In this document: one piece after another, positions 1 to 52,542 of the stretch | Layout of the letters: every line of letters begins with the position of its first letter | Numbering within the stretch: position 1 is the stretch's first letter | From: Bacillota bacterium | Lineage (GTDB): Bacteria; Bacillota; Clostridia; Christensenellales; UMGS416 | Length of the DNA: 52,542 nt | Direction of reading: 5' to 3' | NCBI GenBank assembly: GCA_023409755.1 | Contig: JAEYRA010000155.1 | Coordinates: 1 to 52,542 of the forward strand | The notes under the pieces: generated by a model | The model's database searches: none | Seen by the model: the letters and a program-made list of their open reading frames with translations, nothing else | What the model was told of the DNA's origin: nothing | Program-made: the position numbers and the translations under genes

Positions 1-1
1 A

Positions 2-103
2 GGCGCACTGCCCGAAGCAGTGGAACCAACCCCATGGGTCGAACCTGCCTTCCGTGGCAAAGGCATCGAAGAAGCGCTGCTGGCCGCCGCAGGGGAATGC
101 TAA
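2..103 (+). CDS. 3' end of a gene cut by the window edge; GNAT acetyltransferase-like C-terminus
   Basis: The in-frame reading ...PWVEPAFRGKGIEEALLAAAGEC ends at TAA 101-103. The R-G-x-G-I-x-x-x-L-L pattern resembles the GNAT acetyl-CoA binding motif. A hairpin plus T-tract follows. Confidence 0.4.
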   Translation, partial: GALPEAVEPTPWVEPAFRGKGIEEALLAAAGEC

Positions 104-122
104 CCCCATTCCCGCCCAACCG

Positions 123-151
123 AAAAAAGCCCCGTGGATCGGGGCCTTTTG
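123..151. terminator. Bidirectional intrinsic terminator
   Basis: Stem GCCCCG (129-134) pairs with CGGGGC (140-145). It has an A-run upstream and TTTTGTTG downstream. It lies between the + strand partial gene and a minus-strand ORF remnant ending at 179. Confidence 0.6.
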
Positions 152-302
152 TTGTGGTGGCTATTACGCGCCGATGCCTTAGTGCTCGTTGAAAGCCGTG
201 CGGTCGATGGATGCGGCGGTGATGGTGCTGGCGTTGGCGCCGTTCCCGGTGGCAGAGTAGCTACCCACCGTCATGGTGTAGTCGCTGTGTGTCGCTCGTT
301 GA

Positions 303-2345
303 CTATTGTATGAATACGACCCGAGCATCGTCTTGTTCAAGCCGCACAGTGATCCGCAAGCGGCTTGAGGGGGTGAACTCCCAGGAGTCAGCGCCATTCA
401 CTCCAGTAAACATCTCCCTATTGACTGGGTCTGTAATATACTCAAACACGCCGCTGCCTCTCGTAAAGAAGCAAATCACGCCTTTGGCGGCCTGTAGATC
501 AAGCTTAGCATGGATCTCCGGGCTGGAACCCAAGAAGCCCTTTGTTTTTGCGGCATTGGCAGTGACATATGGCGCGACTGCTTTGTATTGCTCGAGTGTA
601 TCGCGGAACAATGCGATTCCTTCGGCATCCATTGCGGAGAGATCTCCCCAGATACCATTACCTCCCAGTACAAGGGAAGCCAATGCATTTCGTTGTGCCT
701 TGGCAGGTCCGTCAGGCAAAAAATGCGTCAGGAACAGGATTGATGGGATGAAACTGTCATACTTAATCCCTTGTCTGCAAACACGGCCTCTCGCAGCACC
801 TGGATGAAAGAACACATTGATTGTGTCCGGCAGACGCTTATGCTCTGGAGGGATATCAAAACTGCTGAAATATGGCCCATTGTTCATTAGGAAATACTTC
901 CCGACAGATAGAAAGCCCAGTCCGACGAAACGACCGCCTTCCGTAATATCGAAATCAACAATTGCGTCTGGGCAGACCTTGGAAACCTCCTCAACAATGC
1001 GGATCATTTCCAGGCCCATTTGATAGCTGTAACAATCCAGCCTCTCTTGCGGAGAATTTTCCTGCGTCCCATGATCATGGTTGGGAGAATTACAACCATA
1101 TTGACCAATGGCATCCCATTTAAAATAAGTAACGCCCAACTCTTGATACAGGCGCACCATTGTTTTAATGAAATGATCGGCGTAGCCAGATGCCAGGCAC
1201 ATCCCCCAGCTTTCCTCGGTCTCCCAAATCTTTCCCCAGTAATTTTCTTTGCCATCAATACTCATCCGGTACTCCGGGTGCTCGGTATTGATCCGAGACG
1301 AATCAGCAGCAACGATCGGGTTAAACCAAAGACCCAACTTCATGCCATACTTGTCAAGCTTCTTCCGTACTTCTTGCATGCCATCGGGAAAGCGCTCCTG
1401 GTTAATGACCCAGTCACCTGTCCGGATAAACCATCCAGTATCGATTACGAATACATCAACCCCCATCGCTGCAGCTGTGTCGATTTCTGCAAGGGTGTGC
1501 TGCAGGTTCATGGAATGTAAGTAGGGCAGGTTGTGGTAATACCGGTTTCGCTCCTGTTTATTCCAAGTGTTGTAGAAGATATACGGCTTGCGTGATTCAG
1601 TGTTTTCTGAGATAAACCGCAGGAAGAATTCACGGTAATGGCAGAACAGGGTGTCGCGGCTGCCTGTGCAGCCAAGAACATGAAACCAAGGTGATTCCAG
1701 AGGATGCTCCTTGTCAATGCTCTGGCCGTTGTAATAATTCCCTTTTCTGGCATGGATGGAGATAGCTGTTTGTTCATCATACTTCCTTGCTTTGAACATC
1801 AGATAGGAGTCTGGATATTCAGCGCCGTGTTCATAAGCCATTAAGCAGCAATATCCCTGTGTTTCTGCCAAAGCGATTGGGCCAGGGAATTGTATCCCCT
1901 CCTCAAGTTCTGATTCGGTTTTCAAATCAAAAGTTGGCAGAAAGGAATGGACGATGGTGTCAAACTGGCTTAATAGAATCTCTGTTAAGTCAACTTCCCC
2001 ATTGAAGCAAAGCCCTGTATAAAGGATATTGTCTTCTCCCATGCTTTTTGTAAGCGTGGCAGATTCGCAGCAATCCAAACGATAGCGAAACCGTGCGACG
2101 GGAGAATTGGGAAAGGTTCTGCATATGATCGTCAAGCGGAATGGCCCATGGATGTATTGATACTGTACTTCACGCCCACCGTTTTGCAAATCCCTTAACA
2201 ACGATACCCCAGCAGATACCCAGGATTGACCGCCGATGGTTTGACCGTTTGCTTCATAGACCGGTTCTTTCAGATTGATTACAAAATCGTCAAAATGCAA
2301 GGATAAAAATGCACCATCTTTATCATTGATAACCACAGTTGACAT
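303..2345 (-). CDS. Glycoside hydrolase family 36 alpha-galactosidase-like protein
   Basis: 680-aa ORF with ATG at 2345 and TAG at 303-305. RBS-like GAAAGGA sits upstream. The motifs VFVIDTGWF and YFKWDAIG are typical of GH36/GH27 clan-D alpha-galactosidases. The gene is visibly more AT-rich than its neighbours. Confidence 0.85.
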   Translation of the reverse strand: MSTVVINDKDGAFLSLHFDDFVINLKEPVYEANGQTIGGQSWVSAGVSLLRDLQNGGREVQYQYIHGPFRLTIICRTFPNSPVARFRYRLDCCESATLTKSMGEDNILYTGLCFNGEVDLTEILLSQFDTIVHSFLPTFDLKTESELEEGIQFPGPIALAETQGYCCLMAYEHGAEYPDSYLMFKARKYDEQTAISIHARKGNYYNGQSIDKEHPLESPWFHVLGCTGSRDTLFCHYREFFLRFISENTESRKPYIFYNTWNKQERNRYYHNLPYLHSMNLQHTLAEIDTAAAMGVDVFVIDTGWFIRTGDWVINQERFPDGMQEVRKKLDKYGMKLGLWFNPIVAADSSRINTEHPEYRMSIDGKENYWGKIWETEESWGMCLASGYADHFIKTMVRLYQELGVTYFKWDAIGQYGCNSPNHDHGTQENSPQERLDCYSYQMGLEMIRIVEEVSKVCPDAIVDFDITEGGRFVGLGFLSVGKYFLMNNGPYFSSFDIPPEHKRLPDTINVFFHPGAARGRVCRQGIKYDSFIPSILFLTHFLPDGPAKAQRNALASLVLGGNGIWGDLSAMDAEGIALFRDTLEQYKAVAPYVTANAAKTKGFLGSSPEIHAKLDLQAAKGVICFFTRGSGVFEYITDPVNREMFTGVNGADSWEFTPSSRLRITVRLEQDDARVVFIQ

Positions 2346-2468
2346 CGTAATTCAGTCCTTTCAATGTGTTATAAAGGATACGACTACACTTTGCAATGTT
2401 CCAGTTCTTCTTCATCTCTGCATAGATCTCCTTCCTGAGCTTTTACTTGCAACAAACTCTGCGTTTAC

Positions 2469-2547
2469 TGGTGGTGGAGTATGGAGGATCGAACCGCTGG
2501 TCTCCGATGCGAACGCAGGGGCTTTACCAGCGAAGCCAATGCCTCAT
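2469..2547 (-). other. Degenerate tRNA-like fragment (not a foldable tRNA)
   Basis: The minus-strand RNA has a good D-arm (GCUU-CGCUGGUA-AAGC), a T-loop GGUUCGAUCC and a 3' end ...CUCCACCACCA. The T-stem and acceptor stem do not pair and the anticodon stem has a mismatch. It looks like a chimeric or decayed tRNA 3' half. Confidence 0.3.
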
Positions 2548-2613
2548 ATTTACTTGCTCAAGACCTATCGTGCACCACCTGCTGTTTAAGGGAAGGCGTG
2601 GGGGGGGCGCCCA

Positions 2614-2647
2614 TGAAAAAGGCCCCCCCTTTTCGCATGAGGGGGAG
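2614..2647 (-). terminator. Intrinsic terminator downstream of hydG
   Basis: Minus-strand RNA reads CUCCCCCUCAUGCGAAAAGGGGGGGCCUUUUUC. This is a C-run/G-run stem followed by a U5 tract, ~40 nt after the hydG stop. Confidence 0.6.
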
Positions 2648-2685
2648 CCGGATGTGATGACAATAAGATGGCTTAACTTCGTTCC

Positions 2686-4080
2686 TTACAGGAACAGATC
2701 CCGCTCTCCCGCACGCATGCGCTTGAGCTTGTCCTGCACAGTGGCACGCAGCCGGCCGTCCGTGATGGCTGCCACCTCCCGCTCGATGAGTTTGCTGCCC
2801 ATGTCGTTGAGCTCGGCGTCGCCGTAATCGAGCATGTACTCCTGCAACGTCAGCAGGGCGTTGGGGGTGCAGACGTTCTGGATCTCCCCACTGCGCGCAA
2901 GAGCCATGAACCGGTCGCCGGTGCGGCCCTGACGGTAGCAGGCCGTGCAGTAGCTGGGGATGTAGCCGTTCTCAATGAGATCCTTGATGACCTCCAGCGG
3001 CCGCCGCTCGTCGGAGAGTTCAAACTGATCGGTGTTGACGCGTCGGCCCTGGGCCGTGGCTTCCTCCTGCTCGTGGTAGCCGCCGATGCCGGTGCTGGAG
3101 CCGGCGCTGACCTGAGAGACGCCGTAGCGAAGCAGCTCATCGCGCATGGCGGCACTCTCCCGGGTGGACATGATGATGCCGGTGTAGGGCACGGCGATGC
3201 GGAGGATCGCCACCAGATGCCGGAACGTCTCGTCGTCCACGAGGTTGGGGAAGTCAGCAAGGCTCATGCCTTCGGCCTGCTTCAGGCGCGGCATGCTGAT
3301 GGTGTGGAAGCCCACGCCATAGGTCTGTTCCAGGTGGTCGTTGTGCATCATCAGGGCCAGCGCCTCATACCGCGGGTCGGCCAGGCCGAAGAGCACACCC
3401 GCGCCCACGTCCTCAATGCCGGCCTCCATCGCCCGGTCAAAGGCCGTCAGATGGTACTCGTAGCTGCTCTTCCGGCAGTGGGGGTGCATGGCCTCATAGG
3501 TCGGCTTGTGGTATGTCTCCTGAAACAGGATGTAGGTGCCGATGCCCTTGTCGTGGAGCATGCGGTACTCCTCCACCGTGGTGGCGGCAATGTTCACATT
3601 GACCCGGCGAATGCTGCCGTTGTCGAGCTTGGTCTCGTAGATGGCGTCCAGCGCCTCCAGAATGTACTCAATGGGGCAGTTGACCGGGTCCTCCCCGGCC
3701 TCCAGCGCCAGGCGCTTGTGGCCCATGCGTTCCAACGCTCGTACCTCAGCCTGAATTTCCTCGCGTGTCAGTTTTTTACGCGGCATGGCGTTGCAGCGCT
3801 GGTAGCCGCAGTACACGCAGTTGTTCACGCAGTGGTTGGAGACATAAAGCGGCGCAAACAGCACGATGCGGTTGCCGTAGATCTTCCGCTTGATCTCCCC
3901 GGCGACGGCGTACAGCCGGGCCATCAGATCCGGCTCGTCCACGTAAAGCAGCGTCGCGATATCAGCATGATTGAGCCGTTCGCCGCGCTCGGTCTTCTCC
4001 ACGGCGGCGGTTTTTGTTGCCACGGTCGCGCCGGCGGCGTCGGCCAGCAAGCCTTCAATGTACCCTTGATCAATGAACAT
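2686..4080 (-). CDS. hydG: [FeFe]-hydrogenase maturase HydG (radical SAM tyrosine lyase)
   Basis: Radical-SAM motif CVNNCVYC and C-terminal cluster motif CTACYRQGRTGDRFM...NVCTPN (CxxCx22C). The start is trimmed from the track ORF to ATG 4080, which is preceded by GGAGGA. It overlaps the hydE stop by 11 nt. Confidence 0.93.
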   Translation of the reverse strand: MFIDQGYIEGLLADAAGATVATKTAAVEKTERGERLNHADIATLLYVDEPDLMARLYAVAGEIKRKIYGNRIVLFAPLYVSNHCVNNCVYCGYQRCNAMPRKKLTREEIQAEVRALERMGHKRLALEAGEDPVNCPIEYILEALDAIYETKLDNGSIRRVNVNIAATTVEEYRMLHDKGIGTYILFQETYHKPTYEAMHPHCRKSSYEYHLTAFDRAMEAGIEDVGAGVLFGLADPRYEALALMMHNDHLEQTYGVGFHTISMPRLKQAEGMSLADFPNLVDDETFRHLVAILRIAVPYTGIIMSTRESAAMRDELLRYGVSQVSAGSSTGIGGYHEQEEATAQGRRVNTDQFELSDERRPLEVIKDLIENGYIPSYCTACYRQGRTGDRFMALARSGEIQNVCTPNALLTLQEYMLDYGDAELNDMGSKLIEREVAAITDGRLRATVQDKLKRMRAGERDLFL

Positions 4081-5107
4081 CCTTCGTCCTCCAATCCAAA
4101 TGGTCGCCCCTCGCGCTGGAGAGCACATACCCGACCTTCTCCACCCGCCGTTCCAGGCAGCGGCGGCATTCGGCGGCTTCGTCACCGGTGCAGATCTTGT
4201 TGTCATACAGCAGGTATTTCTTTCGCACGTCGGTGGGCGAAAGGTTGGGCATCACCACATTCCCCCCGGCGGAGAGTACCCTCTCCCGCCCGAAGGGGTC
4301 GAGGGTGCCCACGGCCGTGGTGGCCGGCAGCAACGCCCGGGGCAGCATCAGCCGCACCATGGCCACCAGCAATACCGTCTGCTCCACACTGCCGGCCGGT
4401 GCGGCGGCCAGCGGCGTGTCGTGGTGCGGGATGAACGGACCAATGCCCACCATGGCCGGTTGCAGCTCCCGCAGGAAGATGAGATCATCAGCCAGCGTCT
4501 CGGGCGTTTGGCCGGGTGAACCCACCATAAACCCCGCGCCGACCTGGTAGCCGATGTCCTTCAAATCCCACAAACAGCGCTTACGGTTGGCAAGGCTCAT
4601 GTCCTGTGGGTGCAGGCTGGCGTAGTGGGCGTCGTTGGCCGTCTCGTGCCGCAAGAGATACCGGTTGGCCCCGGCGTCATAGAGCCGCTGGTAGGACGCC
4701 CGGCTGCGCTCCCCCAGCGAGAGGGTGATTGCACAATCCGGGTACCCAGCGCGGATGGCCCCAACGACGGCGCACAGGCGATCGTCGGTGTACCACGGGT
4801 CCTCCCCGCCCTGCAGCACGAAGGTGCGGTACCCCAGCTCATAGCCCAGGGCGCAGCACTCGAGGATCTGCTCCTCGCTCAGCCGGTAGCGCTCCGCCTG
4901 ACCGTTGCTGCGGCGGATGCCGCAGTACAGGCAGTCATTTTTGCAGTAGTTGGTACACTCAATGAGCCCGCGGGTGTAAACCTCCAACCCATACTCCTCG
5001 CGCTTGACGCGGTCGGCGGCGGCCAAGACCTCCCGCCGGGTGCCGTCGTCAATGTGGGTCAGGAAGTCGGCCAGCTCCCTACGGGTCATGGCGTTGAAAT
5101 CAACCAT
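4070..5107 (-). CDS. hydE: [FeFe]-hydrogenase maturase HydE (radical SAM)
   Basis: Carries CKNDCLYC radical-SAM motif and a BioB/HydE-like TIM barrel sequence (FVLQGGEDP, GFMVGSPGQT). The start is trimmed to ATG 5107, in an ATGGTTGA overlap with the hydF stop. Confidence 0.92.
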   Translation of the reverse strand: MVDFNAMTRRELADFLTHIDDGTRREVLAAADRVKREEYGLEVYTRGLIECTNYCKNDCLYCGIRRSNGQAERYRLSEEQILECCALGYELGYRTFVLQGGEDPWYTDDRLCAVVGAIRAGYPDCAITLSLGERSRASYQRLYDAGANRYLLRHETANDAHYASLHPQDMSLANRKRCLWDLKDIGYQVGAGFMVGSPGQTPETLADDLIFLRELQPAMVGIGPFIPHHDTPLAAAPAGSVEQTVLLVAMVRLMLPRALLPATTAVGTLDPFGRERVLSAGGNVVMPNLSPTDVRKKYLLYDNKICTGDEAAECRRCLERRVEKVGYVLSSARGDHLDWRTKDVH

Positions 5108-6332
5108 TGATGCCCTCCTCCCAGGCCAGGCGAGCCAGCGGGAACGGCTCCAACACCCGGGGCAGAATGCCCTGCACACAGGCGATGAGCACGCCGTAGT
5201 TGACGATGGGCACCCCGGCTGACCGTGCTTCGGCAAGTCGGGTTTGCATCTCGGCGCGGTTGAGCATGCACGCGCCGCAGTGCACCACCAGGGCGAAGCG
5301 GTTGAGGTCCTCTGGGTAGGTCATGCCGGCGGTGAAGGAAAAGCGGAGTTCCCGGCCCGTCATCTCCCGTAGCCAGCGCGGAATCTTCACCCGGCCAATG
5401 TCGTCAGCCTGCTGGTGATGGGTGCAGCCCTCAGCGATGAGCACCTCGTCGCCGTCCTTGAGGCATGCAATGGCCCGCGCGCCCAACACCAGCTGCTCCA
5501 GGTCGCCCTTGTACCGCGCGAACAGGATGGAGAAGCTCGTCAGCATCACATCCCGCGGCACATCGGCTGAGACTTTCAGGAACACCTGGGAGTCGGTGAC
5601 GACCAGTCGGGGTTTCTCCCCCAACAGGGCGAGGGTGCGGCGCAGCTCATGCTCCTTGGTCACCAGGGCCACGGCGTCGTTCTCCAGCACATCACGGATG
5701 ACCTGCTGCTGGGGCAGGATGAGCCGGCCCTTGGGCGCGGCTTTGTCGATGGGTGTCACCAGCACCACCACGTCGCCGGGGCGCACGAGGTCGCCCAGCA
5801 ACTTCAGTCTGCCCTCCCCGGTGGGTGCAGCCCCGGCGATGGCCTGGCGCAGGCCTTCCACCCCAAGGCCGGTGGCGGCGGACACCACGTGCACCGGTAC
5901 GCCCAGCGCTGCCCCCAGCACCGCCACGTCCACCGGGCCTGTGTCGGCCTTGTTGGCCACCACCAGTACCGGCAGTTTCTTGGCCTGCAGACGGGTTAAG
6001 ATGTCCCGGTCGGCGTCCGTCACACCAAAGCTTCCATCCAGCACCAACACAGCCAGGTCGGTGCGGCCCAGCACAGCCATCGTCTTGGCCACGCGCTTGT
6101 CCCCCAGTTCCCCCTCGTCATCGAGCCCAGCGGTGTCAATGAGCACGCAGGGGCCCAGCGGCAATATCTCCATGGTCTTGTAAACCGGGTCGGTCGTGGT
6201 GCCGGCCACGTCGGAGACGATGGCTGCCTGCTGGCCCGTCACGGCGTTGATGAGGCTCGATTTGCCGGCGTTGCGCCGCCCGAAGAAGGCGATGTGAAGC
6301 CGTTCGGCCTTTGGGGTTTGGTTCATCGTCAT
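5100..6332 (-). CDS. hydF: [FeFe]-hydrogenase maturation GTPase HydF
   Basis: P-loop GRRNAGKSS and the DTAG motif. C-terminal FeS-binding motifs are CTHH ... HCGACM. RBS GGAAGGAGA lies 5 nt before ATG 6332. Confidence 0.92.
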   Translation of the reverse strand: MTMNQTPKAERLHIAFFGRRNAGKSSLINAVTGQQAAIVSDVAGTTTDPVYKTMEILPLGPCVLIDTAGLDDEGELGDKRVAKTMAVLGRTDLAVLVLDGSFGVTDADRDILTRLQAKKLPVLVVANKADTGPVDVAVLGAALGVPVHVVSAATGLGVEGLRQAIAGAAPTGEGRLKLLGDLVRPGDVVVLVTPIDKAAPKGRLILPQQQVIRDVLENDAVALVTKEHELRRTLALLGEKPRLVVTDSQVFLKVSADVPRDVMLTSFSILFARYKGDLEQLVLGARAIACLKDGDEVLIAEGCTHHQQADDIGRVKIPRWLREMTGRELRFSFTAGMTYPEDLNRFALVVHCGACMLNRAEMQTRLAEARSAGVPIVNYGVLIACVQGILPRVLEPFPLARLAWEEGING

Positions 6333-7744
6333 GGCTGTCTCCTTCCAGTCCGCCCCGGCACCCCGGGTCGGGTCAGGTCATTGAGGGTGAAGATGCGCTC
6401 CACGGTCTCCGCCGACAGGCCCGATTCCGCCAGCGCCACCTGCCGTAGGGTGCAGCCCGTCGCTTGTGCCGTGTGGGCCAGCTCCGCTGCCCGGTCGTAC
6501 CCCACATGGGCGATGAGGGCTGCTGCCGCCGCGGTGGAGTGCTCCAATGTCGACCGGCAGCGCTCGGCGTCCACCTCAATGCCACGGATGCAACGCTCGG
6601 TGAGCAGCGGCACCGCCGCGCAGAGCAACTCCAGCATGTCGAGCAGGCTATCAGCGATGAGAGGCAGGAAGGCATTCAACTCCAGCTGCCCCATGCCCGC
6701 CGCTGACGTCACCGCCCCGTCGTGGGCGATGACCCGCAGCGCCACCTGGGTCACCATCTCCGGCAGTACGGGGTTGACCTTGCCGGGCATGATGGAGCTG
6801 CCAGCTTGCACCGCGGGGAGTTTCAGCTCCGCCAGCCCGCCCGCCGGGCCGCCGGCCAGCAGCCGCAGGTCACCGCAGAGCTTCAGCAGCGTGGCGGCAC
6901 AGGCCTTGAGGAGCCCCGACACCTCCACGTACACATCGGCGTTCTGGATGGCATCCATCGGTGACTCGGCCCGCGCCAGCCCCAGCCCCGTGGCCTGCTG
7001 CAGCAGATCGGTCACGCGGTAGGTGTAGGCCGGCGGGGCATTCAAGCCGGTGCCGATGGCCGTGCCGCCGATGGGAATGACCCGCAGCCGCTCCTCCGCC
7101 TTGTAGATGCGCCAGCGATCCCGCGCCACGGCCTGGGCATAAGCCCCGAAGCCCTGCCCCACACGCATGGGCAGCGCATCCATGAGCTCGGTGCGCCCTA
7201 GGCGCGCCACGGTGTCAAACTCGCGTTCCTTGGCCTGCAGTGCCTCCTGCAGGGCGGCAAGTGCATCGGCCAGCCGCCGCACGAGATGGATGGCCGCAAT
7301 GCGCAGCGCCGTGGGCACCACATCGTTGGTGGATTGGGAGTAATTGACGTCGTTTACGGGATGCACCAGGGCGTAGTCACCCTTCTGCCCGCCCAGCAGC
7401 TCGATGGCGCGATTGGCCACGCACTCGTTGACGTTCATGTTGAGCGACGTGCCCGCCCCGCCCTGCAGGCTGCTGGTGGCAAGGTCCTGGGCCGCCAAGC
7501 CGCCCAGCAGGTCGTCGCAGGCCCGGGCGATGGCGTCGGCTTTATCAGCCGCCAGCAGGCCGGCCTGGCCGTTGGCCTGGGCCGCCGCCCGCTTCACCAC
7601 CAGCATGGCGTCGATGAGACACCGCTTCACCGGCGGGGCGGGAAGGTCAAAATTGAGCTGCGCCCGGCGGGTGTGGATGCCGGCGTACCCCGCGGCTTCC
7701 ACCGCAAGTTCGCCCAGCGAATCCTGCTCCATGCGCGTCAGCAC
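6329..7744 (-). CDS. Class II lyase of the aspartate ammonia-lyase/fumarase family (hyd-operon associated)
   Basis: Carries the GSSIMPGKVNP signature loop. GTG start at 7744 sits 9 nt after AAGGAGG and one base after the upstream stop. Its stop overlaps the hydF start. Confidence 0.85.
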   Translation of the reverse strand: MLTRMEQDSLGELAVEAAGYAGIHTRRAQLNFDLPAPPVKRCLIDAMLVVKRAAAQANGQAGLLAADKADAIARACDDLLGGLAAQDLATSSLQGGAGTSLNMNVNECVANRAIELLGGQKGDYALVHPVNDVNYSQSTNDVVPTALRIAAIHLVRRLADALAALQEALQAKEREFDTVARLGRTELMDALPMRVGQGFGAYAQAVARDRWRIYKAEERLRVIPIGGTAIGTGLNAPPAYTYRVTDLLQQATGLGLARAESPMDAIQNADVYVEVSGLLKACAATLLKLCGDLRLLAGGPAGGLAELKLPAVQAGSSIMPGKVNPVLPEMVTQVALRVIAHDGAVTSAAGMGQLELNAFLPLIADSLLDMLELLCAAVPLLTERCIRGIEVDAERCRSTLEHSTAAAAALIAHVGYDRAAELAHTAQATGCTLRQVALAESGLSAETVERIFTLNDLTRPGVPGRTGRRQP

Positions 7745-7745
7745 G

Positions 7746-8000
7746 TCACTCCACCTCCTTTTTGGAGATGGATGTCTTGATGGTGACGTACGGGATTGCC
7801 CCGAGTTTCCCCGTCAGGCTGTTGATCTCATTGACATCACTCAGAACGACGATGGAAATGACCGCCAGGTCCTCCTCGGGCATGGGGATACCCATGCGGC
7901 CCTTCACAATGCCCTGAAACCCCGACACCACGGCATTGAACTGCTGTTGGCACAGGTTCGGCTTCTCCAGAATGGCGCTGACGACGGCAACTCGCTTCAT
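7746..8000 (-). CDS. Small TM1266-like putative iron-only hydrogenase system regulator (ACT/NikR-C-like fold)
   Basis: 84 aa starting MKRVAVVSAILEKP...GIVKGRMGIPMPEEDLAVISIVV. This matches my recollection of the small regulator family co-occurring with hydEFG. The start is trimmed to ATG 8000, preceded by GGAGGGG. Confidence 0.75.
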   Translation of the reverse strand: MKRVAVVSAILEKPNLCQQQFNAVVSGFQGIVKGRMGIPMPEEDLAVISIVVLSDVNEINSLTGKLGAIPYVTIKTSISKKEVE

Positions 8001-8014
8001 ATTCCCCTCCCACA

Positions 8015-8048
8015 ACAAAAAAGGCCTCCCCGTGTGGACGGGAAGGCC
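8015..8048 (-). terminator. Leader terminator (attenuator) immediately upstream of the hyd operon RBS
   Basis: Minus RNA is GGCCUUCCCG-UCCACA-CGGGGAGGCC followed by UUUUUU. It ends ~14 nt before the RBS of the first hyd-operon gene and lies downstream of the only promoter-like element. Confidence 0.65.
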
Positions 8049-8178
8049 GCGCAAACGCAAAAAGAACACGCGCAGACCGATGGCTCGCGTTGTTTCCTTC
8101 CGAATCAGCTCATGGCTTTTCCGTCAGTCCGGGTTGTTGGCAGGCCGGCAAAGGCATCCCTCGGCCAGCTGCACAATG

Positions 8179-8207
8179 ATTGTATGCGAGCCAAAACAGA
8201 TTGTCAA
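8179..8207 (-). promoter_or_regulatory. Sigma-70-type promoter for the hyd operon leader
   Basis: On the minus strand, TTGACA (8207-8202), a 17-nt spacer and TACAAT (8184-8179). This predicts a ~170-nt 5' leader. Confidence 0.6.
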
Positions 8208-8225
8208 GGTTTTGACAATATTGCT

Positions 8226-9974
8226 TTACTGGTCAAAATCCGCCTGCCCGGCGAACTGGCTTTCATAGAGCCGGGCATATTGGCCTTTGGAGTGCAGCAG
8301 CTCGTCGTGGTTGCCGCTCTCCACCACCCGGCCACCCTCCATCACGAGGATCAGGTCGGCGTTGCGCACGGTGGACAGCCGGTGCGCGATGACGAAACTG
8401 GTGCGCCCCTGGGTCAGCCGGTCGAAGGCCTTCTGCACCCGCTGCTCGGTAAAGGGGTCGATGGAGCTGGTCGCTTCATCGAGGATGAGCATGGACGGGT
8501 TGGCCAGCATGACCCGCGCGATGGCCAGAAGCTGCATTTGCCCCTGGGAGAGGGTGCCGCCCTCACCCTGGATCACGGTGTCATAGCCATGCTCCAACCG
8601 GCGGATGAAGCCATGGGCCCCCGCCTGCCGGGCGGCTTCCATCACTTCATCCATCGTGGCGTCGGGCCGGGCGTAAGCGATGTTGTCGCGGATGGTGCCG
8701 TCGAAGAGCCAGGTGTCCTGCAGCACCATGCCAAACTGGCGGCGCAGGCTCTCCCGCGTCAGGTGACGGATGTCCACCCCGTCCACGAAGATAGCGCCCT
8801 CGTCCACGTCGTAGAATCGCATCAGCAGGTTAACGAGTGTCGTCTTGCCCGCACCCGTCCGCCCCACGATGGCGACCTTGCACCCGGGGTGGATGTCAAG
8901 GTTCAGGCACTGGATGAGGGGCCGTGCGGGGTCATAGGCGAAGGCCACATCCCAGAAGCGCACATGACCGGTGCAGCACCCCAGCTCGATGGCCCCCTCC
9001 GCCTCGGGCGGCTCGGGCTCTTCATCCATCAGGCGGAAGAGCCGCTGGGCCGATGCCCCGGCGGCCTGCATCTGGCTGAGGATGCCGGTGATGTCGCTGA
9101 AGGGCTTGCCGAAGAGCACGGAGTAGATGACGAAGGCGGAGATCTCGCCCACCGTCACATGGCCGCGGATGGCCCACAGGCCGCCGATGAGACCGATGGC
9201 CGCGTAGGCGATGTTGTTGACAATGCGGGTGGATGGGTTGGCCAGGGAGGAGATGAACTGCGCCTTGACGCCGGTGCGGTAAAGGTCGGCGTTGATGCCG
9301 GCAAACCGCTCGGCAGCCTTCCCCTCGTAACCAAAGGCCTTAACGACCCGCTGCCCCTCAATCATCTCCTGCGCCAGGCCGTTGAGCTTACCCAGGTGGC
9401 CTGCCTGCTCGCGGAAGGCCTGCTGGGAGCCTTTGGTGACAAAACGCGCCACATAGTACGCCGCCGGGGCCGAGAGCACCACCACCAGCGTCATGTTGCC
9501 GTTGACGGCCAGCATGAATCCCACCGCGCCCAGCACCGTCAACACCCCCTGCAGCAGCGCCACCAGGCTTTGCAGCAACCCATCGGTCACCACGTCCACG
9601 TCGTTGACAAAGCGGCTGACGGTGTCTCCCCGGGCGGTGCGGTCAAAGAACTTCAATGGGAGGATCGTCAGCCGCTCAAAGAGCTGCTGACGCAGGCGGG
9701 CCGTGGTGCGGTAGGCCACGCGGTTGGTGAGCAGCGACAGCACCCAAGTAAACAAGCTGTTGGCCAGGTACAGCCCCACCAGCAGCGCCAGCGTACGCCC
9801 CAGCAGGGCAACGTCCACCTGCCCGGCCTGGGCCAAGCCATCCACAGCCCGGCCCACCACAGCCGGGGCCACCAATGCGGCCGCCACGGCAATGACAGCA
9901 CTGAACAGCGAACCCGCCAACAGGGCCTTCGATTCACCCAGATAGCGCAACAGACGTGCAAATGTACTCTTCAT
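8226..9974 (-). CDS. ABC exporter, fused permease/ATPase subunit (heterodimer partner B)
   Basis: Six-TM N-terminal domain. Walker A GRTGAGKTT, signature LSQGQMQLLAIAR, Walker B ILDEATS. ATGA overlap with the upstream partner. Confidence 0.9.
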   Translation of the reverse strand: MKSTFARLLRYLGESKALLAGSLFSAVIAVAAALVAPAVVGRAVDGLAQAGQVDVALLGRTLALLVGLYLANSLFTWVLSLLTNRVAYRTTARLRQQLFERLTILPLKFFDRTARGDTVSRFVNDVDVVTDGLLQSLVALLQGVLTVLGAVGFMLAVNGNMTLVVVLSAPAAYYVARFVTKGSQQAFREQAGHLGKLNGLAQEMIEGQRVVKAFGYEGKAAERFAGINADLYRTGVKAQFISSLANPSTRIVNNIAYAAIGLIGGLWAIRGHVTVGEISAFVIYSVLFGKPFSDITGILSQMQAAGASAQRLFRLMDEEPEPPEAEGAIELGCCTGHVRFWDVAFAYDPARPLIQCLNLDIHPGCKVAIVGRTGAGKTTLVNLLMRFYDVDEGAIFVDGVDIRHLTRESLRRQFGMVLQDTWLFDGTIRDNIAYARPDATMDEVMEAARQAGAHGFIRRLEHGYDTVIQGEGGTLSQGQMQLLAIARVMLANPSMLILDEATSSIDPFTEQRVQKAFDRLTQGRTSFVIAHRLSTVRNADLILVMEGGRVVESGNHDELLHSKGQYARLYESQFAGQADFDQ

Positions 9975-11707
9975 GCCCGCGCCTCCTCTCCCACCTGCTG
10001 GGAGGCGCAGATCTCCCGATAGGCCTCGCAGGTGCGCAGAAGTTCATCATGGGTGCCCACACCGGCCAGCTTACCATCCTCCAGCACGAGGATGCGATCG
10101 GCCCCCCGCACCACCGACACCCGCTGGGAGAGGAGCAGCACCGTCCGTGTCCCCTCCATCCGGCGGATGGCCGTGCGCAGCCGTGCGTCGGTCAGGTAGT
10201 CGAGCGCGCTGGATGCGTCATCCAGAATGAGGATCTCCGCCTGGGCGGCCAGGGCCCGAGCAATCGTCAACCGCTGCCGCTGCCCGCCGGAGAGGTTCAC
10301 CCCGCCCCGCTCCACCGGAGAATCGTACCCCTGGGGCAGCGTAGCGATGAACTCATCGGCCTGGGCGGTGGCGGCGGCCGTTCGCACGCCGTCGTCATCA
10401 GCCTCCCCCGCCCAGCGGATGTTCTCCGCCACCGTGCCGCCAAAGAGCGTGGCCTTCTGGAAGACAATGCCAATCTTGCGCCGCAGGGCATCGGCGGCAT
10501 ACTCCTCCACCGGCACACCATCCACCAGCAGCGTGCCGGATGTCACCGGGTAGAAGCGCGGGATGAGCTGGCCCAGCGTCGTTTTGCCCGCACCGGTGCC
10601 GCCGATGATGCCCACCGTCTCCCCACGGGCAATGGAGAACGATAGATTCTCAAGAGCCAGGTCGCCGCCGATGTGGTAGCCGAAGGACACATCCCGGAAC
10701 TCGATGGCCGGGGCATTGGTGATGGGCACAGACGGTGTGGCCGTGCCCGCAGCTTCGGTGGCCTCCACCGGCTCGTGCAGCACCTCGTTGACCCGTGCCG
10801 CCGAAGCCATGGACTTGGTGAGGAGGATGATGAGGTTGGAGAGCACCAACAGTGCCGCCAGAATCTGACTGGCGTAGTTGATGAACGCGATGATCTGCCC
10901 CTGGGAGAGGCCCCCCGCCTGCACCCGGCCGCCGCCCACCCACAGGATGAGCACGATGAGCCCATTGACGACCAGCGACGTGAGCGGGTTGAAGAGCGCC
11001 GACACCGTGCCGATGGCAAAGCCGTTGCCCATGAGCTCCCCATTGACGGCGGCAAAGCGCTCCTTTTCCTGGGTGTTCTTGGTGAAGGCGCGGATGACCC
11101 GCACACCGGCCAAGTGCTCTCGAAGCACGTTGGACAGGCGATCGAGCCGCCCCTGGTAGGCGCGGTAGAGCGGTCCCGCGGCCTTTGTGATGAAGAAGAT
11201 GATGGCCGCCAGAAGCGGCGTGGCCGCCACCAGCAGAAGCGCCAGCCGTGCATCCAGCAGGAATGCCATGAGGATCGACCCCAGCAGGATGAACGGCGCG
11301 CGGGACACCAATCGGATCATCATCGCCACCCACACCTGCAGCTGGTTGACGTCGTTGGTCAGCCGTGTCGTCAGCGTGGGGGCGCCGTAGCGGTCCATCT
11401 GCGGGAAGGAGAAGGTCAGGATCTTGGCAAAAAGCGCATTGCGAAGGTCGGTGCCGAAGCCCTGGGATGCCTGGGCGGCGTAGCGCTGACACACCGCGGC
11501 GCAGCCAAAGCCCAGGCAGGCCAACCCCGCCATCACAAGGCCCATGCGCACGACATAGCCGCCATCGCCCCGCCCCACGCCATTGTTGATGATGAGCGCC
11601 AGGATGGTGGGCAGCAACAACTCGAAGATGACCTCCGAAAACTTGAACAACGGCCCCAGAATGCATTGTTTCTTATATTTCTTGAGGAAGACCGCCAGCT
11701 CCAGCAC
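9971..11707 (-). CDS. ABC exporter, fused permease/ATPase subunit (heterodimer partner A)
   Basis: Walker A GGTGAGKTT, signature LSGGQRQRLTIAR, Walker B LILDDASS. GTG start at 11707 is preceded by GGGGG with a 7-nt spacer. Confidence 0.9.
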   Translation of the reverse strand: MLELAVFLKKYKKQCILGPLFKFSEVIFELLLPTILALIINNGVGRGDGGYVVRMGLVMAGLACLGFGCAAVCQRYAAQASQGFGTDLRNALFAKILTFSFPQMDRYGAPTLTTRLTNDVNQLQVWVAMMIRLVSRAPFILLGSILMAFLLDARLALLLVAATPLLAAIIFFITKAAGPLYRAYQGRLDRLSNVLREHLAGVRVIRAFTKNTQEKERFAAVNGELMGNGFAIGTVSALFNPLTSLVVNGLIVLILWVGGGRVQAGGLSQGQIIAFINYASQILAALLVLSNLIILLTKSMASAARVNEVLHEPVEATEAAGTATPSVPITNAPAIEFRDVSFGYHIGGDLALENLSFSIARGETVGIIGGTGAGKTTLGQLIPRFYPVTSGTLLVDGVPVEEYAADALRRKIGIVFQKATLFGGTVAENIRWAGEADDDGVRTAAATAQADEFIATLPQGYDSPVERGGVNLSGGQRQRLTIARALAAQAEILILDDASSALDYLTDARLRTAIRRMEGTRTVLLLSQRVSVVRGADRILVLEDGKLAGVGTHDELLRTCEAYREICASQQVGEEARA

Positions 11708-11811
11708 GTGAAAACCCCCGTCGCAACAAACTGTGTCCAGTATAGCGCGGATTACACCATATGAATAATAGTTGTTTTATGGTTTACCCATTTAAAAAAG
11801 CTATAACGCCC

Positions 11812-11840
11812 TTGGCCTTTGGGCCCGGGCGCGGTATACT
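11812..11840 (+). promoter_or_regulatory. Candidate promoter of the LysR gene
   Basis: TTGGCC (11812-11817), a 17-nt spacer and TATACT (11835-11840). It lies in the divergent intergenic region shared with the ABC exporter. Confidence 0.45.
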
Positions 11841-11862
11841 GCTGGCATTGAGGGGGATGAAC

Positions 11863-12741
11863 ATGGATCTGAAGCAACTGCGCTACTTCCTTGCCGTGGC
11901 GGAGGAAGGGCAGCTGACCGCCGCCGCCCAGAAGCTGCACATCACACAGCCGCCGCTGAGCTACCAACTGGCGGCGCTGGAGCGCGAGCTGGGCACGACG
12001 CTCTTAGAACGCGGCCCCCGGGGCGTGCGGCTGACCGAGGCGGGGGAACTGCTAAAGGCGCGAGCCAGCCAGATTTTGGATCTGGCATCCTCCGCCGTGC
12101 GGGAGCTGGAGAACTTTGACAAAGGGCTGCAGGGCACGCTGGCCATCGGCACGATCTCCTCCTCCGGCGGGGTGGTGCCCAACCGACACATGCTGGCCTT
12201 CACCCGTGAACACCCCAAAGTAAGGTTCGAGATTCACGAGGGCAACAGCTTTGAGGTCATCGACATGCTGGAGCGGGGCGTCATCGACCTGGGCGTGGTG
12301 CGCACGCCCTTCCAGTCCACGGGGCTGGAGTGCCGCTATGCCCCACCTGAGCCCATGATGGCGCTGGTACCCCCCGGCCACCGCTGCGGCGAGCAGGCTG
12401 ACAGCGTCAGTCTGGAGGAACTGCAGGGGCAGCCCCTCATCCTCTACCGCCGGTTTGAAGCACTGCTGCGGCAGGTGTTCGGCCAGCACGGCCTGACCCC
12501 CACGCTGTACTGCGTCAACGACGACGCCCGCACCACCATGGCCTGGGCCGGGGCGGGCTTTGGCGTCGGCATCGTCCCACAATCGGCGCTGCTGATGCCA
12601 GCCGACGACGGGCTGGTGCGCAAGGCCATCCGCTGTGAGGAACTGACGACCCGCCTGGCAGTCATCTGGGTGGGCCAGCGCTACCTCTCCCCGTTGGCGC
12701 GGGCTTTCGTGGAGCTTTTTGAGAGCACCATCCTGCAGTGA
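11863..12741 (+). CDS. LysR family transcriptional regulator
   Basis: N-terminal HTH LRYFLAVAEEGQLTAAAQKLHITQPPLSYQL plus a LysR substrate-binding domain. ATG 11863 is chosen because GAGGGGG lies 6 nt upstream; ATG 11857 is an alternative. Confidence 0.85.
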   Translation: MDLKQLRYFLAVAEEGQLTAAAQKLHITQPPLSYQLAALERELGTTLLERGPRGVRLTEAGELLKARASQILDLASSAVRELENFDKGLQGTLAIGTISSSGGVVPNRHMLAFTREHPKVRFEIHEGNSFEVIDMLERGVIDLGVVRTPFQSTGLECRYAPPEPMMALVPPGHRCGEQADSVSLEELQGQPLILYRRFEALLRQVFGQHGLTPTLYCVNDDARTTMAWAGAGFGVGIVPQSALLMPADDGLVRKAIRCEELTTRLAVIWVGQRYLSPLARAFVELFESTILQ

Positions 12742-12748
12742 TGGCCGC

Positions 12749-12979
12749 TCAAGCCGAGGGCTCCGTGTCCTTCCCATGCCCCTGTCGCAGCAGGTGGCGC
12801 ACCGTCAGCGCCCCGTTGGCGATGGCACACAGGCAGAACACCCCCAAAAACACCCGCCCGGTCAGGCCGGTCAGGTATTCCATCATGGGGTTGTAGAGAT
12901 CCAGAATGAGGAGCACCACAAACGCCGCGCCCAACACGATGGCGGCATGCCCCACCGCCCCCCAGAGTTTCTCCACCAT
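12749..12979 (-). CDS. Small two-TM membrane protein (hypothetical)
   Basis: 76 aa with two hydrophobic helices. GGAGGA lies 7 nt before ATG 12979 and overlaps the stop of the upstream gene. Confidence 0.55.
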   Translation of the reverse strand: MVEKLWGAVGHAAIVLGAAFVVLLILDLYNPMMEYLTGLTGRVFLGVFCLCAIANGALTVRHLLRQGHGKDTEPSA

Positions 12980-12982
12980 CGT

Positions 12983-14011
12983 TCATTCCTCCCCAAAGAA
13001 AATGATGTCGCTGGAACGGCGGCCACCGCCGGAGGGCTGGTTGATGACCTGCCCTTGAAAGACCATGGCAGCGGTTGCGCCGCCATCCAGATTGTAGGCG
13101 CTCTGGCAGCCCAATGAGGCCATGAGCTGCGACAGCTCCGCCAGCGTCATCCCCACTGAGTAGCCGCTCTGCCGCCCGTCCACCGCCACCATGCAGTAGT
13201 GCCCCGGCTCATAATAACCGATGGCACAGCGCGGGTTGTGCCCGCGGATGGAGTCGGTGAAGGTCTCGATGGCCTCACCATCCTTCAGGAGTGCCGGGCC
13301 AAAGGACCAGGCCTGCCAGGCTTTGCGCCCCACAGCGTCCTCCAGGTCAAAGTCCTCCTTGGAGGTCGTCTCCATCACGCCATCGGAATAGAGCACGCAG
13401 ACATCCTCCAGCAGCGATTTGCGGTATAGTTCGCCGTTGCGGATGACGATGCCGTTGTTGCGCGCGCTGTAATAATCGCCAGTGACAGCCAGAATGGCGT
13501 TGTTGTCCTCGGCCACCTGCAGGGGCATCTGGGGGTTGCCTCGGCCATACTTGCCATTGGCGAAGGCCGTTCGGAATCCCTCAATCGTCCGTACCCACAC
13601 ATCGGCAACGTAGTAGGTGACATCGTTCTCTTTCACCTGCTGTACGGCCACCTTCAGGTCGTCGCTCTGGTAGCTGTACTGCGCCGACAGCCCCGTGTCC
13701 CCGGCGGGGAACGCGGCAGAGAAATCACCGGGCTCCGGCGCGGGAGTTGGGGTGGGCGCAGGGGTGGCCGTTGCCGTGGGGCTGGCGCTGGCGGCCGCCA
13801 ACGCCGAAGCTTCGGCAGAAGAGGTGGGCGTGGGTGCCGCCGTGGCAGAGGGGATATGCAAAGAGACGATGGTCTGCAACGCTTCGCCGCTCCCAAAGGG
13901 CAGCCATTGGTGAAACAGAAAAAACACAGCGAGTGCCGCGCACAGCAGTGCCAGGTCACGCACGACTAGGCGCAGCAGCGAAGGCCTCCTTTGTCCATGT
14001 TCGATTCGCAT
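12983..14011 (-). CDS. Phosphodiester glycosidase family protein (DUF2233/NAGPA-like), membrane-anchored
   Basis: N-terminal TM anchor, an Ala/Pro/Thr-rich linker, and a C-terminal domain with AILAVTGDYY ... AIGYYEPGHY ... YNLDGGATAAMVF. Confidence 0.8.
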   Translation of the reverse strand: MRIEHGQRRPSLLRLVVRDLALLCAALAVFFLFHQWLPFGSGEALQTIVSLHIPSATAAPTPTSSAEASALAAASASPTATATPAPTPTPAPEPGDFSAAFPAGDTGLSAQYSYQSDDLKVAVQQVKENDVTYYVADVWVRTIEGFRTAFANGKYGRGNPQMPLQVAEDNNAILAVTGDYYSARNNGIVIRNGELYRKSLLEDVCVLYSDGVMETTSKEDFDLEDAVGRKAWQAWSFGPALLKDGEAIETFTDSIRGHNPRCAIGYYEPGHYCMVAVDGRQSGYSVGMTLAELSQLMASLGCQSAYNLDGGATAAMVFQGQVINQPSGGGRRSSDIIFFGEE

Positions 14012-14263
14012 GCCGTATCCCCAACTGATAACAGGCCGCCGTGGTCATTCGGCTTATCGTTACCGAACCGCTGCTCCCTGTAGATTTTGTCGAAATTTCA
14101 CACTTCATTCTATCACCATCATTATCGAATGTAGCAAACCTTCATTCATGCTTTTTGTGATTTGCTCTGAAAGTGGCAAAAAAAGACAAAGAACCAAAAT
14201 CTTATGCTATGCTACGATGTGCGAAATGGTATGATGATGGAAGAGAGAACCAAGGAACACTCC

Positions 14264-15256
14264 ATGCGCTCTATTATTCTGCTGACAACACACCGGCCCA
14301 ATGAGCGACTGCCCCAATTGGTGGCCGCCCTAGTGCCCCATGGGGTTGTGGTGGTGGTCAGCGTGGGCAGCGGCCCCGACCACCAGGGTGCACTGGCTGC
14401 CGCCGAGACCGCCGGTGCGGTCGCGCTGCCGCGCGGCCATGCCAGCCGTGCGGCGGCACTGCAGGCCGGCCTACGGTACGTGCTGGACGCCCACCCGGGC
14501 GCGGGGGTGGTGGTGGCCAAGCCCATCCACAATGCCCCGGACATCCTGGCGGTGGCGGCGGCGCTGGGGGCTGAACCGGACACGCTGGCCCTGGGTACAC
14601 GCAGCCCCACCCAGCTGCCGCCGGCCGAGCGGGTTGGCGGCGCACTGCTGCGGGTGCTGCTGCGCAGCATGGTGGGGTTGGAGCTGACCGACACCCAATC
14701 GACGCTGCGCGGCTACCCCGCCGCCCTGCTGGAGCGGCTGCTGGCGTTGGATGGCGCACAGCAGGATTTTGACCTGGCTGTGCTGCTGCAGTTGCCGGGC
14801 TGGGGTGTGCCCTACCGGGAGGTGACCATTGGGCCCAACGCGGGGATGGCCCGTTCCGACCACCACCGTCGGCTGTGGTGGAACGCTTTTTTGGTGCTGT
14901 CACGGCTCATGAAGTTCTTCGCCTCCTCCCTGGTGTGCACGGGGTTGGACTTCCTTCTCTATAGCCTGTTGCTGCCCCATGTGCATACCATGGCTTCCTA
15001 CCTTTTGGCCCGCGTGGTCACGGCGACGCTCAACTACCAGCTCAACCGCCGCGTCGTCTTCCGCGCCAAGGGTTCGGCCCGCAGCGCCATTGGGTATGTG
15101 CTGCTGGCCCTGGGGGTGATGGGAGTGGGCAGTGTGGGCGTGTCAGGCCTCACCCATCTGGGGCTGCATGGCATCACCGCCAAGATCCTGGTTGATGGCA
15201 TCCTGTTCTTCCTCAACTTCTACCTGCAAAAGACCGTGCTGTTCCGCAGGAAGTAG
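14264..15256 (+). CDS. Glycosyltransferase family 2-like domain fused to a GtrA-like membrane domain
   Basis: The N-terminal region is GT-A-like (LTDTQSTLRGYP). The C-terminal four TM helices carry the GtrA-type LNYQLNRRVVF motif. The start is uncertain: ATG 14264 follows AAGGAA, and the track ORF begins at 14204. Confidence 0.7.
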   Translation: MRSIILLTTHRPNERLPQLVAALVPHGVVVVVSVGSGPDHQGALAAAETAGAVALPRGHASRAAALQAGLRYVLDAHPGAGVVVAKPIHNAPDILAVAAALGAEPDTLALGTRSPTQLPPAERVGGALLRVLLRSMVGLELTDTQSTLRGYPAALLERLLALDGAQQDFDLAVLLQLPGWGVPYREVTIGPNAGMARSDHHRRLWWNAFLVLSRLMKFFASSLVCTGLDFLLYSLLLPHVHTMASYLLARVVTATLNYQLNRRVVFRAKGSARSAIGYVLLALGVMGVGSVGVSGLTHLGLHGITAKILVDGILFFLNFYLQKTVLFRRK

Positions 15257-15351
15257 TGCCTTGCCCCCGTGTGAAGGCCTTACACCGTGCAACGGACACG
15301 GCCAACGGCGACGCCAACCCGCGCTCAACATGGCATCCGCAAGCGTGAGAG

Positions 15352-15380
15352 AAGCCCACTGGCTTCCTGCCAGTGGGCTT
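15352..15380. terminator. Hairpin between convergent genes (bidirectional terminator candidate)
   Basis: AAGCCCACTGGC-TTCCT-GCCAGTGGGCTT, a 12-bp perfect stem between the GT2-GtrA stop and the AKR stop. The U-tracts are weak. Confidence 0.5.
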
Positions 15381-15429
15381 GCATTCTGTGGAGTTTTGGC
15401 CAGCAGCCACCGCCAAGGCAGACTTTGGC

Positions 15430-16347
15430 TTACGGCAACTGATTTCCGGCGGCGCGGTAAAGCTCATACCACTCCGGCCGGGTCAGCGTCACATCGGCGG
15501 CACGGCAGATGTCCTTGAGGCGCGCGGCGTTGGTGGTGCCCACGATGGGCTGCATGCCCGCCGGGTGGCGCAGCAGCCACGCGACGGCGATGGCTGTGTC
15601 CTTCACACCATACTTGGCGGCCAGTTCGTCAATCTTGGCATTGAGTTCGGGGAACTTGGGGTTGCCCAGGAACACGCCCTCAAAGAAGCCGAACTGGAAG
15701 GGTGACCAGGGCTGGATGGTGATGTCCTTCAGGCGGCAATACTCCAGCACGCCGCCGTCACGGTTGACGGACGGAGAAATCTCCATGTTCACGTTGAGGC
15801 CCGCGTCAATCATGCCGGTGTTGGTCAGGCTCAGCTGCAGCTGGTTGGCCACGATCTTCTGGTGCAGGAACTTGCTCAGAAGCTCCATCTGCAGGGGGTT
15901 CTGGTTGCTGACACCGAAGAAGCGCACCTTGCCGGCTGCCTGCAGGGCAGCGAAAGCTTCGGCGACCTCCTCGGGCTCCATCAGGGTGTCGGGCCGGTGC
16001 AGCAGAAGAACATCGAGGTAATCGGTTTTGAGACGCCTGAGGCTGCCGTCCACGGCCTCCAGTATGTGCTCCTTGGAGAAGTCAAAATACCCCTGACGGA
16101 TGCCGCACTTGCTCTGCAGCAGTACATCCTCGCGCTTCGCGCCCACCTGGGCAAAGGCCTCGGCGAAGATCTCCTCACTGCGGCCGCCGCCGTAGATGTC
16201 GGCGTGGTCGTAGAAGTCGATGCCCTCCTCCAGGGCGGTGGCCAGCAGCCGGGCAGCCTCGCCGGCCGAAAGGTTTGCCATGCGCATGCAACCAAGCGAG
16301 ATGGGCGAAGCGGATAGCGCGCCGCCGCCAATGGCGATCTTTCTCAT
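15430..16347 (-). CDS. Aldo/keto reductase family oxidoreductase
   Basis: LGCMRM...IDFYDHADIYGGGRSEE and the length are typical of AKR family proteins. RBS AAGGAGGG precedes ATG 16347. Confidence 0.9.
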   Translation of the reverse strand: MRKIAIGGGALSASPISLGCMRMANLSAGEAARLLATALEEGIDFYDHADIYGGGRSEEIFAEAFAQVGAKREDVLLQSKCGIRQGYFDFSKEHILEAVDGSLRRLKTDYLDVLLLHRPDTLMEPEEVAEAFAALQAAGKVRFFGVSNQNPLQMELLSKFLHQKIVANQLQLSLTNTGMIDAGLNVNMEISPSVNRDGGVLEYCRLKDITIQPWSPFQFGFFEGVFLGNPKFPELNAKIDELAAKYGVKDTAIAVAWLLRHPAGMQPIVGTTNAARLKDICRAADVTLTRPEWYELYRAAGNQLP

Positions 16348-16415
16348 GGGTCCATCCCTCCTTTGTGTTCTTCTCCCATTGTAGCCTTGGGGAACCGCAG
16401 CGGCAAGGGGGTACG

Positions 16416-17315
16416 TCAGTCGTCCGCCTGCCGGCGGGGGTCGTCGGGCTCGTAGTAGGGTTCGGAGTGAATGGTGATCTGCGCGGGCCGCCCCAGCCGC
16501 ACCGCGATAGCCTCCTCAATGGTGTCAACGAGATGATGGGATTCCTCCAGTGACATGTCCGGGTCCAGCAGCACGTGCATGTCCATGAAAAGATCCGCCC
16601 CGGCGGCCCGGCTGCGCAGCCGATGGACGCCCCGCACCTGCGGGAAGGCGCGCACCGCGTCCAGAACGGTGTCACTGTCCACCGCCGCCCTGTCGAGCAG
16701 GACACCGCTGGTGCTGCGGAAAATCTCCCATGCGGCAAAGAAGATGAACCCAGCCACCACGAGGGAAGCGATGGGGTCGATGATGGACGGAAGCCCCAGC
16801 CGCACGCCGACGAGTGTGGCCAGCACGCCCAGCGACACAAAGATATCACTGCGCGTGTGCGCCGCGTCGGAGATCAGGATCTGGCTGCCCAACTTCCGGC
16901 CCTGCCGGCCTTCCACCACGGTCACGGCAATGTTGACCGCCAGTGTACCAAGCAGCGCCGCCAGGCTGGCTACCGAAACCTGAGGAACAACAGGCGCAGC
17001 GAACCGACCCACCGCACCCACGACGATCTCCACCCCCAGCACCGCCAGCATCGCCGCAATGGCAAGTCCGGCCAGCGTCTCAAACTTGCTGTGGCCGTAG
17101 GGATGGTCAGCGTCCACCGGGCGGGACGCCAAGAAGATGCCCACCAAGCCCACCACGTTGGACGCGCCGTCGCTCAGGCTGTGGAACCCGTCGGCCTGCA
17201 AGCTGGCAGAACCGATGGCCAAGCCGAAAATGAGCTTCAGTAGGCTCACTGCCACATTGGCCAGCAGCACCAGCCACAGCACCAGACGCACTTGTTTATA
17301 ATTCATTTCTTTCAT
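16416..17315 (-). CDS. Cation diffusion facilitator (CDF) metal efflux transporter
   Basis: Six TM helices, the metal-site motif SLQADGFHSLSDGASN, and a C-terminal cytoplasmic domain. The start is trimmed to ATG 17315, preceded by GAGGGTG. Confidence 0.9.
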   Translation of the reverse strand: MKEMNYKQVRLVLWLVLLANVAVSLLKLIFGLAIGSASLQADGFHSLSDGASNVVGLVGIFLASRPVDADHPYGHSKFETLAGLAIAAMLAVLGVEIVVGAVGRFAAPVVPQVSVASLAALLGTLAVNIAVTVVEGRQGRKLGSQILISDAAHTRSDIFVSLGVLATLVGVRLGLPSIIDPIASLVVAGFIFFAAWEIFRSTSGVLLDRAAVDSDTVLDAVRAFPQVRGVHRLRSRAAGADLFMDMHVLLDPDMSLEESHHLVDTIEEAIAVRLGRPAQITIHSEPYYEPDDPRRQADD

Positions 17316-17330
17316 GTTCACCCTCTGGAT

Positions 17331-17425
17331 AAAAAAAATCCACGAAACGTCAGATGACTGTCCCGTGGATGGCTCCACTGCCTTCTCAGGCCCGACGGTC
17401 CATCGGGGCCGTCTGGTCATGGCTC
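17331..17425 (-). promoter_or_regulatory. czcD/NiCo-like metal riboswitch (four-way junction aptamer plus terminator)
   Basis: The minus RNA folds by eye into four helices: P1 AUGAC/GUCAU, P2 GACGG/CCGUC, P3 GCCU-GAGA-AGGC, and P4 GUGGA/UCCAC. The junction is G-rich and contains GGGACAG. The P4 3' strand overlaps the 5' arm of the terminator AUCCACG...CGUGGAU+U8 (17331-17370). It lies upstream of a CDF exporter, the usual context for this class. Confidence 0.6.
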
Positions 17426-17454
17426 AGTATATGCGAGGGAAACGCCATTGTCAA
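17426..17454 (-). promoter_or_regulatory. Sigma-70-type promoter of the CDF leader
   Basis: On the minus strand, TTGACA (17454-17449), a 17-nt spacer and TATACT (17431-17426). Confidence 0.6.
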
Positions 17455-17479
17455 CACAATGGCGCATCAAGTTTACAAT

Positions 17480-17494
17480 TGATAGTGATTATCA
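17480..17494. promoter_or_regulatory. Fur-family 7-1-7 box
   Basis: TGATAGT-G-ATTATCA has one mismatch to the Bacillus-type Fur consensus TGATAAT-n-ATTATCA. It lies ~25 nt upstream of the CDF -35 element and overlaps the DUF1667 stop codon. Confidence 0.5.
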
Positions 17495-17878
17495 TTCACA
17501 GGAGACGTCGCCCTGCCGCCGGATGGCACGGGTGGCTACCACGTCCACCCCAGTGCCGGCAGCGTCCGCAAGCACCACCGCGCCAACGGCCACCGGGGCC
17601 GCGGCCCGCACGCCGCGCAGCGCCGCCAGCACCTGCGGGATGGCCGCCTTGGGCACGGGGCCAGCCGTCTTAACCGACAGGAACGGCAGATGGCCGCCCT
17701 GCACCGGCACCGACGAAGTGACCATGCGCAAGGGCCGGGTCAGTTCTTCCTCGGCATAGGTGCGCCCGCGGGCACAGCCGTTGCCGGTGACGACGACTTG
17801 ACCATCCTCCTCCTGCCGTGCCACCAGCCGGCAGCCCATCGGACAGACAATGCAGATCATGTTGCGTTCCTCAATCAT
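17492..17878 (-). CDS. DUF1667 domain protein (third subunit of the GlpA-like dehydrogenase cluster)
   Basis: Cys motifs CIVCPMGC ... GNGCARG. ATGATTGA overlap with the upstream gene. Confidence 0.85.
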   Translation of the reverse strand: MIEERNMICIVCPMGCRLVARQEEDGQVVVTGNGCARGRTYAEEELTRPLRMVTSSVPVQGGHLPFLSVKTAGPVPKAAIPQVLAALRGVRAAAPVAVGAVVLADAAGTGVDVVATRAIRRQGDVSCE

Positions 17879-19136
17879 GGGACACCCTCCCCCCCACTGT
17901 AACAGTCACGCCATCGGTCGCGCCCAGCGCCGCTGCGGGCACCGCAATCTCCTCGAGTTCGCCCGGCGTCATCACCTGCTTGCGCCGCCGGCTGAGCACC
18001 GTGGCCCCGGCACGCACCTCGCACAGGGCGGGTTTCTCCACCGCACGCACACGGTAGTAGAGCTTGAGCTCTCCCTCGGGCAGGTTACCGCGGTCGATGC
18101 GCTGGGGCACGACCGAACGCACCCCTGCCCCGGCGGTCACAGCCACCCGCTCGCCAGCCATCCACTGCCCCTGGGCAAAGCGCGCCGCCGCCCGGCCCGC
18201 GATGTTCGCCTCCCGGCTCACGTTGTCCACCAAGTCGTGGACGTGCAGCACATTGCCGCAGGCGAAGATGCCCGGTACAGATGTCTGCCTCCACTGGTCC
18301 ACGACCGGCCCCTGGGTCACCGGGTCCATCTCGATGCCGGCCATGGTGCTAAGCTCATTCTCCGGGATGAGGCCCACCGACAGAAGCAACGTGTCACAGG
18401 GGATGAACCGCTCGGTCGACTTGATGGGCCGCATGTTCTTGCCCACCTCGGCAATGGTCACGCCCTCCACCCGCTCCCGCCCGTGGATGCGTACTACCGT
18501 ATGGTTGAAGTGCAGCGGAATGCCGTTGTCGTCCAGGCACTGGGCGATGTTGCGCGCCAGGCCGCTGCTGTAGGGCAGCACCTCGCAGACGGCCTCGACC
18601 TTCGCGCCTTCCCAGGTGAGCCGCCGGGCCATGATGAGCCCGATGTCACCGGAGCCCAGGATGACGATGCGGTGGCCGGGCATCACGCCCTGCATGTTCA
18701 CCAGGCGCTGGGCCGCGCCGGCGGTGAAGATACCCGCCGGGCGGTAACCGGGGATGTTAATGGCCCCGCGGGTGCGCTCCCGGCAGCCCATCGCCAGCAC
18801 GATGGCCCCAGCGGCGAAGTCCATGAGCCCCCGGTCAGCACTGACGGCATGAACATGCCGGTCAGCGTCCAGCTCCAGCACCATGGTGTCGGTGTACACA
18901 TCGATGCCGCTGCCGGCGAGCTTTGCCACGAAACGCTCAGCGTACTCAGGACCGGTCAGTTCCTCTCCAAAGTAATGGAGGCCGAAGCCGTTGTGGATGC
19001 ACTGCTGCAGAATGCCGCCGAGCTCCCGGTCCCGCTCCAGCAGGGCTACCGTGCCGGCACCGGCTTCCTTGGCCGCCAGCGCCGCGGCCAGCCCCGCCGG
19101 GCCCCCGCCGATGACGACCACATCATAGGTTTCCAT
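17871..19136 (-). CDS. NAD(P)/FAD-dependent (pyridine nucleotide-disulfide type) oxidoreductase
   Basis: Two Rossmann motifs, DVVVIGGGPAGLAAA and IVILGSGDIGLIMA. The start is trimmed to ATG 19136, preceded by AAGGAGG. It overlaps the upstream gene by 14 nt. Confidence 0.85.
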   Translation of the reverse strand: METYDVVVIGGGPAGLAAALAAKEAGAGTVALLERDRELGGILQQCIHNGFGLHYFGEELTGPEYAERFVAKLAGSGIDVYTDTMVLELDADRHVHAVSADRGLMDFAAGAIVLAMGCRERTRGAINIPGYRPAGIFTAGAAQRLVNMQGVMPGHRIVILGSGDIGLIMARRLTWEGAKVEAVCEVLPYSSGLARNIAQCLDDNGIPLHFNHTVVRIHGRERVEGVTIAEVGKNMRPIKSTERFIPCDTLLLSVGLIPENELSTMAGIEMDPVTQGPVVDQWRQTSVPGIFACGNVLHVHDLVDNVSREANIAGRAAARFAQGQWMAGERVAVTAGAGVRSVVPQRIDRGNLPEGELKLYYRVRAVEKPALCEVRAGATVLSRRRKQVMTPGELEEIAVPAAALGATDGVTVTVGGRVSHD

Positions 19137-20574
19137 CGCTTGCCTCCTTCGCCGCAACGACCCAGGAGTCGCCGCCGTTCTTGGTGATGCTCTCCATCGG
19201 CTGGCCCGTCTCCCGCGCGATGATCTCCAGCAGGCGCGGGCCGCAGAAGCCGCCCTGGCACCGCCCGGCCTGGGCACGCACCCGGCGCTTGATGCCATCC
19301 AGCGTGGTGGCCGGCACCGGTGAGTGCAGCGCCTGCACAATCTCGGCCTCGGTCACCGTCTCGCACCGGCAGATGACACGGCCATAGAGCGGGTCCGCCG
19401 CCAGTGCCTGCCGCCGTTCGTCTGCGTCCATCTCCCGGAAGGGCTTGGGGTGCCGCCGCTCAGCGTGAAACTCCGCCCGGGGATCGAGGGTCAGCCCGGC
19501 GGCAGCCAGTTCCTCCGCCACCACGCGGGCGATGGCCGGGGACGAGCTCAGCCCCGGTGAACAGATGCCCGCGGCGTTGACAAACCCGGGAATGTCAGGC
19601 TCACGGCCGATGATGAAATCGTCCCGCCCCACCACGACCGACCGAAGCCCGGCAAAGGCCGTGATGACCTTGGAGAAAGCAAGGCCCGGCACCGACTTTT
19701 TTCCCAGGCGCTTGAGGTACCACAGGCCCTCGGGGGTGGTGGCGTTGTCGTCCTTGTCAGCCACATCCACCGCCGTGGGGCCGGCGTAGACGTTGCCGTC
19801 GCTGGTGGGGCTGACCAGTACGCCCTTGCCCCAGCGGCTGGGCGTCTGGAACACGACCGTACCCACGGCGTTCCCTACGGATCGGTCGAGCAGCATGTAC
19901 TCGCCCTTGCGCGGCAAGATGGTGAAGGGCCGCCCACCGGCCATGGTGTTGATCTCGTCGGAGCGGATGCCCGCGGCGTTGACCACAAAGGCCGCACGCA
20001 CCACCTGCCCGTCTCCGCCCTTCAGGGTGAACCCGTCGCTCCCCCGGGCAATGGACGCCACGGCAAAGCCCCTGTGCAGCGTGGCGCCATTCACCACGGC
20101 ATTCTCCAGCAAGGCCAGTGTCAGTTCAAAGGGGTTGACGATGCCCGCCGACGGCGCCCACAACGCCGCAGTGATCTCCCCACTGAGGTTGGGCTCCCGC
20201 CGGCGCACCTCATCGCCCGGCAGGATCTCCAGCCCCGGCACGCCGTTGGCTTCGCCGCGCGCCTTCAACCGTCCCAGCTCCGCCTCATCCTCCGGCCCGA
20301 AGGCCACGACCAGTGAGCCGGTGCGCATGTAAGGCACCGAAAGCTCGCAGCAAAGGGCCTCCATGCGCGCGTTGCCCTCCACGTTGAGCCTGGCTTTCCA
20401 GGTGCCGGGCACGCAGTCAAACCCGGCGTGCACAATGGCGCTGTTGGCCTTGGACGCGCCGCAGCCCACATCGGCCTGGGCCTCCAGCACCACCACGTTC
20501 AGCCGGTAGCGTGTCAACTCCCGCGCGATGGCCGCGCCTACGACGCCGGCACCCACGATCGCCACATCGAACAT
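19123..20574 (-). CDS. FAD-dependent glycerol-3-phosphate dehydrogenase-like oxidoreductase with BFD-like [2Fe-2S] domain
   Basis: N-terminal VAIVGAGVVGAAIA. The C-terminal CRCETVTEAEI ... CQGGFC motif is typical of the BFD-like domain found in GlpA/LhgO-like proteins. Confidence 0.85.
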   Translation of the reverse strand: MFDVAIVGAGVVGAAIARELTRYRLNVVVLEAQADVGCGASKANSAIVHAGFDCVPGTWKARLNVEGNARMEALCCELSVPYMRTGSLVVAFGPEDEAELGRLKARGEANGVPGLEILPGDEVRRREPNLSGEITAALWAPSAGIVNPFELTLALLENAVVNGATLHRGFAVASIARGSDGFTLKGGDGQVVRAAFVVNAAGIRSDEINTMAGGRPFTILPRKGEYMLLDRSVGNAVGTVVFQTPSRWGKGVLVSPTSDGNVYAGPTAVDVADKDDNATTPEGLWYLKRLGKKSVPGLAFSKVITAFAGLRSVVVGRDDFIIGREPDIPGFVNAAGICSPGLSSSPAIARVVAEELAAAGLTLDPRAEFHAERRHPKPFREMDADERRQALAADPLYGRVICRCETVTEAEIVQALHSPVPATTLDGIKRRVRAQAGRCQGGFCGPRLLEIIARETGQPMESITKNGGDSWVVAAKEASDGNL

Positions 20575-20591
20575 ACCCTCTCCCCCTTCAC

Positions 20592-20634
20592 AAAAAAAGA
20601 GCGCACAAAACCAATAAGGCTCTGTGCGGCTCTC
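20592..20634 (-). terminator. Leader terminator upstream of the glp-type operon (candidate GlpP target)
   Basis: Minus RNA is AGAGCCGCACA...UGUGCGCUCU (10 bp with one bulge) followed by U7. It ends ~17 nt before RBS GAAGGGGGAGAGGG and ATG 20574. A TATACT -10 element lies at 20662-20667 (minus). Confidence 0.55.
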
Positions 20635-20780
20635 TCAATCTCTGCCTGTTTCCTCCCTGCCAGTATACTCCTAACCACTTCCGTTCGCAACGCCTGACGA
20701 AATCCGGCCCGCGTACCTCGGCAGGGCGGCGGTTCCTGTGGTATACTGGTGGACAGCATAACGAGGGGAGGTGTCCGTCC

Positions 20781-22379
20781 ATGGGTTTGATTCGGCGATT
20801 CTGCGCCGTTGCCCTCGCGCTGCTGCTGGCAGCCTTGCCAGCCTGCACCAGCGCGCCTGCCACGCCCACGGCCAGCAGCACCGCCGAACCCGCAGCTGCC
20901 GCCACGCCAACCGAACACCTGACGATCTCTGTCAACCTGACCGAGGCCGAGAAGCAAAAAAACGACGCGCTGTACGATTATTTCTCTGACAAGTTCAACA
21001 TAGAGCTCAAGCCCGTCCCCTTCTCTACCACGGAGTGGCAGGAGCGCATCCGCATCTGGATCGTCTCCAACAGTCTGCCCGATCTGGTGTGGATGAACGT
21101 GGATGAGACTACCTTCAGCGAATATGCCTCCTGGGCGCGGGATGGAATCTTTCAGCCCCTGCCCGACGACCTGCGGAGCGTATACCCCAACATCGGTGCG
21201 CTCCTCAATCGGGGGGACATCAACGCCGACGAACTGCTGACCATCAACGGCAAGCTGTACGCCTACCCCACCATCCGTAACACCGCGTCGCAGGGCTACC
21301 GTTCTCCCCTGGGCTTCTATTACCGGAGGGACTGGGCGGAGAAGCTGGGCATGGCCCAACCGGGCGATGTGTATACCTGGGATCAGTTTGTGGAGCTGGG
21401 CCAGGCCTTTGTGAAGCTGGACCCCGGCAACAACGGCGCTGGCAAAACCGTAGGTGCGGGCACCCAGTCCCAATACTTCCCGGAGGCTTTTGGCGTGTAC
21501 CAGCTGGCGTCGGAAAACGGGTTGGGCGCTTTCCAGCGCGTGGGCGACCATTATGAATGGACCGCCGCCCGACCGGAGACGCTGGAAGGTCTCACGATTG
21601 CCAAGAAGCTCTATGACAGCCGCATCCTGTGGAGCGAGAACGTACTGGGCAGCAGCCACCTGGACAAGTACAAGGCTGGCCTGATGGGTATTGTGTTTGA
21701 CGAATTTGACAACGCACTGCTCACTGACATGCGAAAGAGCCTGCAGCGCACGTTCCTGGGCATCGACGTGGACAAGGCCCTCAGCCCCATGCATGTGAAG
21801 GGGCCGGACGGTTCCTTCTGGGCCGCAAAGACGGTCTGCTTCTCCGGCGCAGTGTCTCTGCGTGCGGGCGTTGACAGCGAGACGGTCAACCGGGTTCTGA
21901 GCATGTTTGACTGGCTGCTGAGTGAAGAAGGGACCCTCTTCCACACCTACGGGTTTGAGGGAAAGGATTACACCAAAACCGGCAATGACATTCAATGCTT
22001 GTGGAACAGCGACCTGGTGACCCTGGCGTTGGTCGACCCCTACCCCTCGGGCTGCCGGCAGTTCTACAGCCTGGCAGCCTCCACCGAAGAAGATTTACCC
22101 ATCTATCCCATGTCCGTCATCACCACCAGCCGCAATGTGGCCATGTTCCAGGAGGTCAATGCCAAATTCCGCAGCGTGGATGAGTATTCCAACTATTTTG
22201 ACAGTCTGGCCCGGGATGACACCATTGCCCAACTGGCCGGACAGACCCACGACAAGATGGTCAATCTCGTCACCACCGCCCACGCCAAGGATCTCAGCAA
22301 GCTTTGGGACCAGTGGGTCTCCAAAAAGCTGCCCATTGTGCAGCCCTTTCTGGTGGAACTGACCGTATTGGCCCAGTAG
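20781..22379 (+). CDS. ABC-type extracellular solute-binding lipoprotein (family 1), adjacent to the two-component system
   Basis: Lipoprotein signal MGLIRRFCAVALALLLAALPAC. The start is trimmed to ATG 20781 after GGGGAGG. The length and composition match large sugar-binding SBPs. Confidence 0.85.
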   Translation: MGLIRRFCAVALALLLAALPACTSAPATPTASSTAEPAAAATPTEHLTISVNLTEAEKQKNDALYDYFSDKFNIELKPVPFSTTEWQERIRIWIVSNSLPDLVWMNVDETTFSEYASWARDGIFQPLPDDLRSVYPNIGALLNRGDINADELLTINGKLYAYPTIRNTASQGYRSPLGFYYRRDWAEKLGMAQPGDVYTWDQFVELGQAFVKLDPGNNGAGKTVGAGTQSQYFPEAFGVYQLASENGLGAFQRVGDHYEWTAARPETLEGLTIAKKLYDSRILWSENVLGSSHLDKYKAGLMGIVFDEFDNALLTDMRKSLQRTFLGIDVDKALSPMHVKGPDGSFWAAKTVCFSGAVSLRAGVDSETVNRVLSMFDWLLSEEGTLFHTYGFEGKDYTKTGNDIQCLWNSDLVTLALVDPYPSGCRQFYSLAASTEEDLPIYPMSVITTSRNVAMFQEVNAKFRSVDEYSNYFDSLARDDTIAQLAGQTHDKMVNLVTTAHAKDLSKLWDQWVSKKLPIVQPFLVELTVLAQ

Positions 22380-22385
22380 GGCCGC

Positions 22386-24101
22386 TCACAGCTCCGTGGT
22401 GTGGCGAACCGGCAGCAGCACCTGCACCGTCGTGCCGCAGTCCTTTTCCGATTCAATTTTCAACCCGTAAGCATCCCCGCAGGTCAGCCGAATACGCTGG
22501 TGGATATTCTCCAGCCCGATGGAACGCCGGCCGCCGGCCAGTTGGGCCGGGTCGGCGTTGAGCAGCATCGTGTGGATCCCATCCAACTCGTCCGGTTCCA
22601 TCCCCACGCCGTCGTCCACCACTTCAAAGACCAGCACCGCCCCCCGCAGCGCCCCGCGGATGAGCAACGAACCCGGCCCTTCCTTGGGCTCCAGCCCGTG
22701 GTATACGGCGTTCTCCACCAGTGGCTGCAGTATCATCTTCAGGATGTACAGATCTTCCAGTTCCTCCGGCACCTCCCAGCGGAAGGTGAAGCGATTGCCG
22801 AAGCGGATGGAGATGATGCGAAGATACTGGACAATGATGTCCATTTCCTCCCGCAAGCGCACGATGTTGCTGCCCTTGATGCTGTAACGGAAGATCGCCG
22901 ACAGAGCCACTGACATGTCCACAATCTCCCGTGCATTATACACAAGGCCAATGGAGCGCATGCATTCCAGGGTGTTGTAGAGGAAGTGGGGGTTGATCTG
23001 GCTCTGCAGGGCGGAGAAGCGTGCCTGCTGTACGGTGAGCTCGGCGGCGTAGAGTTTGGTCTGCCCCTCCAGCCGGGCGGCGTTGTTGGCTTCAATCTCC
23101 CCAAGCATAGTATTAATGGTGGAAACGATGCTGTTGAGCTCGGTGGTGCGCAGCGGCTCCAACCGGGTGTACTTGCCGCTGCCAATGCGGTTGATGCGCC
23201 GCAACAGCTTCTGCAGGGGCTTGGTGAAGCTGAAGTAGAGAATGGTCATCGTCAGCGCCACCATGAACACCATAAGGCCGCCAAAGAGTGTGATTGTCTC
23301 CTGCAGGGTGGCGTTGGTGTCGGGCAGTGCGGTGATGTCCAGCGTTGCCTGCATCCGCATCCCCACATCCGCCAATTCATTGGTGAAATAGACCGGCGAC
23401 TTCGGCGCGCTCTCGCTGTTGACCACCGTCATGTCCCGGTTGTTGTTCTCAAACGTCAGGCTGATGATGTAGTCGTTGTCGGTGGGGGCCGCATCGGCCA
23501 GCAGGGAGCGAAGGTTTCGACCGTTGCACAGCGCCATGCAGCTGCCCACGCGCTCATAGGTGTCGGTGGAATAGATGGGCATGATGAAGGCGTAATATAT
23601 ACCGCCATCGTCCCGGATACTGAGGATGGGGGTGAAAAAGGGCTTCATGCTCGTGTCACTGAGCATGTCCGGATACACGCTCTCCAGGCTGTTGATGGCG
23701 CCCATGTCCATGAGGCCGTTGTAGGAGAGAAGGTTGCGATCCATATCCACCAGCGAAATATCCACGATGTCCGCGTTGGCGTCAACGAAGTACTGCGCCA
23801 GGTTGAAGATGGTCGTCTGAATCTCCAGCTTGTAGGAGACGGACGAACTGTTCAGGTATTGCTCGGTGTTGCGGAAATAGGCGATCGCCAAGGTCGCCTG
23901 GCGCACACCCAGCAGCCGGTTCTGAATGAGATCGGCTGTTTGGGTGCACAGCGAGCGGGAATAGGCATAGGCCTCGTCGCGGGAGCGACGGGTCAGGCTC
24001 TGCTGGTAGTAGAGAAGAACAGCGAACAGAAATGCCAGCTCCAGCACGGTGACGAGAATCAGCCGGAAGATGAGTGATGCCCTGTGCCGGTGAACGGTCA
24101 T
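22386..24101 (-). CDS. Sensor histidine kinase, YesM-like (TM-HAMP-His_kinase-HATPase)
   Basis: H-box QINPHFLYNTLE and the ATPase region GIGLENIHQRIRL, with two TM segments. ATG 24101 forms an ATGA overlap with the response regulator stop. Confidence 0.9.
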   Translation of the reverse strand: MTVHRHRASLIFRLILVTVLELAFLFAVLLYYQQSLTRRSRDEAYAYSRSLCTQTADLIQNRLLGVRQATLAIAYFRNTEQYLNSSSVSYKLEIQTTIFNLAQYFVDANADIVDISLVDMDRNLLSYNGLMDMGAINSLESVYPDMLSDTSMKPFFTPILSIRDDGGIYYAFIMPIYSTDTYERVGSCMALCNGRNLRSLLADAAPTDNDYIISLTFENNNRDMTVVNSESAPKSPVYFTNELADVGMRMQATLDITALPDTNATLQETITLFGGLMVFMVALTMTILYFSFTKPLQKLLRRINRIGSGKYTRLEPLRTTELNSIVSTINTMLGEIEANNAARLEGQTKLYAAELTVQQARFSALQSQINPHFLYNTLECMRSIGLVYNAREIVDMSVALSAIFRYSIKGSNIVRLREEMDIIVQYLRIISIRFGNRFTFRWEVPEELEDLYILKMILQPLVENAVYHGLEPKEGPGSLLIRGALRGAVLVFEVVDDGVGMEPDELDGIHTMLLNADPAQLAGGRRSIGLENIHQRIRLTCGDAYGLKIESEKDCGTTVQVLLPVRHTTEL

Positions 24102-24853
24102 CCTTCCCCACCTGCGGCATTGGTCGTACGGCAACGCTTGCGGTACTCCAGCGGTGTCACGCCAATGGACTGGCGGAACACACGGTTGAAGTACTGTGGG
24201 TCGGAATACCCCACCTCTTCGGCAATCTCATAGACATACTCGTCGGAGGTGCGCAGCAGCTCTTTGGCCCGCGTCATCCGCAGTTGGGTCACATACTCCG
24301 AAAAGGTGGTGCCCAACTGGGTCTGAAACAGGTAACAGCAGTGGTTGGGGGTGAAATAGAACTGCTTGGCCAGATCCTTCAAGAGCAGCTGCTTGCTGAT
24401 ATTCTGCTGGATGTACTCAAGCATTGAGCTGAACATCTCGTTTCGGTTCATCACCACCCGGGTCTCCGAGCGGCCCTTTTCGTCCAGCCGCTGGCGCAGG
24501 CGGGCCAGCAAGTCATCCGCCTGAAGCTGGTCCACCGGCTTCAGACAGTAATCAAACACCCGGTGGGTTATGGCCTGGCGGGCGTAGTCAAACTCGGAAA
24601 AGCCGCTGATGACGACAAACTCGGTATCCAGACCTGCGTCGCGCACGCGGGCCATCAACTCCAGCCCGCTCATCCCCGGCATCCTTACGTCGGTGAACAC
24701 CGCATCGGGCTTCTCCTGTACAATGAAGTCCAGCGCGGCAGCCGGGCTCAGGAAGCTGTCGAGGAGCGTAAACCCATAATCCTCCCACCGGAAGGACCTG
24801 GAGATGCCCAGAAGCGACCATTGCTCGTCATCAACCACCACCGCCCGATACAT
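24098..24853 (-). CDS. Response regulator with AraC-type HTH output, YesN-like
   Basis: Receiver domain (VVVDDE ... VFTDVRMPGMSG) plus C-terminal AraC HTH (GYSDPQYFNRVFRQSIGVTPLEYR). The start is trimmed to ATG 24853. Confidence 0.9.
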   Translation of the reverse strand: MYRAVVVDDEQWSLLGISRSFRWEDYGFTLLDSFLSPAAALDFIVQEKPDAVFTDVRMPGMSGLELMARVRDAGLDTEFVVISGFSEFDYARQAITHRVFDYCLKPVDQLQADDLLARLRQRLDEKGRSETRVVMNRNEMFSSMLEYIQQNISKQLLLKDLAKQFYFTPNHCCYLFQTQLGTTFSEYVTQLRMTRAKELLRTSDEYVYEIAEEVGYSDPQYFNRVFRQSIGVTPLEYRKRCRTTNAAGGEG

Positions 24854-25024
24854 GATCTCAACCCCCACACAATTTATGCATACATGCTTATGTATGATTC
24901 TATTATACAAGAGAAGGGGCGGCGTGGGAACCATGGAAAGAGGGTGGCAACCATTCCCAAGGCAGAATGTGGATTATACTACGAACGTTCCAACTTTAAT
25001 CCAATGGTTTGTTTTTGGTCATTA

Positions 25025-25053
25025 TTGACAAGGTTTTTTCCTGCTGTTAGTAT
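25025..25053 (+). promoter_or_regulatory. Candidate promoter of the first Lpl-type ABC operon
   Basis: TTGACA (25025-25030), a 17-nt spacer and TAGTAT (25048-25053) in an AT-rich 400-nt divergent region. This predicts a ~190-nt leader. Confidence 0.5.
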
Positions 25054-25250
25054 TTTTTATATAATATTTCGGTTTATTTTGTTTCTAAATCATAGATTTC
25101 TATAGTTACAATGAAAACGTTGTTCCAAACAAAACCACCCGCAAAGCGCATGGAGCCGAGGCATTCCTCACTTGATGCGGGCACGAACTACCGTCCTTTT
25201 GAGTTTGTTTCTATTTCGCGAAAGCGAAAATTAAGCAAGGAGGATGCGAC

Positions 25251-26984
25251 ATGTTCACCAATCGTACCCTGATGGCGACACTGGCACTCATCCTGGCCGT
25301 CGGTATGGCGCTCGTTGGCTGCACGCAGAGCAGTGCGCCGGCCACAACGACCGCCGCCGCCGACTCAGCTGGGGCCAGCAGCGATGCCGCCGCCACCACT
25401 GCGGCCTCCACCGGTGAGGTCAAGACCTTCACGATGTTTGAAGGTACTGCCCTCACCACCACAACCCCTGCCTGGGACACCCCCATCGGCAAGAAGATCA
25501 CCGAGCTCACCGGCGTGAAGGTGGAGATCGAGTATCTGGTGGGCCAGGATCTGATGACCAAGGCCAACCTGATGACGACCTCCGGCGATTACCCGGACCT
25601 CATCTCCGCCAGTGACAACGGCGGCATCTTCATCGCCGCCGGCGCGTTCATCAAGCTTGATGACCTCATCGACAAGTATGGCACCAACCTCAAGCGGATC
25701 TATCGTCCGTCCGAGTTCGAGCTGATGAAGCTGCAGAACGGCGCCATCTACATCCTGGCGACCAACCGGCCCTCCATCGAGAACCTCTATCCCTCAGCCG
25801 GCTGGTACCTCAACTACGACCTGCTGAAGAAGAACAACTTCCCGGTCGTCAAGACCATCAGCCAGTTTAAGGATCTCATCGTCAACTACATGAAGGACAA
25901 CCCGCAGTACAACGGCGCCAACAACATCGGGTTCACCCTGCCTACCGAAGGCACCCGTGTCTCCGCCCTGCAGTATGGCGGTGCGCGGTTCCTGGGCGGC
26001 TACCCCAATGACGGCCCGACCTGTGTGGACCAGGAAACCCTGGTGGCCAAGATCAACATGACGCAGCCCTTCACCAAGGAATACCTGAAGTTCATGAATG
26101 AGATGTGGAACATGGGCTACATGGACAAGGAAGCCTTCATGCAGACCAACGACCAGTATCTCGCGAAGGTCGCCTCCGGCAACGTCATCGGCATGTATGA
26201 CCAGCGCGGCATGATCGTGAACGCCCTGGGCGCCATGGACAATGACGAGAAGCTGCATGACCGCACGCTCGTGGCGTTCCCGGTCGTGTTGGACGGCATA
26301 ACCAAGGAATACTACCGCGGGCCGTACGCCTTCTCCACCAGCGGCATTTCCATCTCCACCTCCTGCAAGGATCCTGACGGCGCGATGCAGTTCCTGGATC
26401 GCATGGCCGCCGACGACATCCAAATGCTGAACTTCTGGGGCGTCGAGGGCGAGGATTACACCCTCACCGACGGCAAGTTCACCCGCACCGCAGACCAGTG
26501 GAACAAGTCCTTCGACGTGGACTACATCCGCGAAAAGGGCATCACCCAGTTCAATAACTTCCCGCGTTATGAGGGCACCGACAACGAGACCTACGGCAAG
26601 TTCCAGAATAGCAACTGGGTCAACCCCGCCCTCAACCAGGAGTACAACGACATCCGCTACAAGGACTACGAGAAAGAAATGCTGAAGAACTACAACGTGA
26701 AGACCTTCTGCGATTTCTTCGCTCCGGCCTACCCCGCCCGCTACCAGCCCGGCTGGGCCGCCCGTCAGCAGATGCCGCAGGACTCTGAGGAGTTCACCGC
26801 CGTGCAGAAGGCACTCGACCTGGCTACCCAGTACCACGCCATCATCGTGCAGTCTAAGGCTGACGAGTTTGATGCCAAGTGGGACGAGTACCAGAAGCAG
26901 CTGAGTGAAGTGGCCGGTCTGACCAGTTATGAAGAGAAGGTCACCCAGATCATTCAGGACAGCGCCCAGTACTACAAGAACTAA
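25251..26984 (+). CDS. Large extracellular solute-binding lipoprotein (LplA-like, family 1 SBP)
   Basis: Lipobox LVGCTQ. 577 aa. RBS AAGGAGG. Confidence 0.9.
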   Translation: MFTNRTLMATLALILAVGMALVGCTQSSAPATTTAAADSAGASSDAAATTAASTGEVKTFTMFEGTALTTTTPAWDTPIGKKITELTGVKVEIEYLVGQDLMTKANLMTTSGDYPDLISASDNGGIFIAAGAFIKLDDLIDKYGTNLKRIYRPSEFELMKLQNGAIYILATNRPSIENLYPSAGWYLNYDLLKKNNFPVVKTISQFKDLIVNYMKDNPQYNGANNIGFTLPTEGTRVSALQYGGARFLGGYPNDGPTCVDQETLVAKINMTQPFTKEYLKFMNEMWNMGYMDKEAFMQTNDQYLAKVASGNVIGMYDQRGMIVNALGAMDNDEKLHDRTLVAFPVVLDGITKEYYRGPYAFSTSGISISTSCKDPDGAMQFLDRMAADDIQMLNFWGVEGEDYTLTDGKFTRTADQWNKSFDVDYIREKGITQFNNFPRYEGTDNETYGKFQNSNWVNPALNQEYNDIRYKDYEKEMLKNYNVKTFCDFFAPAYPARYQPGWAARQQMPQDSEEFTAVQKALDLATQYHAIIVQSKADEFDAKWDEYQKQLSEVAGLTSYEEKVTQIIQDSAQYYKN

Positions 26985-27060
26985 TCAACAGATCCGCGCA
27001 CGGGGGACGCCTTTGGGGCGTCCCCCGGCCGGGGCCAAAGCAGCATGGGGGAGGAAAACC

Positions 27061-28032
27061 ATGAGCGCAATCAATTCGGGCGTGCAGAAGGCCGAAACCT
27101 ACACGCCACGGCCCGCCAAACAGAAGAGTTTCTGGCGCAAATGCGTGGAACAACGGCAATTGCTGGTACTGATCGTGCCGTTTCTCTGCTTGGTCTTCGT
27201 CTTTCACTACCTGCCGCTGTGGGGCTGGCTCATGGCGTTCCAGAACTTTAAGCCTGCCAAGGGTATTTTCGGCTCGGTATTTGTGGGGTTGGCCAACTTC
27301 CAGGAGCTGTTTGCCGACGCCAACTTTTACCGCGCCTTCAAGAACACGGTGGCAACCAGTGCACTGAAGATCGTCTTCAACTTCTTCTCGGCCATCCTCT
27401 TGGCTCTGATGCTCAACGAGGTGCGCCGCATCGCCTTCAAGCGGGTGGTGCAGACGATCTCCTACCTGCCCTACTTCGTGTCCTGGGTTGTCGCCGCCAA
27501 CATCGTCTATATGACGCTCTCGCCCAACGACGGCATTCTCAATGTGCTCCTGATGAAGCTGGGCCTGTCCCAGGAGGGCATCCCCTTCATGGGCGAACCC
27601 AAGTACTTCTACTGGATCATCGCGCTCTCCAACGTGTGGAAAAACGTGGGGTGGAACGCCATCATCTATCTGGCGTCCATGACGGGCATCGACCCCGAGC
27701 TCTACGAAGCCGCATCCATTGACGGGGCAGGGCGGCTGCGCCGCATCATGGCCGTGACGCTGCCAAGCATCTTCCCCATCATCAAGATTCTGCTGGTGCT
27801 CAACATCGGTATGCTGATGAACGCGGGGTTTGAACACGTCTACCTGCTGAGCAACCCCTCCAACTTCGAAGCCTCTCGTACCATTGAAGTGTACGTCTTC
27901 ACATACGCGCTGAAAACCGGTCGTCTCTCCTACGGCACGGCAATCGGCATCTTCAACTCCACCATATCCATCTCGCTGATCCTGATTAGCAACTGGATCT
28001 CCAAGCGGATCGATGGATATGGGATATTCTAG
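27061..28032 (+). CDS. Sugar ABC transporter permease (LplB-like)
   Basis: Six TM helices and the EAA loop EAASIDGAGRLRRIMAVTLP. The start is trimmed to ATG 27061 after GGGGGAGGAAAA. Confidence 0.9.
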   Translation: MSAINSGVQKAETYTPRPAKQKSFWRKCVEQRQLLVLIVPFLCLVFVFHYLPLWGWLMAFQNFKPAKGIFGSVFVGLANFQELFADANFYRAFKNTVATSALKIVFNFFSAILLALMLNEVRRIAFKRVVQTISYLPYFVSWVVAANIVYMTLSPNDGILNVLLMKLGLSQEGIPFMGEPKYFYWIIALSNVWKNVGWNAIIYLASMTGIDPELYEAASIDGAGRLRRIMAVTLPSIFPIIKILLVLNIGMLMNAGFEHVYLLSNPSNFEASRTIEVYVFTYALKTGRLSYGTAIGIFNSTISISLILISNWISKRIDGYGIF

Positions 28033-28044
28033 GAGGTGTGCGCC

Positions 28045-28995
28045 ATGGAACTGACCAAAAAGAAGCCCATTGCCCCCAAAAAGACCGGCCGGCACATCAA
28101 GCGCACGCCGGAGGACCTTGTCCTCGATGCCGTCATTTACCTCTCGCTCATCCTGCTGTGCGTGGTGACACTCTACCCGTTCCTCAACACGCTGGCCATC
28201 TCCTTCAACAGCGCGCTGGACACCGTGCGCGGCGGCATCTACCTGTGGCCGAGGGAGATCACCCTACGCAACTATGAGAAGATACTGGTGGGCAACCCCG
28301 CCATCACCCAGGCGCTGTTCATCTCGGCCTCCCGCGCGGTGGTGGGCTGCGCCACCGCGGTGTTCGCATGCCTGTGTGTGTCCTATGTACTCTCCCGCCG
28401 GGAGTTTGTGCTGCGCCGGGTGTTCACCCCTTTCCTGGTGTTCACGATGTACTTCTCCGGAGGTCTCATCCCCGTCTACCTGCTGATGGGCGACCTGCAC
28501 CTGACCAACAACTTCCTCGTCTACATCCTGCCAGGCATGGTGGGCGCATACAACGTCATGGTCATGCGCAGCTACATCGAAAGCTTGCCCGAGAGCCTGA
28601 TTGAGGCCGCCAAGATCGATGGTGCCAGCGAGTACCGCATTCTCTTTTCCATCATTTGGCCATTGAGCCTGCCGGTGGTGGCGACGATTGCCCTCTTTGT
28701 GGCGGTGGGCCAGTGGAACTCCTGGTTTGACACCATGCTTTACTGCTCCAGCCCCAAGGCCGGTCTGACGACGCTGCAATACGAGCTGCAGAAGCTGCTG
28801 ACCTCGGCACAGAGCTACTCCGGCCAGGACAGCGACGTGGCCTTGGCCACCAGTGACCTCAACAAGGTGCCGGTCACGCCCAGCTCCATCCGCTCGGCCA
28901 TGACGATCATCGCCGTCGTTCCCATCCTGTTCATCTATCCCTTCCTGCAGAAATATTTCGTCACCGGTCTCACCCTGGGCGGGGTGAAAGGCTGA
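28045..28995 (+). CDS. Sugar ABC transporter permease (LplC-like)
   Basis: EAA loop EAAKIDGASEYRILFSIIWP. ATG 28045 lies 8 nt after AGGAGG; the track ORF starts at GTG 28036. Confidence 0.9.
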   Translation: MELTKKKPIAPKKTGRHIKRTPEDLVLDAVIYLSLILLCVVTLYPFLNTLAISFNSALDTVRGGIYLWPREITLRNYEKILVGNPAITQALFISASRAVVGCATAVFACLCVSYVLSRREFVLRRVFTPFLVFTMYFSGGLIPVYLLMGDLHLTNNFLVYILPGMVGAYNVMVMRSYIESLPESLIEAAKIDGASEYRILFSIIWPLSLPVVATIALFVAVGQWNSWFDTMLYCSSPKAGLTTLQYELQKLLTSAQSYSGQDSDVALATSDLNKVPVTPSSIRSAMTIIAVVPILFIYPFLQKYFVTGLTLGGVKG

Positions 28996-29040
28996 CAAAG
29001 CTACAACAGGGATGTGCTCTCTTTCCTCCTACCCTATCCC

Positions 29041-29073
29041 ACACAATGGCGCGGGAGATTCCCGCGCCATTGT
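29041..29073 (+). terminator. Strong hairpin after the ABC operon
   Basis: CACAATGGCGCGGGA-GAT-TCCCGCGCCATTGTG, a 15-bp perfect stem. There is no clear U-tract. Confidence 0.45.
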
Positions 29074-29124
29074 GCTGCCCGCAACAGCCGCAAGCCATCC
29101 CTTTTCACCAATACCGAACAACAG

Positions 29125-29154
29125 CAAGGCGGCGTGGGGTTCCCCACGCCGCCT
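29125..29154 (-). terminator. Hairpin terminator after the Gfo/Idh/MocA gene
   Basis: AAGGCGGCGTGGGG-TT-CCCCACGCCGCCTT, a 14-bp stem. On the minus strand it is followed by the U-rich GCUGUUGUU. Confidence 0.5.
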
Positions 29155-29169
29155 TTGATGGACTTTCTG

Positions 29170-30192
29170 TTACAGGCTGATGAGCTTGCCGCCCGTGTCG
29201 GCGGACTGTTCCTCCGCCAGGGCGATGCCGATGGTGAGACGGGTGCTCTCCGGCGCGCAGGTCTCGATGGGCCGATCCTGCAGGACGCAGTCAATGAAGT
29301 AGCAGATCTCACGGTAGTAGCCGTCATCAGCCGACAGCTCAGGGGTGAAGCCCTCGCCCTCCTCGGGGTACACGGTGAGTTTGCCCTGGGTGAAATGGAC
29401 GCTGCCATGTTTGAAGTTCACCCGGAAGGCCATGTCAAACCCGTAGGCCCCGGCGATCGTCCAGTCGTCCTCCGCGCAGACGATCTTGCCGTCGTCGTAG
29501 AGGTAGCGGGTGGACACGGCGTCGTAGCCCGAGCCCTCAAATACGACTTGGGCGCTGGTGGTGACGGCCTGCGGCACCCCGAAGAGCCAGTTGATGGTGT
29601 CCACATCGTGCACGTGCTGATCAAGCAGGCACCCGCCGCTCTTCTCATCATTGAGCAGCCAATTCTGCCAGGACCACTTGGGCGTGCTGCCGCCGCGGAA
29701 GAAGTACGCCGATGTCAGCGTGCCAAAGCGCCCGCTGTCCACGCAGTCCTTCAGGTATTCATATGCCGGCCAGAACCGCAGGCAGTGGCCCGTCATGAGC
29801 TTACGGCCGGTGGAACGGCTCGTGTCGATCATCGCCTGGCATTCCTCCAGCGTGCGGGCCATGGGCTTCTCGCACAGCACATGGCAGCCCGCCTCCATGG
29901 CGGCGATGGCCGCCTCGGCGTGCAGGTACGTCGGCAGGGCGATGTCCACATAATCGAGCTTCTGCTCGGCAATCATCTGGCGGTAGTCGGTGTACTGGGC
30001 GTAACTGCTCAGATTGACAGCGTTGCCCACGTCGATGTTGCCGGTCACGATGTCGCGCCCGGTGAGCTTGCCCTCCTCCACATCACACACAGCCACCAGC
30101 TTGACCGGCACACCTTCCTGCTCCAACCGCTGGTACACGTTCACATGCCCCCGGCCCATAAATCCAAGGCCGATCAATCCAACTCGCAGCAT
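29170..30192 (-). CDS. Gfo/Idh/MocA family NAD(P)-dependent oxidoreductase
   Basis: N-terminal Rossmann MLRVGLIGLGFMGRGH and the EKP motif (CEKPMA). RBS GGAGGAGGAAG. Confidence 0.9.
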   Translation of the reverse strand: MLRVGLIGLGFMGRGHVNVYQRLEQEGVPVKLVAVCDVEEGKLTGRDIVTGNIDVGNAVNLSSYAQYTDYRQMIAEQKLDYVDIALPTYLHAEAAIAAMEAGCHVLCEKPMARTLEECQAMIDTSRSTGRKLMTGHCLRFWPAYEYLKDCVDSGRFGTLTSAYFFRGGSTPKWSWQNWLLNDEKSGGCLLDQHVHDVDTINWLFGVPQAVTTSAQVVFEGSGYDAVSTRYLYDDGKIVCAEDDWTIAGAYGFDMAFRVNFKHGSVHFTQGKLTVYPEEGEGFTPELSADDGYYREICYFIDCVLQDRPIETCAPESTRLTIGIALAEEQSADTGGKLISL

Positions 30193-30283
30193 GGTTCTTC
30201 CTCCTCCATCGGCAGGGCGGCAACCAGCACCTAAATCACACTCAGGCGATTCTCAGTGGTCTTGCCCTGCCATTTTTTACGTT

Positions 30284-31120
30284 TCAATTCATGGCGATGA
30301 TGCGATCCAGCGCGGCCGATGTGTTGGGCACAAGCTGGTCGCTGTAGTACCGGTAGGCGGACAGTTCCGCCGTCAGGTAGCCGTCGTAGCCCACCCGGCG
30401 AAGCGCCTCCACCACCGCCGGGAAGTTGACGTCGCCGGTCAGCAGGTCGGTGAAGCCATTGATGTTGCCAACGGAGCACTTAAAGTCCTTGACGTGCACG
30501 CGGACAATGCGCTTGCCGAGGATATCAATCCACTGCTCAGGATAACCAAACTGCAGCACGTTGCCTACATCAAAGTAGCTCTGCACGAAGGGTGATTCGC
30601 AGGCGTCCACAAAGGCGGCCATCTCCAGCGGCGACAGCAGGAATTTGTTCCACACATTCTCCACCCCGATGACGACGCCACAGGCCGCCGCGTGGGGCGC
30701 TGCCGCCCGCAGGAAATCGAGAGCACGATCGTAGGCCACATCGTAGCGCACCGGCGGCGCGTCGACAAACTCCGCCCCAACCATACCGGGAACCACCAGA
30801 ATGGCCCCCACGCCCAGCAATGCAGCTATTTCCAGCTGGCGTTTGACGAGCTCCAATGCCTTGGCGCGCACCTCGGCATCACCAGACGTGGGCGGGCAAG
30901 CCCAGTACACACCGGTGGACAGCGAAGCCAGCGCAAGACCGCATGCTTCCGCGCGCGCCTTCAACGCCAACACATCGCGGTCGGTGCTGTCCGGGGTCAG
31001 GTACCCGTCCAGGGCGAAGTTCGGCTCCACCGCCCCAAAGCCTGCGGCAGCGGCGGCCTCAAAGCACTGCTCCGGCTGCCAGCCGCCGGGGAACGACCAC
31101 AGATTGATCGATTTGATCAC
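30284..31120 (-). CDS. Sugar phosphate isomerase/epimerase (xylose isomerase-like TIM barrel)
   Basis: Motifs GVENVWN and VHVKDF. The start is trimmed to GTG 31120 (MIKSINLW...) after GGGGGTG. The upstream part of the track ORF overlaps the divergent promoter region. Confidence 0.8.
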   Translation of the reverse strand: MIKSINLWSFPGGWQPEQCFEAAAAAGFGAVEPNFALDGYLTPDSTDRDVLALKARAEACGLALASLSTGVYWACPPTSGDAEVRAKALELVKRQLEIAALLGVGAILVVPGMVGAEFVDAPPVRYDVAYDRALDFLRAAAPHAAACGVVIGVENVWNKFLLSPLEMAAFVDACESPFVQSYFDVGNVLQFGYPEQWIDILGKRIVRVHVKDFKCSVGNINGFTDLLTGDVNFPAVVEALRRVGYDGYLTAELSAYRYYSDQLVPNTSAALDRIIAMN

Positions 31121-31213
31121 GATAACACCCCCTGTTCTGGCTCTATTGTATCTGGTATACTGCTTTTGGTATTTGCACAATCCCGCACACTTTTTGCACT
31201 TTTGGAGGGCGGC

Positions 31214-32125
31214 ATGGAGTACCAACCACTGCGGCTGCAGCGCTTGCTGGACATCGAGGCAATCGTCAGCGTGCACTGTTTTCAATTTGCTCGGGGGTAC
31301 GTCTTTTCCGGTGAGCAGCATGATTTTTGGGAGTTGGTGTACCTGGACCGGGGTGCGGTGGAACTGGGGGCCGACGAGCGGCGTTTCGTACTGGGCCAAT
31401 CGGAGATCGCCTTCCACGCCCCCAACGAATTCCATAGCATTTGGGCCGGGGCGGACCGACCGCCGGATTTGATCGTCGTTTCCTTTGTGTGCCGGTCACC
31501 AGCGATGGAGCGCTTCCGACAGGCGCGGCTCGCCGCCGATGACGATGCCAAGGCCCTGCTCGCCACCATCGTGCGGGAGGCTCGCCGTGCCTTCGCCAAC
31601 CGCCCGGAAGACCACTACCTGACGCTGGAGCGCCGGCCTGATGCGGCAACCGGCGCAGAGCAGCTGCTGGCCTGCGCGCTGACGACGCTGCTTCTTCGTC
31701 TGCTGCGGCAGCTGGAGCAGGCTGACACGCCGACATCTGACGGGGACACAGCCGATGTGCGGCCCAAAGCATCCGCCGGCCGGCAGGAATACCAGCTCGG
31801 ACTGCTGGCACAAATGGAGCACACCCTGGGTCAGCGCCTCCAGGAGCGGCTCACCCTGCCACAGCTGGCGAGGCGCTTCGGCATGAGCCCCAGCGCCCTG
31901 CAGCTGCTGGTGCGCAGCCAGTATCAGCAAGGCGTGATGGAGTGGGTCGGCCGCCTACGGCACGAGGCCGCCAAGCGTTTGATCCGCGAGGGGTATCTAA
32001 CCATGACTGAGATTGCCGCACGCTGCGGCTTTTCCTCGGTGCACTACTTCTCCCGCCGCTTCACCCAGCTGGAAGGCAGCACCCCCACCGAATACGCTCG
32101 CTCGGTGCGCCGGTTGACCGAGTGA
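31214..32125 (+). CDS. AraC family transcriptional regulator (cupin sensor plus HTH)
   Basis: The start is trimmed to ATG 31214 after GGAGGG. C-terminal HTH is CGFSSVHYFSRRFTQLEGSTPTEY. Confidence 0.85.
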   Translation: MEYQPLRLQRLLDIEAIVSVHCFQFARGYVFSGEQHDFWELVYLDRGAVELGADERRFVLGQSEIAFHAPNEFHSIWAGADRPPDLIVVSFVCRSPAMERFRQARLAADDDAKALLATIVREARRAFANRPEDHYLTLERRPDAATGAEQLLACALTTLLLRLLRQLEQADTPTSDGDTADVRPKASAGRQEYQLGLLAQMEHTLGQRLQERLTLPQLARRFGMSPSALQLLVRSQYQQGVMEWVGRLRHEAAKRLIREGYLTMTEIAARCGFSSVHYFSRRFTQLEGSTPTEYARSVRRLTE

Positions 32126-32269
32126 CCCCACCGATGCGTCTGCTGTGGAAATCCACATAACAGAGTAAGCCGCACCGGAACTCTCAGCAATCGCAGCCAG
32201 ATTGGCCGGAATGCAGAGATGCCAGTGCGGTCAGGTTGTCGTCCCATAGTTCACGACATACAACAACGG

Positions 32270-32308
32270 ATAAAAAACAGGGCCGAGAGCGTTCCGCTCC
32301 CTGCCCTG
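32270..32308 (-). terminator. Intrinsic terminator after the 295-aa hypothetical gene
   Basis: Minus RNA is CAGGGCAGGGAGCG-GAA-CGCUCUCGGCCCUG (14 bp, one mismatch) followed by UUUUUUAU. Confidence 0.7.
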
Positions 32309-32345
32309 CGATCATTCTATGGGAAAGTTCCTTTCTCCCGCCCTT

Positions 32346-33233
32346 TTACTTGTAGAAGAACTTCCAGGTGCGCGACCAAGTGGCGCTCTCTCCGGGTTGG
32401 ATGTCCAAATTGACAAACACCTCGGTGGAGAGCACATGGTGGATGGCCCAAACCTGGATGTAACCGGGGGTAAAGGAGTCCTGCTCCAGCATACCGACGG
32501 GCTCATCGTCGTGCACCAGCTGCCACACATAGCCGGGGCAGACCGGGCCCACCTCCTGCACGAGGGTGAAGGGCGGATTATCGGGCTGACCCACCCAGGT
32601 GAGCAATGCGTTCTCCGCATTGCCGGTGAAGGAAAACTTACGGCTGAACGTCGCCTGGGGATCCACCGAATTGACGAAAAGCTTGTACGCTTTGTCCACC
32701 GGGCGGCGGTTGATGGCCACGAAATTGTGGTTGTACTCCCGCAGATGCATGGCCTTGCTGCCGGTGTTGAAGAGGGTGGAACGCACCGTCAACGTGTCGC
32801 CGTTGACCTGCAAGAGCTTCCGCTGGCGGAAGGCGTAACCGTTGCACTCCAACGCATCCTGGGTGAAGCAGGCCCAGTTGCTGCCATGCTCCACCGCCGT
32901 GGGGAAGAGCTCGCACGGGTACTTCTTCATGAAGGCGTAATCCTCGCCTTCGTTTTTGGTCAGCACGCCCACGCCGACCTTGGGAAACTGCCCGCTGGCT
33001 GTCGCATCGGCATAAGCCTCATTGAACTGGAACTCGTTGCACAACCCCATGCCGCCATTGGTGGCGTGGTCGCTGGTGTACGACTCCGGTACGGTGAACT
33101 CATGCTTGCCATCCAGCACAACGGAGGCCACAAAGCCCGTCCAATCAAACCGCGTACCGCTGTAGAGGCTGCTCCCTGGCTGGGCCACATCGACCGTCAG
33201 ACGGTCTGACCCAATGCGAAACGTTCCTTCCAT
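32346..33233 (-). CDS. Hypothetical protein, possibly galactose-mutarotase-like fold
   Basis: 295-aa ORF with protein-like composition. RBS GAAGGAAGG precedes ATG 33233. It is co-directional with rpiB 95 nt upstream. The fold suggestion rests only on weak HxxF/N-type motifs (REYNHNF). Confidence 0.65.
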   Translation of the reverse strand: MEGTFRIGSDRLTVDVAQPGSSLYSGTRFDWTGFVASVVLDGKHEFTVPESYTSDHATNGGMGLCNEFQFNEAYADATASGQFPKVGVGVLTKNEGEDYAFMKKYPCELFPTAVEHGSNWACFTQDALECNGYAFRQRKLLQVNGDTLTVRSTLFNTGSKAMHLREYNHNFVAINRRPVDKAYKLFVNSVDPQATFSRKFSFTGNAENALLTWVGQPDNPPFTLVQEVGPVCPGYVWQLVHDDEPVGMLEQDSFTPGYIQVWAIHHVLSTEVFVNLDIQPGESATWSRTWKFFYK

Positions 33234-33329
33234 GGCTAGAACCTTCCTTCACTCGGCGCTCGCGGCGCCGTTTTCTCCCATTTCCACGCTCATCTTGGCT
33301 GAATACCCGCGGGCTGACGCTCCGTCGGT

Positions 33330-33779
33330 TCAGCAGTCCTCCCGCGTCTCAATGTCGGTAATGGCATCCACACGACGCTGATGCCGACCGCCCTCAAAGG
33401 ACGCGTCGAGGAACTCGTCCACGATCATCTTGGCCAAGTCCGGCCCCACCACCCGCGCGCCAAAAGCGATGATGTTGGCGTCGTTGTGCTGGCGGGTCAG
33501 GCGAGCACTGTATGGCTCGCTGCACACCGCTGCGCGAATGCCGCGCACCTTGTTGGCGGCCAGCGAAATACCGATGCCGGTGCCGCAGATGAGCACCCCA
33601 AGGTCGCACTGACCGGAAGCGACCGCCCGGGCAACCGCCTCGCCGTAGGCGGGGTAATCACAGCGTTCTGCGCTGTGGCAGCCAAAATCCTCTACATCAT
33701 ACCCGCGTTGACGCAGGTGCTCGGCAATGATCGGCTTCAGCTCCCAACCCACATGGTCACAGCCGATGGCAATTTTCAT
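33330..33779 (-). CDS. rpiB: Ribose-5-phosphate isomerase B / sugar-phosphate isomerase, RpiB/LacA/LacB family
   Basis: MKIAIGCDHVGWELK ... LICGTGIGISLAANKVRGIRAA. The start is trimmed to ATG 33779. Confidence 0.92.
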   Translation of the reverse strand: MKIAIGCDHVGWELKPIIAEHLRQRGYDVEDFGCHSAERCDYPAYGEAVARAVASGQCDLGVLICGTGIGISLAANKVRGIRAAVCSEPYSARLTRQHNDANIIAFGARVVGPDLAKMIVDEFLDASFEGGRHQRRVDAITDIETREDC

Positions 33780-33914
33780 TGGTAATTCCCGTCCTTCCAT
33801 ATCGCTTTCCCGTGTTATCGTACCATAGCGCGGGCTCGTTCTCAACTGAAAATACGTCATACCAACACCATCCTTGGTCATTGCGTACAACTTTCAAAAA
33901 GTTTTTATAGCAGA

Positions 33915-33943
33915 TTGACAATATGCAGGATGGGTCATATAAT
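33915..33943 (+). promoter_or_regulatory. Consensus sigma-70 promoter
   Basis: TTGACA (33915-33920), a 17-nt spacer and TATAAT (33938-33943). It lies ~370 nt upstream of the next + strand CDS. Confidence 0.6.
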
Positions 33944-34064
33944 AAGGCCGTAAACCAAGCGGTTCGCCGCAGAAACCAAAACGAATCAGACGGCAAGCTT
34001 TCATGACAAGCTGAATAGTTTCAGTAAGTGCAAAGAGAGAGTTTGCTTTTTTATTCCGGGCACA

Positions 34065-34078
34065 TGTAATCGATTACA
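34065..34078. promoter_or_regulatory. cre-like (CcpA) operator within an 18-bp perfect palindrome
   Basis: TGTAATCGATTACA fits the cre consensus TGWAANCGNTNWCA at every position. It is embedded in the palindrome CATGTAATCGATTACATG (34063-34080). Confidence 0.55.
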
Positions 34079-34316
34079 TGAAGGCGGTTGATACTATGGT
34101 CACACTTGGTCACAGTGCATCCAATTACCGTCACGGTGCCCCCTGGCGCAGCTTTTCCTGTACCTCCCCAATCGGATTTTCATCGCCTCTTCCTCCCTCC
34201 GGTTTGCCACCACGCACCACACGATCGTAACACCGCATCATCCTGGTCAATATCGGTTTTCAGAGTTCTTTCGCCCTGCTGCAATCGAGTGCAACTAACA
34301 GGAAAGGGATGGAACC

Positions 34317-35375
34317 GTGCGTCAGAATCACATGACCGGCCTTTGTGTCCATCACGAGAATCCCAATTTCAAGCTGATACGCGAGGCAGGCATCCGCTGG
34401 TGCCGTCTGCATGTCCCCTACCCCTGGCTGGACAAGGTAGGCGGGCAGTACGACCCGGCGTTTCTCACTGCCATCGGGGAGATTGTCCTCTATCGCCGAC
34501 AGGGGTTTCAGCCGTTGGTGACGACCCCGGCGTTGGGCAGCATGCACTACGATGACGCCGCCGGCGACACCGTGTGGCACCCGGGCTACCCGGCGTGGAT
34601 GGGCACCCCCGCCGATGACGATTTCCACAAGGCGCTGGAAGCCGGCATCCTCGAAATCGTGCGCATGACGGAGGGACTGGTGTCCTGGTGGCAGCTGGGC
34701 AACGAGCCGGACTTCGGCGTCTTCATCGGCCCCACCAGCCGCGAGGACAACGTTCGCTTCAACCGTACAATGGCCATGGCCTTCCACCGGGCCGCGCCGG
34801 ACGCTCACATCGGCATCAACCTGGCCGGCGTGGCCGGCGAGCACATCACCGACTATGCACTGTGGCTGACCGAGGAGCTCTACCGCCGCCAGAACCTGCC
34901 CTACACCTATCTGGGGTTGGACGGTTACTTCGGCTGCTGGCAGCCCGGTGGGCCGCAAAACTGGGTGGACTACATCGACCGCATGCACGCGCTCTCTGGC
35001 AAGCCCATTCTCATCAACGAGTGGGGGTTTTCCACCATCTACCACGCACCCTTTGAGCGCGACCCCGAGCGCAAGCTCTATTACAACAACGAAAACTGCC
35101 GCGCTAAAACCTGGCAGAACCGCTGGGATGGCCAGGAACACAGCCCCGCCCTGCAGGCGGAGTTCATCCGCCAGACGCTTACAATCTTTGCCGACCACCC
35201 TGCCTGCATCGGTAATTTCTTCTTCCGCTGGGCTGACAGCCAACCCTGCTGGCAGTGCGGCGAGCACGACTGCCCAACCGAGACCCACTGGGGCATCACC
35301 GACATCGACCAGAACCCCCTGCCGGGCTATTGGGCACTGCAGGCGGGCAACCGGCAGCTGTTCGGCATGGAATAG
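34317..35375 (+). CDS. Clan GH-A (GH5-like) glycoside hydrolase
   Basis: WWQLGNEPD (acid/base NEP motif) and ILINEWGFS (nucleophile Glu). GTG start at 34317 follows GGAAAGGGATGG. No signal peptide. Confidence 0.75.
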   Translation: MRQNHMTGLCVHHENPNFKLIREAGIRWCRLHVPYPWLDKVGGQYDPAFLTAIGEIVLYRRQGFQPLVTTPALGSMHYDDAAGDTVWHPGYPAWMGTPADDDFHKALEAGILEIVRMTEGLVSWWQLGNEPDFGVFIGPTSREDNVRFNRTMAMAFHRAAPDAHIGINLAGVAGEHITDYALWLTEELYRRQNLPYTYLGLDGYFGCWQPGGPQNWVDYIDRMHALSGKPILINEWGFSTIYHAPFERDPERKLYYNNENCRAKTWQNRWDGQEHSPALQAEFIRQTLTIFADHPACIGNFFFRWADSQPCWQCGEHDCPTETHWGITDIDQNPLPGYWALQAGNRQLFGME

Positions 35376-35410
35376 AACGCAACGCATCCACTGACAAGGA
35401 GGATTCCAGA

Positions 35411-36382
35411 ATGGAGACCGTCACCACCCCAACCCCACCGGTGCAGCAGGTGAAGCGGGAGAACGCGTTCACCAACATTGCCTATGACCTGAGGAAGAAC
35501 AAGGTTCTCATGCTCATCCTGTTGCCGACGCTGTTGTTCTTCTTCATCTTCTCCTACCTGCCGATGGTCGGTATCTATTACGCCTTCACCAACTACAACT
35601 TCCAGGGCGGGCTTTTTGGAAGTCCCTTTGTGGGGTTGAATAACTTCAAATACCTCTTCACATCCGGCACGGCTTGGACGATCACCAGCAACACCGTCCT
35701 CTACAACCTAGTATTTATCCTGCTGGGCAATGCCATGCAGATTGCCACGGCCATCCTCCTGAGCCGGGTCAGCGGGCGCGTCTTCACCAAGACCACGCAG
35801 GCCATTATGTTCCTGCCGTACTTCATCTCCTACGTCATCATCGGCACCTTTGCCTACAATATGCTCAACTACGAAACCGGCGTCGTCAACACGTTCCTCA
35901 AGGGCCTGGGCGCCGAGCCCTATGACTTCTACAACACACCATGGATCTGGCGCATCCTCGTTCCCCTGTTCTACATTTGGAAGAACCTGGGCTATGGTTC
36001 CGTCATCTACCTGGCAGCCATCATGGGCATCAGCGATGATTACTACGAGGCGGCCGAGATTGACGGAGCCAACATCTTCCAGCAGATCCGTTTCATCACC
36101 CTGCCGATGCTTAAGCCCACGTTCATCATCCTGTTCCTGCTGGCACTGGGCAGCATCATGCGCGGTCAGTTCGATCTGTTCTTCCAGCTCATCGGTACGA
36201 ACGGCCTCCTCTTTTCCACCACCGACATCATCGACACCTTCGTGTTCCGGTCGCTGCGCTTCAACGTCAACATCGGAATGGGTACGGCGGCAGGTCTTTA
36301 TCAGTCGGTGTTCGGCCTAATCATCGTGGTCAGCGCCAACTACGCCATCCGGCGCTACGACGAAGATTTCGCGCTGTTCTAA
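35411..36382 (+). CDS. Sugar ABC transporter permease (LplB-like)
   Basis: The start is trimmed to ATG 35411 after AAGGAGG. EAA loop EAAEIDGANIFQQIRFITLP. Confidence 0.9.
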   Translation: METVTTPTPPVQQVKRENAFTNIAYDLRKNKVLMLILLPTLLFFFIFSYLPMVGIYYAFTNYNFQGGLFGSPFVGLNNFKYLFTSGTAWTITSNTVLYNLVFILLGNAMQIATAILLSRVSGRVFTKTTQAIMFLPYFISYVIIGTFAYNMLNYETGVVNTFLKGLGAEPYDFYNTPWIWRILVPLFYIWKNLGYGSVIYLAAIMGISDDYYEAAEIDGANIFQQIRFITLPMLKPTFIILFLLALGSIMRGQFDLFFQLIGTNGLLFSTTDIIDTFVFRSLRFNVNIGMGTAAGLYQSVFGLIIVVSANYAIRRYDEDFALF

Positions 36383-36409
36383 ACCGCTTGTGACGGAGGA
36401 GTAACGACC

Positions 36410-37303
36410 ATGATCAATCGAACCGCATCCTACAAGGTGTTCAACACCGTTGGCTATATCATCATCATTCTGCTGACCGTCTTCTGCCTGCTGCCATTCC
36501 TGCTGGTCATCTCCGGGTCGCTGAGTGACAACGACACGGTGCTGCGTGAGGGGTACTCCCTCATCCCGCAGAAATTCTCCACTGAGGCATACCAGGCCAT
36601 CTTTACCTACCCGAAGAACGTGCTGCAGGCCTATGGTGTATCCATCACCGTGACGGTGTCAGGTACACTACTGGGCGCCCTGCTCATCGCCATGGCCGGA
36701 TATGTGCTGCAGCGGCGCGACCTGAGGAGCCGCAACACCTTCTCGTTCCTCATCTACTTCACCTCGATCTTCCAGGGCGGGCTCATCCCCTGGTACATCC
36801 TCGTCACGACGTACCTGAAGCTCAGTGACTCGCTGTGGGCGCTCATCCTGCCGGCGCTGATGAACCCATTCCTCATCATGCTCATGCGCAACTACATGAA
36901 GCAGTCGGTGCCCTATGAGCTCATCGAGGCGGCCAAAATCGACGGCGCTGGCGACTTCCGCATCTTCTACACCGTCATGGTGCCCCTGTCCGGCCCGGGC
37001 ATCGCCACGGTGGCGCTGTTCCTGGGGCTGGCATACTGGAACGACTGGTATCTCTCCATGCTCTACATCAGCACCCCCAGCAAATACTCGCTCCAGTTCT
37101 ACCTCTACAGCATGCTCAACAGCGCCAAGGCCCTGCAAGACCTCGCTCTCTCCGGCACAGGGCTCTCAGCCACGGTGAAGGTGCCGGGCGAGACGACCAA
37201 GCTCGCCATGGCCATGGTGGCCACAGGCCCCATCATCTTCCTCTATCCGTTCATCCAGCGCTACTTCGTCAAGGGTCTGACGATCGGCGCAGTCAAGGGT
37301 TAA
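36410..37303 (+). CDS. Sugar ABC transporter permease (LplC-like)
   Basis: EAA loop EAAKIDGAGDFRIFYTVMVP. RBS GGAGGAG. Confidence 0.9.
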   Translation: MINRTASYKVFNTVGYIIIILLTVFCLLPFLLVISGSLSDNDTVLREGYSLIPQKFSTEAYQAIFTYPKNVLQAYGVSITVTVSGTLLGALLIAMAGYVLQRRDLRSRNTFSFLIYFTSIFQGGLIPWYILVTTYLKLSDSLWALILPALMNPFLIMLMRNYMKQSVPYELIEAAKIDGAGDFRIFYTVMVPLSGPGIATVALFLGLAYWNDWYLSMLYISTPSKYSLQFYLYSMLNSAKALQDLALSGTGLSATVKVPGETTKLAMAMVATGPIIFLYPFIQRYFVKGLTIGAVKG

Positions 37304-37351
37304 GTCGACAGCCGCATGTGCGGTTGAATAGAACAAGGAGGGTTTGTAACC

Positions 37352-38986
37352 ATGGCACTTCTAAACCGGAAAACACTCATGGCAGTGCTGGCTGTGGTGA
37401 TGGCCATCTCGATGGCCGCCTGCAGCGCCGGCACTCCGGCCGCTACCACAGCCGCCGCCACATCGGCCGCCGCCACCGAGGCTGCCACCAGCGCCGCGGA
37501 AACCGCTGCCGAGTCGGCCACCCCCGCCGCGGGCACCGTCGACACCTCCGAGAAGGTCGAAGTTGTCATGTGGCTGCCGGGCGACGCCCCCAAGGGGTTG
37601 GACGCCATGAGCGCCAAGCTCAACGAGATGCTTCTCACCGATCTCAACTGCACCGTGAAGTTCAACTTCACCACCTGGACCGACATCGGCACGAAGTACA
37701 GCATGCTGCTGACCTCCGGCCAACCCATTGACCTCATCCATACGGCCAACTGGCTGCAGGATCGTGTCTACGCCCGCAAAGGCGCCTTCAAACCCCTCAA
37801 CGACCTGCTGGACACCGTCGTTCCCGACCTGAAGGCCTATGTGGGTGACGACATCCTGAAGGACGGCCAGGAAGACGGCGTACAGTACACCATCCCCTGC
37901 AAGTGGAAGGAGTACATCGACAACGGCGTCCTCTACCGTGAGGATCTGCGTGTCAAGTACAACCTGCCCAAGCCTGACTCGCTGGCGAACCTGGAAGCTT
38001 ACATGGCTGGCATCAAGGCCAACGAGCCCCAGATGAAGGTCACCGTCGAAGGCGGCGTCTCCAACGAGTCCTACTCGGGCTTCAGCGGCTCCGAAGTGAT
38101 GCTTCTGGACTACCCCTACATCAGCAAGCCCGACAACGGCCTGGTCATCGGCCTCACCTCCAAGACCGCTTCCTACCTGGACATCACCGAATACTATGGC
38201 AGCGACGCCCACAAGGCCGAGTTGGAACTGATGACCAAGTGGGCCAAAGCCGGCTATTGGAGCCGCAACGCCCTGTCCCAGAAGATTGACGACCGCATCG
38301 CGGCCTTTGAAGCCGGGGACTGCGCGGTGGTGCTGAGCGGTGCCAATGCGATGAAGTGGAACGGCGTGCAGACCCGCTGCGCCACCTCCAACCCCGATTG
38401 GCAGATCGGCTTCATCCCCTACGGCGTGCCCCAGGGCTATGCCCGCCCGGTGCAGCCCACCCAGAACGGCATGGCCGTGCCGCTCTCCAGCCAGAATACC
38501 GAGCGCGCTCTGCTCATGTATGAGAAGTTCAACCTGGACGAAGCCTACAACCACCTGACCCACTACGGCATCGAGGGCACCAACTACACCATCGACGCAG
38601 AGCATCACTATGTGATGGTTGGCACCAGCGACACCAACGACTACCCGCGTGAAGCTCTGAACTGCTGGAGCTGGCGCAACCCGGATCTCATCCTTTACCC
38701 GAAGGAGTATGACAACGTCAAGGCGCTCTTCGCCGAGCAGGACAAGCTGACCCAGCTGCAGTCCACCGCCTTCACCGAGGACCGTGAGCCCGTCGCCAAC
38801 GAACGCGCCGCCCTGACCCAGGTCATCAACCAGTACCTGGCACCGATCTCCGCGGGCCTGAGCAAAGACGTAGCGGGTGACTACGCCAACTTCCTGGAGA
38901 AGGCCAAGGCCGCTGGTCTCCAGAAAATTCAGGACGAGTACAAGAAGCAGTGGCTGGCGTACTGCAACGCCAATGGTCTGAAGTAA
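37352..38986 (+). CDS. Large extracellular solute-binding lipoprotein (family 1 SBP)
   Basis: Lipobox SMAACSAG followed by an Ala/Thr-rich linker. RBS AAGGAGGG. Confidence 0.9.
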   Translation: MALLNRKTLMAVLAVVMAISMAACSAGTPAATTAAATSAAATEAATSAAETAAESATPAAGTVDTSEKVEVVMWLPGDAPKGLDAMSAKLNEMLLTDLNCTVKFNFTTWTDIGTKYSMLLTSGQPIDLIHTANWLQDRVYARKGAFKPLNDLLDTVVPDLKAYVGDDILKDGQEDGVQYTIPCKWKEYIDNGVLYREDLRVKYNLPKPDSLANLEAYMAGIKANEPQMKVTVEGGVSNESYSGFSGSEVMLLDYPYISKPDNGLVIGLTSKTASYLDITEYYGSDAHKAELELMTKWAKAGYWSRNALSQKIDDRIAAFEAGDCAVVLSGANAMKWNGVQTRCATSNPDWQIGFIPYGVPQGYARPVQPTQNGMAVPLSSQNTERALLMYEKFNLDEAYNHLTHYGIEGTNYTIDAEHHYVMVGTSDTNDYPREALNCWSWRNPDLILYPKEYDNVKALFAEQDKLTQLQSTAFTEDREPVANERAALTQVINQYLAPISAGLSKDVAGDYANFLEKAKAAGLQKIQDEYKKQWLAYCNANGLK

Positions 38987-39010
38987 ACCAAACATCCAAC
39001 GCATACCCAA

Positions 39011-39035
39011 AGGACCCGGCCATTGGCTGGGTCCT
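39011..39035 (+). terminator. Hairpin after the SBP gene (weak terminator, no U-tract)
   Basis: AGGACCCGGCC-ATT-GGCTGGGTCCT is an 11-bp stem including one G-U pair. It is followed by CTGAGTATC, so read-through is plausible. Confidence 0.4.
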
Positions 39036-39089
39036 CTGAGTATCTACAAGCCCCTAGAACGGGCAAAGGCAGATGACCCTCCCGCCGAT

Positions 39090-39711
39090 TCATTCAGCAG
39101 AGGGAAAGTCAGGCTCAGAGCGAGCAGAAGTGAAAATCCCGCCCGAAGGCGGCGCACGTATCCCTAGAAACCCCGCATGAGAGCTGCAATCGTGATCGGT
39201 CCATTGCAATACTTCGTATTGCTCGCGTTGCTCTCAACGATTCTGAAGAATCGTCTGCCGCAACGTCAGACGCCCCCGGAAGGGCGTCCAACCCAAGCGC
39301 CGTGAGTACGACGCTATGCGTCGCACTAGCCGCACGAGGCGGCGTAAGGCGCGCCGGGCGGGACTGAGAGTCGGCCACATGTGCGGCGAATCAGACACGC
39401 ATGAATGCGTGCAAACCGTCACGCCGTGGCTGGTCGCAGCCTTCGGCTGCTGCTCGCCCAAGCATCCCGGAAGGCATTGCACCGCAATGCCTTAGCGCTC
39501 GGATGGCGCGTAAGGCGTGAACGGCGATCTAGCCATATAGAGTGCAAGCTGTCCGAATCGCAGCTGTTGCCACAGCGGCCAGGCCGCAGGGCCGAGCAGT
39601 GCCGGAACGGCACGACCAGGCGTGCGTAGCACGCGACCAGCCAGCCGCGAAAGGCTGTCGACTTTGTCGACAGCCTCAGGAACCCGGCCCCAGGCCGGGT
39701 TCCTTCCTTTT
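39090..39711 (+). ncRNA. Candidate large structured non-coding RNA (unclassified)
   Basis: At least 15 consecutive stem-loops, two long-range perfect complementarities (11 bp and 8 bp), repeated loop motifs, and a terminal 11-bp GC stem plus U-tract on the + strand. There is no credible ORF. Details are in the findings. The 5' boundary is approximate. Confidence 0.5.
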
Positions 39712-39782
39712 GCCCGGTGAGGCTTGCATACGGCGGCGGGCAGCACTCCCTTGCCCCGCATCACGCATATGCCACAGCACCC

Positions 39783-39815
39783 TAGCAATAAGCCCCGCAG
39801 GAAACCCGGCGGGGC
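39783..39815 (-). terminator. Intrinsic terminator of the GH2 gene
   Basis: Minus RNA is GCCCCGC-CGGGUUUCCU-GCGGGGC followed by UUAUUGCU. Confidence 0.6.
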
Positions 39816-39861
39816 TTGTTGCTGTAACAGGGGCGGAGAAATTTCCCCTGCGTGTGGATCG

Positions 39862-41586
39862 TTACCGCTCGATGGCGGCCTTGCGGGTATTGATGCGCCG
39901 GATGAGCTCTGGGTCGAACTTCGGCTTGCGGTCATAGGTGTGCAGGCCGTTGACCTCCTGCTCAATGTCAGTGAGCTGGGTATAGCAGAAAGCGCAGATG
40001 CGCGGGTTCTCCAGCAGGGCCATTGTCAGGCCTTCGTAGCGCGCCAGGAACTCGGCTTCCGAGGTGGGGTTGGTGCCGTAGCCCCAGGCTTTGCTGTTGG
40101 TCTGGCCCGGGTTCCACCAGATGCCGCCGTACTCGCTCACAAAATAGGGCTGACCCTCATACCGGTCGCGGCCGGGGTGGTTGACATACGCCTCGCCGCC
40201 AGCGGCCAACGGCGCATACCGCGCGCGGAACGTCTCGGGGTTCTGGTCGTAGTCATGCACGTCGAAAATGTCAGTGATGACGTGGACATAGCCGCTGGTG
40301 TCGATGACCGGCCGGGTGTGGTCAATCTGCTTAGTGACACGGTAGACCGTCTCCAACACGCGGTCGTCCTGGGCCAGGTAGGTCTCGTTGAAGGGACACC
40401 ACCCCACGATAGCCGGGTGGTTGTAATCACGCTCCACCGTCTCCAGCCATTCGGGCAGGAAATTCTCCAACCCAGCGGGGCCGTCGATGTTGAGACCCCA
40501 GTTGGCATGCTCGCCCCACACGAGGTAACCAAGCTTGTCCGCCCAGTAGAGGAATCGCGGTTCAAACATCTTCTGGTGCAGGCGCGCGCCGTTAAAACCC
40601 ATGGCCATCGACAGCTCGATGTCGCGCTTCAAGTCGGCGTCGGTTGGCGCGGTGTAGATGCCCTCGGGGTAGAAGCCCTGATCCAGTATGAGACGCTGGA
40701 ACACCGGCTTGCCGTTGAGGAGCATGGCACGGCCGTCCCAGGAAAGGCTGCGCATACCGAAGTAAGTCTGCACCTGATCCTCACCATCGGGGGCCGACAG
40801 CGTCAGTGCCAGGTCGTAGAGCTTGGGCGAGCCGGGTTCCCACCGGTGAACCTCATTGAGGCAGAGGGTCACGCTGGCCTCCCGTCCATTCACACAGGCG
40901 CGACGCTCCCCCATGGGTCTGCCGTCCAGGCTGGCGATGGCCAATAGCTTGCCGTGAATATGCCCCGACAGGGCCACATCCACCTGCAGTTTGCCGTTGG
41001 CCTCATCGGGGGTCAACCGCAGGGAGCGGATATAGGTCTGCGGCACAGCTTCCAGCCACACGGTCTGCCAGATGCCGGTGGTGCGGGTGTAGTCACAACC
41101 GTGGGATTCGTACTCACCGCTCTGCTTGCCACGCGGCTGCTTGCCTGAGCGGTTGTCATCCTCCGCACAGACGGTCACAACATTCTCCCCCGCTTGCAGG
41201 GCAGCGGTAATGTCAAACTGGAACGAAGAATAGCCGCCCCGGTGGGTACCGACCGACTGACCGTTGATCCACACCTCGGCCCGGTAATCCACCGCACCGA
41301 AATGCAGCAGCACCCGGCTGCCCTGCCAATCCTCCGGCAGGGTGAAGGTGCGCCGGTACCAGACCGCCGCCATGAAATCGGTGTAGCCAATGCCAGAAAG
41401 ACGGCTTTCCGGGCAGAAGGGGACGGTGATCGTCTCAGGCAGGGCGTCGGCCGTGTGAAGGCCCCGCGCGCGCCCGCTGACGCCGAAATCAAAGGCAAAC
41501 TGCCAGGAACCATTCAGATTCATCCAGTTCTCCCGCACCAGTTGGGGCCGGGGATACTCCGGCCGGGGGATTGCTTGGCAAGACAT
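39862..41586 (-). CDS. Glycoside hydrolase family 2 (beta-galactosidase/beta-glucuronidase-like)
   Basis: N-terminal sugar-binding region (YPRPQLVRENWMNLNGSWQF), acid/base NHPAIVGWCPFNE and nucleophile YFVSEYGG. RBS AAGGAGG. No signal peptide. Confidence 0.9.
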   Translation of the reverse strand: MSCQAIPRPEYPRPQLVRENWMNLNGSWQFAFDFGVSGRARGLHTADALPETITVPFCPESRLSGIGYTDFMAAVWYRRTFTLPEDWQGSRVLLHFGAVDYRAEVWINGQSVGTHRGGYSSFQFDITAALQAGENVVTVCAEDDNRSGKQPRGKQSGEYESHGCDYTRTTGIWQTVWLEAVPQTYIRSLRLTPDEANGKLQVDVALSGHIHGKLLAIASLDGRPMGERRACVNGREASVTLCLNEVHRWEPGSPKLYDLALTLSAPDGEDQVQTYFGMRSLSWDGRAMLLNGKPVFQRLILDQGFYPEGIYTAPTDADLKRDIELSMAMGFNGARLHQKMFEPRFLYWADKLGYLVWGEHANWGLNIDGPAGLENFLPEWLETVERDYNHPAIVGWCPFNETYLAQDDRVLETVYRVTKQIDHTRPVIDTSGYVHVITDIFDVHDYDQNPETFRARYAPLAAGGEAYVNHPGRDRYEGQPYFVSEYGGIWWNPGQTNSKAWGYGTNPTSEAEFLARYEGLTMALLENPRICAFCYTQLTDIEQEVNGLHTYDRKPKFDPELIRRINTRKAAIER

Positions 41587-41681
41587 GTAGATCCTCCTTT
41601 ATGACGTGATACTTGTATTATAACGCCACCATACGCTATGATGTAGTGGTATGAATCAGTAAACACATGAGGATTTCACGC

Positions 41682-42509
41682 ATGAGAGAAGACATCATCA
41701 GCTTTGTGCGAGACGGACGGGACTACGGACCACTCTGGATTGAGATGGTCGGGGTTTCCTACTGCGACGGCAACTATCGCATTGAGCGAACCGACTCTGA
41801 CATCATGGTGATCGAGTACATCCTGCAGGGCCGGGGCACCGTCCATGTGGACGGCCATCGTTTCTACCCGCAGGCTGGCGATGTCTACCTGCTTCACCGC
41901 GGCAGCGACCACTGGTACACCTCCGACGCGCAGGACCCCTGGGTTAAAGTGTGGTGTAACTTGAATGGCCCCTTGGTCGATGCCCTGATCGCCTACTATG
42001 GTCTCTCCAACGTGTACCATGTGCCAGGCTTCGGCAATGGCGACTGCCTGAAGCGCCTGGTGGAGGCCGCCCGCCGCAACCAGACCGACCGTTCGGCGCT
42101 GCTGGCGGAGGCTGCCCTGCTTCTCCACGAGCTTATCATCGAGCTGTCGGCCTTCCTGCACCGCAGTGTGCGGCCTGAGCAGGACGAAGCCGAGTGTCTG
42201 CGCACATTCCTGGATGGTAAGCTCTATGAAAAGCTGACGATGGAGGACATCAGCCGGCAGATCTACCGCTCCCCCTCCCAGGCCACGCGCATCTTCCGCA
42301 AAGCCTTCGGCATCACGCCCTACCATTACCTGCTGGAACGGCGGCTGGAGACAGCAAAACTCCTGCTCATCAACTCCAGCCTGCCCATCCGCACCATCGC
42401 CTCGCAGCTCTGCTTTGCCGATGAGCATTACTTCTCGAACCGATTCAAGGCAAGTGTCGGGCAGTCCCCCCGACAGTACCGCAACCGAGGAACGCAGAGC
42501 GGCGGCTAA
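41682..42509 (+). CDS. AraC family transcriptional regulator (cupin plus HTH)
   Basis: C-terminal HTH CFADEHYFSNRFKASVGQSPRQYR. ATG 41682 lies 9 nt after GAGGA; ATG 41667 is the in-frame alternative. Confidence 0.85.
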   Translation: MREDIISFVRDGRDYGPLWIEMVGVSYCDGNYRIERTDSDIMVIEYILQGRGTVHVDGHRFYPQAGDVYLLHRGSDHWYTSDAQDPWVKVWCNLNGPLVDALIAYYGLSNVYHVPGFGNGDCLKRLVEAARRNQTDRSALLAEAALLLHELIIELSAFLHRSVRPEQDEAECLRTFLDGKLYEKLTMEDISRQIYRSPSQATRIFRKAFGITPYHYLLERRLETAKLLLINSSLPIRTIASQLCFADEHYFSNRFKASVGQSPRQYRNRGTQSGG

Positions 42510-42613
42510 CACCGCCTTACAGCAGGGATGCCGGCACTGCAGCTTTCTCCGTCTGGCCTTGGGAAATCTGCCAAGCCAATAAGACACCGGCAGCACCAAC
42601 AGCTGGTAGACAC

Positions 42614-42646
42614 CAGGTGGGGCCTGCATACCGCCGGCCCCACCTG
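42614..42646. terminator. Bidirectional hairpin between convergent genes
   Basis: CAGGTGGGGCC-(11 nt)-GGCCCCACCTG, an 11-bp stem between the AraC stop and the P-II stop. Confidence 0.5.
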
Positions 42647-42710
42647 TTCACTGATTGAAGTTACGTTGTACAGACGTTGAAGCGAAGGCTCCGCGCGTAC
42701 AGCAGCCCTC

Positions 42711-43016
42711 TTACCCCACGACCCTTTCCACAGGCATCATAAAGCAAATGCCGTTGGTGGGAGTGTTAGGCCCCGCTTTTTCCTTGATCACCGCTATGAT
42801 CCTATCGGCTACGTCTGCGGGGGCAAGGCTCACGATGACTTCCTTCTCGGTATCCACCGTAATCCCCATGATGGACTTATGAATCGTACCCATACCGCGG
42901 GCGTTGATGATGGTCGCCCCCGTAGCCCCTGCCGCACGGGCGATCTCCACAGCCTCATCGGCAAAACCCGCGTTGACAATGATGAACAACGCTTTCATGT
43001 TGCTAGCGATTTCCAT
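42711..43016 (-). CDS. P-II (GlnB-like) family signal-transduction protein
   Basis: KALFIIVNAGFADEAVEIARAAGATGATIINARGMG ... is a ferredoxin-like P-II pattern. ATG 43016 follows GAGGGA. Confidence 0.8.
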   Translation of the reverse strand: MEIASNMKALFIIVNAGFADEAVEIARAAGATGATIINARGMGTIHKSIMGITVDTEKEVIVSLAPADVADRIIAVIKEKAGPNTPTNGICFMMPVERVVG

Positions 43017-43026
43017 TGTTGTCCCT

Positions 43027-43344
43027 CTATTTGGCCAATATTTTATCCACCCGCACGGTGAACGCCCTTCCAGTACCGGGCTTGCCAAAGTTGTACTTCT
43101 CTACCAGTGTATTGAGCATGGTGTCCGCTTTGTCACGAGCCAGCAGGCAAACAAGCATGACTTTGTTCTCTTCCGGTACCAATCCAAGCGCGTCTCGAAA
43201 ATATCCTGACCTGCAACCGTCTCTGCAATAGACTGCATTGATCAAGCAACCGCCCATCTGCGTGAGTGTATCGATGAATACATCTTTATGCTTCTTGGGG
43301 GTGATCAGGACCAGAAAGACAGCGCCGCAATGGGCATTATTCAT
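43027..43344 (-). CDS. Divergent P-II-like protein
   Basis: 105 aa with the same beta-alpha-beta layout (VFLVLITPKKHKDVFIDTLTQMGG ...). ATGAATAA overlap with the DUF1538 stop. Confidence 0.7.
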   Translation of the reverse strand: MNNAHCGAVFLVLITPKKHKDVFIDTLTQMGGCLINAVYCRDGCRSGYFRDALGLVPEENKVMLVCLLARDKADTMLNTLVEKYNFGKPGTGRAFTVRVDKILAK

Positions 43345-44977
43345 GTTGTATATCTGTTTCCTCCATCAAACGTCCAGAGACAACAGCGTCTAAAAACGGA
43401 TTATCCACCGCTTCTGGTTCCTCCTCATATATGGTAAGTGCCGTTAGTTCATCAAGCGCATCCAACTCCATCGCTTTTGCCTTGGCGGTGAGGGTTTTCA
43501 ATCGCATGTCGTATATAATACCTAAACCCTGCACAGCTATCAAGGGGGTAACAGAAATAAATGCAATGATCCCAAAACCATTTGTTAAAACTGACTGAGC
43601 CTGAGACCCAGCTGAGGCAGCTACCGCCTGTGCCGTGCCAAGGGTAAGAGGCGTCAGGAACGCTGAGGTCAGTGCCCCGCCAGTGACACCGCCCGAATCG
43701 AACGCCAGACCCACGAACAGCTTGGAGGTAAACTTCATCATGATCAGCGCCACCGCGTAAAGCGGCACCAGAAACCAGAGGATGTTGATCTGCGTCAGGA
43801 TCTTCACCATGAAGATGAGCGCGGCAAAGCCAATGCCAATGGCCAGCGTCAGTCTGATGGTCAGTTTCTTGATGTGACCGTTCGTAATTTTCTCCAACTG
43901 CTCACCCAACACGGTTACCGCAGGCTCGGAAAGGGTGATGGCTGCGCCTAGAACAAACCCGACCAGAAGCAGCATCCACTTGAACCAACCGGGCCGACTG
44001 GCATCCAGGAAAACCTCGCCAATGTACTTGCCGGCAAACGCAAAGCCATAATCGATGCTTGACAGGAAGATGAGTAGCCCTACGAAGACGGCGGCTGCGC
44101 CAAGCAAGATCTCGATGAACTCCTTTTTGGAGAGTTTGATGAGCCAGAACTGAAAGGGCAGGAATACCACCAACACGGGGATAAGCGCAAGGGCAACACT
44201 GGCCATATTGGATACGACAACGGCCCCCAGGCTATCGACCGCTCCGGGGTTATACAGGCTGGCGAGCGGAAGCGTGCCGCCCGACACTGCCTTCAACACG
44301 ATGCCGTAGAGAAACAACGCCAGAATCGGCCCCACGGAGGCCAGGCCGATGATGCCAAAGGTGTCTTCACTGGTCTTAGTTTTTGACATAGTGCCAGAGA
44401 TGCCCAGGCCGAGCGCCAGAATAAAGGGCACCGAAACGTCACCAGTCGTCGCACCGCTGCCATCAAAGGAGAGCGCAACAAACTGCTCGGGGACGAAGAT
44501 AATCATGAGGAAAATCAGGCCGTAAAGGATGGCAAAAACGAGCTTGAGGTTCAGGTTCTTCATAATCCGGTACAACGAGAACGCGACGAAAACGCCGATG
44601 CCCAAACTCAACACCCAGATAAACAGAGTTTCGTTTACGTTGTTCATGATCATGTGGGTCTGCTTGGCCAGAACCGTCAACGCGGGTTCGGCAACCGTCA
44701 CCAACAGACCAAACAGGAAACCAACAAAAATGATCACTGCGGCTTTTTTCAGCTTAATGAGAGAACTGCCCACCAATTTACCGATCGGCAGAATGCTGAT
44801 GTCCAAACCATCCAAAAACACGGCTTGGCCCAACACGACGCCAGCATAACCAATAATTAATCTAACATAATCAAAAAGGTTTTCCATGGGGGCCACAAAA
44901 CCGCATACCACAATGATCACAACGGCAAGCGGCAGTGAGGACAAAAAGACATCTTTTATCGTGCTAAATAACTTCAT
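43337..44977 (-). CDS. DUF1538-type polytopic membrane protein (internally duplicated)
   Basis: About 12 or more TM helices. The repeated motifs FDGSGATTGDVSVPFILALGLG and FDSGGVTGGALTSAFLTPLTLG match my recollection of DUF1538. ATG 44977 has no own RBS; it overlaps the stop of a small upstream ORF. Confidence 0.8.
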   Translation of the reverse strand: MKLFSTIKDVFLSSLPLAVVIIVVCGFVAPMENLFDYVRLIIGYAGVVLGQAVFLDGLDISILPIGKLVGSSLIKLKKAAVIIFVGFLFGLLVTVAEPALTVLAKQTHMIMNNVNETLFIWVLSLGIGVFVAFSLYRIMKNLNLKLVFAILYGLIFLMIIFVPEQFVALSFDGSGATTGDVSVPFILALGLGISGTMSKTKTSEDTFGIIGLASVGPILALFLYGIVLKAVSGGTLPLASLYNPGAVDSLGAVVVSNMASVALALIPVLVVFLPFQFWLIKLSKKEFIEILLGAAAVFVGLLIFLSSIDYGFAFAGKYIGEVFLDASRPGWFKWMLLLVGFVLGAAITLSEPAVTVLGEQLEKITNGHIKKLTIRLTLAIGIGFAALIFMVKILTQINILWFLVPLYAVALIMMKFTSKLFVGLAFDSGGVTGGALTSAFLTPLTLGTAQAVAASAGSQAQSVLTNGFGIIAFISVTPLIAVQGLGIIYDMRLKTLTAKAKAMELDALDELTALTIYEEEPEAVDNPFLDAVVSGRLMEETDIQHE

Positions 44978-45069
44978 AGGGCAATGTAACCGCTGAAGAC
45001 CTCGCAATAAAAGCAACAACCGATGGGCCTAAGCCCTTTCCATGTCTTACATCGCTGCACCGCTTTCAT
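44974..45069 (-). CDS. Candidate 31-aa Cys-rich small ORF translationally coupled to the DUF1538 gene
   Basis: AAGGAGA lies 7 nt before ATG 45069. The peptide is MKAVQRCKTWKGLRPIGCCFYCEVFSGYIAL. Its stop TGA overlaps ATG 44977 (ATGA). Confidence 0.35.
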   Translation of the reverse strand: MKAVQRCKTWKGLRPIGCCFYCEVFSGYIAL

Positions 45070-45097
45070 GAATATCTGTCTCCTTTTCAATTGATTT

Positions 45098-47815
45098 CTA
45101 TCCATCCTGCCCTTCCAGCGGCAGGTGAATGGCTTTGGAAAAAGCTTCCACGACCTCCGGGTCATATCGGCTCCCAACCAGAGCGCGCAGTTCATCCAGC
45201 GCCTCCTCCTTGGTGTACTGCCGGCTGCTGTATCTGCCGCAGCGCATGGCATCGTAGCTGTCGGCCACCGCCAGAACGCGGGAATAGAGCGGGATGTCCG
45301 TCCCCTTGAGGTGGCGGGGGTATCCGCTGCCGTCCATACGCTCGTGGTGGCACAGCAGGAAGTCGGCCATCCATGCCAGCTCCCGATTGGCCTTAATGAT
45401 GTGGTATCCAACCTCAGGGTGGCGGCGCAACTCCTTCCAGTTTTCTTCCGTCAGCGCTCCCTTCTTGCTCAGCATCTTGGGGCTGATAACAATCTTGCCA
45501 ATGTCATGCACCTCGCCCACTTTACGCAGTTCCTCAGACCGCTCCACGGGCAGGCCAAGCTCCAGAGCGGTACGGGCCGCCAACTCGCTGACACGCTGGG
45601 CGTGCTGGCGCTCCCACGGTACCCGGCGGAAGAGTTCCTCCAGCAGGACAACAGCGAGTTTGCCGTTCTCCTGTTGGTTCTCCAGCGTCTTGTTGCGGTA
45701 CATGGCGTCCTCCGCCAGGCTCATGGCGTCGTTGAAGGGCTGAACGCTCTCCTGCTTGGTGTAGCTGCCAATGGAAATGGACAGATCGACCAAACCCACC
45801 TTATGTCCCTTTGTGGCATTCTTGAGCCGCTCCGTGAGACGAGCAGCCTCATCAGCGCTGGTACGGGGCAGCAGCAGTACAAACTCATCGCCACCCCAAC
45901 GGGCCAAAATATCATCGCGCCGACAAACGGAAGAGAGCACTTCCGCTGCCTTGCGCAGCAGGTCGTCACCGGCAAGGTGCCCAAACACATCGTTGGCCAG
46001 CTTCAGGCCGTTGACATCGCCCATGACGATGGTGAGCGGCAGGTTGCGCTCCACGTCCAGCCGGTGCAGCTCCTCCTCAAAGAACCGCCGGTTGTATAGG
46101 CCGGTCAGGCTGTCATGATAGCTGAGGTAGGCAATGGCACGTTGTTTGTTCTTCTCCTCCGTCACGTCGTCGAAGGCGATCACAATACCGCGCAGCCGTC
46201 CCTGCTGGCGGGCGGCCGTCACCCCGCCGGCAATGAAATACTCCACGCCGTTGCGGGATTGGAGAATGCAGCCTTCCAGCGGGAGCGTTCCCTGCTCTCC
46301 ACCATCGGCGAAGCGCTCCACCGGGAAGGAGCGGGGGTAACGCGTGTTCTCGTCGACGGTGCGGAAGACCTCTTGAATAGGCTGTCCGATGGCATCTTCC
46401 TCCTGCCATCCGGTCAGCAGTGCTGCACGGTCGTTGATGATGGTGACGATGCCGTTGACATCAGTGGCGATGACAGCCTCGCTGAGCGCCGTTATGGTGG
46501 AGCGGAAGAGCTCGCGTTCCTCTGCCAGTCGCTGTTCGGAGCGCTTGCGCTGCACGAATTGCAGCGTACTCTCCAGCAGGATCGTCACCTGCCACAGGTC
46601 CATGGCATTGTAGTCCGTCTCCTTGTTGGCCAGACCAATCGTCAGCAGCACGTCCTCCTGGTCGTTCATCGGCATCAGCAGAAAGGTGCGAATCTCACCG
46701 GCCAACGCCGTCAGGGGCGTTGGGGGGATGGCATCGTGTACCCCCAACAGAACCGGACACCGGCGTTCCTCCACTTCCCGCAGGAAGTCAATGGCGCCAC
46801 CGTCCAGCGGCACCCCATTCTCCGTCTGCCGCACCTGGGCCGACCGGGACCACAGCCACCGTTCGGGCTCACAGCCATCGCCTTTGTTCACGATAAACCC
46901 CAGGTCGCTGCCCGACAACTTCAGTATCTCTTCCAGCACATAGGCGAGGATCTCATCCTCGTCGTCGCCGTCGTGGTTGAATACCTTCACCAAACTCTCG
47001 TTGCGCTGGTTGCTTTTGCGCACTTCATCTTGGGCCAGCACGGTCTCGGTCACATCCCGAAAGACCGTGACGAACTGCCCTGGCTCATGGCTGAACACCG
47101 ACACGTCCAAGTGCTTTCCCTTGGGCGCGAAATAGGACTGGAAACGATCGGGCCGGCCTGTGCGCACCACCCGGGCGTACTGCTCCAGGTAAGCGGGCTC
47201 CTCCGTACCGTAGAGCTCATCCCCCAGGCGCCCGATGGCCTGCTCCCGCGGGATCTGCATGATGCGCTCAAACCCGGGGTTGACGTCAAGCGTGCGGTAA
47301 TTGACGGGTTCCCCCGCCACGTCATACACCATTTCCCGCACACAGACGCCCTCGGTCATCGCCTCGAACAACAGGCGATAATGAGTGGTGCTGGCCAGCG
47401 GCCGGTCCGCTCCCCAGCGCTTCCGCAGGTCCCTCACGAAGACAAGCCACAGCGGCCGGCTCTCCAGCTCCACCAAAGTAGATGACACCTCCACCGAGAA
47501 CGGACGGCCATCCTTGCGGAAGTGAGTCGTCTCAAGAGGCAGTCCCTCTGCCAGCGCTTGCTGGGACAAGCTGTCCGGGAACTCCCCCCTCCACAGGTCG
47601 GTAAGCGTCAGCGCCAAAATCTCTTCCAGCGTATAATCATAGGCTGCCAGCGCCGCAGGGTTGGCCTGCAGAATCCGTCCCTCGGGTTCGGTGATGAGAA
47701 CGATGTCCCGAGCCTTATCAAAAAGCGTTTCAAAGCGTTGCAATGACGCTACCGCCTTTCCACAAATCTCATTCGTACCAAAGAGCGTACGCACTGGTGG
47801 ACACCGCCAGGGCAC
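45098..47815 (-). CDS. Multidomain c-di-GMP signalling protein: PAS/GAF sensor domains plus GGDEF plus HD-GYP
   Basis: Intact RWGGDEFVLLL (GGDEF) and HHERMDGSGYP (HD-GYP) motifs, with several PAS-like repeats and a GAF-like segment. The start is uncertain. The track ORF starts at GTG 47815, inside glpP. TTG 47743 after GGAAAGG is the first start downstream of the glpP stop. Confidence 0.88.
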   Translation of the reverse strand: MPWRCPPVRTLFGTNEICGKAVASLQRFETLFDKARDIVLITEPEGRILQANPAALAAYDYTLEEILALTLTDLWRGEFPDSLSQQALAEGLPLETTHFRKDGRPFSVEVSSTLVELESRPLWLVFVRDLRKRWGADRPLASTTHYRLLFEAMTEGVCVREMVYDVAGEPVNYRTLDVNPGFERIMQIPREQAIGRLGDELYGTEEPAYLEQYARVVRTGRPDRFQSYFAPKGKHLDVSVFSHEPGQFVTVFRDVTETVLAQDEVRKSNQRNESLVKVFNHDGDDEDEILAYVLEEILKLSGSDLGFIVNKGDGCEPERWLWSRSAQVRQTENGVPLDGGAIDFLREVEERRCPVLLGVHDAIPPTPLTALAGEIRTFLLMPMNDQEDVLLTIGLANKETDYNAMDLWQVTILLESTLQFVQRKRSEQRLAEERELFRSTITALSEAVIATDVNGIVTIINDRAALLTGWQEEDAIGQPIQEVFRTVDENTRYPRSFPVERFADGGEQGTLPLEGCILQSRNGVEYFIAGGVTAARQQGRLRGIVIAFDDVTEEKNKQRAIAYLSYHDSLTGLYNRRFFEEELHRLDVERNLPLTIVMGDVNGLKLANDVFGHLAGDDLLRKAAEVLSSVCRRDDILARWGGDEFVLLLPRTSADEAARLTERLKNATKGHKVGLVDLSISIGSYTKQESVQPFNDAMSLAEDAMYRNKTLENQQENGKLAVVLLEELFRRVPWERQHAQRVSELAARTALELGLPVERSEELRKVGEVHDIGKIVISPKMLSKKGALTEENWKELRRHPEVGYHIIKANRELAWMADFLLCHHERMDGSGYPRHLKGTDIPLYSRVLAVADSYDAMRCGRYSSRQYTKEEALDELRALVGSRYDPEVVEAFSKAIHLPLEGQDG

Positions 47816-48335
47816 CAGCCGCCAGCGCGTCGATGATCTCCGACCGTTCCGTCACCATGCCGCCGGCGATGACTGGCCTGCCCGCCCCACCAAACTGTCC
47901 AATGGCCTTGGGAATGAGCCCCGGCATGATCTCAACAAAGTCCGGCCCGCTCTGGCAGACCAACTGGATCCCGCTGCGGATGGAGGCACTGTCCAACAGG
48001 AAGACCCGCTGTACCGCCAATAACCCCAGTTCCTTGGCCTTTCGCACCAGGTTGGATCGGGTGGTGATGATGCCCGCCGGCTGCCAGTGGCGGGCGGCGT
48101 AAATGAGCCCCGCCTCGTCCCGCCCAACGCCTTCGATGAGATCCATGTGCAGGAACACCAGCTTGTCTCCAGCGGCCAGTTCGGTCAAAATGTCATCCAT
48201 TGTGAGGATCGTGCCGCCCAGCACAAAGGCCACCGACACCGGGGAACGCGCTGCGTTGCGGGCGTCCTCGGCCGTCTTGACGGCGGCAATGACCGGTCCG
48301 TCCGCCATGGCGGCATAGGCATCTTGAAAGGTCAT
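47769..48335 (-). CDS. glpP: Glycerol-3-phosphate responsive antiterminator GlpP family protein
   Basis: 188 aa with the layout typical of GlpP (PVIAAVK ... VFLHMDLIEGVG ... GIITTRSNLVRKAKELG ... FVEIMPG). The call is from recollected family similarity. Confidence 0.8.
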   Translation of the reverse strand: MTFQDAYAAMADGPVIAAVKTAEDARNAARSPVSVAFVLGGTILTMDDILTELAAGDKLVFLHMDLIEGVGRDEAGLIYAARHWQPAGIITTRSNLVRKAKELGLLAVQRVFLLDSASIRSGIQLVCQSGPDFVEIMPGLIPKAIGQFGGAGRPVIAGGMVTERSEIIDALAAGALAVSTSAYALWYE

Positions 48336-48394
48336 GCCGCTCCCTCCCCGCCCTTTTCAAATCTGGCTGAGTACGAACCCATCCGTTTAAAATG

Positions 48395-48418
48395 AGAGGG
48401 AAGCGTCGTGCTTCCCTC
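48395..48418 (-). terminator. Hairpin plus U-rich tract between the acyl-CoA ligase and glpP
   Basis: Minus RNA is GAGGGAAGC-ACGAC-GCUUCCCUC followed by UCAUUUUAAA. It lies downstream of a TTGACA-18-TATGAT element (48463-48434), so it may be a terminator of the ligase gene or a glpP leader attenuator. Confidence 0.45.
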
Positions 48419-48475
48419 CTTGGATGCTATTTTATCATACGGTACCTGCTGGTACCCTGTCAAGGAAAAGAGCGC

Positions 48476-50140
48476 TCACGCTGTCTCGATCGCGTCAGCT
48501 TCCTCCAGATGAAGAAGGGCTACACCCATCTCCCGCAGCTTAAACTTCTGGATCTTCCCACTGGCAGTCATGGGGAACTCGTCCACAAAGTGGATGTAGC
48601 GAGGGGCCTTATGGCGGGAAAGACGCTCCCGGGTGTAGGCTACCAGGTCCTCGGCGGTCGCACCGCCCTGCTCCTTCAGAATGACGAAGGCACAGACCTC
48701 CTCGCCATAAACCTTATCGGGGACACCGACAACCTGCACATCCCGCACCGCAGGATGGGTGTACAGGAACTCCTCGATCTCCCGTGGGTAGATGTTCTCG
48801 CCGCCGCGGATGATCATGTCCTTCAATCGCCCGGTAATCTTGAAGTACCCCTCATCATCCATCGTGCCCAGGTCGCCAGTGTGCAGCCAGCCATCTTCAT
48901 CGATGGCCTGGCGAGTGGCTTCGGGCATCTTGTAGTAACCCTTCATGATGTTGAAACCGCGCGCCACAATCTCCCCCTGGGTGTCGGGCGGCAGGTCGCA
49001 GCCGGTTTCGGGGTCGACAATCTTGACCTCCATGTTAGGCAGCACCTTGCCAACGGTGGCCACGCGCTTTTCGATGGGGTCGTAGGTGCGGGTTTGGGTG
49101 ACGACCGGTGAGGCCTCTGTCTGACCATAGGCGATGGTAATCTCCGACATATTCATCTCGTCCACCACGCGGCGCATCACCTGCACCGGGCAAGGCGAAC
49201 CGGCCATGATGCCGGTGCGCAGTGACGAGTAGTCGTACTTCTTGAAGTCAGCATGCTCCAGGATGGCGATGAACATGGTGGGTACGCCGTGCAGAGCGGT
49301 GCAACGTTCCCGCTCCACTGCCTGCATCACCTTGAGGGGGTTGAAGTGCTCGATCATGACCATGGTGGTGGCGTGGGTGACCGAGGCCATGACGCCCAAC
49401 ACACAGCCGAAGCAATGGAACAGCGGCACCGGGATGCAAAGCCGGTCGGCGGTGGAGAACGCCATACAGTCGCCAATCATCTTGCCATCGTTGATGACGT
49501 TGTAGTGGGTCAGCATGACGCCTTTGGGAAAGCCGGTGGTGCCGGACGTGTACTGCATGTTGATGACGTCATGGGGCGTGAGCTCCGCCTTACGGGCGGC
49601 AAGCGCCGCGTCCGACACAGACTCGCCCATGGCATAGAGGTCGTCAAAGGCGAACATGCCCGGCTCACGCCTATCCCCCACCAGGATGACGTTCTTGAGG
49701 CAAGGCAGCCGGCGGGAGGCAAGCATGCCCGGCTCGCTGCCCGCAAGCTCCGGGCACAGCTCATGGACGATGCCGGTGTAGCTGGAGTCCTTGAACCCCT
49801 CGGTCAACACCAGTGTCATGGAATCAGACTGCCGCAGCAAATACTCAGCCTCAAAAATCTTGTAATTGGTGTTGACTGTGACCAGCACTGCGCCCATCTT
49901 GGCGGTGGAGAACATGCACAACAGCCACTCCGGGTAGTTGGTGGCCCAGATGGACACATGGTCGCCCTTGCCCACCCCCATGGCCATGAAACCCTTGGCC
50001 AGCCGGTCGCAGCGGTCATTGAACTCCCGATAGGTCCAACGCACCCCCTCATGGGGATAGACGACCGCTTCCTGGTCGGGGTGGTTAGCCGCCTGCTGTT
50101 CCAAAAGCTGCCCGATCGTACAGTTGAGCATCTGTTCCAT
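48476..50140 (-). CDS. AMP-binding acyl-CoA synthetase/ligase (ANL superfamily)
   Basis: Core motifs YTSGTTGFPKGVMLTH, GWLHTGDLG and PMTASGKIQK. RBS GAGGTGGGGGA precedes ATG 50140. Confidence 0.9.
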   Translation of the reverse strand: MEQMLNCTIGQLLEQQAANHPDQEAVVYPHEGVRWTYREFNDRCDRLAKGFMAMGVGKGDHVSIWATNYPEWLLCMFSTAKMGAVLVTVNTNYKIFEAEYLLRQSDSMTLVLTEGFKDSSYTGIVHELCPELAGSEPGMLASRRLPCLKNVILVGDRREPGMFAFDDLYAMGESVSDAALAARKAELTPHDVINMQYTSGTTGFPKGVMLTHYNVINDGKMIGDCMAFSTADRLCIPVPLFHCFGCVLGVMASVTHATTMVMIEHFNPLKVMQAVERERCTALHGVPTMFIAILEHADFKKYDYSSLRTGIMAGSPCPVQVMRRVVDEMNMSEITIAYGQTEASPVVTQTRTYDPIEKRVATVGKVLPNMEVKIVDPETGCDLPPDTQGEIVARGFNIMKGYYKMPEATRQAIDEDGWLHTGDLGTMDDEGYFKITGRLKDMIIRGGENIYPREIEEFLYTHPAVRDVQVVGVPDKVYGEEVCAFVILKEQGGATAEDLVAYTRERLSRHKAPRYIHFVDEFPMTASGKIQKFKLREMGVALLHLEEADAIETA

Positions 50141-50154
50141 GTGTCCCCCACCTC

Positions 50155-50446
50155 ATGCAAAAAATAAGAACGACCCTTCACCTGCCAGAGGCGAAGGGTC
50201 GTTTCGCGGTACCACTCTGATTGACGCCGAAGCGTCATCTCCACGGGCACAGAATGCCCTGTCCGGGGTTACGGCCGGCCACCGTCCAAGCCTACCAGCT
50301 CAGGCATCGCCTAAGATGCCATTGCCTTCGGTTGGCTACTCCGGGGCGAGAAGGAAACCGCTTGCCCTACCGCCTTGCACCACCCGGCGGCTCTCTGCGT
50401 GGACGTGGCGTTTCCGCATCCCCATCGTCGTATTTTCCGCTATTTT
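50155..50446 (-). promoter_or_regulatory. T-box riboswitch leader
   Basis: The minus RNA shows all the expected parts. Stem I has AG bulge AGAGAG and distal loop GGGUGGUGCAA on stem CCGCC/GGCGG. Stem III is GACGC-UUCG-GCGUC. The T-box sequence is AGAGUGGUACCGCG (50218-50205). The antiterminator is AGAG-UGGUACC-GCGAA...UUCGC-CUCU. The competing terminator is AACGACCCUUC...GAAGGGUCGUU plus U6 (50155-50203), directly before the RBS. Confidence 0.85.
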
Positions 50447-50452
50447 ACTGGG

Positions 50453-50481
50453 ATTATATGCTCTGCGCAACCGGATGTCAA
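50453..50481 (-). promoter_or_regulatory. Consensus sigma-70 promoter of the T-box leader
   Basis: On the minus strand, TTGACA (50481-50476), a 17-nt spacer and TATAAT (50458-50453). Confidence 0.65.
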
Positions 50482-50668
50482 TCCTTGTACTCCCGCCGTG
50501 TTTCCGCTTTATTGTCCGCCTTTGTTGAGCGAGCCATTGCGGGGTGTGCTGAGGACTTCCTCAACGTCCCAGCTTCTTACAAGTGAGCATGACACGGTGG
50601 CTTTACGGTCGTTCTGATTGCGGAAAAACCGCAGAAGCGGCTTTCCAGACTTTCCAGCACATTGAGTT

Positions 50669-51331
50669 CTACACAATAAAGAAATTGTCGTGACCGGGGA
50701 TGACGATGTCGGCATTACCCCGCACCCAGGCTAGGGACTGCTGGGCGGCTTCGGCATCCTCCTCGTATTCGCAGGTGGAGTGGCGGAAGTGGGGCCGCGA
50801 CATGACCGCGTCGCCGGTGGCCACGATGCGCCGCCCCTCGTGGCAGAAGGCAACGCCGTGGACGTCCCGCGTGTGGCCGGGCAGTGGCACCACACACACG
50901 CCGGGCAGGAACTCGCCTACGGCGGGCAGCACGCGGCTCTCGTCAATGCCAGGCGTGCCACGCAGGCGTTCGATGGTCGCCGGGGCCGCCAGCCACTGCG
51001 CCTGGGGGAAGTAGTTGCACCCCACGGCGTGGTCGCCATGGCAGTGAGTGATGAAACAATGGGTGACGGCCTCGGGCCGCAAGCCGCTGCGGCGGTTGAG
51101 GTCGAACCAGAATTCCTCGGGCCGCACTCGCTCGGTGGGGTCGATGACAAGCACATAGGGCGTGCCATCGGCCTGCACCCCGCGCATCAGGGTGGATGTG
51201 CAGGTGAACGGCTTGCCACGGGGACGGTTGTCCTCCCGCTCGCCGTAGTAGCGGTTCCAGCTGATGTGGCCGATGACGAGGATTTCCCAGTCGAGCACAC
51301 TGCTTTGCGGGGTGGGGAAGGGCATGGACAT
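50669..51331 (-). CDS. MBL-fold metallo-hydrolase
   Basis: THCHGDH (HxHxDH) motif and the downstream His/Asp ligands (PGHTRD, TGD). The start is trimmed to ATG 51331 after GGAGG. The remaining 381 codons of the track ORF are antisense to the methyltransferase gene. Confidence 0.85.
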   Translation of the reverse strand: MSMPFPTPQSSVLDWEILVIGHISWNRYYGEREDNRPRGKPFTCTSTLMRGVQADGTPYVLVIDPTERVRPEEFWFDLNRRSGLRPEAVTHCFITHCHGDHAVGCNYFPQAQWLAAPATIERLRGTPGIDESRVLPAVGEFLPGVCVVPLPGHTRDVHGVAFCHEGRRIVATGDAVMSRPHFRHSTCEYEEDAEAAQQSLAWVRGNADIVIPGHDNFFIV

Positions 51332-51610
51332 GGCAAGCCTCCGGTGCCGTCGGCGGGCGACGGGTTGTGGCAGAAGTATAGCAGGTTTTGCCGGGTGCCG
51401 CCAAGCAGAGGTATACAACAACGGGGCGGCCCCGGCTGCCCCGTTTCTGCAATCCACCCGCCACAGCCCCGTACGCCGGGGTGCACTGCACAGCGAGTCT
51501 TGATGGAATTTCGCTTTTAGCATGATTATATTACCACAGATTGGCGAAAATGTCAAGCCTTGCGGCCCTGCGCACACGGGTGTAAAGAATATAAGAAGGA
51601 GTTGATGCAC

Positions 51611-52525
51611 ATGGCAAACACAATCTCCACCGCGCTGGTGAGCGCTTTCGCCCGCGCCTTCCACCACCGGCACCACAACCCAGCCATCTACGACGACCCA
51701 CTGGCCGACCGCCTGCTGACCCCACAGGAATACGAAGGCATCGCCCACCACATGTCTGAGGGCATCGGGTTCTTCTGCCCCGGTTTTACCGGCAGCGAGG
51801 AGGAAGCCCTGCACTGGGTGGTGGACCAGCAGCTCTCCCCCACGCCGGTGGGTCGGGCAGCCTTTGCTGAGGAGGCGTTGGAGCGGGCCTGCGGGCAGGG
51901 CTTGGCGCAGTACGTGAACATCGCCGCGGGGTACGACACCTTCGCCTGCCGCGCGCCTGCCTGGGCCGATGGCTTGCAGATGTGGGAACTGGACCACCCC
52001 GCCACCGGGCAGGACAAACAGGCGCGGTTGCGGGCCGCCGGCATCGCCCTGCCCGGCAACGTACACGTTCTCTCCATCGACCTCAACCAGCAGGACTGGG
52101 CCCACGCCCTGCGTACCGACCCTACGTTCCACCCGGAGCGCCCGTGCTTTTTCGCCTTCCTCGGCATCTCCTACTATCTGGCGGAGGATGCCCTGCGTAA
52201 CGCGTTTCGTTCGCTGGCGACCCTGTCGCCCCGTAGCAGCCTGCTCGCCTTCGATTACCCCGACGAAGACGCCCTGACGGACCGGGCCGGCAGCCGCGCC
52301 AAGCGCCAGGCAGCGCTGGCCGCAACAGCCGGTGAGCCCATGCTGGCGGGGTACTCCCCCCAACGGATGGAAGCCCTGCTGGCGGACTGCGGCTTTAGGG
52401 TGGTGGAACACCTCGCCCCGCCGCAGATCACCGAACGGTTCTTCCGCGCCCACAACGAAGCCGACCCCACTCACGCCATGACGGCCTTTGACAACGTCAA
52501 CTACTGCCTGGCCATGCGGGCATGA
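51611..52525 (+). CDS. Class I SAM-dependent methyltransferase (LCM/O-methyltransferase-like family)
   Basis: The motif YVNIAAGYDTFA resembles the V-x-L-G-A-G-x-D-T SAM motif of the leucine carboxyl/O-methyltransferase family. ATG 51611 lies 9 nt after AAGGAG; ATG 51605 is an alternative. Confidence 0.8.
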   Translation: MANTISTALVSAFARAFHHRHHNPAIYDDPLADRLLTPQEYEGIAHHMSEGIGFFCPGFTGSEEEALHWVVDQQLSPTPVGRAAFAEEALERACGQGLAQYVNIAAGYDTFACRAPAWADGLQMWELDHPATGQDKQARLRAAGIALPGNVHVLSIDLNQQDWAHALRTDPTFHPERPCFFAFLGISYYLAEDALRNAFRSLATLSPRSSLLAFDYPDEDALTDRAGSRAKRQAALAATAGEPMLAGYSPQRMEALLADCGFRVVEHLAPPQITERFFRAHNEADPTHAMTAFDNVNYCLAMRA

Positions 52526-52542
52526 ATGTCGCGGGGGGGGCG

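Follow-up and report, generated by a model that had tools for sequence, protein, structure and literature searches.

In the pyr operon of Bacillus subtilis, three structures are mutually exclusive, namely an anti-antiterminator hairpin to which PyrR binds, an antiterminator and a terminator, and binding of the protein leads to termination. The regulator is encoded by the first gene after the first leader, and the site recurs between genes farther along the operon, one of which encodes a transporter. In the TRAP/trp and HutP/hut systems, leader RNA is bound by a small oligomeric protein that an amino acid activates, and this protein controls transcription termination as well as the translation of other genes. 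A membrane transporter gene belongs to the TRAP regulon, and hutP is located directly upstream of the RNA target of HutP; in both hutP-hutH and pyrR-pyrP, the RNA target site lies between the regulator gene and the next gene. For metabolite riboswitches, a set of biosynthesis and uptake genes is typical, and the ligand pocket is usually the most conserved part of the RNA. Much work has gone into the chemistry by which HydE, HydF and HydG assemble the H-cluster, whereas far less has been written on how the maturase genes are regulated.

The leader studied here precedes a maturase operon in the window, that is, the whole 52,542-nt stretch of DNA that was analysed. Judged from sequence comparison alone, it is a genuine cis-regulatory RNA that is widespread, being conserved in many Clostridia, and is undescribed in the sources searched. 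It is functionally akin to OFF riboswitches and to the PyrR, TRAP and HutP attenuators, but is a member of none of them. With the PyrR attenuators it shares three mutually exclusive structures, a putative regulator gene (TM1266) as the first gene after the leader, and sites that also occur before a transporter gene. However, its RNA motif differs in sequence and shape, the phosphoribosyltransferase fold of PyrR is unrelated to the ACT/NikR-C fold of TM1266, and TM1266 has not been shown to bind RNA. The likeness to TRAP and HutP would consist of attenuation by a small protein, a transporter in the regulon and a regulator gene directly upstream of the RNA target, but these proteins recognise spaced NAG triplets rather than a structured hairpin, and their folds are also unrelated to TM1266. 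The OFF riboswitches with small aptamers (preQ1-I, SAM-I/S-box) resemble the leader in having a covarying sensor whose 3' strand is shared with the antiterminator, terminator and SD-sequestering platforms on the same sensor, and a mixed regulon of biosynthesis and uptake. The differences are that the leader matches none of the 4227 models of Rfam 15, that its ligand is unknown, and that its sensor is an irregular hairpin instead of a multi-helix junction or pseudoknot.

Operon and leader anatomy

The first gene after the leader encodes a protein that met the requirements for TM1266 family membership, with matches to PF21699 (E=1e-21, 77.1 bits vs cutoff 27, Pfam) and TIGR03959 (83.2 bits vs cutoff 60.8, NCBIfam). 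It is followed by genes for an AspA-like lyase and the three maturases (Table 1). Because AspA supplies the nitrogen of the dithiomethylamine (DTMA) bridge during maturation (PMC11736057), the whole operon serves H-cluster assembly. On the minus strand, the intergenic region upstream of the operon was composed of, in this order, a palindrome, the promoter, the hairpin P1, a short linker, the core hairpin, a spacer hairpin with a U-rich run, the terminator, and the RBS with the ATG.

Table 1. Positions of the leader elements and neighbouring genes in the window
Feature	Position	Strand	Remarks
ABC-exporter genes, two, upstream neighbours	11707..8226	minus	stop codon at 8226
Intergenic region between ABC-exporter genes and first operon gene		minus	225 nt
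Rex-operator-like palindrome TTGTCAAAACCTTGACAA	8218..8201		overlaps -35 box; 12/12 vs TTGTNAA-N4-TTNACAA
Sigma-70-type promoter TTGACA-17-TACAAT	8207..8179	minus	11/12 matches
P1, 5'-terminal hairpin	8172..8140	minus	G+C-rich; apical (A)GAG/CUU(U) stem and conserved G.U pair
Core sensor hairpin, 38 nt	8130..8093	minus	holds GGAAGG strand; model R1 36.3 bits
P2a	C8127-G8097, U8126-A8098	minus	
Loop 1	G8125.A8099, A8124.G8100	minus	
P2	8123..8120 with 8101..8104	minus	
Loop 2	A8119, A8118 opposite G8106, A8105	minus	
P3	8117..8115 with 8107..8109	minus	
Antiterminator strand GGAAGG and downstream CGCG	8101..8086	minus	pairs with 8055..8041
Spacer hairpin ACGCGAG...CUGCGCGU, then UUCUUUUU	8090..8059	minus	read from sequence; U-rich run after
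Intrinsic terminator GGCCUUCCCG/CGGGGAGGCC	8048..8023 (hairpin), 8022..8017 (U6)	minus	
RBS GGGAGGGG	8012..8005	minus	ATG of first gene at 8000 (RBS/ATG feature 7998..8012)
TM1266-family protein, first gene	7746..8000	minus	84 aa; candidate trans-acting factor
aspA-like lyase	7744..6329	minus	aspartate ammonia-lyase subfamily, 579 bits (Pfam/NCBIfam)
hydF	6332..5100	minus	HydF domains (Pfam/NCBIfam)
hydE	ORF 5236..4070	minus	TIGR03956, 550 bits
hydG	ORF 4206..2686	minus	TIGR03955, 615 bits
Genes assigned to control by the leader (aspA-like, hydF, hydE, hydG)	2686..7744	minus	

The first-pass annotation of this DNA, made from the letters without database searches, had placed a single promoter in front of the operon and a strong terminator with a U6 run between it and the RBS, and had concluded that there was no room for a second promoter and that expression depended on conditional read-through, with a plausible antiterminator formed by the GGAAGG segment. 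The promoter was indeed present, and the promoter scan found two promoter-like sites in 2 kb where 0.5 were expected. Transcription was inferred to start near 8172, as the start has not been mapped. Promoter-like boxes were likewise located just 5' of the leader in homologous loci. The terminator was found within a few bases of where it had been placed, with a stem of 11 pairs (8 G-C) and a 4-nt loop that folded at -20.6 kcal/mol, and the distance of only 16 nt from the U-run to the ATG bore out the absence of space for another promoter. Conservation and covariation of the leader, together with an antiterminator kept by compensatory change across lineages, lent support to the read-through proposal and to the role assigned to GGAAGG, as described below.

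The terminator hairpin alone was not beyond chance, as 1.4 such sites were expected per 2 kb of shuffled sequence in a loose terminator scan, and the folding z-score of the leader was only -2.1 relative to shuffles. It was the conservation that raised the leader above chance: 60 of 61 homologous leaders had a terminator after the motif and before the start codon, which satisfies the criterion of an attenuator that an intrinsic terminator be located between promoter and start codon. In the window, GGAAGG (8101..8096) pairs perfectly with CCUUCC (8046..8041), and the pairing is extended by CGCG (8089..8086) with a CGCG immediately before the terminator stem, for a total of -15.6 kcal/mol. When the pairing was calculated for 59 leaders, the mean was -12.6 kcal/mol for strands of the same locus, compared with -9.0 kcal/mol for cross-locus combinations and -7.0 kcal/mol for shuffled strands, and the own-locus mean was reached in 0 of 2000 permutations. 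GRAAGG was complementary to the terminator 5' arm in every lineage, the arm being CUUUCC, CACCUUU, CUGCCUU or CUCUCUUUC, and the partners were lineage-specific (GAAAGGUGA with UCACCUUU, GAAAGGCA with UGCCUU, and GAAAGGGAG with CUCUCUUUC). As own-locus pairing exceeded both the cross-locus and the permuted pairing, these results indicated that the antiterminator has been kept by compensatory evolution. The criterion of a mutually exclusive antiterminator sharing a strand with the sensor was also met.

A second type of expression platform was detected in L041, L032 (Peptostreptococcus) and L148, which were without a terminator and in which GRAAGG itself serves as the SD of hydG or hydF, at a distance of 8-10 nt from the ATG. 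In the Acidaminobacter-type leaders, the terminator 3' arm also contained the SD. Both platforms share one logic, in which a closed hairpin corresponds to the gene being off, the direction of switching being inferred. The spacer hairpin was shared with L001, the closest relative, and the spacer was variable in other loci; it is a lineage-specific element and possibly a first, weaker terminator.

On this architecture, the leader is proposed to set the share of transcripts from the promoter that reaches TM1266-aspA-hydF-hydE-hydG. When an effector holds the hairpin closed, GGAAGG would be unavailable, so that the terminator would form and transcription would stop before the RBS (OFF). When the hairpin is not stabilised, GGAAGG and the following bases would pair with the terminator 5' arm and RNA polymerase would read through (ON). 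In the few relatives using GRAAGG as the SD, the closed state would block translation instead. We consider it very probable that this switch architecture, consisting of the sensor hairpin, the antiterminator and the terminator with the closed sensor as the OFF state, is real. The leader most likely represents a new family among known terminator/antiterminator switches, an OFF-type attenuator, although the switching direction rests on inference and no transcript data were found for the organism or its relatives.

The promoter itself seemed to carry a separate signal. Its -35 box is one half of the palindrome, which reads TTGTCAA-N4-TTGACAA and fits the pattern derived from the Rex sites listed in PMC5886521. 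Sites similar to this pattern (at least 10 of 12 matches) were found upstream of 33 of the 61 homologous leaders, but in only 38 of 1240 background windows (3%). A Rex site upstream of hydG has been predicted, and Ravcheev et al. are cited for the same prediction (PMC5886521). Since the -35 box coincides with half of a Rex-type palindrome, the promoter is probably under redox-responsive control too; the operator is a prediction and binding data are lacking. The window palindrome resembles the operators of Rex, an NADH/NAD+-sensing repressor, in fitting their pattern at a hydrogenase-related promoter, but such an operator is a DNA element at the promoter, whereas the switch of the leader is made of RNA. 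The Rex part is thus known biology acting at the DNA level, separate from the new RNA element on which it is layered. Apart from predicted Rex sites, nothing on the regulation of maturase genes was found in the literature searched.

Conservation and gene association of the sensor

For the comparison, 33 TM1266 homologues were aligned and 80 loci, one per species, were fetched from the genome collection. Another 120 metagenome loci were collected with a degenerate DNA pattern for the core, without selection by gene, and then scored with R1, a covariance model with a match cutoff of 31 bits; 47 non-redundant matches with at least 31 bits and at least 500 nt of downstream sequence were kept. Upstream of the homologous genes the order of elements was promoter, AGAG/CUUU hairpin, CCURAC...AG[hairpin]CU...GRAAGG, variable hairpin and terminator.

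The first-pass annotation had drawn attention to several GC helices, for example GGCCG...CGGCC, in the region before the antiterminator. This helix does exist, as P1, but the sensor turned out to be a separate hairpin of 38 nt, the core. Its consensus, 5'-CCU-RA-CNNN-NN-AG[loop]CU-NN-NNNG-RA-AGG, corresponds to three short helices (P2a, P2 and P3) and two 2x2 internal loops. In alignment A3, in which 42 core segments were aligned with MAFFT without structural input, 95% of the cells were paired, compared with only 29-47% in the slid-partner controls. Covariation was observed for four pairs, 9-41 (AU 22, GC 12, GU 7), 10-40 (GC 20, AU 17, GU 5), 11-39 (AU 28, CG 6, UA 5, UG 2) and 16-34. The covariation score of the core was not reached by any of 500 shuffles, and covariation also held on 68 model-aligned matches. 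The core hairpin thus fulfils the riboswitch criterion of a conserved, covarying sensor domain.

Across A3, P2a consisted of C-G, then C-G, U.G or U-A, and then U-A, while P2 comprised four base pairs with an invariant C-G as the first. P3 had an invariant A-U and an invariant G-C followed by covarying pairs, and was capped by a variable terminal loop. Loop 1 was purine-only, with RA/RA in 42 of 42 sequences. Loop 2 was AA/RA or GA/GA in 29 of 42 and differed between clades. The core was also pseudo-two-fold symmetric, as CURAY-NN-RRAAG was present twice and the two copies pair with each other, and the two RA/RA loops are spaced 4 bp apart. R1, which had been built from A3, gave only one match in the 52-kb window, namely the core itself. 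Matches of at least 31 bits were obtained from 63 of the 81 sources, covering Clostridium, Oscillospiraceae, Epulonipiscium, Acidaminobacter and other groups; a covarying motif upstream of related operons, for which the first-pass annotation had recommended a search, was thereby found.

P1 contained 13 pairs, 10 of which showed compensatory changes, with 87.9% of the cells paired (alignment A5) and a covariation score reached by none of 500 shuffles. The apical stack of G-C, A-U and G.U was nearly invariant, the G.U pair being present in 32 of 37 sequences, and all five differences between the P1 of the window and that of L001 kept the pairing. Model R2 for P1 matched the window at 8137..8175 with 20.1 bits. 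This model detected P1 in 14 of 23 leaders followed by TM1266 and then Hyd genes, but in none of 18 leaders of other types, and in L148 a Rex-like box located 7 nt upstream of the core left no room for P1. As P1 is therefore not universal, the core is the minimal unit and P1 is accessory. The possibility that P1 is a DNA operator was rejected on account of the conserved G.U pair and of G.U/U.G variants at several positions. Docking of the P1 loop into the core, in the manner of a GNRA tetraloop and its receptor, was also rejected, as the loop was variable and did not covary with the GA/AA variants of the core.

Among the 47 metagenome matches, the motif was followed by TM1266 and then Hyd maturase genes in 23, by hydE, hydG or hydF directly in nine, by TM1266 and then an ABC transporter in three, by an ABC transporter directly in three, and by TM1266 and then a membrane protein of ~185-200 aa in three, leaving six with none of these genes. 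The motif thus directly preceded a gene for TM1266, a Hyd maturase, an SsuA-family ABC transporter or an ECF S-component-like protein in 41 of 47 matches, and TM1266 came first in 29, across three operon types. One of the nine direct cases (L151) did show a TM1266 match, so that the true number without TM1266 is about eight. At least three of the six remaining matches lay in apparent coding sequence without a nearby terminator and are probably chance matches. The binding protein of the transporter was NMT1/THI5-like and passed the SsuA-family cutoff (201 vs 163.5 bits), and relatives of the membrane protein have a PF12822 domain and are annotated as ECF transporter S components. The motif is accordingly not restricted to hyd operons but also accompanies transporter genes.

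Motif and TM1266 gene also occurred apart. On six contigs the motif was found with no TM1266 gene within 3-13 kb, while TM1266 was without the motif in another six loci, and TM1266 genes lacking it were found in Terrisporobacter and Intestinibacter. In L041, L032 and L090, the motif was located between TM1266 and hydE or hydG.

Candidate effectors

The first-pass annotation had called the leader unclassified and the first protein a small ACT-like putative regulator, and had left both a metabolite-sensing RNA and autoregulation by the protein as possibilities. The cmscan search with Rfam 15 (4227 models) gave no match at the gathering threshold in the window. In evalue mode, the leader gave only the terminator look-alikes isrD, BTnc201 and mmgR at E 0.16-0.57, and no leader match at E<=0.1 was obtained for 11 diverse homologous loci, in agreement with the unclassified status. 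No description of the leader element was found in the literature searched, and the word hydrogenase was absent from the Breaker-lab papers on the GC-IGR pipeline. A T-box was rejected on the basis of the lack of an Rfam match and of any visible specifier or T-box sequence. Attenuation by a leader peptide was also dismissed, as GRAAGG was not followed at SD distance by an ATG, GTG or TTG in the three leaders of the terminator type that were inspected (from the window, L010 and L013).

The description of the protein held as well. Its AlphaFold2 model (pLDDT 96.4) gave as best PDB matches 2NZC (TM-score 0.90), then NikR C-domains and ACT domains, and the predicted fold is ACT/NikR-C-like. 2NZC holds four chains, and TM1266 is probably oligomeric. 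Neither an enzyme motif nor a DNA-binding domain was recognised, and the family has a mean pI of 7.2 and a net charge of about 0. No relative with known RNA-binding function was present among the fold matches (NikR C-domains and ACT domains). No homology to PyrR, TRAP, HutP, BglG/CAT or ANTAR was detected, the only matches being PF21699/TIGR03959 in Pfam and NCBIfam and 2NZC/NikR-C/ACT in the structure comparison. The structure of TM1266, annotated as a putative regulator, has been available since 2006, but to our knowledge the protein has no known function.

Both hypotheses on the effector remained alive. We favour an RNA that itself binds a small molecule or ion, which would make the leader a new orphan riboswitch class, with a probability of roughly 0.45; direct binding is inferred, without binding data. 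The regulon of such a riboswitch would comprise the H-cluster maturases, TM1266, an SsuA-like ABC importer and an ECF S-component, and this mixture of biosynthesis and uptake, the presence of two kinds of expression platform on one core, the partial independence of motif and TM1266, and the near-neutral pI of a protein without RNA-binding relatives all count for direct sensing. On the other hand, the sensor is small and simple, and its loop 2 varies between clades. The pseudo-two-fold symmetry would suit an oligomeric protein at least as well, TM1266 in first place in 29 of 47 matches and three operon types is unusual for a riboswitch, and it is hard to name one metabolite that would logically repress the maturases and two importers. 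The symmetry and the first place of TM1266 lead to TM1266 itself as the effector, a possibility we take seriously without considering it probable, again with no binding data. As an oligomeric ligand sensor of the ACT/NikR-C-like type, TM1266 loaded with its own small-molecule ligand would attach to the pseudo-symmetric hairpin, perhaps also to P1, and keep the hairpin shut, causing termination or SD sequestration as an autoregulated attenuator like those of PyrR and TRAP. The 29 matches with TM1266 first, in Hyd, ABC transporter or ECF S-component operons, the pseudo-two-fold symmetric RNA with its two RA/RA loops 4 bp apart, a regulatory-domain fold with neither catalytic nor DNA-binding features and four chains in its closest structure, and the restriction of P1 to leaders of the TM1266-then-Hyd type agree with this, as does the arrangement in L041, L032 and L090, which matches hutP-hutH and pyrR-pyrP. 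It is weakened by the fold search, which returned no RNA-binding relative, by the neutral charge of the family, by the six contigs with the motif and no TM1266 gene nearby, and by the TM1266 genes without the motif.

Some other signal, such as temperature, a small RNA, a trans-acting protein other than TM1266, or RNA polymerase speed or pausing, with the hairpin as a folding or pause element, was judged unlikely. The effector cannot be identified from the anatomy alone, the purine-rich GRAAGG resembles an SD sequence, and the Rex-like operator at the promoter already supplies a physiological signal; but the invariant purines outside the helices, RA/RA in every sequence of A3, and the closing pairs, which are also invariant, are signs of specific recognition, one core serves two different expression platforms, and the missing start codon after GRAAGG in the three inspected leaders speaks against a leader peptide. 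Least credible of all was the absence of any switch, in which the hairpin at 8048..8017 would merely terminate the ABC-exporter genes and the hyd operon would be expressed from an unrecognised promoter or by constitutive leak-through. No other terminator does lie between the stop codon of the exporter genes and the hairpin, and the loose terminator scan was not significant by itself. However, the order of promoter, P1, core and terminator was kept before TM1266/hyd genes despite different upstream neighbours, and the upstream flank of L001 diverged just upstream of the palindrome although its TM1266 is 99% identical. Moreover, the terminator 5' arm covaried with the core strand, and the short distance from the U-run to the ATG leaves little space for an unrecognised promoter.

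Within the favoured reading of direct sensing, we propose only tentatively, at somewhat less than even odds, that the hairpin serves as the aptamer in a riboswitch class not described before, with a metabolite or ion not yet tied to assembly of the [FeFe]-hydrogenase H-cluster as its ligand. If this is true, the same signal governs hydE/F/G, TM1266, the SsuA-like ABC importer and the ECF S-component, a nutrient or intermediate needed for H-cluster maturation would be exposed, and TM1266 would gain a function. Either outcome would be new, being an orphan riboswitch class or the first RNA-binding attenuation protein of the ACT/NikR-C type. An RNA switch linking the maturases with TM1266 and with two uptake systems whose substrates are unknown offers a concrete experimental handle, as the small size of the RNA makes it amenable to in-line probing and crystallography and the regulon narrows the candidate ligands. 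The leader is probably also an unrecognised brake on the expression of the maturases, a point that matters for the engineering of hydrogen production. Cultured carriers of the motif included Faecalispora sporosphaeroides DSM 1294 and Clostridium thermopalmarium DSM 5974.

Promoter, core and spacer of the leader

The promoter of the window leader contained a palindrome resembling a Rex operator (see the table), which explained the plus-strand promoter-like match in the promoter scan. Boxes resembling this site (TTGATAAAATATTAACAA, TGTGATATTATTCACA) were present at the promoters of 33 of the 61 homologous leaders, compared with 3% of background windows.

The hairpin in the spacer between the conserved core and the terminator of the window looked like a second, upstream terminator within the same leader, because it is followed by UUCUUUUU. 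It was shared by the homologous locus L001 and was not found in other lineages. In L090, hexamers of the TAGTAT/TAGCAT type, repeated in a long tandem array, filled the corresponding spacer. Variant cores were found in L016 and L051, in which the 3' strand was CAGGAA in place of GRAAGG, and both scored below the reporting threshold of R1, the covariance model of the core hairpin. Judging from the sequence alone, Watson-Crick pairs (CCUG/CAGG) appear to substitute for the first purine loop in L016.

Coordinates of features in the window and in homologous loci
Locus	Feature	Position	Strand
Window	Rex-operator-like site, perfect inverted repeat TTGTCAA-N4-TTGACAA, overlapping the -35 box	8201-8218	
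Window	Spacer hairpin ACGCGAG..CUGCGCGU, then UUCUUUUU	8059-8090	minus
Window	hydE, longest ORF	4070-5236	minus
Window	hydG, longest ORF	2686-4206	minus
L041	Motif overlapping a Shine-Dalgarno sequence	4538-4586	
L032	Motif overlapping a Shine-Dalgarno sequence	1654-1691	
L090	Hexamer repeat in spacer	~1290-1480	
L114	Motif and ABC importer operon	about 5624-8272	motif strand
L195	Motif ahead of two-gene unit	9032-9068	
L022	TPP riboswitch (73.9 bits)	697-808	minus

Overlap with translation signals

The GRAAGG strand of the motif coincided with the hydG or hydF Shine-Dalgarno sequence in L041, L032 and L148, all of which lacked the terminator; in L041 and L032, the motif was located downstream of TM1266 and hydE. 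These loci are, as predicted from their sequences, a translational form of the switch. In seven loci (L038, L046, L048, L075, L079, L080 and L019), the overlap lay within ~40 nt upstream of the start codon, where the 3' arm of the terminator, GAAAGGGAGG, doubled as the ribosome-binding site and the U-run was 7-8 nt from the start codon, so that a single hairpin could block both transcription and translation.

Genes associated with the motif or with TM1266

The same RNA motif preceded an ABC importer operon, consisting of permease, ATPase and SsuA/NMT1-like binding protein, in L114, L169, L081, L131/L149, L173, L179 and L172. The TM1266 gene stood in front in some of these operons and was absent in others, and L172 carried hydE and hydF followed by the transporter in one gene string. 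In L131/L149, an ORF began 267 nt past the motif, and the TM1266 frame was continuous with the binding protein's lipoprotein signal peptide, with no intervening stop codon; this is either a fusion or an artefact of assembly or frame. In L195, L199 and L103, the motif and terminator were followed by a two-gene unit of TM1266 and then an ECF S-component-like membrane protein of approximately 185-200 aa, and a search of 4-7 kb of sequence downstream found no hyd genes.

Solitary TM1266-family genes, with neither the motif nor hyd genes within 3 kb, were detected in Terrisporobacter, Intestinibacter and related Peptostreptococcaceae loci (L033, L035, L056, L060, L068 and L073), indicating from gene context that the protein also exists independently of the RNA switch.

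The TPP riboswitch in L022, a Clostridiaceae MAG contig, lay upstream of the hyd leader, at a distance of ~2 kb, and is unrelated to the leader finding. The longest ORFs of hydE and hydG in the window overlapped the preceding genes by ~137 nt; as their family matches began only at residues 48 and 65, respectively, the true start codons are probably located further downstream.

Follow-up and report, generated by a model that had tools for sequence, protein, structure and literature searches.

We find that the 642-nt segment at 39036–39677 of the window (by which we mean the whole 52,542-nt stretch of DNA analyzed here) is, judging from alignment with relatives, an insertion flanked by a duplicate of its target hairpin. 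We posit that this insert, hereinafter the window copy, is probably one member of a family of non-autonomous, non-coding transposable elements that targets the feet of terminator stem-loops by their structure. Both small non-autonomous bacterial repeats and structure-targeted transposition are already known; what is new here is the combination of asymmetric ends, a body of 270–715 nt and the duplication of a whole hairpin checked against empty sites, and the family appears to be previously undescribed.

The segment lies in the 875 nt that separate the stop codon of a solute-binding protein gene (38986) from that of a convergent GH2 gene (39862), an interval whose coordinates hold as given in the initial annotation of this DNA. 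In the protein collection searched, the binding protein is closely related to just two entries, L004 (97% identity) and L005 (82% identity), both of which are found in an unchanged gene order. The spacer between the same two genes measures 210 nt in L004 and 66 nt in L005, with one hairpin and a T-tract in each, and neither contains any counterpart of 39036–39677 in the alignment. The target hairpin (AGGAACCCGGCC-loop-GGCCGGGTTCCT) with its T-tract is present once in each of these relatives and twice in the window (copies A and B, Table 1). Copy A is slightly diverged, with a paired A/T deletion and one G·T pair that leave its stem closed, and its ATT loop is the loop found at the empty site of L004. 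As the initial annotation noted, this hairpin (39011–39035) lacks a T-tract and no sigma-70-like promoter is found upstream. The sole canonical terminator recovered by the terminator scan is at 39678–39704 with its T-tract. Thus, the terminal stem and U-tract that had been taken as the end of the segment do constitute a real terminator (39678–39711), but as it is conserved in the relatives without the segment, it belongs to the upstream gene as its native terminator and is not the 3′ end of the element. Since the segment sits between a hairpin devoid of a T-tract and an intact terminator, read-through of the ABC operon into it is plausible from its arrangement. We refer to this locus as site 1; it is filled in the window and in L001–L003, with the same left junction being present in three independent assemblies of the window organism and the whole insert in two of them.

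Table 1. Coordinates of the element, its parts and its surroundings in the window.
Feature	Position	Strand	Remarks
DUF3502-type extracellular solute-binding protein gene, last gene of the ABC sugar-uptake operon	37352–38986	+	Pfam PF12010
Target hairpin copy A, AGGACCCGGCC-ATT-GGCTGGGTCCT, parted from its T-tract	39011–39035	+	Alignment with L004 and L005; repeat search
Inserted element, 642 nt, non-coding, 10 perfect hairpins plus long-range helices	39036–39677	+	Missing from the equivalent site of relatives
Conserved 5′ end of the family, consensus GAGTGTCTACAAACCCCTAGAACGGGCA	39038–39065	+	2–8 nt 3′ of a hairpin in 9/9 copies with a 5′ end
Core, first half, GTTGCTCTCAACGATTCTGAAGAATCGTCTGCCGCAAC	39224–39265	+	92–100% identical to consensus
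Optional three-hairpin module	39266–39357	+	Complete in window copy and L009; partial in L008; missing from seven other copies
Core, second half, GCGGGACTGAGAGTCGGCGACATGTGCGGCGAA... CCGTCACGCC	39358–39425	+	
Optional module GGCTGGTCGC-[perfect hairpin, variable sequence]-TGCTCGCC	39427–39472	+	0–3 per copy
Family-wide 3′ end motif CAG(A/C)CGCGAAAG	39642–39653	+	
Terminal 11-bp hairpin AGGCTGTCGAC-TTT-GTCGACAGCCT	39652–39676	+	Only in window copy, L009, L012 and L014a
Target hairpin copy B, AGGAACCCGGCC-CCA-GGCCGGGTTCCT + TCCTTTTG, intact native terminator	39678–39712	+	Conserved in L004 and L005; terminator scan
Terminator-like hairpin of the convergent GH2 gene	39784–39823	−	Outside the element; kept at the empty site

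The segment is exceptionally rich in hairpins. All the stem-loops that had been listed for it by eye are present; between 39206 and 39704 there are eleven perfect hairpins (stem of at least 6 bp, loop of 3–6 nt), and three more have 5-bp stems (39139–39152, 39329–39343 and 39642–39657). The insert itself contains 10 such perfect hairpins as against 1.0 ± 1.0 in 1000 dinucleotide shuffles, none of which reaches 10, and stretches of 642 nt taken along the entire sequence have a median of one, the density of the insert being unique in the 52.5-kb window. Comparison of its folding energy with shuffled controls, a check proposed in the initial annotation, places the segment far below the shuffles on both strands, with minimum free energy z-scores of −6.8 (+ strand) and −8.2 (− strand). 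A repeat search likewise recovered the long-range complementarity of 39427–39437 with 39633–39643, that near 39120, which spans 39120–39130 with 39447–39457, and the 10-mer GCGTAAGGCG, which is present twice.

Neither a protein nor a known RNA accounts for the segment. The GC content of the insert by codon position is 0.64, 0.57 and 0.65, while the GC3 of the flanking genes is 0.80–0.85. This flat profile (about 0.57–0.65), unlike that of the flanking genes, supports the earlier view of the gap ORFs as shadow ORFs. No protein relatives of the translated frame were found, and the spurious ORFs called on other copies have none in a set of 5.8 billion proteins. A pseudogene or decayed coding region is therefore ruled out by the lack of both codon-position GC bias and protein relatives. 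Searches with Rfam 15 yielded no match at gathering score across the entire window, and at E ≤ 10 nothing credible was obtained for the window copy, L012 and L011, the best being 15–20-bit matches to terminator hairpins. Accordingly, the segment belongs to no large RNA class with a model in Rfam 15 (OLE, ROOL, GOLLD, raiA, HEARO and others), and a tRNA/tmRNA scan was also negative.

To recover related sequences, we translated a frame of the insert that is free of stops and searched with the product as a degenerate query at the DNA level. This pseudo-protein scan detected nine loci, all in one MAG, "Bacillota bacterium OH_SBrB_79", accession JAEWRW01, and nhmmer added further fragments of the element. 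Comparisons using blastn, MAFFT and nhmmer show that the copies, L006–L014, are 70–85% identical to the window insert, 270–715 nt in length and modular in their organization. As L004 shares a single 319,855-bp scaffold with the proteins flanking copy L008, this MAG represents the sister organism without the site-1 insert; the DNA identity of the two organisms, about 88–91%, marks them as sister species. At least 10 related copies are found in the sister species, in unrelated intergenic regions whose neighboring genes are unrelated housekeeping genes coding for PFOR, SASP, ZnuA, a LacI-type regulator, an acyl-CoA synthetase and others. Contigs break within the element in L003, L018, L019 and L029, which is attributable to its repetitive nature, as repeats cause such assembly breaks. 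Across the GTDB representative genomes, JGI metagenomes, IMG/VR, plasmids and phages scanned, the family was detected in one narrow lineage only: there was no exact 24-mer match in the GTDB representatives, no match to a conserved 22-mer in the JGI metagenomes and IMG/VR, none in distant-mode blastn of the insert against plasmids and phages, and none when metagenomes and viral contigs were scanned with the pseudo-protein.

No transposase or reverse transcriptase is encoded in the window, within 5 kb of any copy, or in flanks of about 200 kb, and Pfam scans of 39 neighboring ORFs detected no transposase, reverse transcriptase or HUH enzyme. An autonomous partner is likewise missing from the window and the flanks of about 200 kb, an observation that counts against reading the family as transposons.

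The collinearity of the whole 642 nt with copies at unrelated loci in another species bears out the earlier statement that the segment is not a row of independent terminators or REP elements. In E. coli, REP/BIME clusters provide an example of GC-rich hairpins 3′ of highly expressed genes, and the many independent GC-rich hairpins downstream of the highly expressed binding-protein gene could on this precedent be read as a local array of terminators or REP-like palindromes, or else as a decayed gene, instead of the arrival of a unit. However, beyond the above collinearity, none of the hairpins repeats another, the borders of the insertion are sharp at empty sites, GC3 periodicity is lacking and the translated frames find no proteins. 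Hence, a local array or decayed gene is exceedingly improbable and we treat it as effectively refuted.

The architecture of the family combines conserved ends and core with optional parts (Table 1). Its 5′ end sequence may also be written as GAGTGTCTAC... and GAGTGTCTACAAACC, its core includes a 30-nt sequence, GGGACTGAGAGTCGGCGACATGTGCGGCGA, and its conserved 3′ end reads ...CAGACGCGAAAG. The stretch 39374–39389 pairs with 39558–39570 in 10/10 copies, while the arms of the module at 39427–39472 pair with 39590–39643. Additional modules are seen in L009, which is a 5′-truncated copy, and in L011; at the other extreme, a 270-nt version is devoid of the most conserved core. The terminal hairpin at 39652–39676 matches the target hairpins in geometry and may be either an earlier target hairpin that was carried along or an end specific to a subfamily. 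L010 lacks this hairpin and yet transposed with a target duplication, indicating that the hairpin is dispensable and that the true 3′ end is ...GCGAAA(G). The family-wide end motif is immediately followed by the duplicated target hairpin in both L010 and L011. A blastn-short comparison of the copy ends yielded no convincing terminal inverted repeats, the best being an 11/16 match (CAGAGTGTTTACAAAC vs CAGGCTGTCGACAAAG) restricted to the subfamily with the terminal hairpin; their unconvincing nature also counts against the transposon reading. Moreover, the interior of the element is more conserved than its ends, which is unusual for a MITE and could mean an internal RNA or protein-binding function.

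The junctions reveal a clear proclivity for strong hairpins. Nine copies have an intact 5′ end, and in every one of them this end is situated 2–8 nt past the 3′ foot of such a hairpin; the sequence of the nine target hairpins is different at every locus and the left flanks vary (CT, CA, CAA, TTC, TTA, CGTTCA, GTTTAA and TTTCGT). Using the orthologues of flanking proteins to look up empty sites, we obtained seven pairs of filled and empty sites: three show duplication of a whole hairpin (25–37 bp), three show none, and in one (L015) the relative is too diverged for a clean junction. The first of the verified duplications is the 27-nt hairpin of the window against L004. The second, at site 2, is seen in L012/L017 of the sister species against L022 of the window species, which has one hairpin; here the duplicated sequence, AGAGGCCGCCCTTTGGGCGGCCTCT, is a perfect 25 bp and corresponds exactly to an 11-bp stem with its 3-nt loop. 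The third, at site 3, comes from L010, where the hairpin plus TTTCGT (about 35 nt) flanks the element, against the empty L027, which has the hairpin plus TTTCGT once followed by the same TGTCGCAC. A duplication-like arrangement also occurs in L011, L014a and L012b, for which filled sites alone were compared (L029, being from the same species as L011, gave no empty site for the latter). No hairpin duplication is seen in the pairs L006/L023, L008/L025 and L013/L026; in L006, L008 and L013 the element is placed between the hairpin and the stop codon of the next gene. All six verified insertions thus retain the hairpin: three have it in duplicate, and the other three keep it only on the 5′ side. 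Three copies (L012, L008 and L013) are antisense to the apparent direction of the terminator. These junctions show, at the level of sequence comparison, that insertion at terminator stem-loops is directed by structure and is independent of sequence. A site-specific integrase generating att duplications is ruled out, as the duplicated sequence differs at each locus.

Sites 1 and 2 are reciprocal, with each sister species having the insertion that the other is without, and the family was therefore active after the species split. By the same comparison of filled and empty sites, the site-1 insertion dates to after the separation of the two sister species. In contrast to these, L012b is an old copy that is common to both species, with a remnant in an 83% relative.

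The conservation of the helices across the copies is informative regarding the level at which structure is maintained. Helices common to both strands are intact in 95.7% of the cells and their covariation score lies above all 500 shuffles; however, changes on both sides occur in only 6 of the 68 pairs, mostly in the hairpin 39206–39222, and 36 of the 500 shuffles reach that number. Among the strand-symmetric pairs there are 17 G·U cells versus 16 A·C cells, and this equality implies that no transcribed strand is favored. Thus, while some constraint on structure exists, the evidence for RNA-level selection is weak. Given that the stems are perfect Watson–Crick palindromes with 3-nt loops and show no strand asymmetry, palindromes kept at the DNA level fit better than an evolved ornate RNA fold. 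Most pairs are invariant, and two features of the alignment sit less easily with a transposon: paired columns are better conserved than unpaired ones (0.94 vs 0.85), and one hairpin has clear compensatory changes.

These data bear directly on the proposal of the initial annotation that the segment is a large structured RNA of the OLE/ROOL/GOLLD type. It stands insofar as the segment is non-coding, hairpin-rich and strongly folding, with helices mostly kept in its homologues, but the segment is no RNA gene conserved at a single locus. The segment is missing at the orthologous site in both nearest relatives, it is part of a dispersed modular repeat with insertion polymorphism both ways between sister species, and the covariation that had been suggested as a check on the helices is concentrated in one hairpin. 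A modified version of the proposal, in which a large structured RNA with its own cellular function is multi-copy and associated with mobile DNA by chance, would draw on the strong folding z-scores, the preserved helices with their covariation score above the shuffles, the nearly invariant internal core and the long-range helices conserved in 10/10 copies. We consider this quite improbable, as presence or absence differs at every comparable site of the sister species except the old shared L012b, and as the copy, missing from the orthologous locus of the nearest relatives, is bounded by target duplications in the window. The highly variable module content, extending to the 270-nt version without the most conserved core, the paucity of both-side changes, the equality of G·U and A·C, the lack of an Rfam match and the confinement to one narrow lineage argue in the same direction.

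An alternative that shares the choice of target with the transposon reading is an RNA-mediated retroelement, whose RNA would be reverse-transcribed at the terminator and mobilized in trans by a reverse transcriptase of a group II (class C-like) or other type. The element would be transcribed as far as the downstream terminator. Reverse transcription would occur at nicked terminator DNA, or by template switching onto the 3′ ends of terminated transcripts, and staggered cleavage of the second strand beyond the hairpin would then give rise to the duplication. The position of the 5′ junction, 2–8 nt past the hairpin, coincides with the point at which terminated transcripts end and with the insertion position of group IIC introns (PMC1702495). 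Target duplications that are variable (25–37 bp) or absent are as in target-primed reverse transcription, and the asymmetric ends without clear inverted repeats and the 5′-truncated L009 are also in its favor. So are the extra terminator-like 3′ hairpin in four copies at different loci, expected if a master transcript ended at its own terminator, and the T-tract following the downstream hairpin in four of the five duplication-flanked copies compared (the window, L010, L011 and L014a, with L012 as the exception). Nevertheless, we hold such a retroelement to be unlikely: no reverse transcriptase gene was found in the regions scanned, there is no group II domain match at E ≤ 10, G·U does not exceed A·C on either strand, no A-rich or U-rich tail is present past GAAAG, and L012, L008 and L013 lie antisense to the apparent terminator direction. 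To our knowledge, there is no SINE-like system in bacteria, which we also count against it.

Of the known systems, IS1272 and TnSha1 (IS1182 family) offer a precedent for the target choice: these target terminator stem-loops of unrelated sequence, directly downstream of genes and in either orientation (PMC4923244; PMC5678879), and delete the targeted hairpins (PMC4923244). The element resembles IS1272 in using stem-loop or terminator targets without a common primary sequence. However, IS1272 codes for a DDE transposase and has 16-bp terminal inverted repeats, whereas the element is non-coding and without clear inverted repeats; furthermore, IS1272 deletes or replaces the stem-loop with no target duplication, whereas the element keeps the hairpin, either duplicated whole or single at the 5′ side.

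Class C (IIC) group II introns insert a few nucleotides past intrinsic-terminator stem-loops by structure and not sequence (PMC1702495), and insertion just past such stem-loops is what we observe in 9/9 copies of the element. When ORF-less, these introns are highly structured RNAs of about 0.4–0.7 kb that occur in multiple copies, as does the element (PMC1702495). With respect to domains V/VI and D1–D4, however, no Intron_gpII or group-II-D1D4 match to the element was obtained at E ≤ 10. Unlike group IIC introns, the element has no reverse transcriptase ORF, and while their ends are 5′ GUGYG and 3′ AY, those of the element are (GA)GUGUC..., which is a near match only, and ...GCGAAAG. Group IIC introns also cause no target duplication, whereas we verified one at three loci, and some copies of the element are antisense to the terminator. 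The missing domain match together with the target duplications rules out a group II intron.

MITEs, BOX, RUP, Correia and ERIC repeats are, like the element, non-coding, intergenic, multi-copy, strongly folding and polymorphic between close relatives; BOX is moreover modular like the element, and such small repeats are presumably mobilized in trans. A classical MITE has terminal inverted repeats matching those of a parent IS and a short duplication of fixed length, in contrast to the asymmetric ends of the element and a duplication that is set by structure (25, 27 and about 35 bp) or absent. REP/BIME/REPIN repeats, served by RAYT transposases, are comparably palindrome-rich and extragenic and often 3′ of genes, but REPs are 20–40-nt units of conserved sequence, unlike the element. 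The PATEs derived from IS200/IS605 share with it a length of 0.4–0.9 kb, a non-coding nature and asymmetric ends. However, IS200/IS605 elements require a conserved 4–5-nt target at the left end and generate no duplication, in contrast to the variable left flanks and duplications seen here, and no match of the element to omega-RNA or IS605-orfB families was found. An IS200/IS605 PATE is ruled out by the lack of a conserved target motif at the left end.

Returning to the non-autonomous transposable element as the preferred reading, we propose that an enzyme encoded elsewhere in the genome moves it in trans and, where a hairpin or cruciform is extruded, attaches the ends of the element to both strands at the feet of that structure. 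Strand transfer at both 5′ feet, once the gaps had been repaired, would leave the stem-loop duplicated, while one-sided transfer would result in a simple insertion. The cruciform model for IS1272 similarly predicts that the entire stem-loop is duplicated upon strand transfer at the 5′ feet (PMC5678879 Fig. 13 pathway b). The perfect palindromes are probably features of the DNA, or single-stranded DNA, of the element and not of an evolved RNA fold. At site 1, with copy A devoid of its T-tract, the ABC operon transcript would continue across the element as far as copy B and end there.

Another analogy is furnished by Cas1–Cas2 and casposases, where staggered integration at the borders of a palindromic unit (about 25–37 bp) and subsequent gap repair duplicate the unit. 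Unlike CRISPR, the element is associated with neither an array nor cas genes nor a fixed repeat sequence, and the inserted DNA is 270–715 nt. It seems doubtful, though worth noting, that the family represents a new structure-guided class in which the hairpin is read as a unit, comparably to CRISPR, the downstream copy is carried along and an RNA intermediate is perhaps involved. Were downstream hairpin copies carried along, the hairpin-dense body would be a partial record of earlier target terminators; were there an RNA intermediate, this would be the first SINE-like retroelement of bacteria.

These observations have implications for both annotation and the biology of mobile elements. A segment that folds with a very strong z-score, keeps its helices and has no Rfam match is not on these grounds alone a new ornate RNA gene; it was the comparison with empty sites that settled the question here. 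Terminator hairpins are safe landing pads, and a few mobile elements, such as IIC introns and IS1272, find them by shape; to these the present family would add a non-coding hitch-hiker that targets terminators in the same manner. The empty sites further provide evidence, from sequence, that a whole stem-loop can be duplicated upon insertion, an outcome that for IS1272 has hitherto only been sketched as a possibility. As 270 nt suffice, the element offers a compact substrate for enzyme search and for studies of integration directed by cruciforms or hairpins. As regards the host, the insertion at site 1 would turn the short 3′ end of a sugar-uptake operon into a 640-nt structured 3′ UTR, which could alter the stability of the mRNA.

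The element, a 642-nt non-coding hairpin-rich insert that we read as a mobile repeat adjoining terminator hairpins, carries a variable module of the form GGCTGGTCGC-[perfect hairpin]-TGCTCGCC, seen in the window copy, the 5′-truncated copy L009 and the copy L011 (the latter two with extra modules), and present zero to three times per copy. While the two flanks are retained, the hairpin between them is wholly different every time (CAGCC/GGCTG, ACGC/GCGT, AACCC/GGGTT and TCGC/GCGA). From these sequences, the module hairpins look as if they had been exchanged in cassette fashion between conserved flanks.

In the sister species (MAG OH_SBrB_79), a 930-nt intergenic "hairpin forest" lies 3′ of the PFOR gene, with an MFE of -468 kcal/mol, and holds nested fragments of the element family in both orientations together with one diverged relative. 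Directly past the terminal hairpin of L009, the 3′ flank reads ATAC-CAGAGTG..., which is identical to an element 5′ end; this flank may, judging by that identity, be the beginning of a neighboring degraded copy.

Element-like sequence also occurs at L025, the window-species empty counterpart of the filled sister-species locus L008, where the 13 nt directly 5′ of the terminator hairpin (ACAGACGCAAAGC) agree with the 3′ end of the element (CAGACGCGAAAG) at 11 of 12 positions; the agreement could be the footprint of an excision or a solo end, or could reflect preferential targeting. Within the ABC operon, the spacer that separates the permease gene from the binding-protein gene (GTCGACAGCCGCATGTGCGG) is similar to one arm of the element's terminal hairpin fused to the core motif ACATGTGCGG, a short match of marginal significance (blastn-short E 0.17–0.66), and the equivalent position in L004, the sister-species locus lacking the element, reads GTCGACAGCCGCGTCTGCGG. 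Elsewhere in the window, two strong palindromes 3′ of genes share the word ACAATGGCG, observed six times in the whole window against 0.67 expected, and may constitute a second, short palindromic repeat family.

Coordinates of the features discussed
Feature	Locus	Position	GC
Variable module	window	39427-39472	
Hairpin forest	L014	4788-5720	
3′ flank of truncated copy	L009	4530-4557	
13 nt at empty site	L025	3281-3295	
Permease/binding-protein gene spacer	window	37304-37330	
ACAATGGCG palindromes	window	17443-17464; 29042-29074	
P-II and DUF1538 genes	window	42510-45019	0.51
YitT-family gene	L004	8494-9635	
Low-GC stretch	window	1-3000	0.47-0.54

Gene content adjoining the studied locus differs between the species: 3′ of the AraC-type regulator, the window has P-II and DUF1538 genes in a lower-GC stretch, whereas the sister-species counterpart has a YitT-family gene instead. 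The start of the window is likewise low in GC.

Four contigs from independent assemblies (L003, L018, L019 and L029) end 60–225 nt into the element, as is typical of repeat-induced assembly breaks. Contig ends inside the element hint that the window species, too, has several copies of it.

Follow-up and report, generated by a model that had tools for sequence, protein, structure and literature searches.

The window analysed here, a stretch of 52,542 nucleotides from a Bacillota bacterium, carries on its minus strand a cassette of three genes, encoding a fused double-DUF1538 membrane protein and two different P-II-fold proteins, referred to below as PII-A and PII-B. The explanation that we consider best, with a probability of about one half, is that this is an acquired P-II-gated transporter cassette which would be expressed from leaderless mRNAs in its relatives, and which in this genome would rely on read-through transcription and on translational reinitiation after a 31-codon micro-ORF. 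The features concerned are listed in Table 1.

Table 1. Features of the cassette and its surroundings (positions in the window).
Feature	Position	Strand	Remarks
GC-rich hairpin	42614..42646		between convergent PII-B and AraC genes
PII-B gene	42711..43016	-	101 aa; 10-nt gap after PII-A
PII-A gene	43027..43344	-	105 aa; divergent P-II-fold paralogue; overlaps DUF1538 by 8 nt
Fused double-DUF1538 gene	43337..44977	-	546 aa; ATG at 44977
Micro-ORF	44974..45069	-	31 codons; ATG at 45069, TGA at 44976-44974
Spacer between GGDEF/HD-GYP and DUF1538 genes	44978..45097	-	120 nt; AT-rich, ~44% GC
TACATT hexamer (TAnnnT)	44983..44988	-	5 nt before DUF1538 ATG, at the -10 position of the relatives
Micro-ORF Shine-Dalgarno sequence, AAGGAGA	45079..45085	-	12 nt 3' of GGDEF/HD-GYP stop
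PAS-GGDEF-HD-GYP gene	45098..47815	-	directly upstream, same strand; domains from Pfam

The first gene of the cassette matches Pfam family PF07556 in two stretches (381 bits, cutoff 22.6), and 2266 homologues of its product could be found at E <= 1e-20. Residues 15-227 score best against the NCBIfam model of UmpA and residues 257-491 against that of UmpB. With 147.6 bits for UmpA and 125.6 bits for UmpB, the protein does not reach the respective equivalog cutoffs (490 for NF041627, 500 for NF041628), and we class it as a member of the PF07556 family, not as an orthologue of UmpAB. The AlphaFold2 model is all-helical with two helical repeats (pLDDT 78.7); a Foldseek search with it gave no relative in the PDB, and no Na+/H+ antiporter structure was among the significant matches. 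The first-pass annotation, made from the DNA alone, had called the substrate of DUF1538 proteins unknown, which needs qualifying, as Na+(Li+,K+)/H+ antiport has been demonstrated experimentally for UmpAB, a DUF1538 pair of Halomonas zhaodongensis (PMC5484666). By analogy, the transporter encoded here is most likely a cation/proton exchanger, the substrate of which may differ from that of UmpAB since the scores are far under the equivalog cutoffs.

The two P-II-fold genes follow at the junctions that the first-pass annotation had described, overlapping by 8 nt at the first and separated by 10 nt at the second, and the coordinates agree; in relatives with called genes, the overlap between DUF1538 and PII-A is 8-17 nt. 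PII-B is recognised by the Pfam P-II model (PF00543; 41 bits, cutoff 25), and PII-A stays under this cutoff with 17.4 bits. Profile-profile comparison of PII-A with PII-B (hhalign) nevertheless gave 96.7% probability, and the AlphaFold2 model of PII-A (pLDDT 78) has the order beta-alpha-beta, loop, beta-alpha-beta, with Foldseek matches to GlnK1 (2j9e; E = 2e-5, probability 1.0) and to PstA (probability 1.0, TM 0.64). PII-B has a short, NifI1-like T-loop and a non-canonical B-loop. The best match of its profile among solved structures is 9p1x_H (E = 1.6e-5), a chain that we take to be NifI1 on grounds of its length of 105 aa, and SbtB is matched only marginally (E about 0.015-0.03).

The B-loop motif GDGK/GDGR of the aligned P-II structures, the lysine of which is Lys90 in E. 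coli GlnB numbering, is not matched in the PII-B family, which has ANGI with an invariant Ile. As this Ile takes the place of the basic residue, ATP, ADP or 2-oxoglutarate cannot be assumed to be the ligand. The PII-A family has the B-loop consensus NTGI, and the PII-A of the window reads GTGR. Several PII-B proteins, including that of the window, stop before the C-terminal segment of the aligned structures. In five other Clostridia the P-II pair is fused into one protein of ~222-240 aa encoded downstream of DUF1538, with the B-like domain C-terminal, i.e. in the same order as the separate genes here, and two Alphaproteobacteria combine split DUF1538 genes with a single B-like P-II gene. Because the two domains are fused in other Clostridia, PII-A and PII-B are predicted to assemble, probably, into one heteromeric P-II complex. 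By analogy with known P-II proteins, we infer that this complex probably responds to a small ligand and gates the DUF1538 protein at its cytoplasmic face.

The view that these genes form a module is borne out by their distribution, as DUF1538, PII-A and PII-B were found in the same order in all 17 clade loci that include downstream DNA (identity to the window across loci of 56-80%, 35-55% and 50-74%, respectively). A P-II gene lies downstream of DUF1538 at every locus examined. The genes flanking the cassette vary between loci, and nif genes could not be identified at any cassette locus examined. The module had also been described, by eye, as AT-richer than its flanks, and computation agrees: in 1-kb windows the GC content is 0.51-0.55 in the cassette and about 0.60 in the flanks, and a 200-nt profile places an AT-rich island at ~42700-45100. 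GC3 amounts to 0.64 for DUF1538, 0.59 for PII-A and 0.69 for PII-B, whereas 30 other genes of the window average 0.807 (sd 0.044, minimum 0.69); since GC3 is low in the cassette genes, their low GC is not merely an amino-acid effect of a membrane protein. In relatives the GC content of the cassette follows that of the host, whereas here it is 0.51 versus 0.60. The cassette is thus compositionally foreign, the outcome of the GC and codon-usage check that had been suggested for horizontal origin, and to judge from sequence it reached this genome by horizontal transfer, as a copy of a three-gene unit common in Clostridia.

One of the genes has diverged more than the others. With the divergence of DUF1538 as the yardstick, the window's PII-A falls short of the expected identity by 16.8 points (3.3 sd), while PII-B agrees with expectation, and PII-A has substitutions at near-invariant positions (AGRK to TPKK, YGKG to YCRD, and GIAF to GRAF). 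This could signal that the cassette is decaying: once acquired, it would have lost its promoter and become poorly expressed or silent, with PII-A drifting and the micro-ORF being mere noise. The failure to recognise a promoter (see below) and the so far unameliorated composition would fit such a course of events. We consider it improbable, however, as the three reading frames are all intact and of full length, PII-B evolves at the expected rate, and the 8-nt and 10-nt junctions have been kept. Moreover, the sequence is the same on two contigs derived from different samples, and the DUF1538 protein shares 76-81% identity with its closest relatives and conforms to the family alignment at all invariant columns, the latter being true by construction of that alignment (A4).

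In most relatives, the region directly upstream of DUF1538 carries a recognisable signature. At 16 of the 19 loci other than the window, a -10 hexamer (at least 4/6 matches) ends 5-8 nt before the DUF1538 ATG and a Shine-Dalgarno (SD) sequence is absent; in 14 of these 16 the match is at least 5/6, for which the background is 0.98% per position of matching TATAAT, and several are TGn-extended. The weaker hexamer of locus L022, TACAGT (4/6), is accompanied by TGn and by a -35 element TTGAAA (5/6). Ordinary SD sequences precede DUF1538 at the remaining three loci (L016, L018 and L019; one with 73% and two with 59-61% identity), and the PII-A and PII-B genes in the relatives' loci do have SD sequences of the GGAGG type. 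A TAnnnT -10 box lying ~10-12 nt ahead of the start codon characterises leaderless mRNAs (PMC3160421, PMC4633059) and is accepted in bioinformatics as a mark by which leaderless genes are recognised (PMC3160421). The orthologues resemble such genes in having their -10 box 5-8 nt before the ATG without an SD sequence, suggesting that the cassette is usually its own transcription unit, with transcription starting at the A of the DUF1538 ATG, or a few bases away, to yield a leaderless mRNA. The window differs in its degenerate -10 hexamer, in the lack of a -35 element or TGn, and in the position of the gene behind a co-oriented one.

As already annotated, the DUF1538 gene of the window has no ribosome-binding site: an SD-like motif could not be found within 20 nt upstream of its start, while nearly all host genes in the window have SD sequences of 5-6 nt. 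We predict that the SD sequence is missing because the relatives are expressed from leaderless mRNAs. A promoter scan of the spacer gave no call. The TACATT hexamer matches the -10 box in 4/6 positions without a TGn extension, and a -35 element at 16-18 nt is lacking (best match 3/6); the hexamer keeps A2 and T6, the key -10 positions, at the right distance from the ATG, and its alignment with the -10 boxes of the relatives is suggestive only. Since the spacer has no detectable DNA homology with the relatives' upstream regions (z <= 2), decay of an ancestral promoter is deduced from the distribution among relatives.

The co-oriented gene in front encodes a protein of 881 aa according to the gene callers on the source contig, and glpP (PF04309) also lies upstream on the same strand. 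Both neighbours had been noted by the first-pass annotation, with a gap to the micro-ORF SD sequence of ~20 nt, which is in fact 12 nt. The association with a c-di-GMP enzyme that it proposed is local, as a GGDEF/HD-GYP neighbour was not found at any other cassette locus examined. A terminator scan did not recognise a terminator in the spacer; the sole terminator-like site (45166-45149) is inside the coding sequence of the upstream gene. As the cassette lies 120 nt behind the GGDEF/HD-GYP gene and a promoter of its own could not be recognised, it would be transcribed by read-through, with that gene as the probable source of the transcripts. The GC-rich hairpin beyond PII-B (14-nt arms, 93% complementary, 5-nt loop), which the terminator scan missed because it has no T-run, probably marks where the transcription unit ends on its 3' side.

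The micro-ORF within the spacer encodes the peptide MKAVQRCKTWKGLRPIGCCFYCEVFSGYIAL, with 4 Cys among its 31 residues. Its AAGGAGA and the ATG are separated by 9 nt (10 nt when GGAG is the reference point) instead of the 7 nt first annotated, a spacing similar to that at genuine gene starts within the window, and the start site AAAAGGAGACAGATATTCATGAAA resembles the genuine starts of this genome. As first described, its stop overlaps the DUF1538 start (ATGA at 44977-44974, minus strand). Every DUF1538 orthologue begins with Met-Lys or Met-Arg (ATGA...), however, so that any open ORF entering in the +1 frame must stop at this point, and the overlap by its sequence provides no independent evidence. 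The micro-ORF was not predicted by the gene callers on the source contigs, has no match in Pfam or NCBIfam, and has no homologues among 1.84 billion representative proteins, the search giving just two matches, both to huge repetitive proteins. Conservation, on which the first-pass proposal had been made to depend, was not found: the micro-ORF is missing from ~20 orthologous loci with DUF1538 protein identities of 56-81%, and 18 of the 19 other loci lack any comparable SD-led upstream ORF. The exception, L006, has an SD-led 26-codon ORF at -95 to -15 of its DUF1538 gene, which ends 14 nt before the start and encodes an unrelated peptide in a different register. The locus is known from one genome, represented by two contigs from different samples that are identical over 10,259 nt, and therefore selection on the micro-ORF is not measurable. 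The micro-ORF is a single-genome feature, and is the weakest part of the finding.

These data bear on the proposal that the micro-ORF acts as a regulatory leader peptide, for instance by stalling on Cys or Cys-tRNA or by attenuation, or as a functional Cys-rich small protein. Its Cys content, its strong SD sequence, its position directly before a transporter gene and the SD-led ORF of L006 could be taken in this sense. A conserved leader peptide or Cys-sensing device is unlikely, however, as there are no relatives of the peptide, no Rfam match and no unusual structure. The leader has no alternative hairpins or terminator and folds no better than shuffled sequence (z = -0.17), it has no Rfam match at the gathering score and irrelevant matches alone at E <= 10, and 18 of 20 loci are without any such ORF. 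Leader-peptide control, as put forward by the first-pass annotation, is largely refuted by this lack of conservation, and we regard it as very improbable.

The micro-ORF could also be fortuitous, with the cassette still leaderless from a weak, possibly activator-dependent promoter at TACATT. This promoter may then function and leave the micro-ORF irrelevant, the AAGGAGA-ATG being a chance or vestigial site from which a +1 ORF meets the built-in TGA of ATGAAG. The hexamer does keep A2, T6 and the 5-nt gap seen in relatives, and L022 likewise has a -10 box of only 4/6; the micro-ORF is not present elsewhere, its peptide has no homologues, and ATGA is intrinsic to all orthologues. In 105 kb (both strands), AGGAG followed by a start codon 5-11 nt later occurs 38 times, ~25 of these away from gene starts, and a single coincidence of this kind among the ~40 genes of the window would not be particularly improbable. 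For the 120-nt spacer itself, however, only ~0.03 such strong motifs are expected by chance, and the start site is like the genuine starts of this genome. Furthermore, TACATT fails the promoter scan and, unlike the box of L022, is without TGn or a -35 element at 16-18 nt, and the 120 nt that separate DUF1538 from the co-oriented gene in front of it contain no convincing terminator. We hold a fortuitous micro-ORF to be possible, though on balance unlikely.

In our preferred explanation, the DUF1538 ATG, lacking an SD sequence, would be a poor start on a leadered read-through transcript. Ribosomes would load at the SD sequence of the micro-ORF, terminate at the overlapping UGA and could then reinitiate at the DUF1538 AUG, so that the micro-ORF would act by being translated and not via its peptide. 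The geometry of SD sequence, micro-ORF and ATGA matches what termination-reinitiation coupling needs, and such coupling at ATGA overlaps has been shown experimentally in 13 of 14 gene pairs (PMC6728339). The micro-ORF would be at most a local patch for translation, and its candidate role, a genome-specific compensation through coupling, is plausible.

Few signal integrators are as widespread as P-II proteins, and every new target of theirs (AmtB, SbtA, NAGK, nitrogenase) has been instructive. To our knowledge, the work on UmpAB is the sole functional study of the DUF1538 family, which has thousands of members and no solved relative, and which from its gene neighbourhoods appears to be P-II-controlled as a whole. 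We tentatively propose, while considering it rather doubtful in its full extent, that DUF1538 ion exchangers are universally partnered by dedicated P-II proteins, that in Clostridia PII-A and PII-B are obligately heteromeric or fused, and that a leaderless cassette has been rescued here by a de novo micro-ORF. The two diverged paralogues of Clostridia, fused or separate, are a candidate second heteromeric P-II complex; if true, NifI1,2 would no longer be the sole natural heteromeric P-II system, and the new one, whose ligand site would be non-canonical, would be the first to have a transporter as its target. The locus would likewise be a natural experiment in which a leaderless gene was placed inside an operon, i.e. 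a live case of translation-initiation rewiring, where a cassette captured behind a c-di-GMP-enzyme gene has ribosomes brought to its SD-less AUG by an SD-led micro-ORF.

Compared with known ATGA-coupled pairs (PMC6728339, PMC10666635), the arrangement has the same SD-led upstream ORF with a stop that overlaps an SD-less downstream start, but the upstream partner is a predicted, non-conserved 31-codon ORF and not a real gene. With UmpAB the transporter shares the Pfam family and the two homologous DUF1538 units. UmpA and UmpB are both required and act as a hetero-dimer, whereas the UmpA-like N-terminal and UmpB-like C-terminal halves are fused here in one polypeptide; the cassette also has P-II partners, and the UmpAB paper mentions no P-II partner (0 occurrences in PMC5484666).

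By its description (bioRxiv 10.1101/2025.09.09.675011; PDB 9p1x), NifI1/NifI2 is the sole heteromeric P-II complex known. The cassette resembles it in its two different P-II paralogues in tandem, in the best structural match of PII-B to a 9p1x chain and in the similarly short T-loop. NifI keeps the canonical residues for ADP/ATP and 2-oxoglutarate (bioRxiv 10.1101/2025.09.09.675011), whereas PII-B is without the basic B-loop residue. The two further differ in that the predicted target here is a membrane transporter and not nitrogenase, nif genes were not found near the cassette, and the heteromer is deduced from sequence alone.

The P-II proteins GlnK and SbtB are encoded beside the membrane transporters AmtB and SbtA, respectively, which they plug. 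The transporter of the cassette belongs to another family, without a solved structural relative, and is accompanied by two distinct P-II paralogues instead of one homotrimer, with the invariant Ile at the basic B-loop position of PII-B. As in GlnK-AmtB and SbtB-SbtA, a P-II-fold gene lies immediately 3' of the transporter gene, this linkage is kept in every member of the transporter family examined, and the close spacing of the genes, with overlaps or near-contacts, suggests that their products are made together in stoichiometric amounts.

The DUF1538 (PF07556) gene and the two P-II-like genes downstream of it form, as comparison across genomes shows, a cassette that is both conserved and relocatable. 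At E <= 1e-20 the search for DUF1538 homologues gave 2266 proteins; the best match shares 76% identity with the window protein from end to end, and those with a named source come from Clostridia, e.g. Desulfitobacterium, Sporobacter and Anaerotaenia. About 20 distinct loci were compared, and in all 17 of those with downstream DNA the DUF1538 gene is followed by the orthologue of PII-A and then by that of PII-B (the first and second P-II-fold proteins of the window cassette). Among loci with called genes the DUF1538/PII-A overlap is mostly 8 nt (range 8–17 nt). The first-pass annotation had described one module with an 8-nt overlap and then a 10-nt gap, and the coordinates agree with this. Flanking genes are unrelated and vary by locus (GntR-aminotransferase, DegV, LysR, RuvX, methyltransferases and others). 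The module does sit behind a gene for a c-di-GMP enzyme, as noted earlier, but a GGDEF/HD-GYP or glpP neighbour is found in none of the other ~20 loci, so that the link is a local accident of insertion; a conserved c-di-GMP signalling link was rejected as a general feature. Peptide-pattern scans yielded nine loci in genomes and six in metagenomes, none closer than ~80% identity.

Features of the cassette, its surroundings and the comparison loci (L-numbers)
Feature	Position	Strand	Remark
PAS-GGDEF-HD-GYP gene	45098-47815	-	3' end at 45098, directly upstream of micro-ORF Shine-Dalgarno (SD)
SD AAGGAGA	45085-45079	-	12 nt past GGDEF/HD-GYP end, 9 nt before micro-ORF ATG
Micro-ORF, 31 codons, MKAVQRCKTWKGLRPIGCCFYCEVFSGYIAL	ATG 45069, TGA 44976-44974	-	stop overlaps DUF1538 ATG
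TACATT	44988-44983		5 nt before DUF1538 ATG
DUF1538 gene, 546 aa	ATG 44977	-	ATGA overlap; two Pfam DUF1538 matches, 381 bits
Promoter-like site	43515-43543	-	TTGATA, 17 nt, TATTAT; 10/12 match
PII-A gene, 105 aa	43344-43027	-	8-nt overlap with DUF1538
PII-B gene, 101 aa	43016-42711	-	10 nt after PII-A
GC-rich hairpin	42614-42646	.	between cassette and convergent AraC-type gene
Melibiase/GH31-like gene, 680 aa	303-2345	-	GC3 0.51
Tandem P-II fusions	L028:4475-5143, L031:4500-5174, L033:3463-4131, also L032, L034		annotated 'P-II family nitrogen regulator'
Split DUF1538-DUF1538-P-II unit	L029:3459-5250		Methylocystis rosea pGW6_2
Called 51-aa ORF	L024:2837-2992		Desulfitobacterium hafniense DP7
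Second micro-ORF, 26 codons	L006:3906-3986		MAG Bacillota OH_SBB_106

Two side observations concern this region. For the GGDEF/HD-GYP gene the ORF listing has a 905-aa version with a GTG start, which implies a 47-nt overlap with glpP; the start called on the source contig lies further downstream, leaving 25 nt after glpP and a protein of 881 aa, and is the more probable of the two. The sole promoter-like site in the module (one observed against 2.2 expected from shuffles) lies inside the 3' end of the DUF1538 gene, about 170 nt upstream of PII-A, and could be an internal promoter of the P-II genes or due to chance.

The AT-richness of the module, previously judged by eye, is borne out by computation, with a GC content of 0.51–0.55 versus ~0.60 on either side (1-kb windows). 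A 200-nt profile places the low-GC island at ~42700–45100, including the 120-nt spacer (0.44 GC) between the GGDEF/HD-GYP and DUF1538 genes. GC3 values are 0.64, 0.59 and 0.69 for DUF1538, PII-A and PII-B, compared to 0.807 +/- 0.044 (minimum 0.69) for 30 other window genes; since GC3 is lower in all three, hydrophobic amino acids do not account for the AT-richness. Among relatives, the cassette GC tracks that of the host DNA. Read most simply, these compositional data mean that the cassette was acquired horizontally, and fairly recently, from a donor with ~50% GC. A second low-GC patch (0.45–0.52) covers the first ~2.5 kb of the window; the melibiase/GH31-like gene found there is probably of foreign origin as well, its GC3 being very low beside the ~0.81 of the remaining window.

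As first noted, the DUF1538 gene has no ribosome-binding site: an SD-like motif was looked for upstream of its ATG and none was found, while SDs of 5–6 nt precede nearly all other window genes. An alternative upstream start with its own site was rejected, as the in-frame TTG at 45019 is without a usable SD and the orthologues all begin at an MK aligned with 44977. The relatives suggest an explanation. In the closest clade (70–81% identity) a sigma-A-type promoter lies within 50 nt before the DUF1538 ATG, typically GTGGTTGnnn - 17 nt - TATAAT - 5 to 7 nt - ATG with a frequent TGn extension, a position from which transcription should start at the start codon itself. A -10 box at this place combined with the lack of an SD occurs in 16 of the 19 non-window loci, and 14 of these boxes match at >= 5/6, against a background for such TATAAT matches of about 1% per position across these upstream regions. 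In the same loci GGAGG-type SDs precede PII-A and PII-B, and three exceptions (L016, L018 and L019) have an ordinary SD before DUF1538. A TAnnnT motif ~10–12 nt upstream of the start codon is an established computational mark of leaderless genes (PMC3160421), and we infer on this basis that the cassette is ancestrally leaderless, an ancestry that the missing site would then reflect. In D. hafniense DP7 (L024), gene callers predict a 51-aa ORF that crosses the extended -10 promoter of DUF1538 and stops 8 nt short of its ATG; this further small ORF directly upstream of a DUF1538 gene is probably a spurious call.

In the window itself only TACATT occupies the equivalent -10 place, without a TGn and without a -35 at 16–18 nt, and a promoter scan found no site there or elsewhere in the spacer. 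MAFFT pairs the window GGTTG...TACATT with the -35 and -10 of relatives (-35-like TTGCTT, 22-nt spacer); similarity of the spacer to each relative's upstream region is not significant in shuffle controls (z <= 2), and therefore neither homology nor a visible promoter relic is claimed. As the upstream gene is co-oriented and no convincing terminator lies between it and DUF1538, read-through would be the likeliest source of cassette mRNA.

Such read-through would yield a leadered mRNA across the DUF1538 start, and how efficiently leaderless initiation works is reported to depend, among other things, on leader length (bioRxiv 10.1101/2020.05.06.081141). On that mRNA an SD-less AUG would be a poor start in an organism dependent on strong SDs. 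The Cys-rich micro-ORF directly upstream of DUF1538 would fill the lack, its strong SD-ATG loading ribosomes that terminate at the overlapping stop and reinitiate at the DUF1538 AUG; at such overlaps, termination-reinitiation coupling was demonstrated in 13 of the 14 gene pairs tested (PMC6728339). The reported SD and ATGA overlap are present, but the SD is spaced at 9–10 nt, not 7, and the GGDEF/HD-GYP gene ends 12 nt before it, not ~20. In favour of the micro-ORF, its start site is similar to real starts in this genome, and AGGAG followed at 5–11 nt by a start codon is expected by chance only ~0.03 times within this spacer. Against it, all orthologues open with ATGA(A/G), which makes the ATGA overlap automatic, and the micro-ORF is absent from 18 of the 19 other loci. 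A fortuitous ORF is a serious, if less probable, rival reading. Only two contigs carry the window locus, and they are identical; the closest other loci are at ~80%.

The leader-peptide type of control proposed earlier did not hold up. The peptide found no relatives by phmmer among 1.84 billion representatives (matching only two huge repetitive proteins) and no Pfam or NCBIfam match, so that neither a conserved small protein nor the remnant of a displaced gene's N-terminus is supported. Rfam gave no match at gathering score over the whole window and only irrelevant leader matches at E <= 10, and the leader RNA folds no better than shuffles; a riboswitch or leader RNA was rejected accordingly, and both a conserved leader peptide and a Cys sensor are essentially excluded. 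The micro-ORF is a singleton whose only credible role would be ribosome delivery, and a lineage-specific coupling patch is plausible but unproven. A second SD-led micro-ORF occurs in L006 (AAAGGAGG then ATG, peptide MNKCKKAYAKEQKYLFFNKWLPYYRV), at -95 to -15 from DUF1538 and ending 14 nt before its unusual GTG start, with TACAAT as -10; its peptide is unrelated and in a different register, and here too an upstream ORF may be aiding a weakened leaderless start. For the explanation as a whole, i.e. an acquired, ancestrally leaderless cassette with a P-II pair gating a transporter and a micro-ORF for local coupling, we estimate a probability of about 0.5. Overall, the earlier observation is confirmed and its interpretation partly supported.

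More durable than the micro-ORF is the tie between a structurally orphan transporter family and dedicated P-II proteins. The DUF1538 protein is duplicated, as proposed: Pfam DUF1538 matches it twice, and its AlphaFold2 model is an all-helical two-repeat bundle (pLDDT 78.7, pTM 0.77). Foldseek found no significant match to this model in the PDB (best E = 0.04, TM <= 0.2), leaving no mechanistic analogy by fold, and phmmer found no solved structure related by sequence. By NCBIfam the N-terminal half comes closest to UmpA and the C-terminal half to UmpB, with scores far below equivalog level; UmpA and UmpB are the two subunits of a Halomonas Na+(Li+,K+)/H+ antiporter, in a paper that does not mention P-II (PMC5484666). 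No description of a DUF1538–P-II link was found in the searched literature, nor of tandem-P-II proteins of the kind reported here.

A neighbourhood survey found a P-II gene directly downstream of DUF1538 in all seven distinct loci of a plasmid collection. Two are from Alphaproteobacteria (Methylocystis, Chelativorans), where DUF1538 is split into separate genes and the single P-II is B-like; five are from Clostridia (Peptoclostridium, Paraclostridium, Vescimonas, Subdoligranulum, Acetoanaerobium), with fused DUF1538 and a single downstream protein of ~222–240 aa containing two P-II domains. The C-terminal domain of these tandem proteins is B-like (61–74 bits), in agreement with the A-then-B gene order of the window. 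By Rosetta-stone logic, this fusion speaks for PII-A and PII-B acting in a common complex, and the dedicated P-II proteins of DUF1538 are probably heteromeric in Clostridia. The Methylocystis unit (L029), on a mobilizable plasmid, has IS66 transposase/TnpB genes on both sides, which suggests that modules of this type move as composite-transposon-like units in Alphaproteobacteria.

The two P-II-fold proteins are indeed different. Profile and model comparisons identify PII-A as a paralogue of PII-B that has diverged: hhalign relates the two at 96.7%, and the AlphaFold2 model of PII-A matches GlnK1 and PstA. Defined from alignment A2, as window PII-A alone as query matched only itself, the PII-A family numbers 702 proteins, most of them unnamed and lacking a Pfam match. 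Window PII-A exceeds the divergence predicted from DUF1538 by 16.8 identity points (3.3 sd); PII-B is on trend. Window PII-A has substitutions at near-invariant positions (AGRK to TPKK, YGKG to YCRD, GIAF to GRAF) and gained Cys33, Cys40 and Cys44, which could reflect relaxed constraint or a functional shift. This excess divergence and these substitutions keep alive the reading, in our view improbable, that the cassette is decaying in this genome. PII-B, by its profile, is a bona fide P-II family member. Its best match among solved structures (E = 1.6e-5) is 9p1x_H, a P-II chain of 105 aa from the methanogen nitrogenase-NifI1,2 supercomplex, taken to be NifI1 from its chain length. PII-B differs from the aligned P-II structures in its B-loop, where ANGI, its Ile invariant, takes the place of their GDGK or GDGR, and resembles 9p1x_H in having a short T-loop.

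Follow-up and report, generated by a model that had tools for sequence, protein, structure and literature searches.

T-box leaders specific for leucine precede leuS and the ilv-leu operon in Bacillus and leuA in Geobacter (PMC2700814), where they act by transcription attenuation through a CUC-type specifier for tRNA-Leu(GAG), a UGGU bulge, and competition between a terminator and an antiterminator. The genes under their control encode a synthetase, a biosynthetic enzyme or a transporter. T-boxes of the glyQS type, the structural paradigm of the class (reviewed in PMC7583486 and PMC6197855), contain a K-turn, a specifier loop, an AG bulge, a distal-loop platform and a 7-nt antiterminator bulge but neither Stem II nor Stem IIA/B. 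The specifier of a T-box is a reliable guide to the amino acid served by the gene behind it.

The window analysed here, a stretch of 52,542 nt from a Bacillota bacterium, contains a leader which would attenuate by the same means as the leucine T-boxes, with the same type of specifier and the same bulge, but which controls an acyl-CoA ligase. It differs from the leuS, ilv-leu and leuA leaders by the absence of an S-turn, by inserted segments both within Stem II and ahead of Stem III, and by a score below the Rfam gathering score. With glyQS it shares all five elements named above; unlike glyQS it has both Stem II and Stem IIA/B, and its specifier loop is compact (5' AUGC, 3' UUCUCG) without AGUA or GAA. 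The leader and the features of its central part are as follows.

50184..50437, minus strand: T-box leader, full-length match to RF00230 (model positions 1-219 of 219)
50269..50336, minus strand: Stem II and Stem IIA/B region (Rfam alignment with a 24-nt insertion; fold energy -27.8 kcal/mol)
50336..50286, minus strand: Stem II, with an inserted hairpin at 50320..50303 (Rfam alignment)
50285..50269, minus strand: Stem IIA/B region (Rfam alignment)
50262..50243, minus strand: extra hairpin (fold)
50236..50223, minus strand: Stem III, GACGCUUCGGCGUC (fold)

A permissive scan with the Rfam covariance models returned RF00230 as the only RNA-family match across the whole window, with 68.8 bits and E values of 6e-15 locally and 6.9e-13 window-wide. 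This agrees with the preliminary description, which had recognised a T-box from the letters alone and had proposed a run of the Rfam model; all elements that it listed lie on the minus strand where it had placed them. The score is nevertheless lower than the gathering score of 93, a curated annotation threshold and not a biological feature, so that default Rfam annotation returns nothing at this site and a permissive scan is needed to find it. The threshold is reached by 12 of the 21 orthologous leaders that were scored (93.6-143 bits). In the Stem II and IIA/B region the segments CCAACCGAA and GUAGGCUUGGACGG are kept in relatives, and Stem III shows compensatory changes among them. Taken as a whole, the element is almost certainly a transcription-attenuating T-box for leucine.

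The assignment to leucine depends on Stem I, whose parts are listed here.

50339..50426, minus strand: Stem I (Rfam alignment and RNAalifold consensus)
50426..50425 and 50342..50339, minus strand: K-turn, GA and GGAG (Rfam alignment)
50423..50420 and 50346..50343, minus strand: Stem I base helix, GGGG and CCCC (Rfam alignment)
50396..50392, minus strand: AG bulge, AGAGA (aligns to the Rfam consensus)
50391..50369, minus strand: distal helix and loop (Rfam alignment)
50385..50375, minus strand: distal loop, GGGUGGUGCAA (aligns to the Rfam consensus)
50352..50347, minus strand: specifier strand UUCUCG, with CUC at 50350..50348
50348..50350, minus strand: specifier codon CUC (Leu), at the specifier position of the Rfam alignment and followed by G at 50347 and then CCCC

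The register of the specifier was fixed with a MAFFT/RNAalifold alignment of 31 orthologous leaders, a check that the preliminary description had suggested when it tentatively chose CUC. This codon is invariant in all 31, the base after it is G or A in 27, and it stands one nucleotide 5' of the Stem I base helix, which occurs in the variants GGGG/CCCC, GGAG/CUCC, GAAA/UUUC and GAAG/CUUC. In the RNAalifold consensus 13 of the 14 pairs show compensatory changes, and those of the flanking helix fix the register of CUC, which turns the tentative choice into a firm one. The AG bulge and the distal loop, which together make up the platform for the tRNA elbow, are kept in all aligned leaders. Both the T-box nature of the leader and its leucine specificity are thus near certain. 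The other codon considered at first was UUC, with a ligase acting on phenylacetate: UUC overlaps CUC in the window strand UUCUCG, and tRNA-Phe, too, has A73. Besides the window, just L081 and L049 have UUC here; the other 28 leaders have other triplets, with relatives reading CCUCUCA, GGGCUCG or CCACUCA, against an invariant CUC in the canonical register. A phenylalanine T-box has next to no probability.

The preliminary description had called both the K-turn and the S-turn non-canonical. In the K-turn, the 5' G and A and the A of the 3' GAG are invariant in the 31 leaders, the flanking helices covary, and the G-A core is intact in the window, which differs merely by CGA where most leaders have UGA. 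For the S-turn (loop E) the remark holds: AGUA and GAA are both absent from the specifier loop of the window. The two halves occur together in 20 of the 31 leaders, are jointly absent in 11 and are never found singly. The lineage of the window has lost the S-turn as a unit, which explains its low Rfam score. With a whole S-turn-less lineage of leaders at or below the gathering score, this regulon is under-reported by standard annotation.

Expression of the ligase gene would be controlled by the elements between the promoter and the ribosome-binding site.

50453..50481, minus strand: sigma-70-type promoter, TTGACA at 50481..50476, 17-nt spacer, TATAAT at 50458..50453
50187..50218, minus strand: antiterminator with the T-box sequence AGAGUGGUACCGCG (Rfam alignment and fold, -9.3 kcal/mol, canonical bulge)
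50218..50205, minus strand: T-box sequence AGAGUGGUACCGCG, with UGGU at 50214..50211
50159..50203, minus strand: intrinsic terminator, 15-bp stem at 50203..50169 and U-run (-26 kcal/mol, z -6.4)
50145..50154, minus strand: ribosome-binding site GAGGUGGGGG (read from the sequence)

The promoter, described from the start as perfect, matches the consensus at 12 of 12 positions, and TTGAC together with CATATAAT is invariant in five or six related leaders. UGGU, reported earlier for the window, lies in the 7-nt antiterminator bulge UGGUACC (50214..50208) and is found in the bulge of every related leader. The terminator and antiterminator alternatives are likewise present as proposed: the segment UUCGCCUCU is common to the terminator and the 3' strand of the antiterminator, and the sharing of this strand makes the two structures, at -26 and -9.3 kcal/mol, mutually exclusive. 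One distance has to be corrected, as the leader had been said to end 20 nt before the ribosome-binding site; its U-run ends at 50159, about 4 nt before that site and 19 nt before the ATG.

A score below the gathering threshold and a missing S-turn might also be expected of a decaying, non-functional remnant or of a chance resemblance, in which case the ligase would be expressed constitutively. This is very improbable given a match over the full model at E 6.9e-13, contact motifs that are all intact, and a terminator of the strength seen here (z -6.4). Moreover, relatives with ligases 77-95% identical have kept the leader, its helices varying by compensatory changes, and the fact that AGUA and GAA are missing together from 11 of the 31 leaders suggests a different architecture and not decay.

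From this anatomy we infer a conventional T-box response. Transcription would start from the strong, constitutive promoter, after which CUC in Stem I would read the anticodon of the tRNA while the platform of AG bulge and distal loop contacts its elbow. The cognate tRNA is best explained as tRNA-Leu with anticodon GAG and discriminator A73, a prediction from sequence; among about 85 loci no gene for tRNA-Leu(GAG) was found, and the window contains no tRNA gene of any kind. An uncharged tRNA would be free to pair its ACCA end (A73) with the UGGU of the bulge; this would stabilise the weak antiterminator and allow transcription of the ligase gene. With a charged tRNA the much stronger terminator would form, some 19 nt upstream of the ATG.

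Among 80 species-representative loci the ligase gene is preceded by a T-box in 26, all from Clostridia and spread over several orders, and the same is true of all six distinct close relatives of the window. On the ligase tree the link is seen in no fewer than three separate places. Ruminiclostridium hungatei DSM 14427 is one cultured carrier of the unit, and Desulfofundulus thermosubterraneus DSM 16057 and Desulfotruncus alcoholivorax DSM 16058 are further candidates. In L018 the 3' domain of a T-box is present and no Stem I was found within 750 nt. The preliminary description had judged a CoA ligase to be an atypical T-box target, and this holds within two comparative surveys, Wels 2008 and Sun 2013, neither of which lists one. 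Full-text searches of the literature brought up no paper on acyl-CoA ligases, or on isovalerate, in connection with T-boxes.

The gene behind the leader and the end of its transcription unit are the following.

48476..50140, minus strand: acyl-CoA ligase of the ANL superfamily, PRK12583 (YngI-like) subfamily, 554 aa (Pfam and NCBIfam)
48388..48419, minus strand: hairpin (48419..48395) and U-run after the ligase stop codon (-18 kcal/mol, z -5.4)

The hairpin after the stop codon is kept in L081 and L084 and is likely a terminator, with the ligase unit being monocistronic. The protein consists of an AMP-binding domain (PF00501, 3e-100, residues 13-403) and an AMP-binding_C domain (PF13193, 9e-23, residues 454-529). 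Its best NCBIfam model is PRK12583 at 811 bits, the next family scoring 464 and so 347 lower; this is 21 below the curated cut-off of 832, the orthologs of L040 and L064 scoring 828 and 833. Orthologs are 58-95% identical, the closest named relatives being those of Christensenella (67%), and the nearest solved structures match residues 190-537 only (E ~1e-82). Annotation of the subfamily goes no further than "AMP-binding protein" or "fatty-acyl-CoA synthase", and one source labels an ortholog "Acetoacetyl-CoA synthetase". The retrievable literature yielded no demonstrated substrate for an enzyme of the PRK12583 subfamily.

The closest described counterparts of the enzyme are the YngI-type ligases of the yng (liu-like) leucine/isovalerate cluster in Bacillus, which are 58-63% identical to it and have the same best NCBIfam model (811 bits for the window ligase vs 833). 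In Bacilli the yngI genes belong to a catabolic operon under TetR control and have no T-box, whereas the window gene stands alone behind a leucine T-box in a genome of anaerobe type. The Bacillaceae orthologs are found in a cluster of TetR, acyl-CoA dehydrogenase, ligase, biotin carboxylase, HMG-CoA lyase, enoyl-CoA hydratase and carboxyltransferase genes, which is the isovaleryl-CoA dehydrogenase / methylcrotonyl-CoA carboxylase / HMG-CoA lyase cluster of leucine and isovalerate catabolism. T-box-linked and catabolic-cluster ligases have the same residue at 194 of the 197 positions conserved to at least 85% in both groups. The P. putida ligase encoded beside isovaleryl-CoA dehydrogenase (PP_4063) is one that we take to belong to the same subfamily. 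Fitness data for P. putida implicate this adjoining ligase gene in the activation of isovalerate. A second link to leucine is seen in two Desulfotomaculia, L040 and L048, where the leucine T-box is followed by the ligase gene and then by leuS. The gene flagged as leuS-like in L080 proved to encode a synthetase of the IleS type within a housekeeping cluster that has no T-box, and was discarded.

Rumen and other anaerobes reductively carboxylate isovalerate to leucine, a classical piece of physiology that would explain an acid-activating enzyme in a leucine-starvation regulon. No gene for its activation step is assigned in the retrievable literature. The preliminary description had put this salvage route forward as a speculation, and the catabolic clusters of Bacilli and the two loci with leuS lend it indirect support. 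We infer that the ligase would form isovaleryl-CoA from isovalerate, or else act on a closely similar branched acid of five carbons, a prediction of substrate to which we give about an even chance. Reductive carboxylation of the product would then give 4-methyl-2-oxopentanoate, from which transamination would yield leucine; this predicted use in leucine synthesis is tentative, its probability being somewhat short of even. A fall in Leu-tRNA charging, by opening the switch, would thus turn on leucine salvage. The recurrence of the pairing in many anaerobic Clostridia suggests that an uncharacterised ligase helps to supply leucine, probably via isovalerate activation, and the complete reading, a leucine-starvation T-box switch for an isovalerate-activating ligase, has in our judgement a slightly better than even chance of being right. 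The invariant leucine codon in this way gives a widespread, biochemically uncharacterised subfamily a testable function, namely isovalerate activation for leucine supply. If this is true, the unit of leucine T-box and ligase fixes isovalerate as the substrate of the YngI/ACSF2-like subfamily, helps to annotate YngI-type genes in leucine-catabolic clusters of Bacillus, and places the gene on a salvage route that matters where gut and rumen communities cross-feed on branched short-chain acids. It is possible, if doubtful, that the unit marks the missing first-step gene of reductive carboxylation from isovalerate to leucine in gut and rumen anaerobes.

The gene neighbourhoods bear on what becomes of the product. 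In about 90 loci there is no adjacent gene for a 2-oxoacid:ferredoxin oxidoreductase, which the preliminary description had suggested looking for, or for a branched-chain aminotransferase, and clustering of about 620 neighbouring ORFs gave no recurrent leucine-biosynthesis neighbour in the T-box loci. The same T-box and the same substrate could instead serve leucine sparing if isovaleryl-CoA primes the synthesis of iso-branched fatty acids: under leucine shortage the cell would obtain this primer from external isovalerate and no longer from leucine. The RNA evidence fits this equally well, and such a scheme needs no extra carboxylating enzyme, of which none is seen near the loci. A gene for an acyl-ACP thioesterase lies 36 nt behind the ligase gene of L026, but the lipid link comes from this single locus. 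T-box regulons are described as serving the supply of charged tRNA (synthetases, biosynthesis, transport), and a supply role agrees better with the co-transcription of leuS in L040 and L048, which makes the role in lipid synthesis unlikely.

Returning to isovalerate salvage, one conserved partner has no role in that scheme. It is a xylose-isomerase-like TIM-barrel protein, itself uncharacterised, and in Clostridia no other conserved partner of the ligase is as common: 14 loci encode it, and in L052 and P0097 it forms a fusion with the ligase. L007, L017 and L062 have an Amidohydro_2 gene. The T-box might be leucine-specific with a ligase that acts on something other than isovalerate and belongs to a leucine-related pathway still to be described; its substrate might be acetoacetate, an acid of medium chain length, or a compound that the TIM-barrel partner consumes or produces. 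The recurrence of this partner, the Amidohydro_2 genes and the acetoacetyl-CoA synthetase label all favour such a reading, yet acetoacetate activation would bring no benefit under leucine starvation, and the conserved positions are near-identical to those of enzymes from isovalerate/leucine catabolic clusters. In the lineage of the window, moreover, the TIM-barrel gene does not adjoin the ligase gene, and a search of the window for an ortholog found only a 24%-identical family member at 30365..31081, 18 kb away. We consider this reading as a whole unlikely. In a bolder form of the leucine-supply proposal, the ligase and the adjacent or fused TIM-barrel protein, joined in some genomes by Amidohydro_2, would constitute an undescribed pathway of leucine supply.

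The unit proposed in the preliminary description, a T-box leader followed by a ligase gene, is present at 50481..48476 on the minus strand, with promoter, terminator, a match to the Rfam T-box family RF00230 and an open reading frame. The promoter was likewise borne out, as TTGACA-17 nt-TATAAT (50481..50453, minus strand) scores 12/12 in a consensus scan. At Rfam gathering thresholds the whole window gives zero matches. When the leader is scanned permissively, RF00230 aligns to 50437..50184 over model positions 1-219 of 219 with an E-value of 6e-15, although its 68.8 bits lie below the gathering score of 93 in the release used, and it remains the sole match when all 52.5 kb are scanned permissively (E 6.9e-13). 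Ordinary annotation would therefore miss the leader, and the source-contig gene calls place no gene there. As an RNA, the leader belongs to the T-box family.

Features of the leader and its upstream flank (from the sequence and the RF00230 alignment unless stated)
50426..50425, minus: K-turn GA
50423..50420 with 50346..50343, minus: base helix GGGG/CCCC
50396..50392, minus: AG bulge AGAGA
50391..50369, minus: distal helix and loop, GCCGCC-GGGUGGUGCAA-GGCGGU
50352..50347, minus: specifier-loop 3' strand UUCUCG
50342..50339, minus: K-turn 3' strand GGAG
50336..50286, minus: Stem II with an inserted hairpin
50285..50269, minus: Stem IIA/B
50262..50243, minus: extra hairpin
50236..50223, minus: Stem III
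50218..50187, minus: antiterminator, bulge UGGUACC at 50214..50208
50203..50159, minus: terminator (15-bp stem 50203..50169 and U-run)
50154..50145, minus: RBS GAGGUGGGGG (sequence)
50140, minus: start codon (sequence)
50669..51331, minus: metallo-beta-lactamase-fold gene, 220 aa (source-contig gene calls)
51611-52516, plus: divergent LCM-type methyltransferase-like gene (source-contig gene calls)

The stem at 50203..50169 with its U-run is the only intrinsic terminator reported by the consensus scan. It folds with -26 kcal/mol (z -6.4), the antiterminator, with its canonical 7-nt bulge, with -9.3 kcal/mol, and the strand UUCGCCUCU is common to both, which is the usual T-box arrangement. Termination would be the default, with the antiterminator needing to be stabilised by uncharged tRNA. 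It is nearly certain that the RNA works by this established mechanism, its response to tRNA being presumed. The leader does not end 20 nt before the RBS as had been stated; the U-run stops about 4 nt before the RBS and 19 nt before the ATG.

Past the ligase stop codon comes a hairpin (48419..48395) of -18 kcal/mol and z -5.4 that ends in a U-run; the upstream metallo-beta-lactamase-fold gene is likewise followed by a hairpin, a small one, and a U-run. With these terminator-type hairpins on both sides, the ligase is a monocistronic unit under its own promoter. A 601-aa GTG open reading frame upstream of the leader (50669-52474, minus strand) was rejected as an over-extension with which the source-contig gene calls disagree. 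The right end of the window, about 2.4 kb upstream of the ligase, is approximately the contig end. In the window lineage a GlpP-like gene comes after the ligase, behind the terminator hairpin, a synteny found on five related contigs. Just past the ligase stop, and upstream of the hairpin that precedes this antiterminator gene (47769..48335), there is another promoter-like sequence, TTGACA-18-TATGAT (11/12), the whole region spanning 48388-48463 on the minus strand; hexamers and hairpin are kept in L081 and L084, two loci from close relatives. This hairpin may serve as terminator of the ligase, as an attenuator in the leader of the GlpP-like gene, or in both roles. The source genome sequence has a G+C content of about 60%, and the left end of the window (1-2000) stands at 0.50 against 0.55-0.68 elsewhere.

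The specifier had been given tentatively as CUC (Leu), with UUC (Phe) as an alternative. CUC is invariant in 31 of 31 aligned Stem I segments, an extraction that is circular as the 3' ends were located by a pattern containing CTC; the register was set independently of this pattern by RNAalifold helices and Rfam alignments. RNAalifold recovered the base helices and the distal helix from the 31 leaders with compensatory changes in 13 of 14 pairs, and the helix directly 3' of the codon, which holds the register, varies between GGGG/CCCC, GGAG/CUCC, GAAA/UUUC, GAAG/CUUC and AGGG/CCCU. In the Rfam alignments of the window and L040 (Desulfofundulus), CUC occupies the specifier position of the model. 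Directly after the codon, 27 leaders have G or A, three have U and one has C. A leader specific for Phe is contradicted by the same alignment, since the UUC that overlaps CUC in the window is not retained elsewhere: the close relatives L084, L085 and L086 read CCUCUCA, GGGCUCG and CCACUCA at this place. All bulges in the orthologous leaders read UGGU, as described for the window, which would call for an A73 discriminator on the cognate tRNA; A73 fits bacterial tRNA-Leu. A tRNA-Leu(GAG) gene was found neither in the window nor in the ortholog loci.

The S-turn, suspected earlier to be non-canonical, is missing from the window leader in both halves, and the specifier loop has shrunk to 5' AUGC and 3' UUCUCG between two helices. 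Both halves (A(G/A)UA in the 5' strand and GAA immediately preceding the codon) are present in 20 of 31 leaders and both absent in 11 (the window, L081, L082, L084, L085, L086, L042, L049, L050, L010 and L025), while a single half never occurs. Leaders of this set score at (L082, 97.2; L050, 93.6) or below (L081, L084, L085, L086, L042, L049) the gathering score. Among the close relatives the promoter hexamers, K-turn GA, AG bulge, distal loop, CUC, Stem II and IIA/B blocks and T-box sequence are invariant, and Stem III and the terminator vary through compensatory substitutions. This conservation pattern argues for a working variant and contradicts a non-functional T-box remnant; the S-turn loss is lineage-specific. 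In L084, whose ligase is 83% identical, the Stem II region contains a 28-nt unit, TGGCAGATTGCTGCGCAACTACCACCTG, in tandem 2.9 times with 98% match (2658-2738).

An ortholog survey with one genome per species gave 80 loci with ligases 58-67% identical, and exact look-up added six further distinct loci from closer relatives (70-95% identity). Of the 80 loci, 26 have a T-box core motif 70-250 nt ahead of the ligase, as does each of the six close relatives. The carriers among the surveyed loci are Clostridia only, including Christensenellaceae, Mahellales, Oscillospiraceae/Ruminococcaceae, one Lachnospiraceae MAG, Ruminiclostridium hungatei, Peptococcaceae, Desulfofundulus and Desulfotruncus, and no T-box precedes the ligase in the surveyed Bacillaceae, Desulfuromonadales/Geobacter-type or archaeal loci. 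As 12 of 21 orthologous leaders scanned reach the gathering score (93.6-143 bits), Rfam's own criterion classes the ligase leaders collectively as T-boxes. In a neighbour-joining tree most T-box-linked enzymes form one Clostridia clade, with L040 and L048 (Desulfotruncus) beside the Bacilli/Desulfuromonadales branch and L010 basal, so that ligases linked to a Leu T-box are found in three or more parts of the family.

The distance from T-box motif to ATG is about 80 nt in the window, L081 and L082 and 230-250 nt in some loci (L009, 5786-6000; L025; L034), whose long spacers hold nothing at the Rfam gathering score. In L018, a Peptococcaceae MAG locus, the ligase is preceded by a T-box sequence, antiterminator and terminator (about 1700-1960), with no recognisable Stem I within 750 nt; the sequence upstream is GC-rich and repetitive (GGCG/GAGG runs), and the leader may be truncated or rearranged. 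A few kb beyond the ligase, L015 carries a second T-box (7439-7684, 107 bits), its specifier resembling UGG (Trp) by eye, and L009 a THF riboswitch (11430-11531, 86 bits).

The 554-aa ligase (48476..50140) contains an AMP-binding and an AMP-binding_C domain. Among NCBIfam models PRK12583, 'fatty acid CoA ligase family protein', fits best, with 811 bits against a cut-off of 832, the next family reaching 464. PP_4063 of P. putida may be a member of this subfamily. Homologs are abundant and named only 'AMP-binding protein' or 'fatty-acyl-CoA synthase', once 'acetoacetyl-CoA synthetase'; the closest named orthologs are from Christensenella. No close solved structure was found, the best PDB matches covering residues 190-537 (E about 1e-82).

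Clustering of about 620 neighbouring ORFs with Pfam checks gave three gene contexts. In Bacillaceae and relatives the genes run in the order TetR, acyl-CoA dehydrogenase (directly upstream of the ligase in twelve loci), ligase, biotin carboxylase, HMG-CoA lyase, enoyl-CoA hydratase and carboxyltransferase, a yng/liu-type leucine/isovalerate catabolic cluster. In Clostridia it stands alone behind the Leu T-box, often with a xylose-isomerase-like TIM-barrel gene 5-50 nt downstream or one gene later. In Desulfofundulus and Desulfotruncus the order is T-box(Leu), ligase, leuS, with a ligase-leuS gap of 34 nt and about 220 nt, respectively. Among positions at least 85% conserved in both the T-box-linked (n=33) and catabolic-cluster (n=14) groups, 194 of 197 are identical, those of the PxFHCFGCVLG and YGQTE motifs among them, and thus there is no sign of a substrate change.

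A gene switched on by uncharged tRNA-Leu would be expected to raise leucine supply, and the Bacilli catabolic clusters tie the family independently to the leucine carbon skeleton. In such a cluster the ligase could activate either isovalerate or the end-product acetoacetate, and only the former also makes sense under leucine starvation. From this we infer an isovalerate-type substrate, with roughly even confidence. Reductive carboxylation of isovaleryl-CoA to leucine is a route in rumen and other anaerobes; the ligase product would pass through 4-methyl-2-oxopentanoate and transamination, a use in leucine synthesis that we put forward tentatively, at somewhat below even confidence. The same isovaleryl-CoA might instead prime iso-branched fatty acids and so spare leucine; an acyl-ACP thioesterase downstream of the ligase in one locus points this way, and we consider it unlikely. 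P. putida fitness data point to PP_4063 (beside the isovaleryl-CoA dehydrogenase PP_4064) or PP_4549 as the enzyme that joins CoA to isovalerate.

The commonest ligase neighbour in Clostridia is the uncharacterised TIM-barrel protein (PF01261), found as +1/+2 gene in 14 loci, nine with a T-box (L006, L007, L012, L014, L016, L017, L019, L025, L034, L036, L062, L069, L071 and L080 in all). In at least two cases, L052 (5065-7659) and the ortholog protein P0097, the ligase carries it as an N-terminal fusion, and an Amidohydro_2 gene joins the pair in L007, L017 and L062. The pattern suggests a functional coupling, which isovalerate salvage leaves unexplained, and a rival reading is a different substrate in an undescribed leucine-related pathway with the TIM-barrel partner.

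In function the leader stands closest to the Leu-specific T-boxes that precede leuS, ilv-leu and leuA. T-box targets are described in the literature as aminoacyl-tRNA synthetases and genes for amino-acid biosynthesis and transport, against which an acyl-CoA ligase is an unusual target class. The literature searched links no T-box to an acyl-CoA ligase or isovalerate, and two comparative T-box surveys give no acyl-CoA ligase target; T-box databases may catalogue the pairing without comment. This class has apparently not been discussed so far, and it offers a testable function for a ligase subfamily that is large and uncharacterised.

The Leu T-box leaders of Desulfofundulus thermosubterraneus (L040, 5755-5829) and Desulfotruncus alcoholivorax (L048, 5814-5889) each enclose a complete tRNA-Ala(GGC) gene with a CCA end, which none of the other surveyed loci has. 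In the Rfam alignment it is a 76-nt insertion in the Stem III apical loop, between Stem I/II and the antiterminator; the tRNA-bearing leader still scores 119.7 bits and the unit runs on through the ligase to leuS. Such nesting of a tRNA within a riboswitch leader is unusual, and terminated leader transcripts would still deliver tRNA-Ala.
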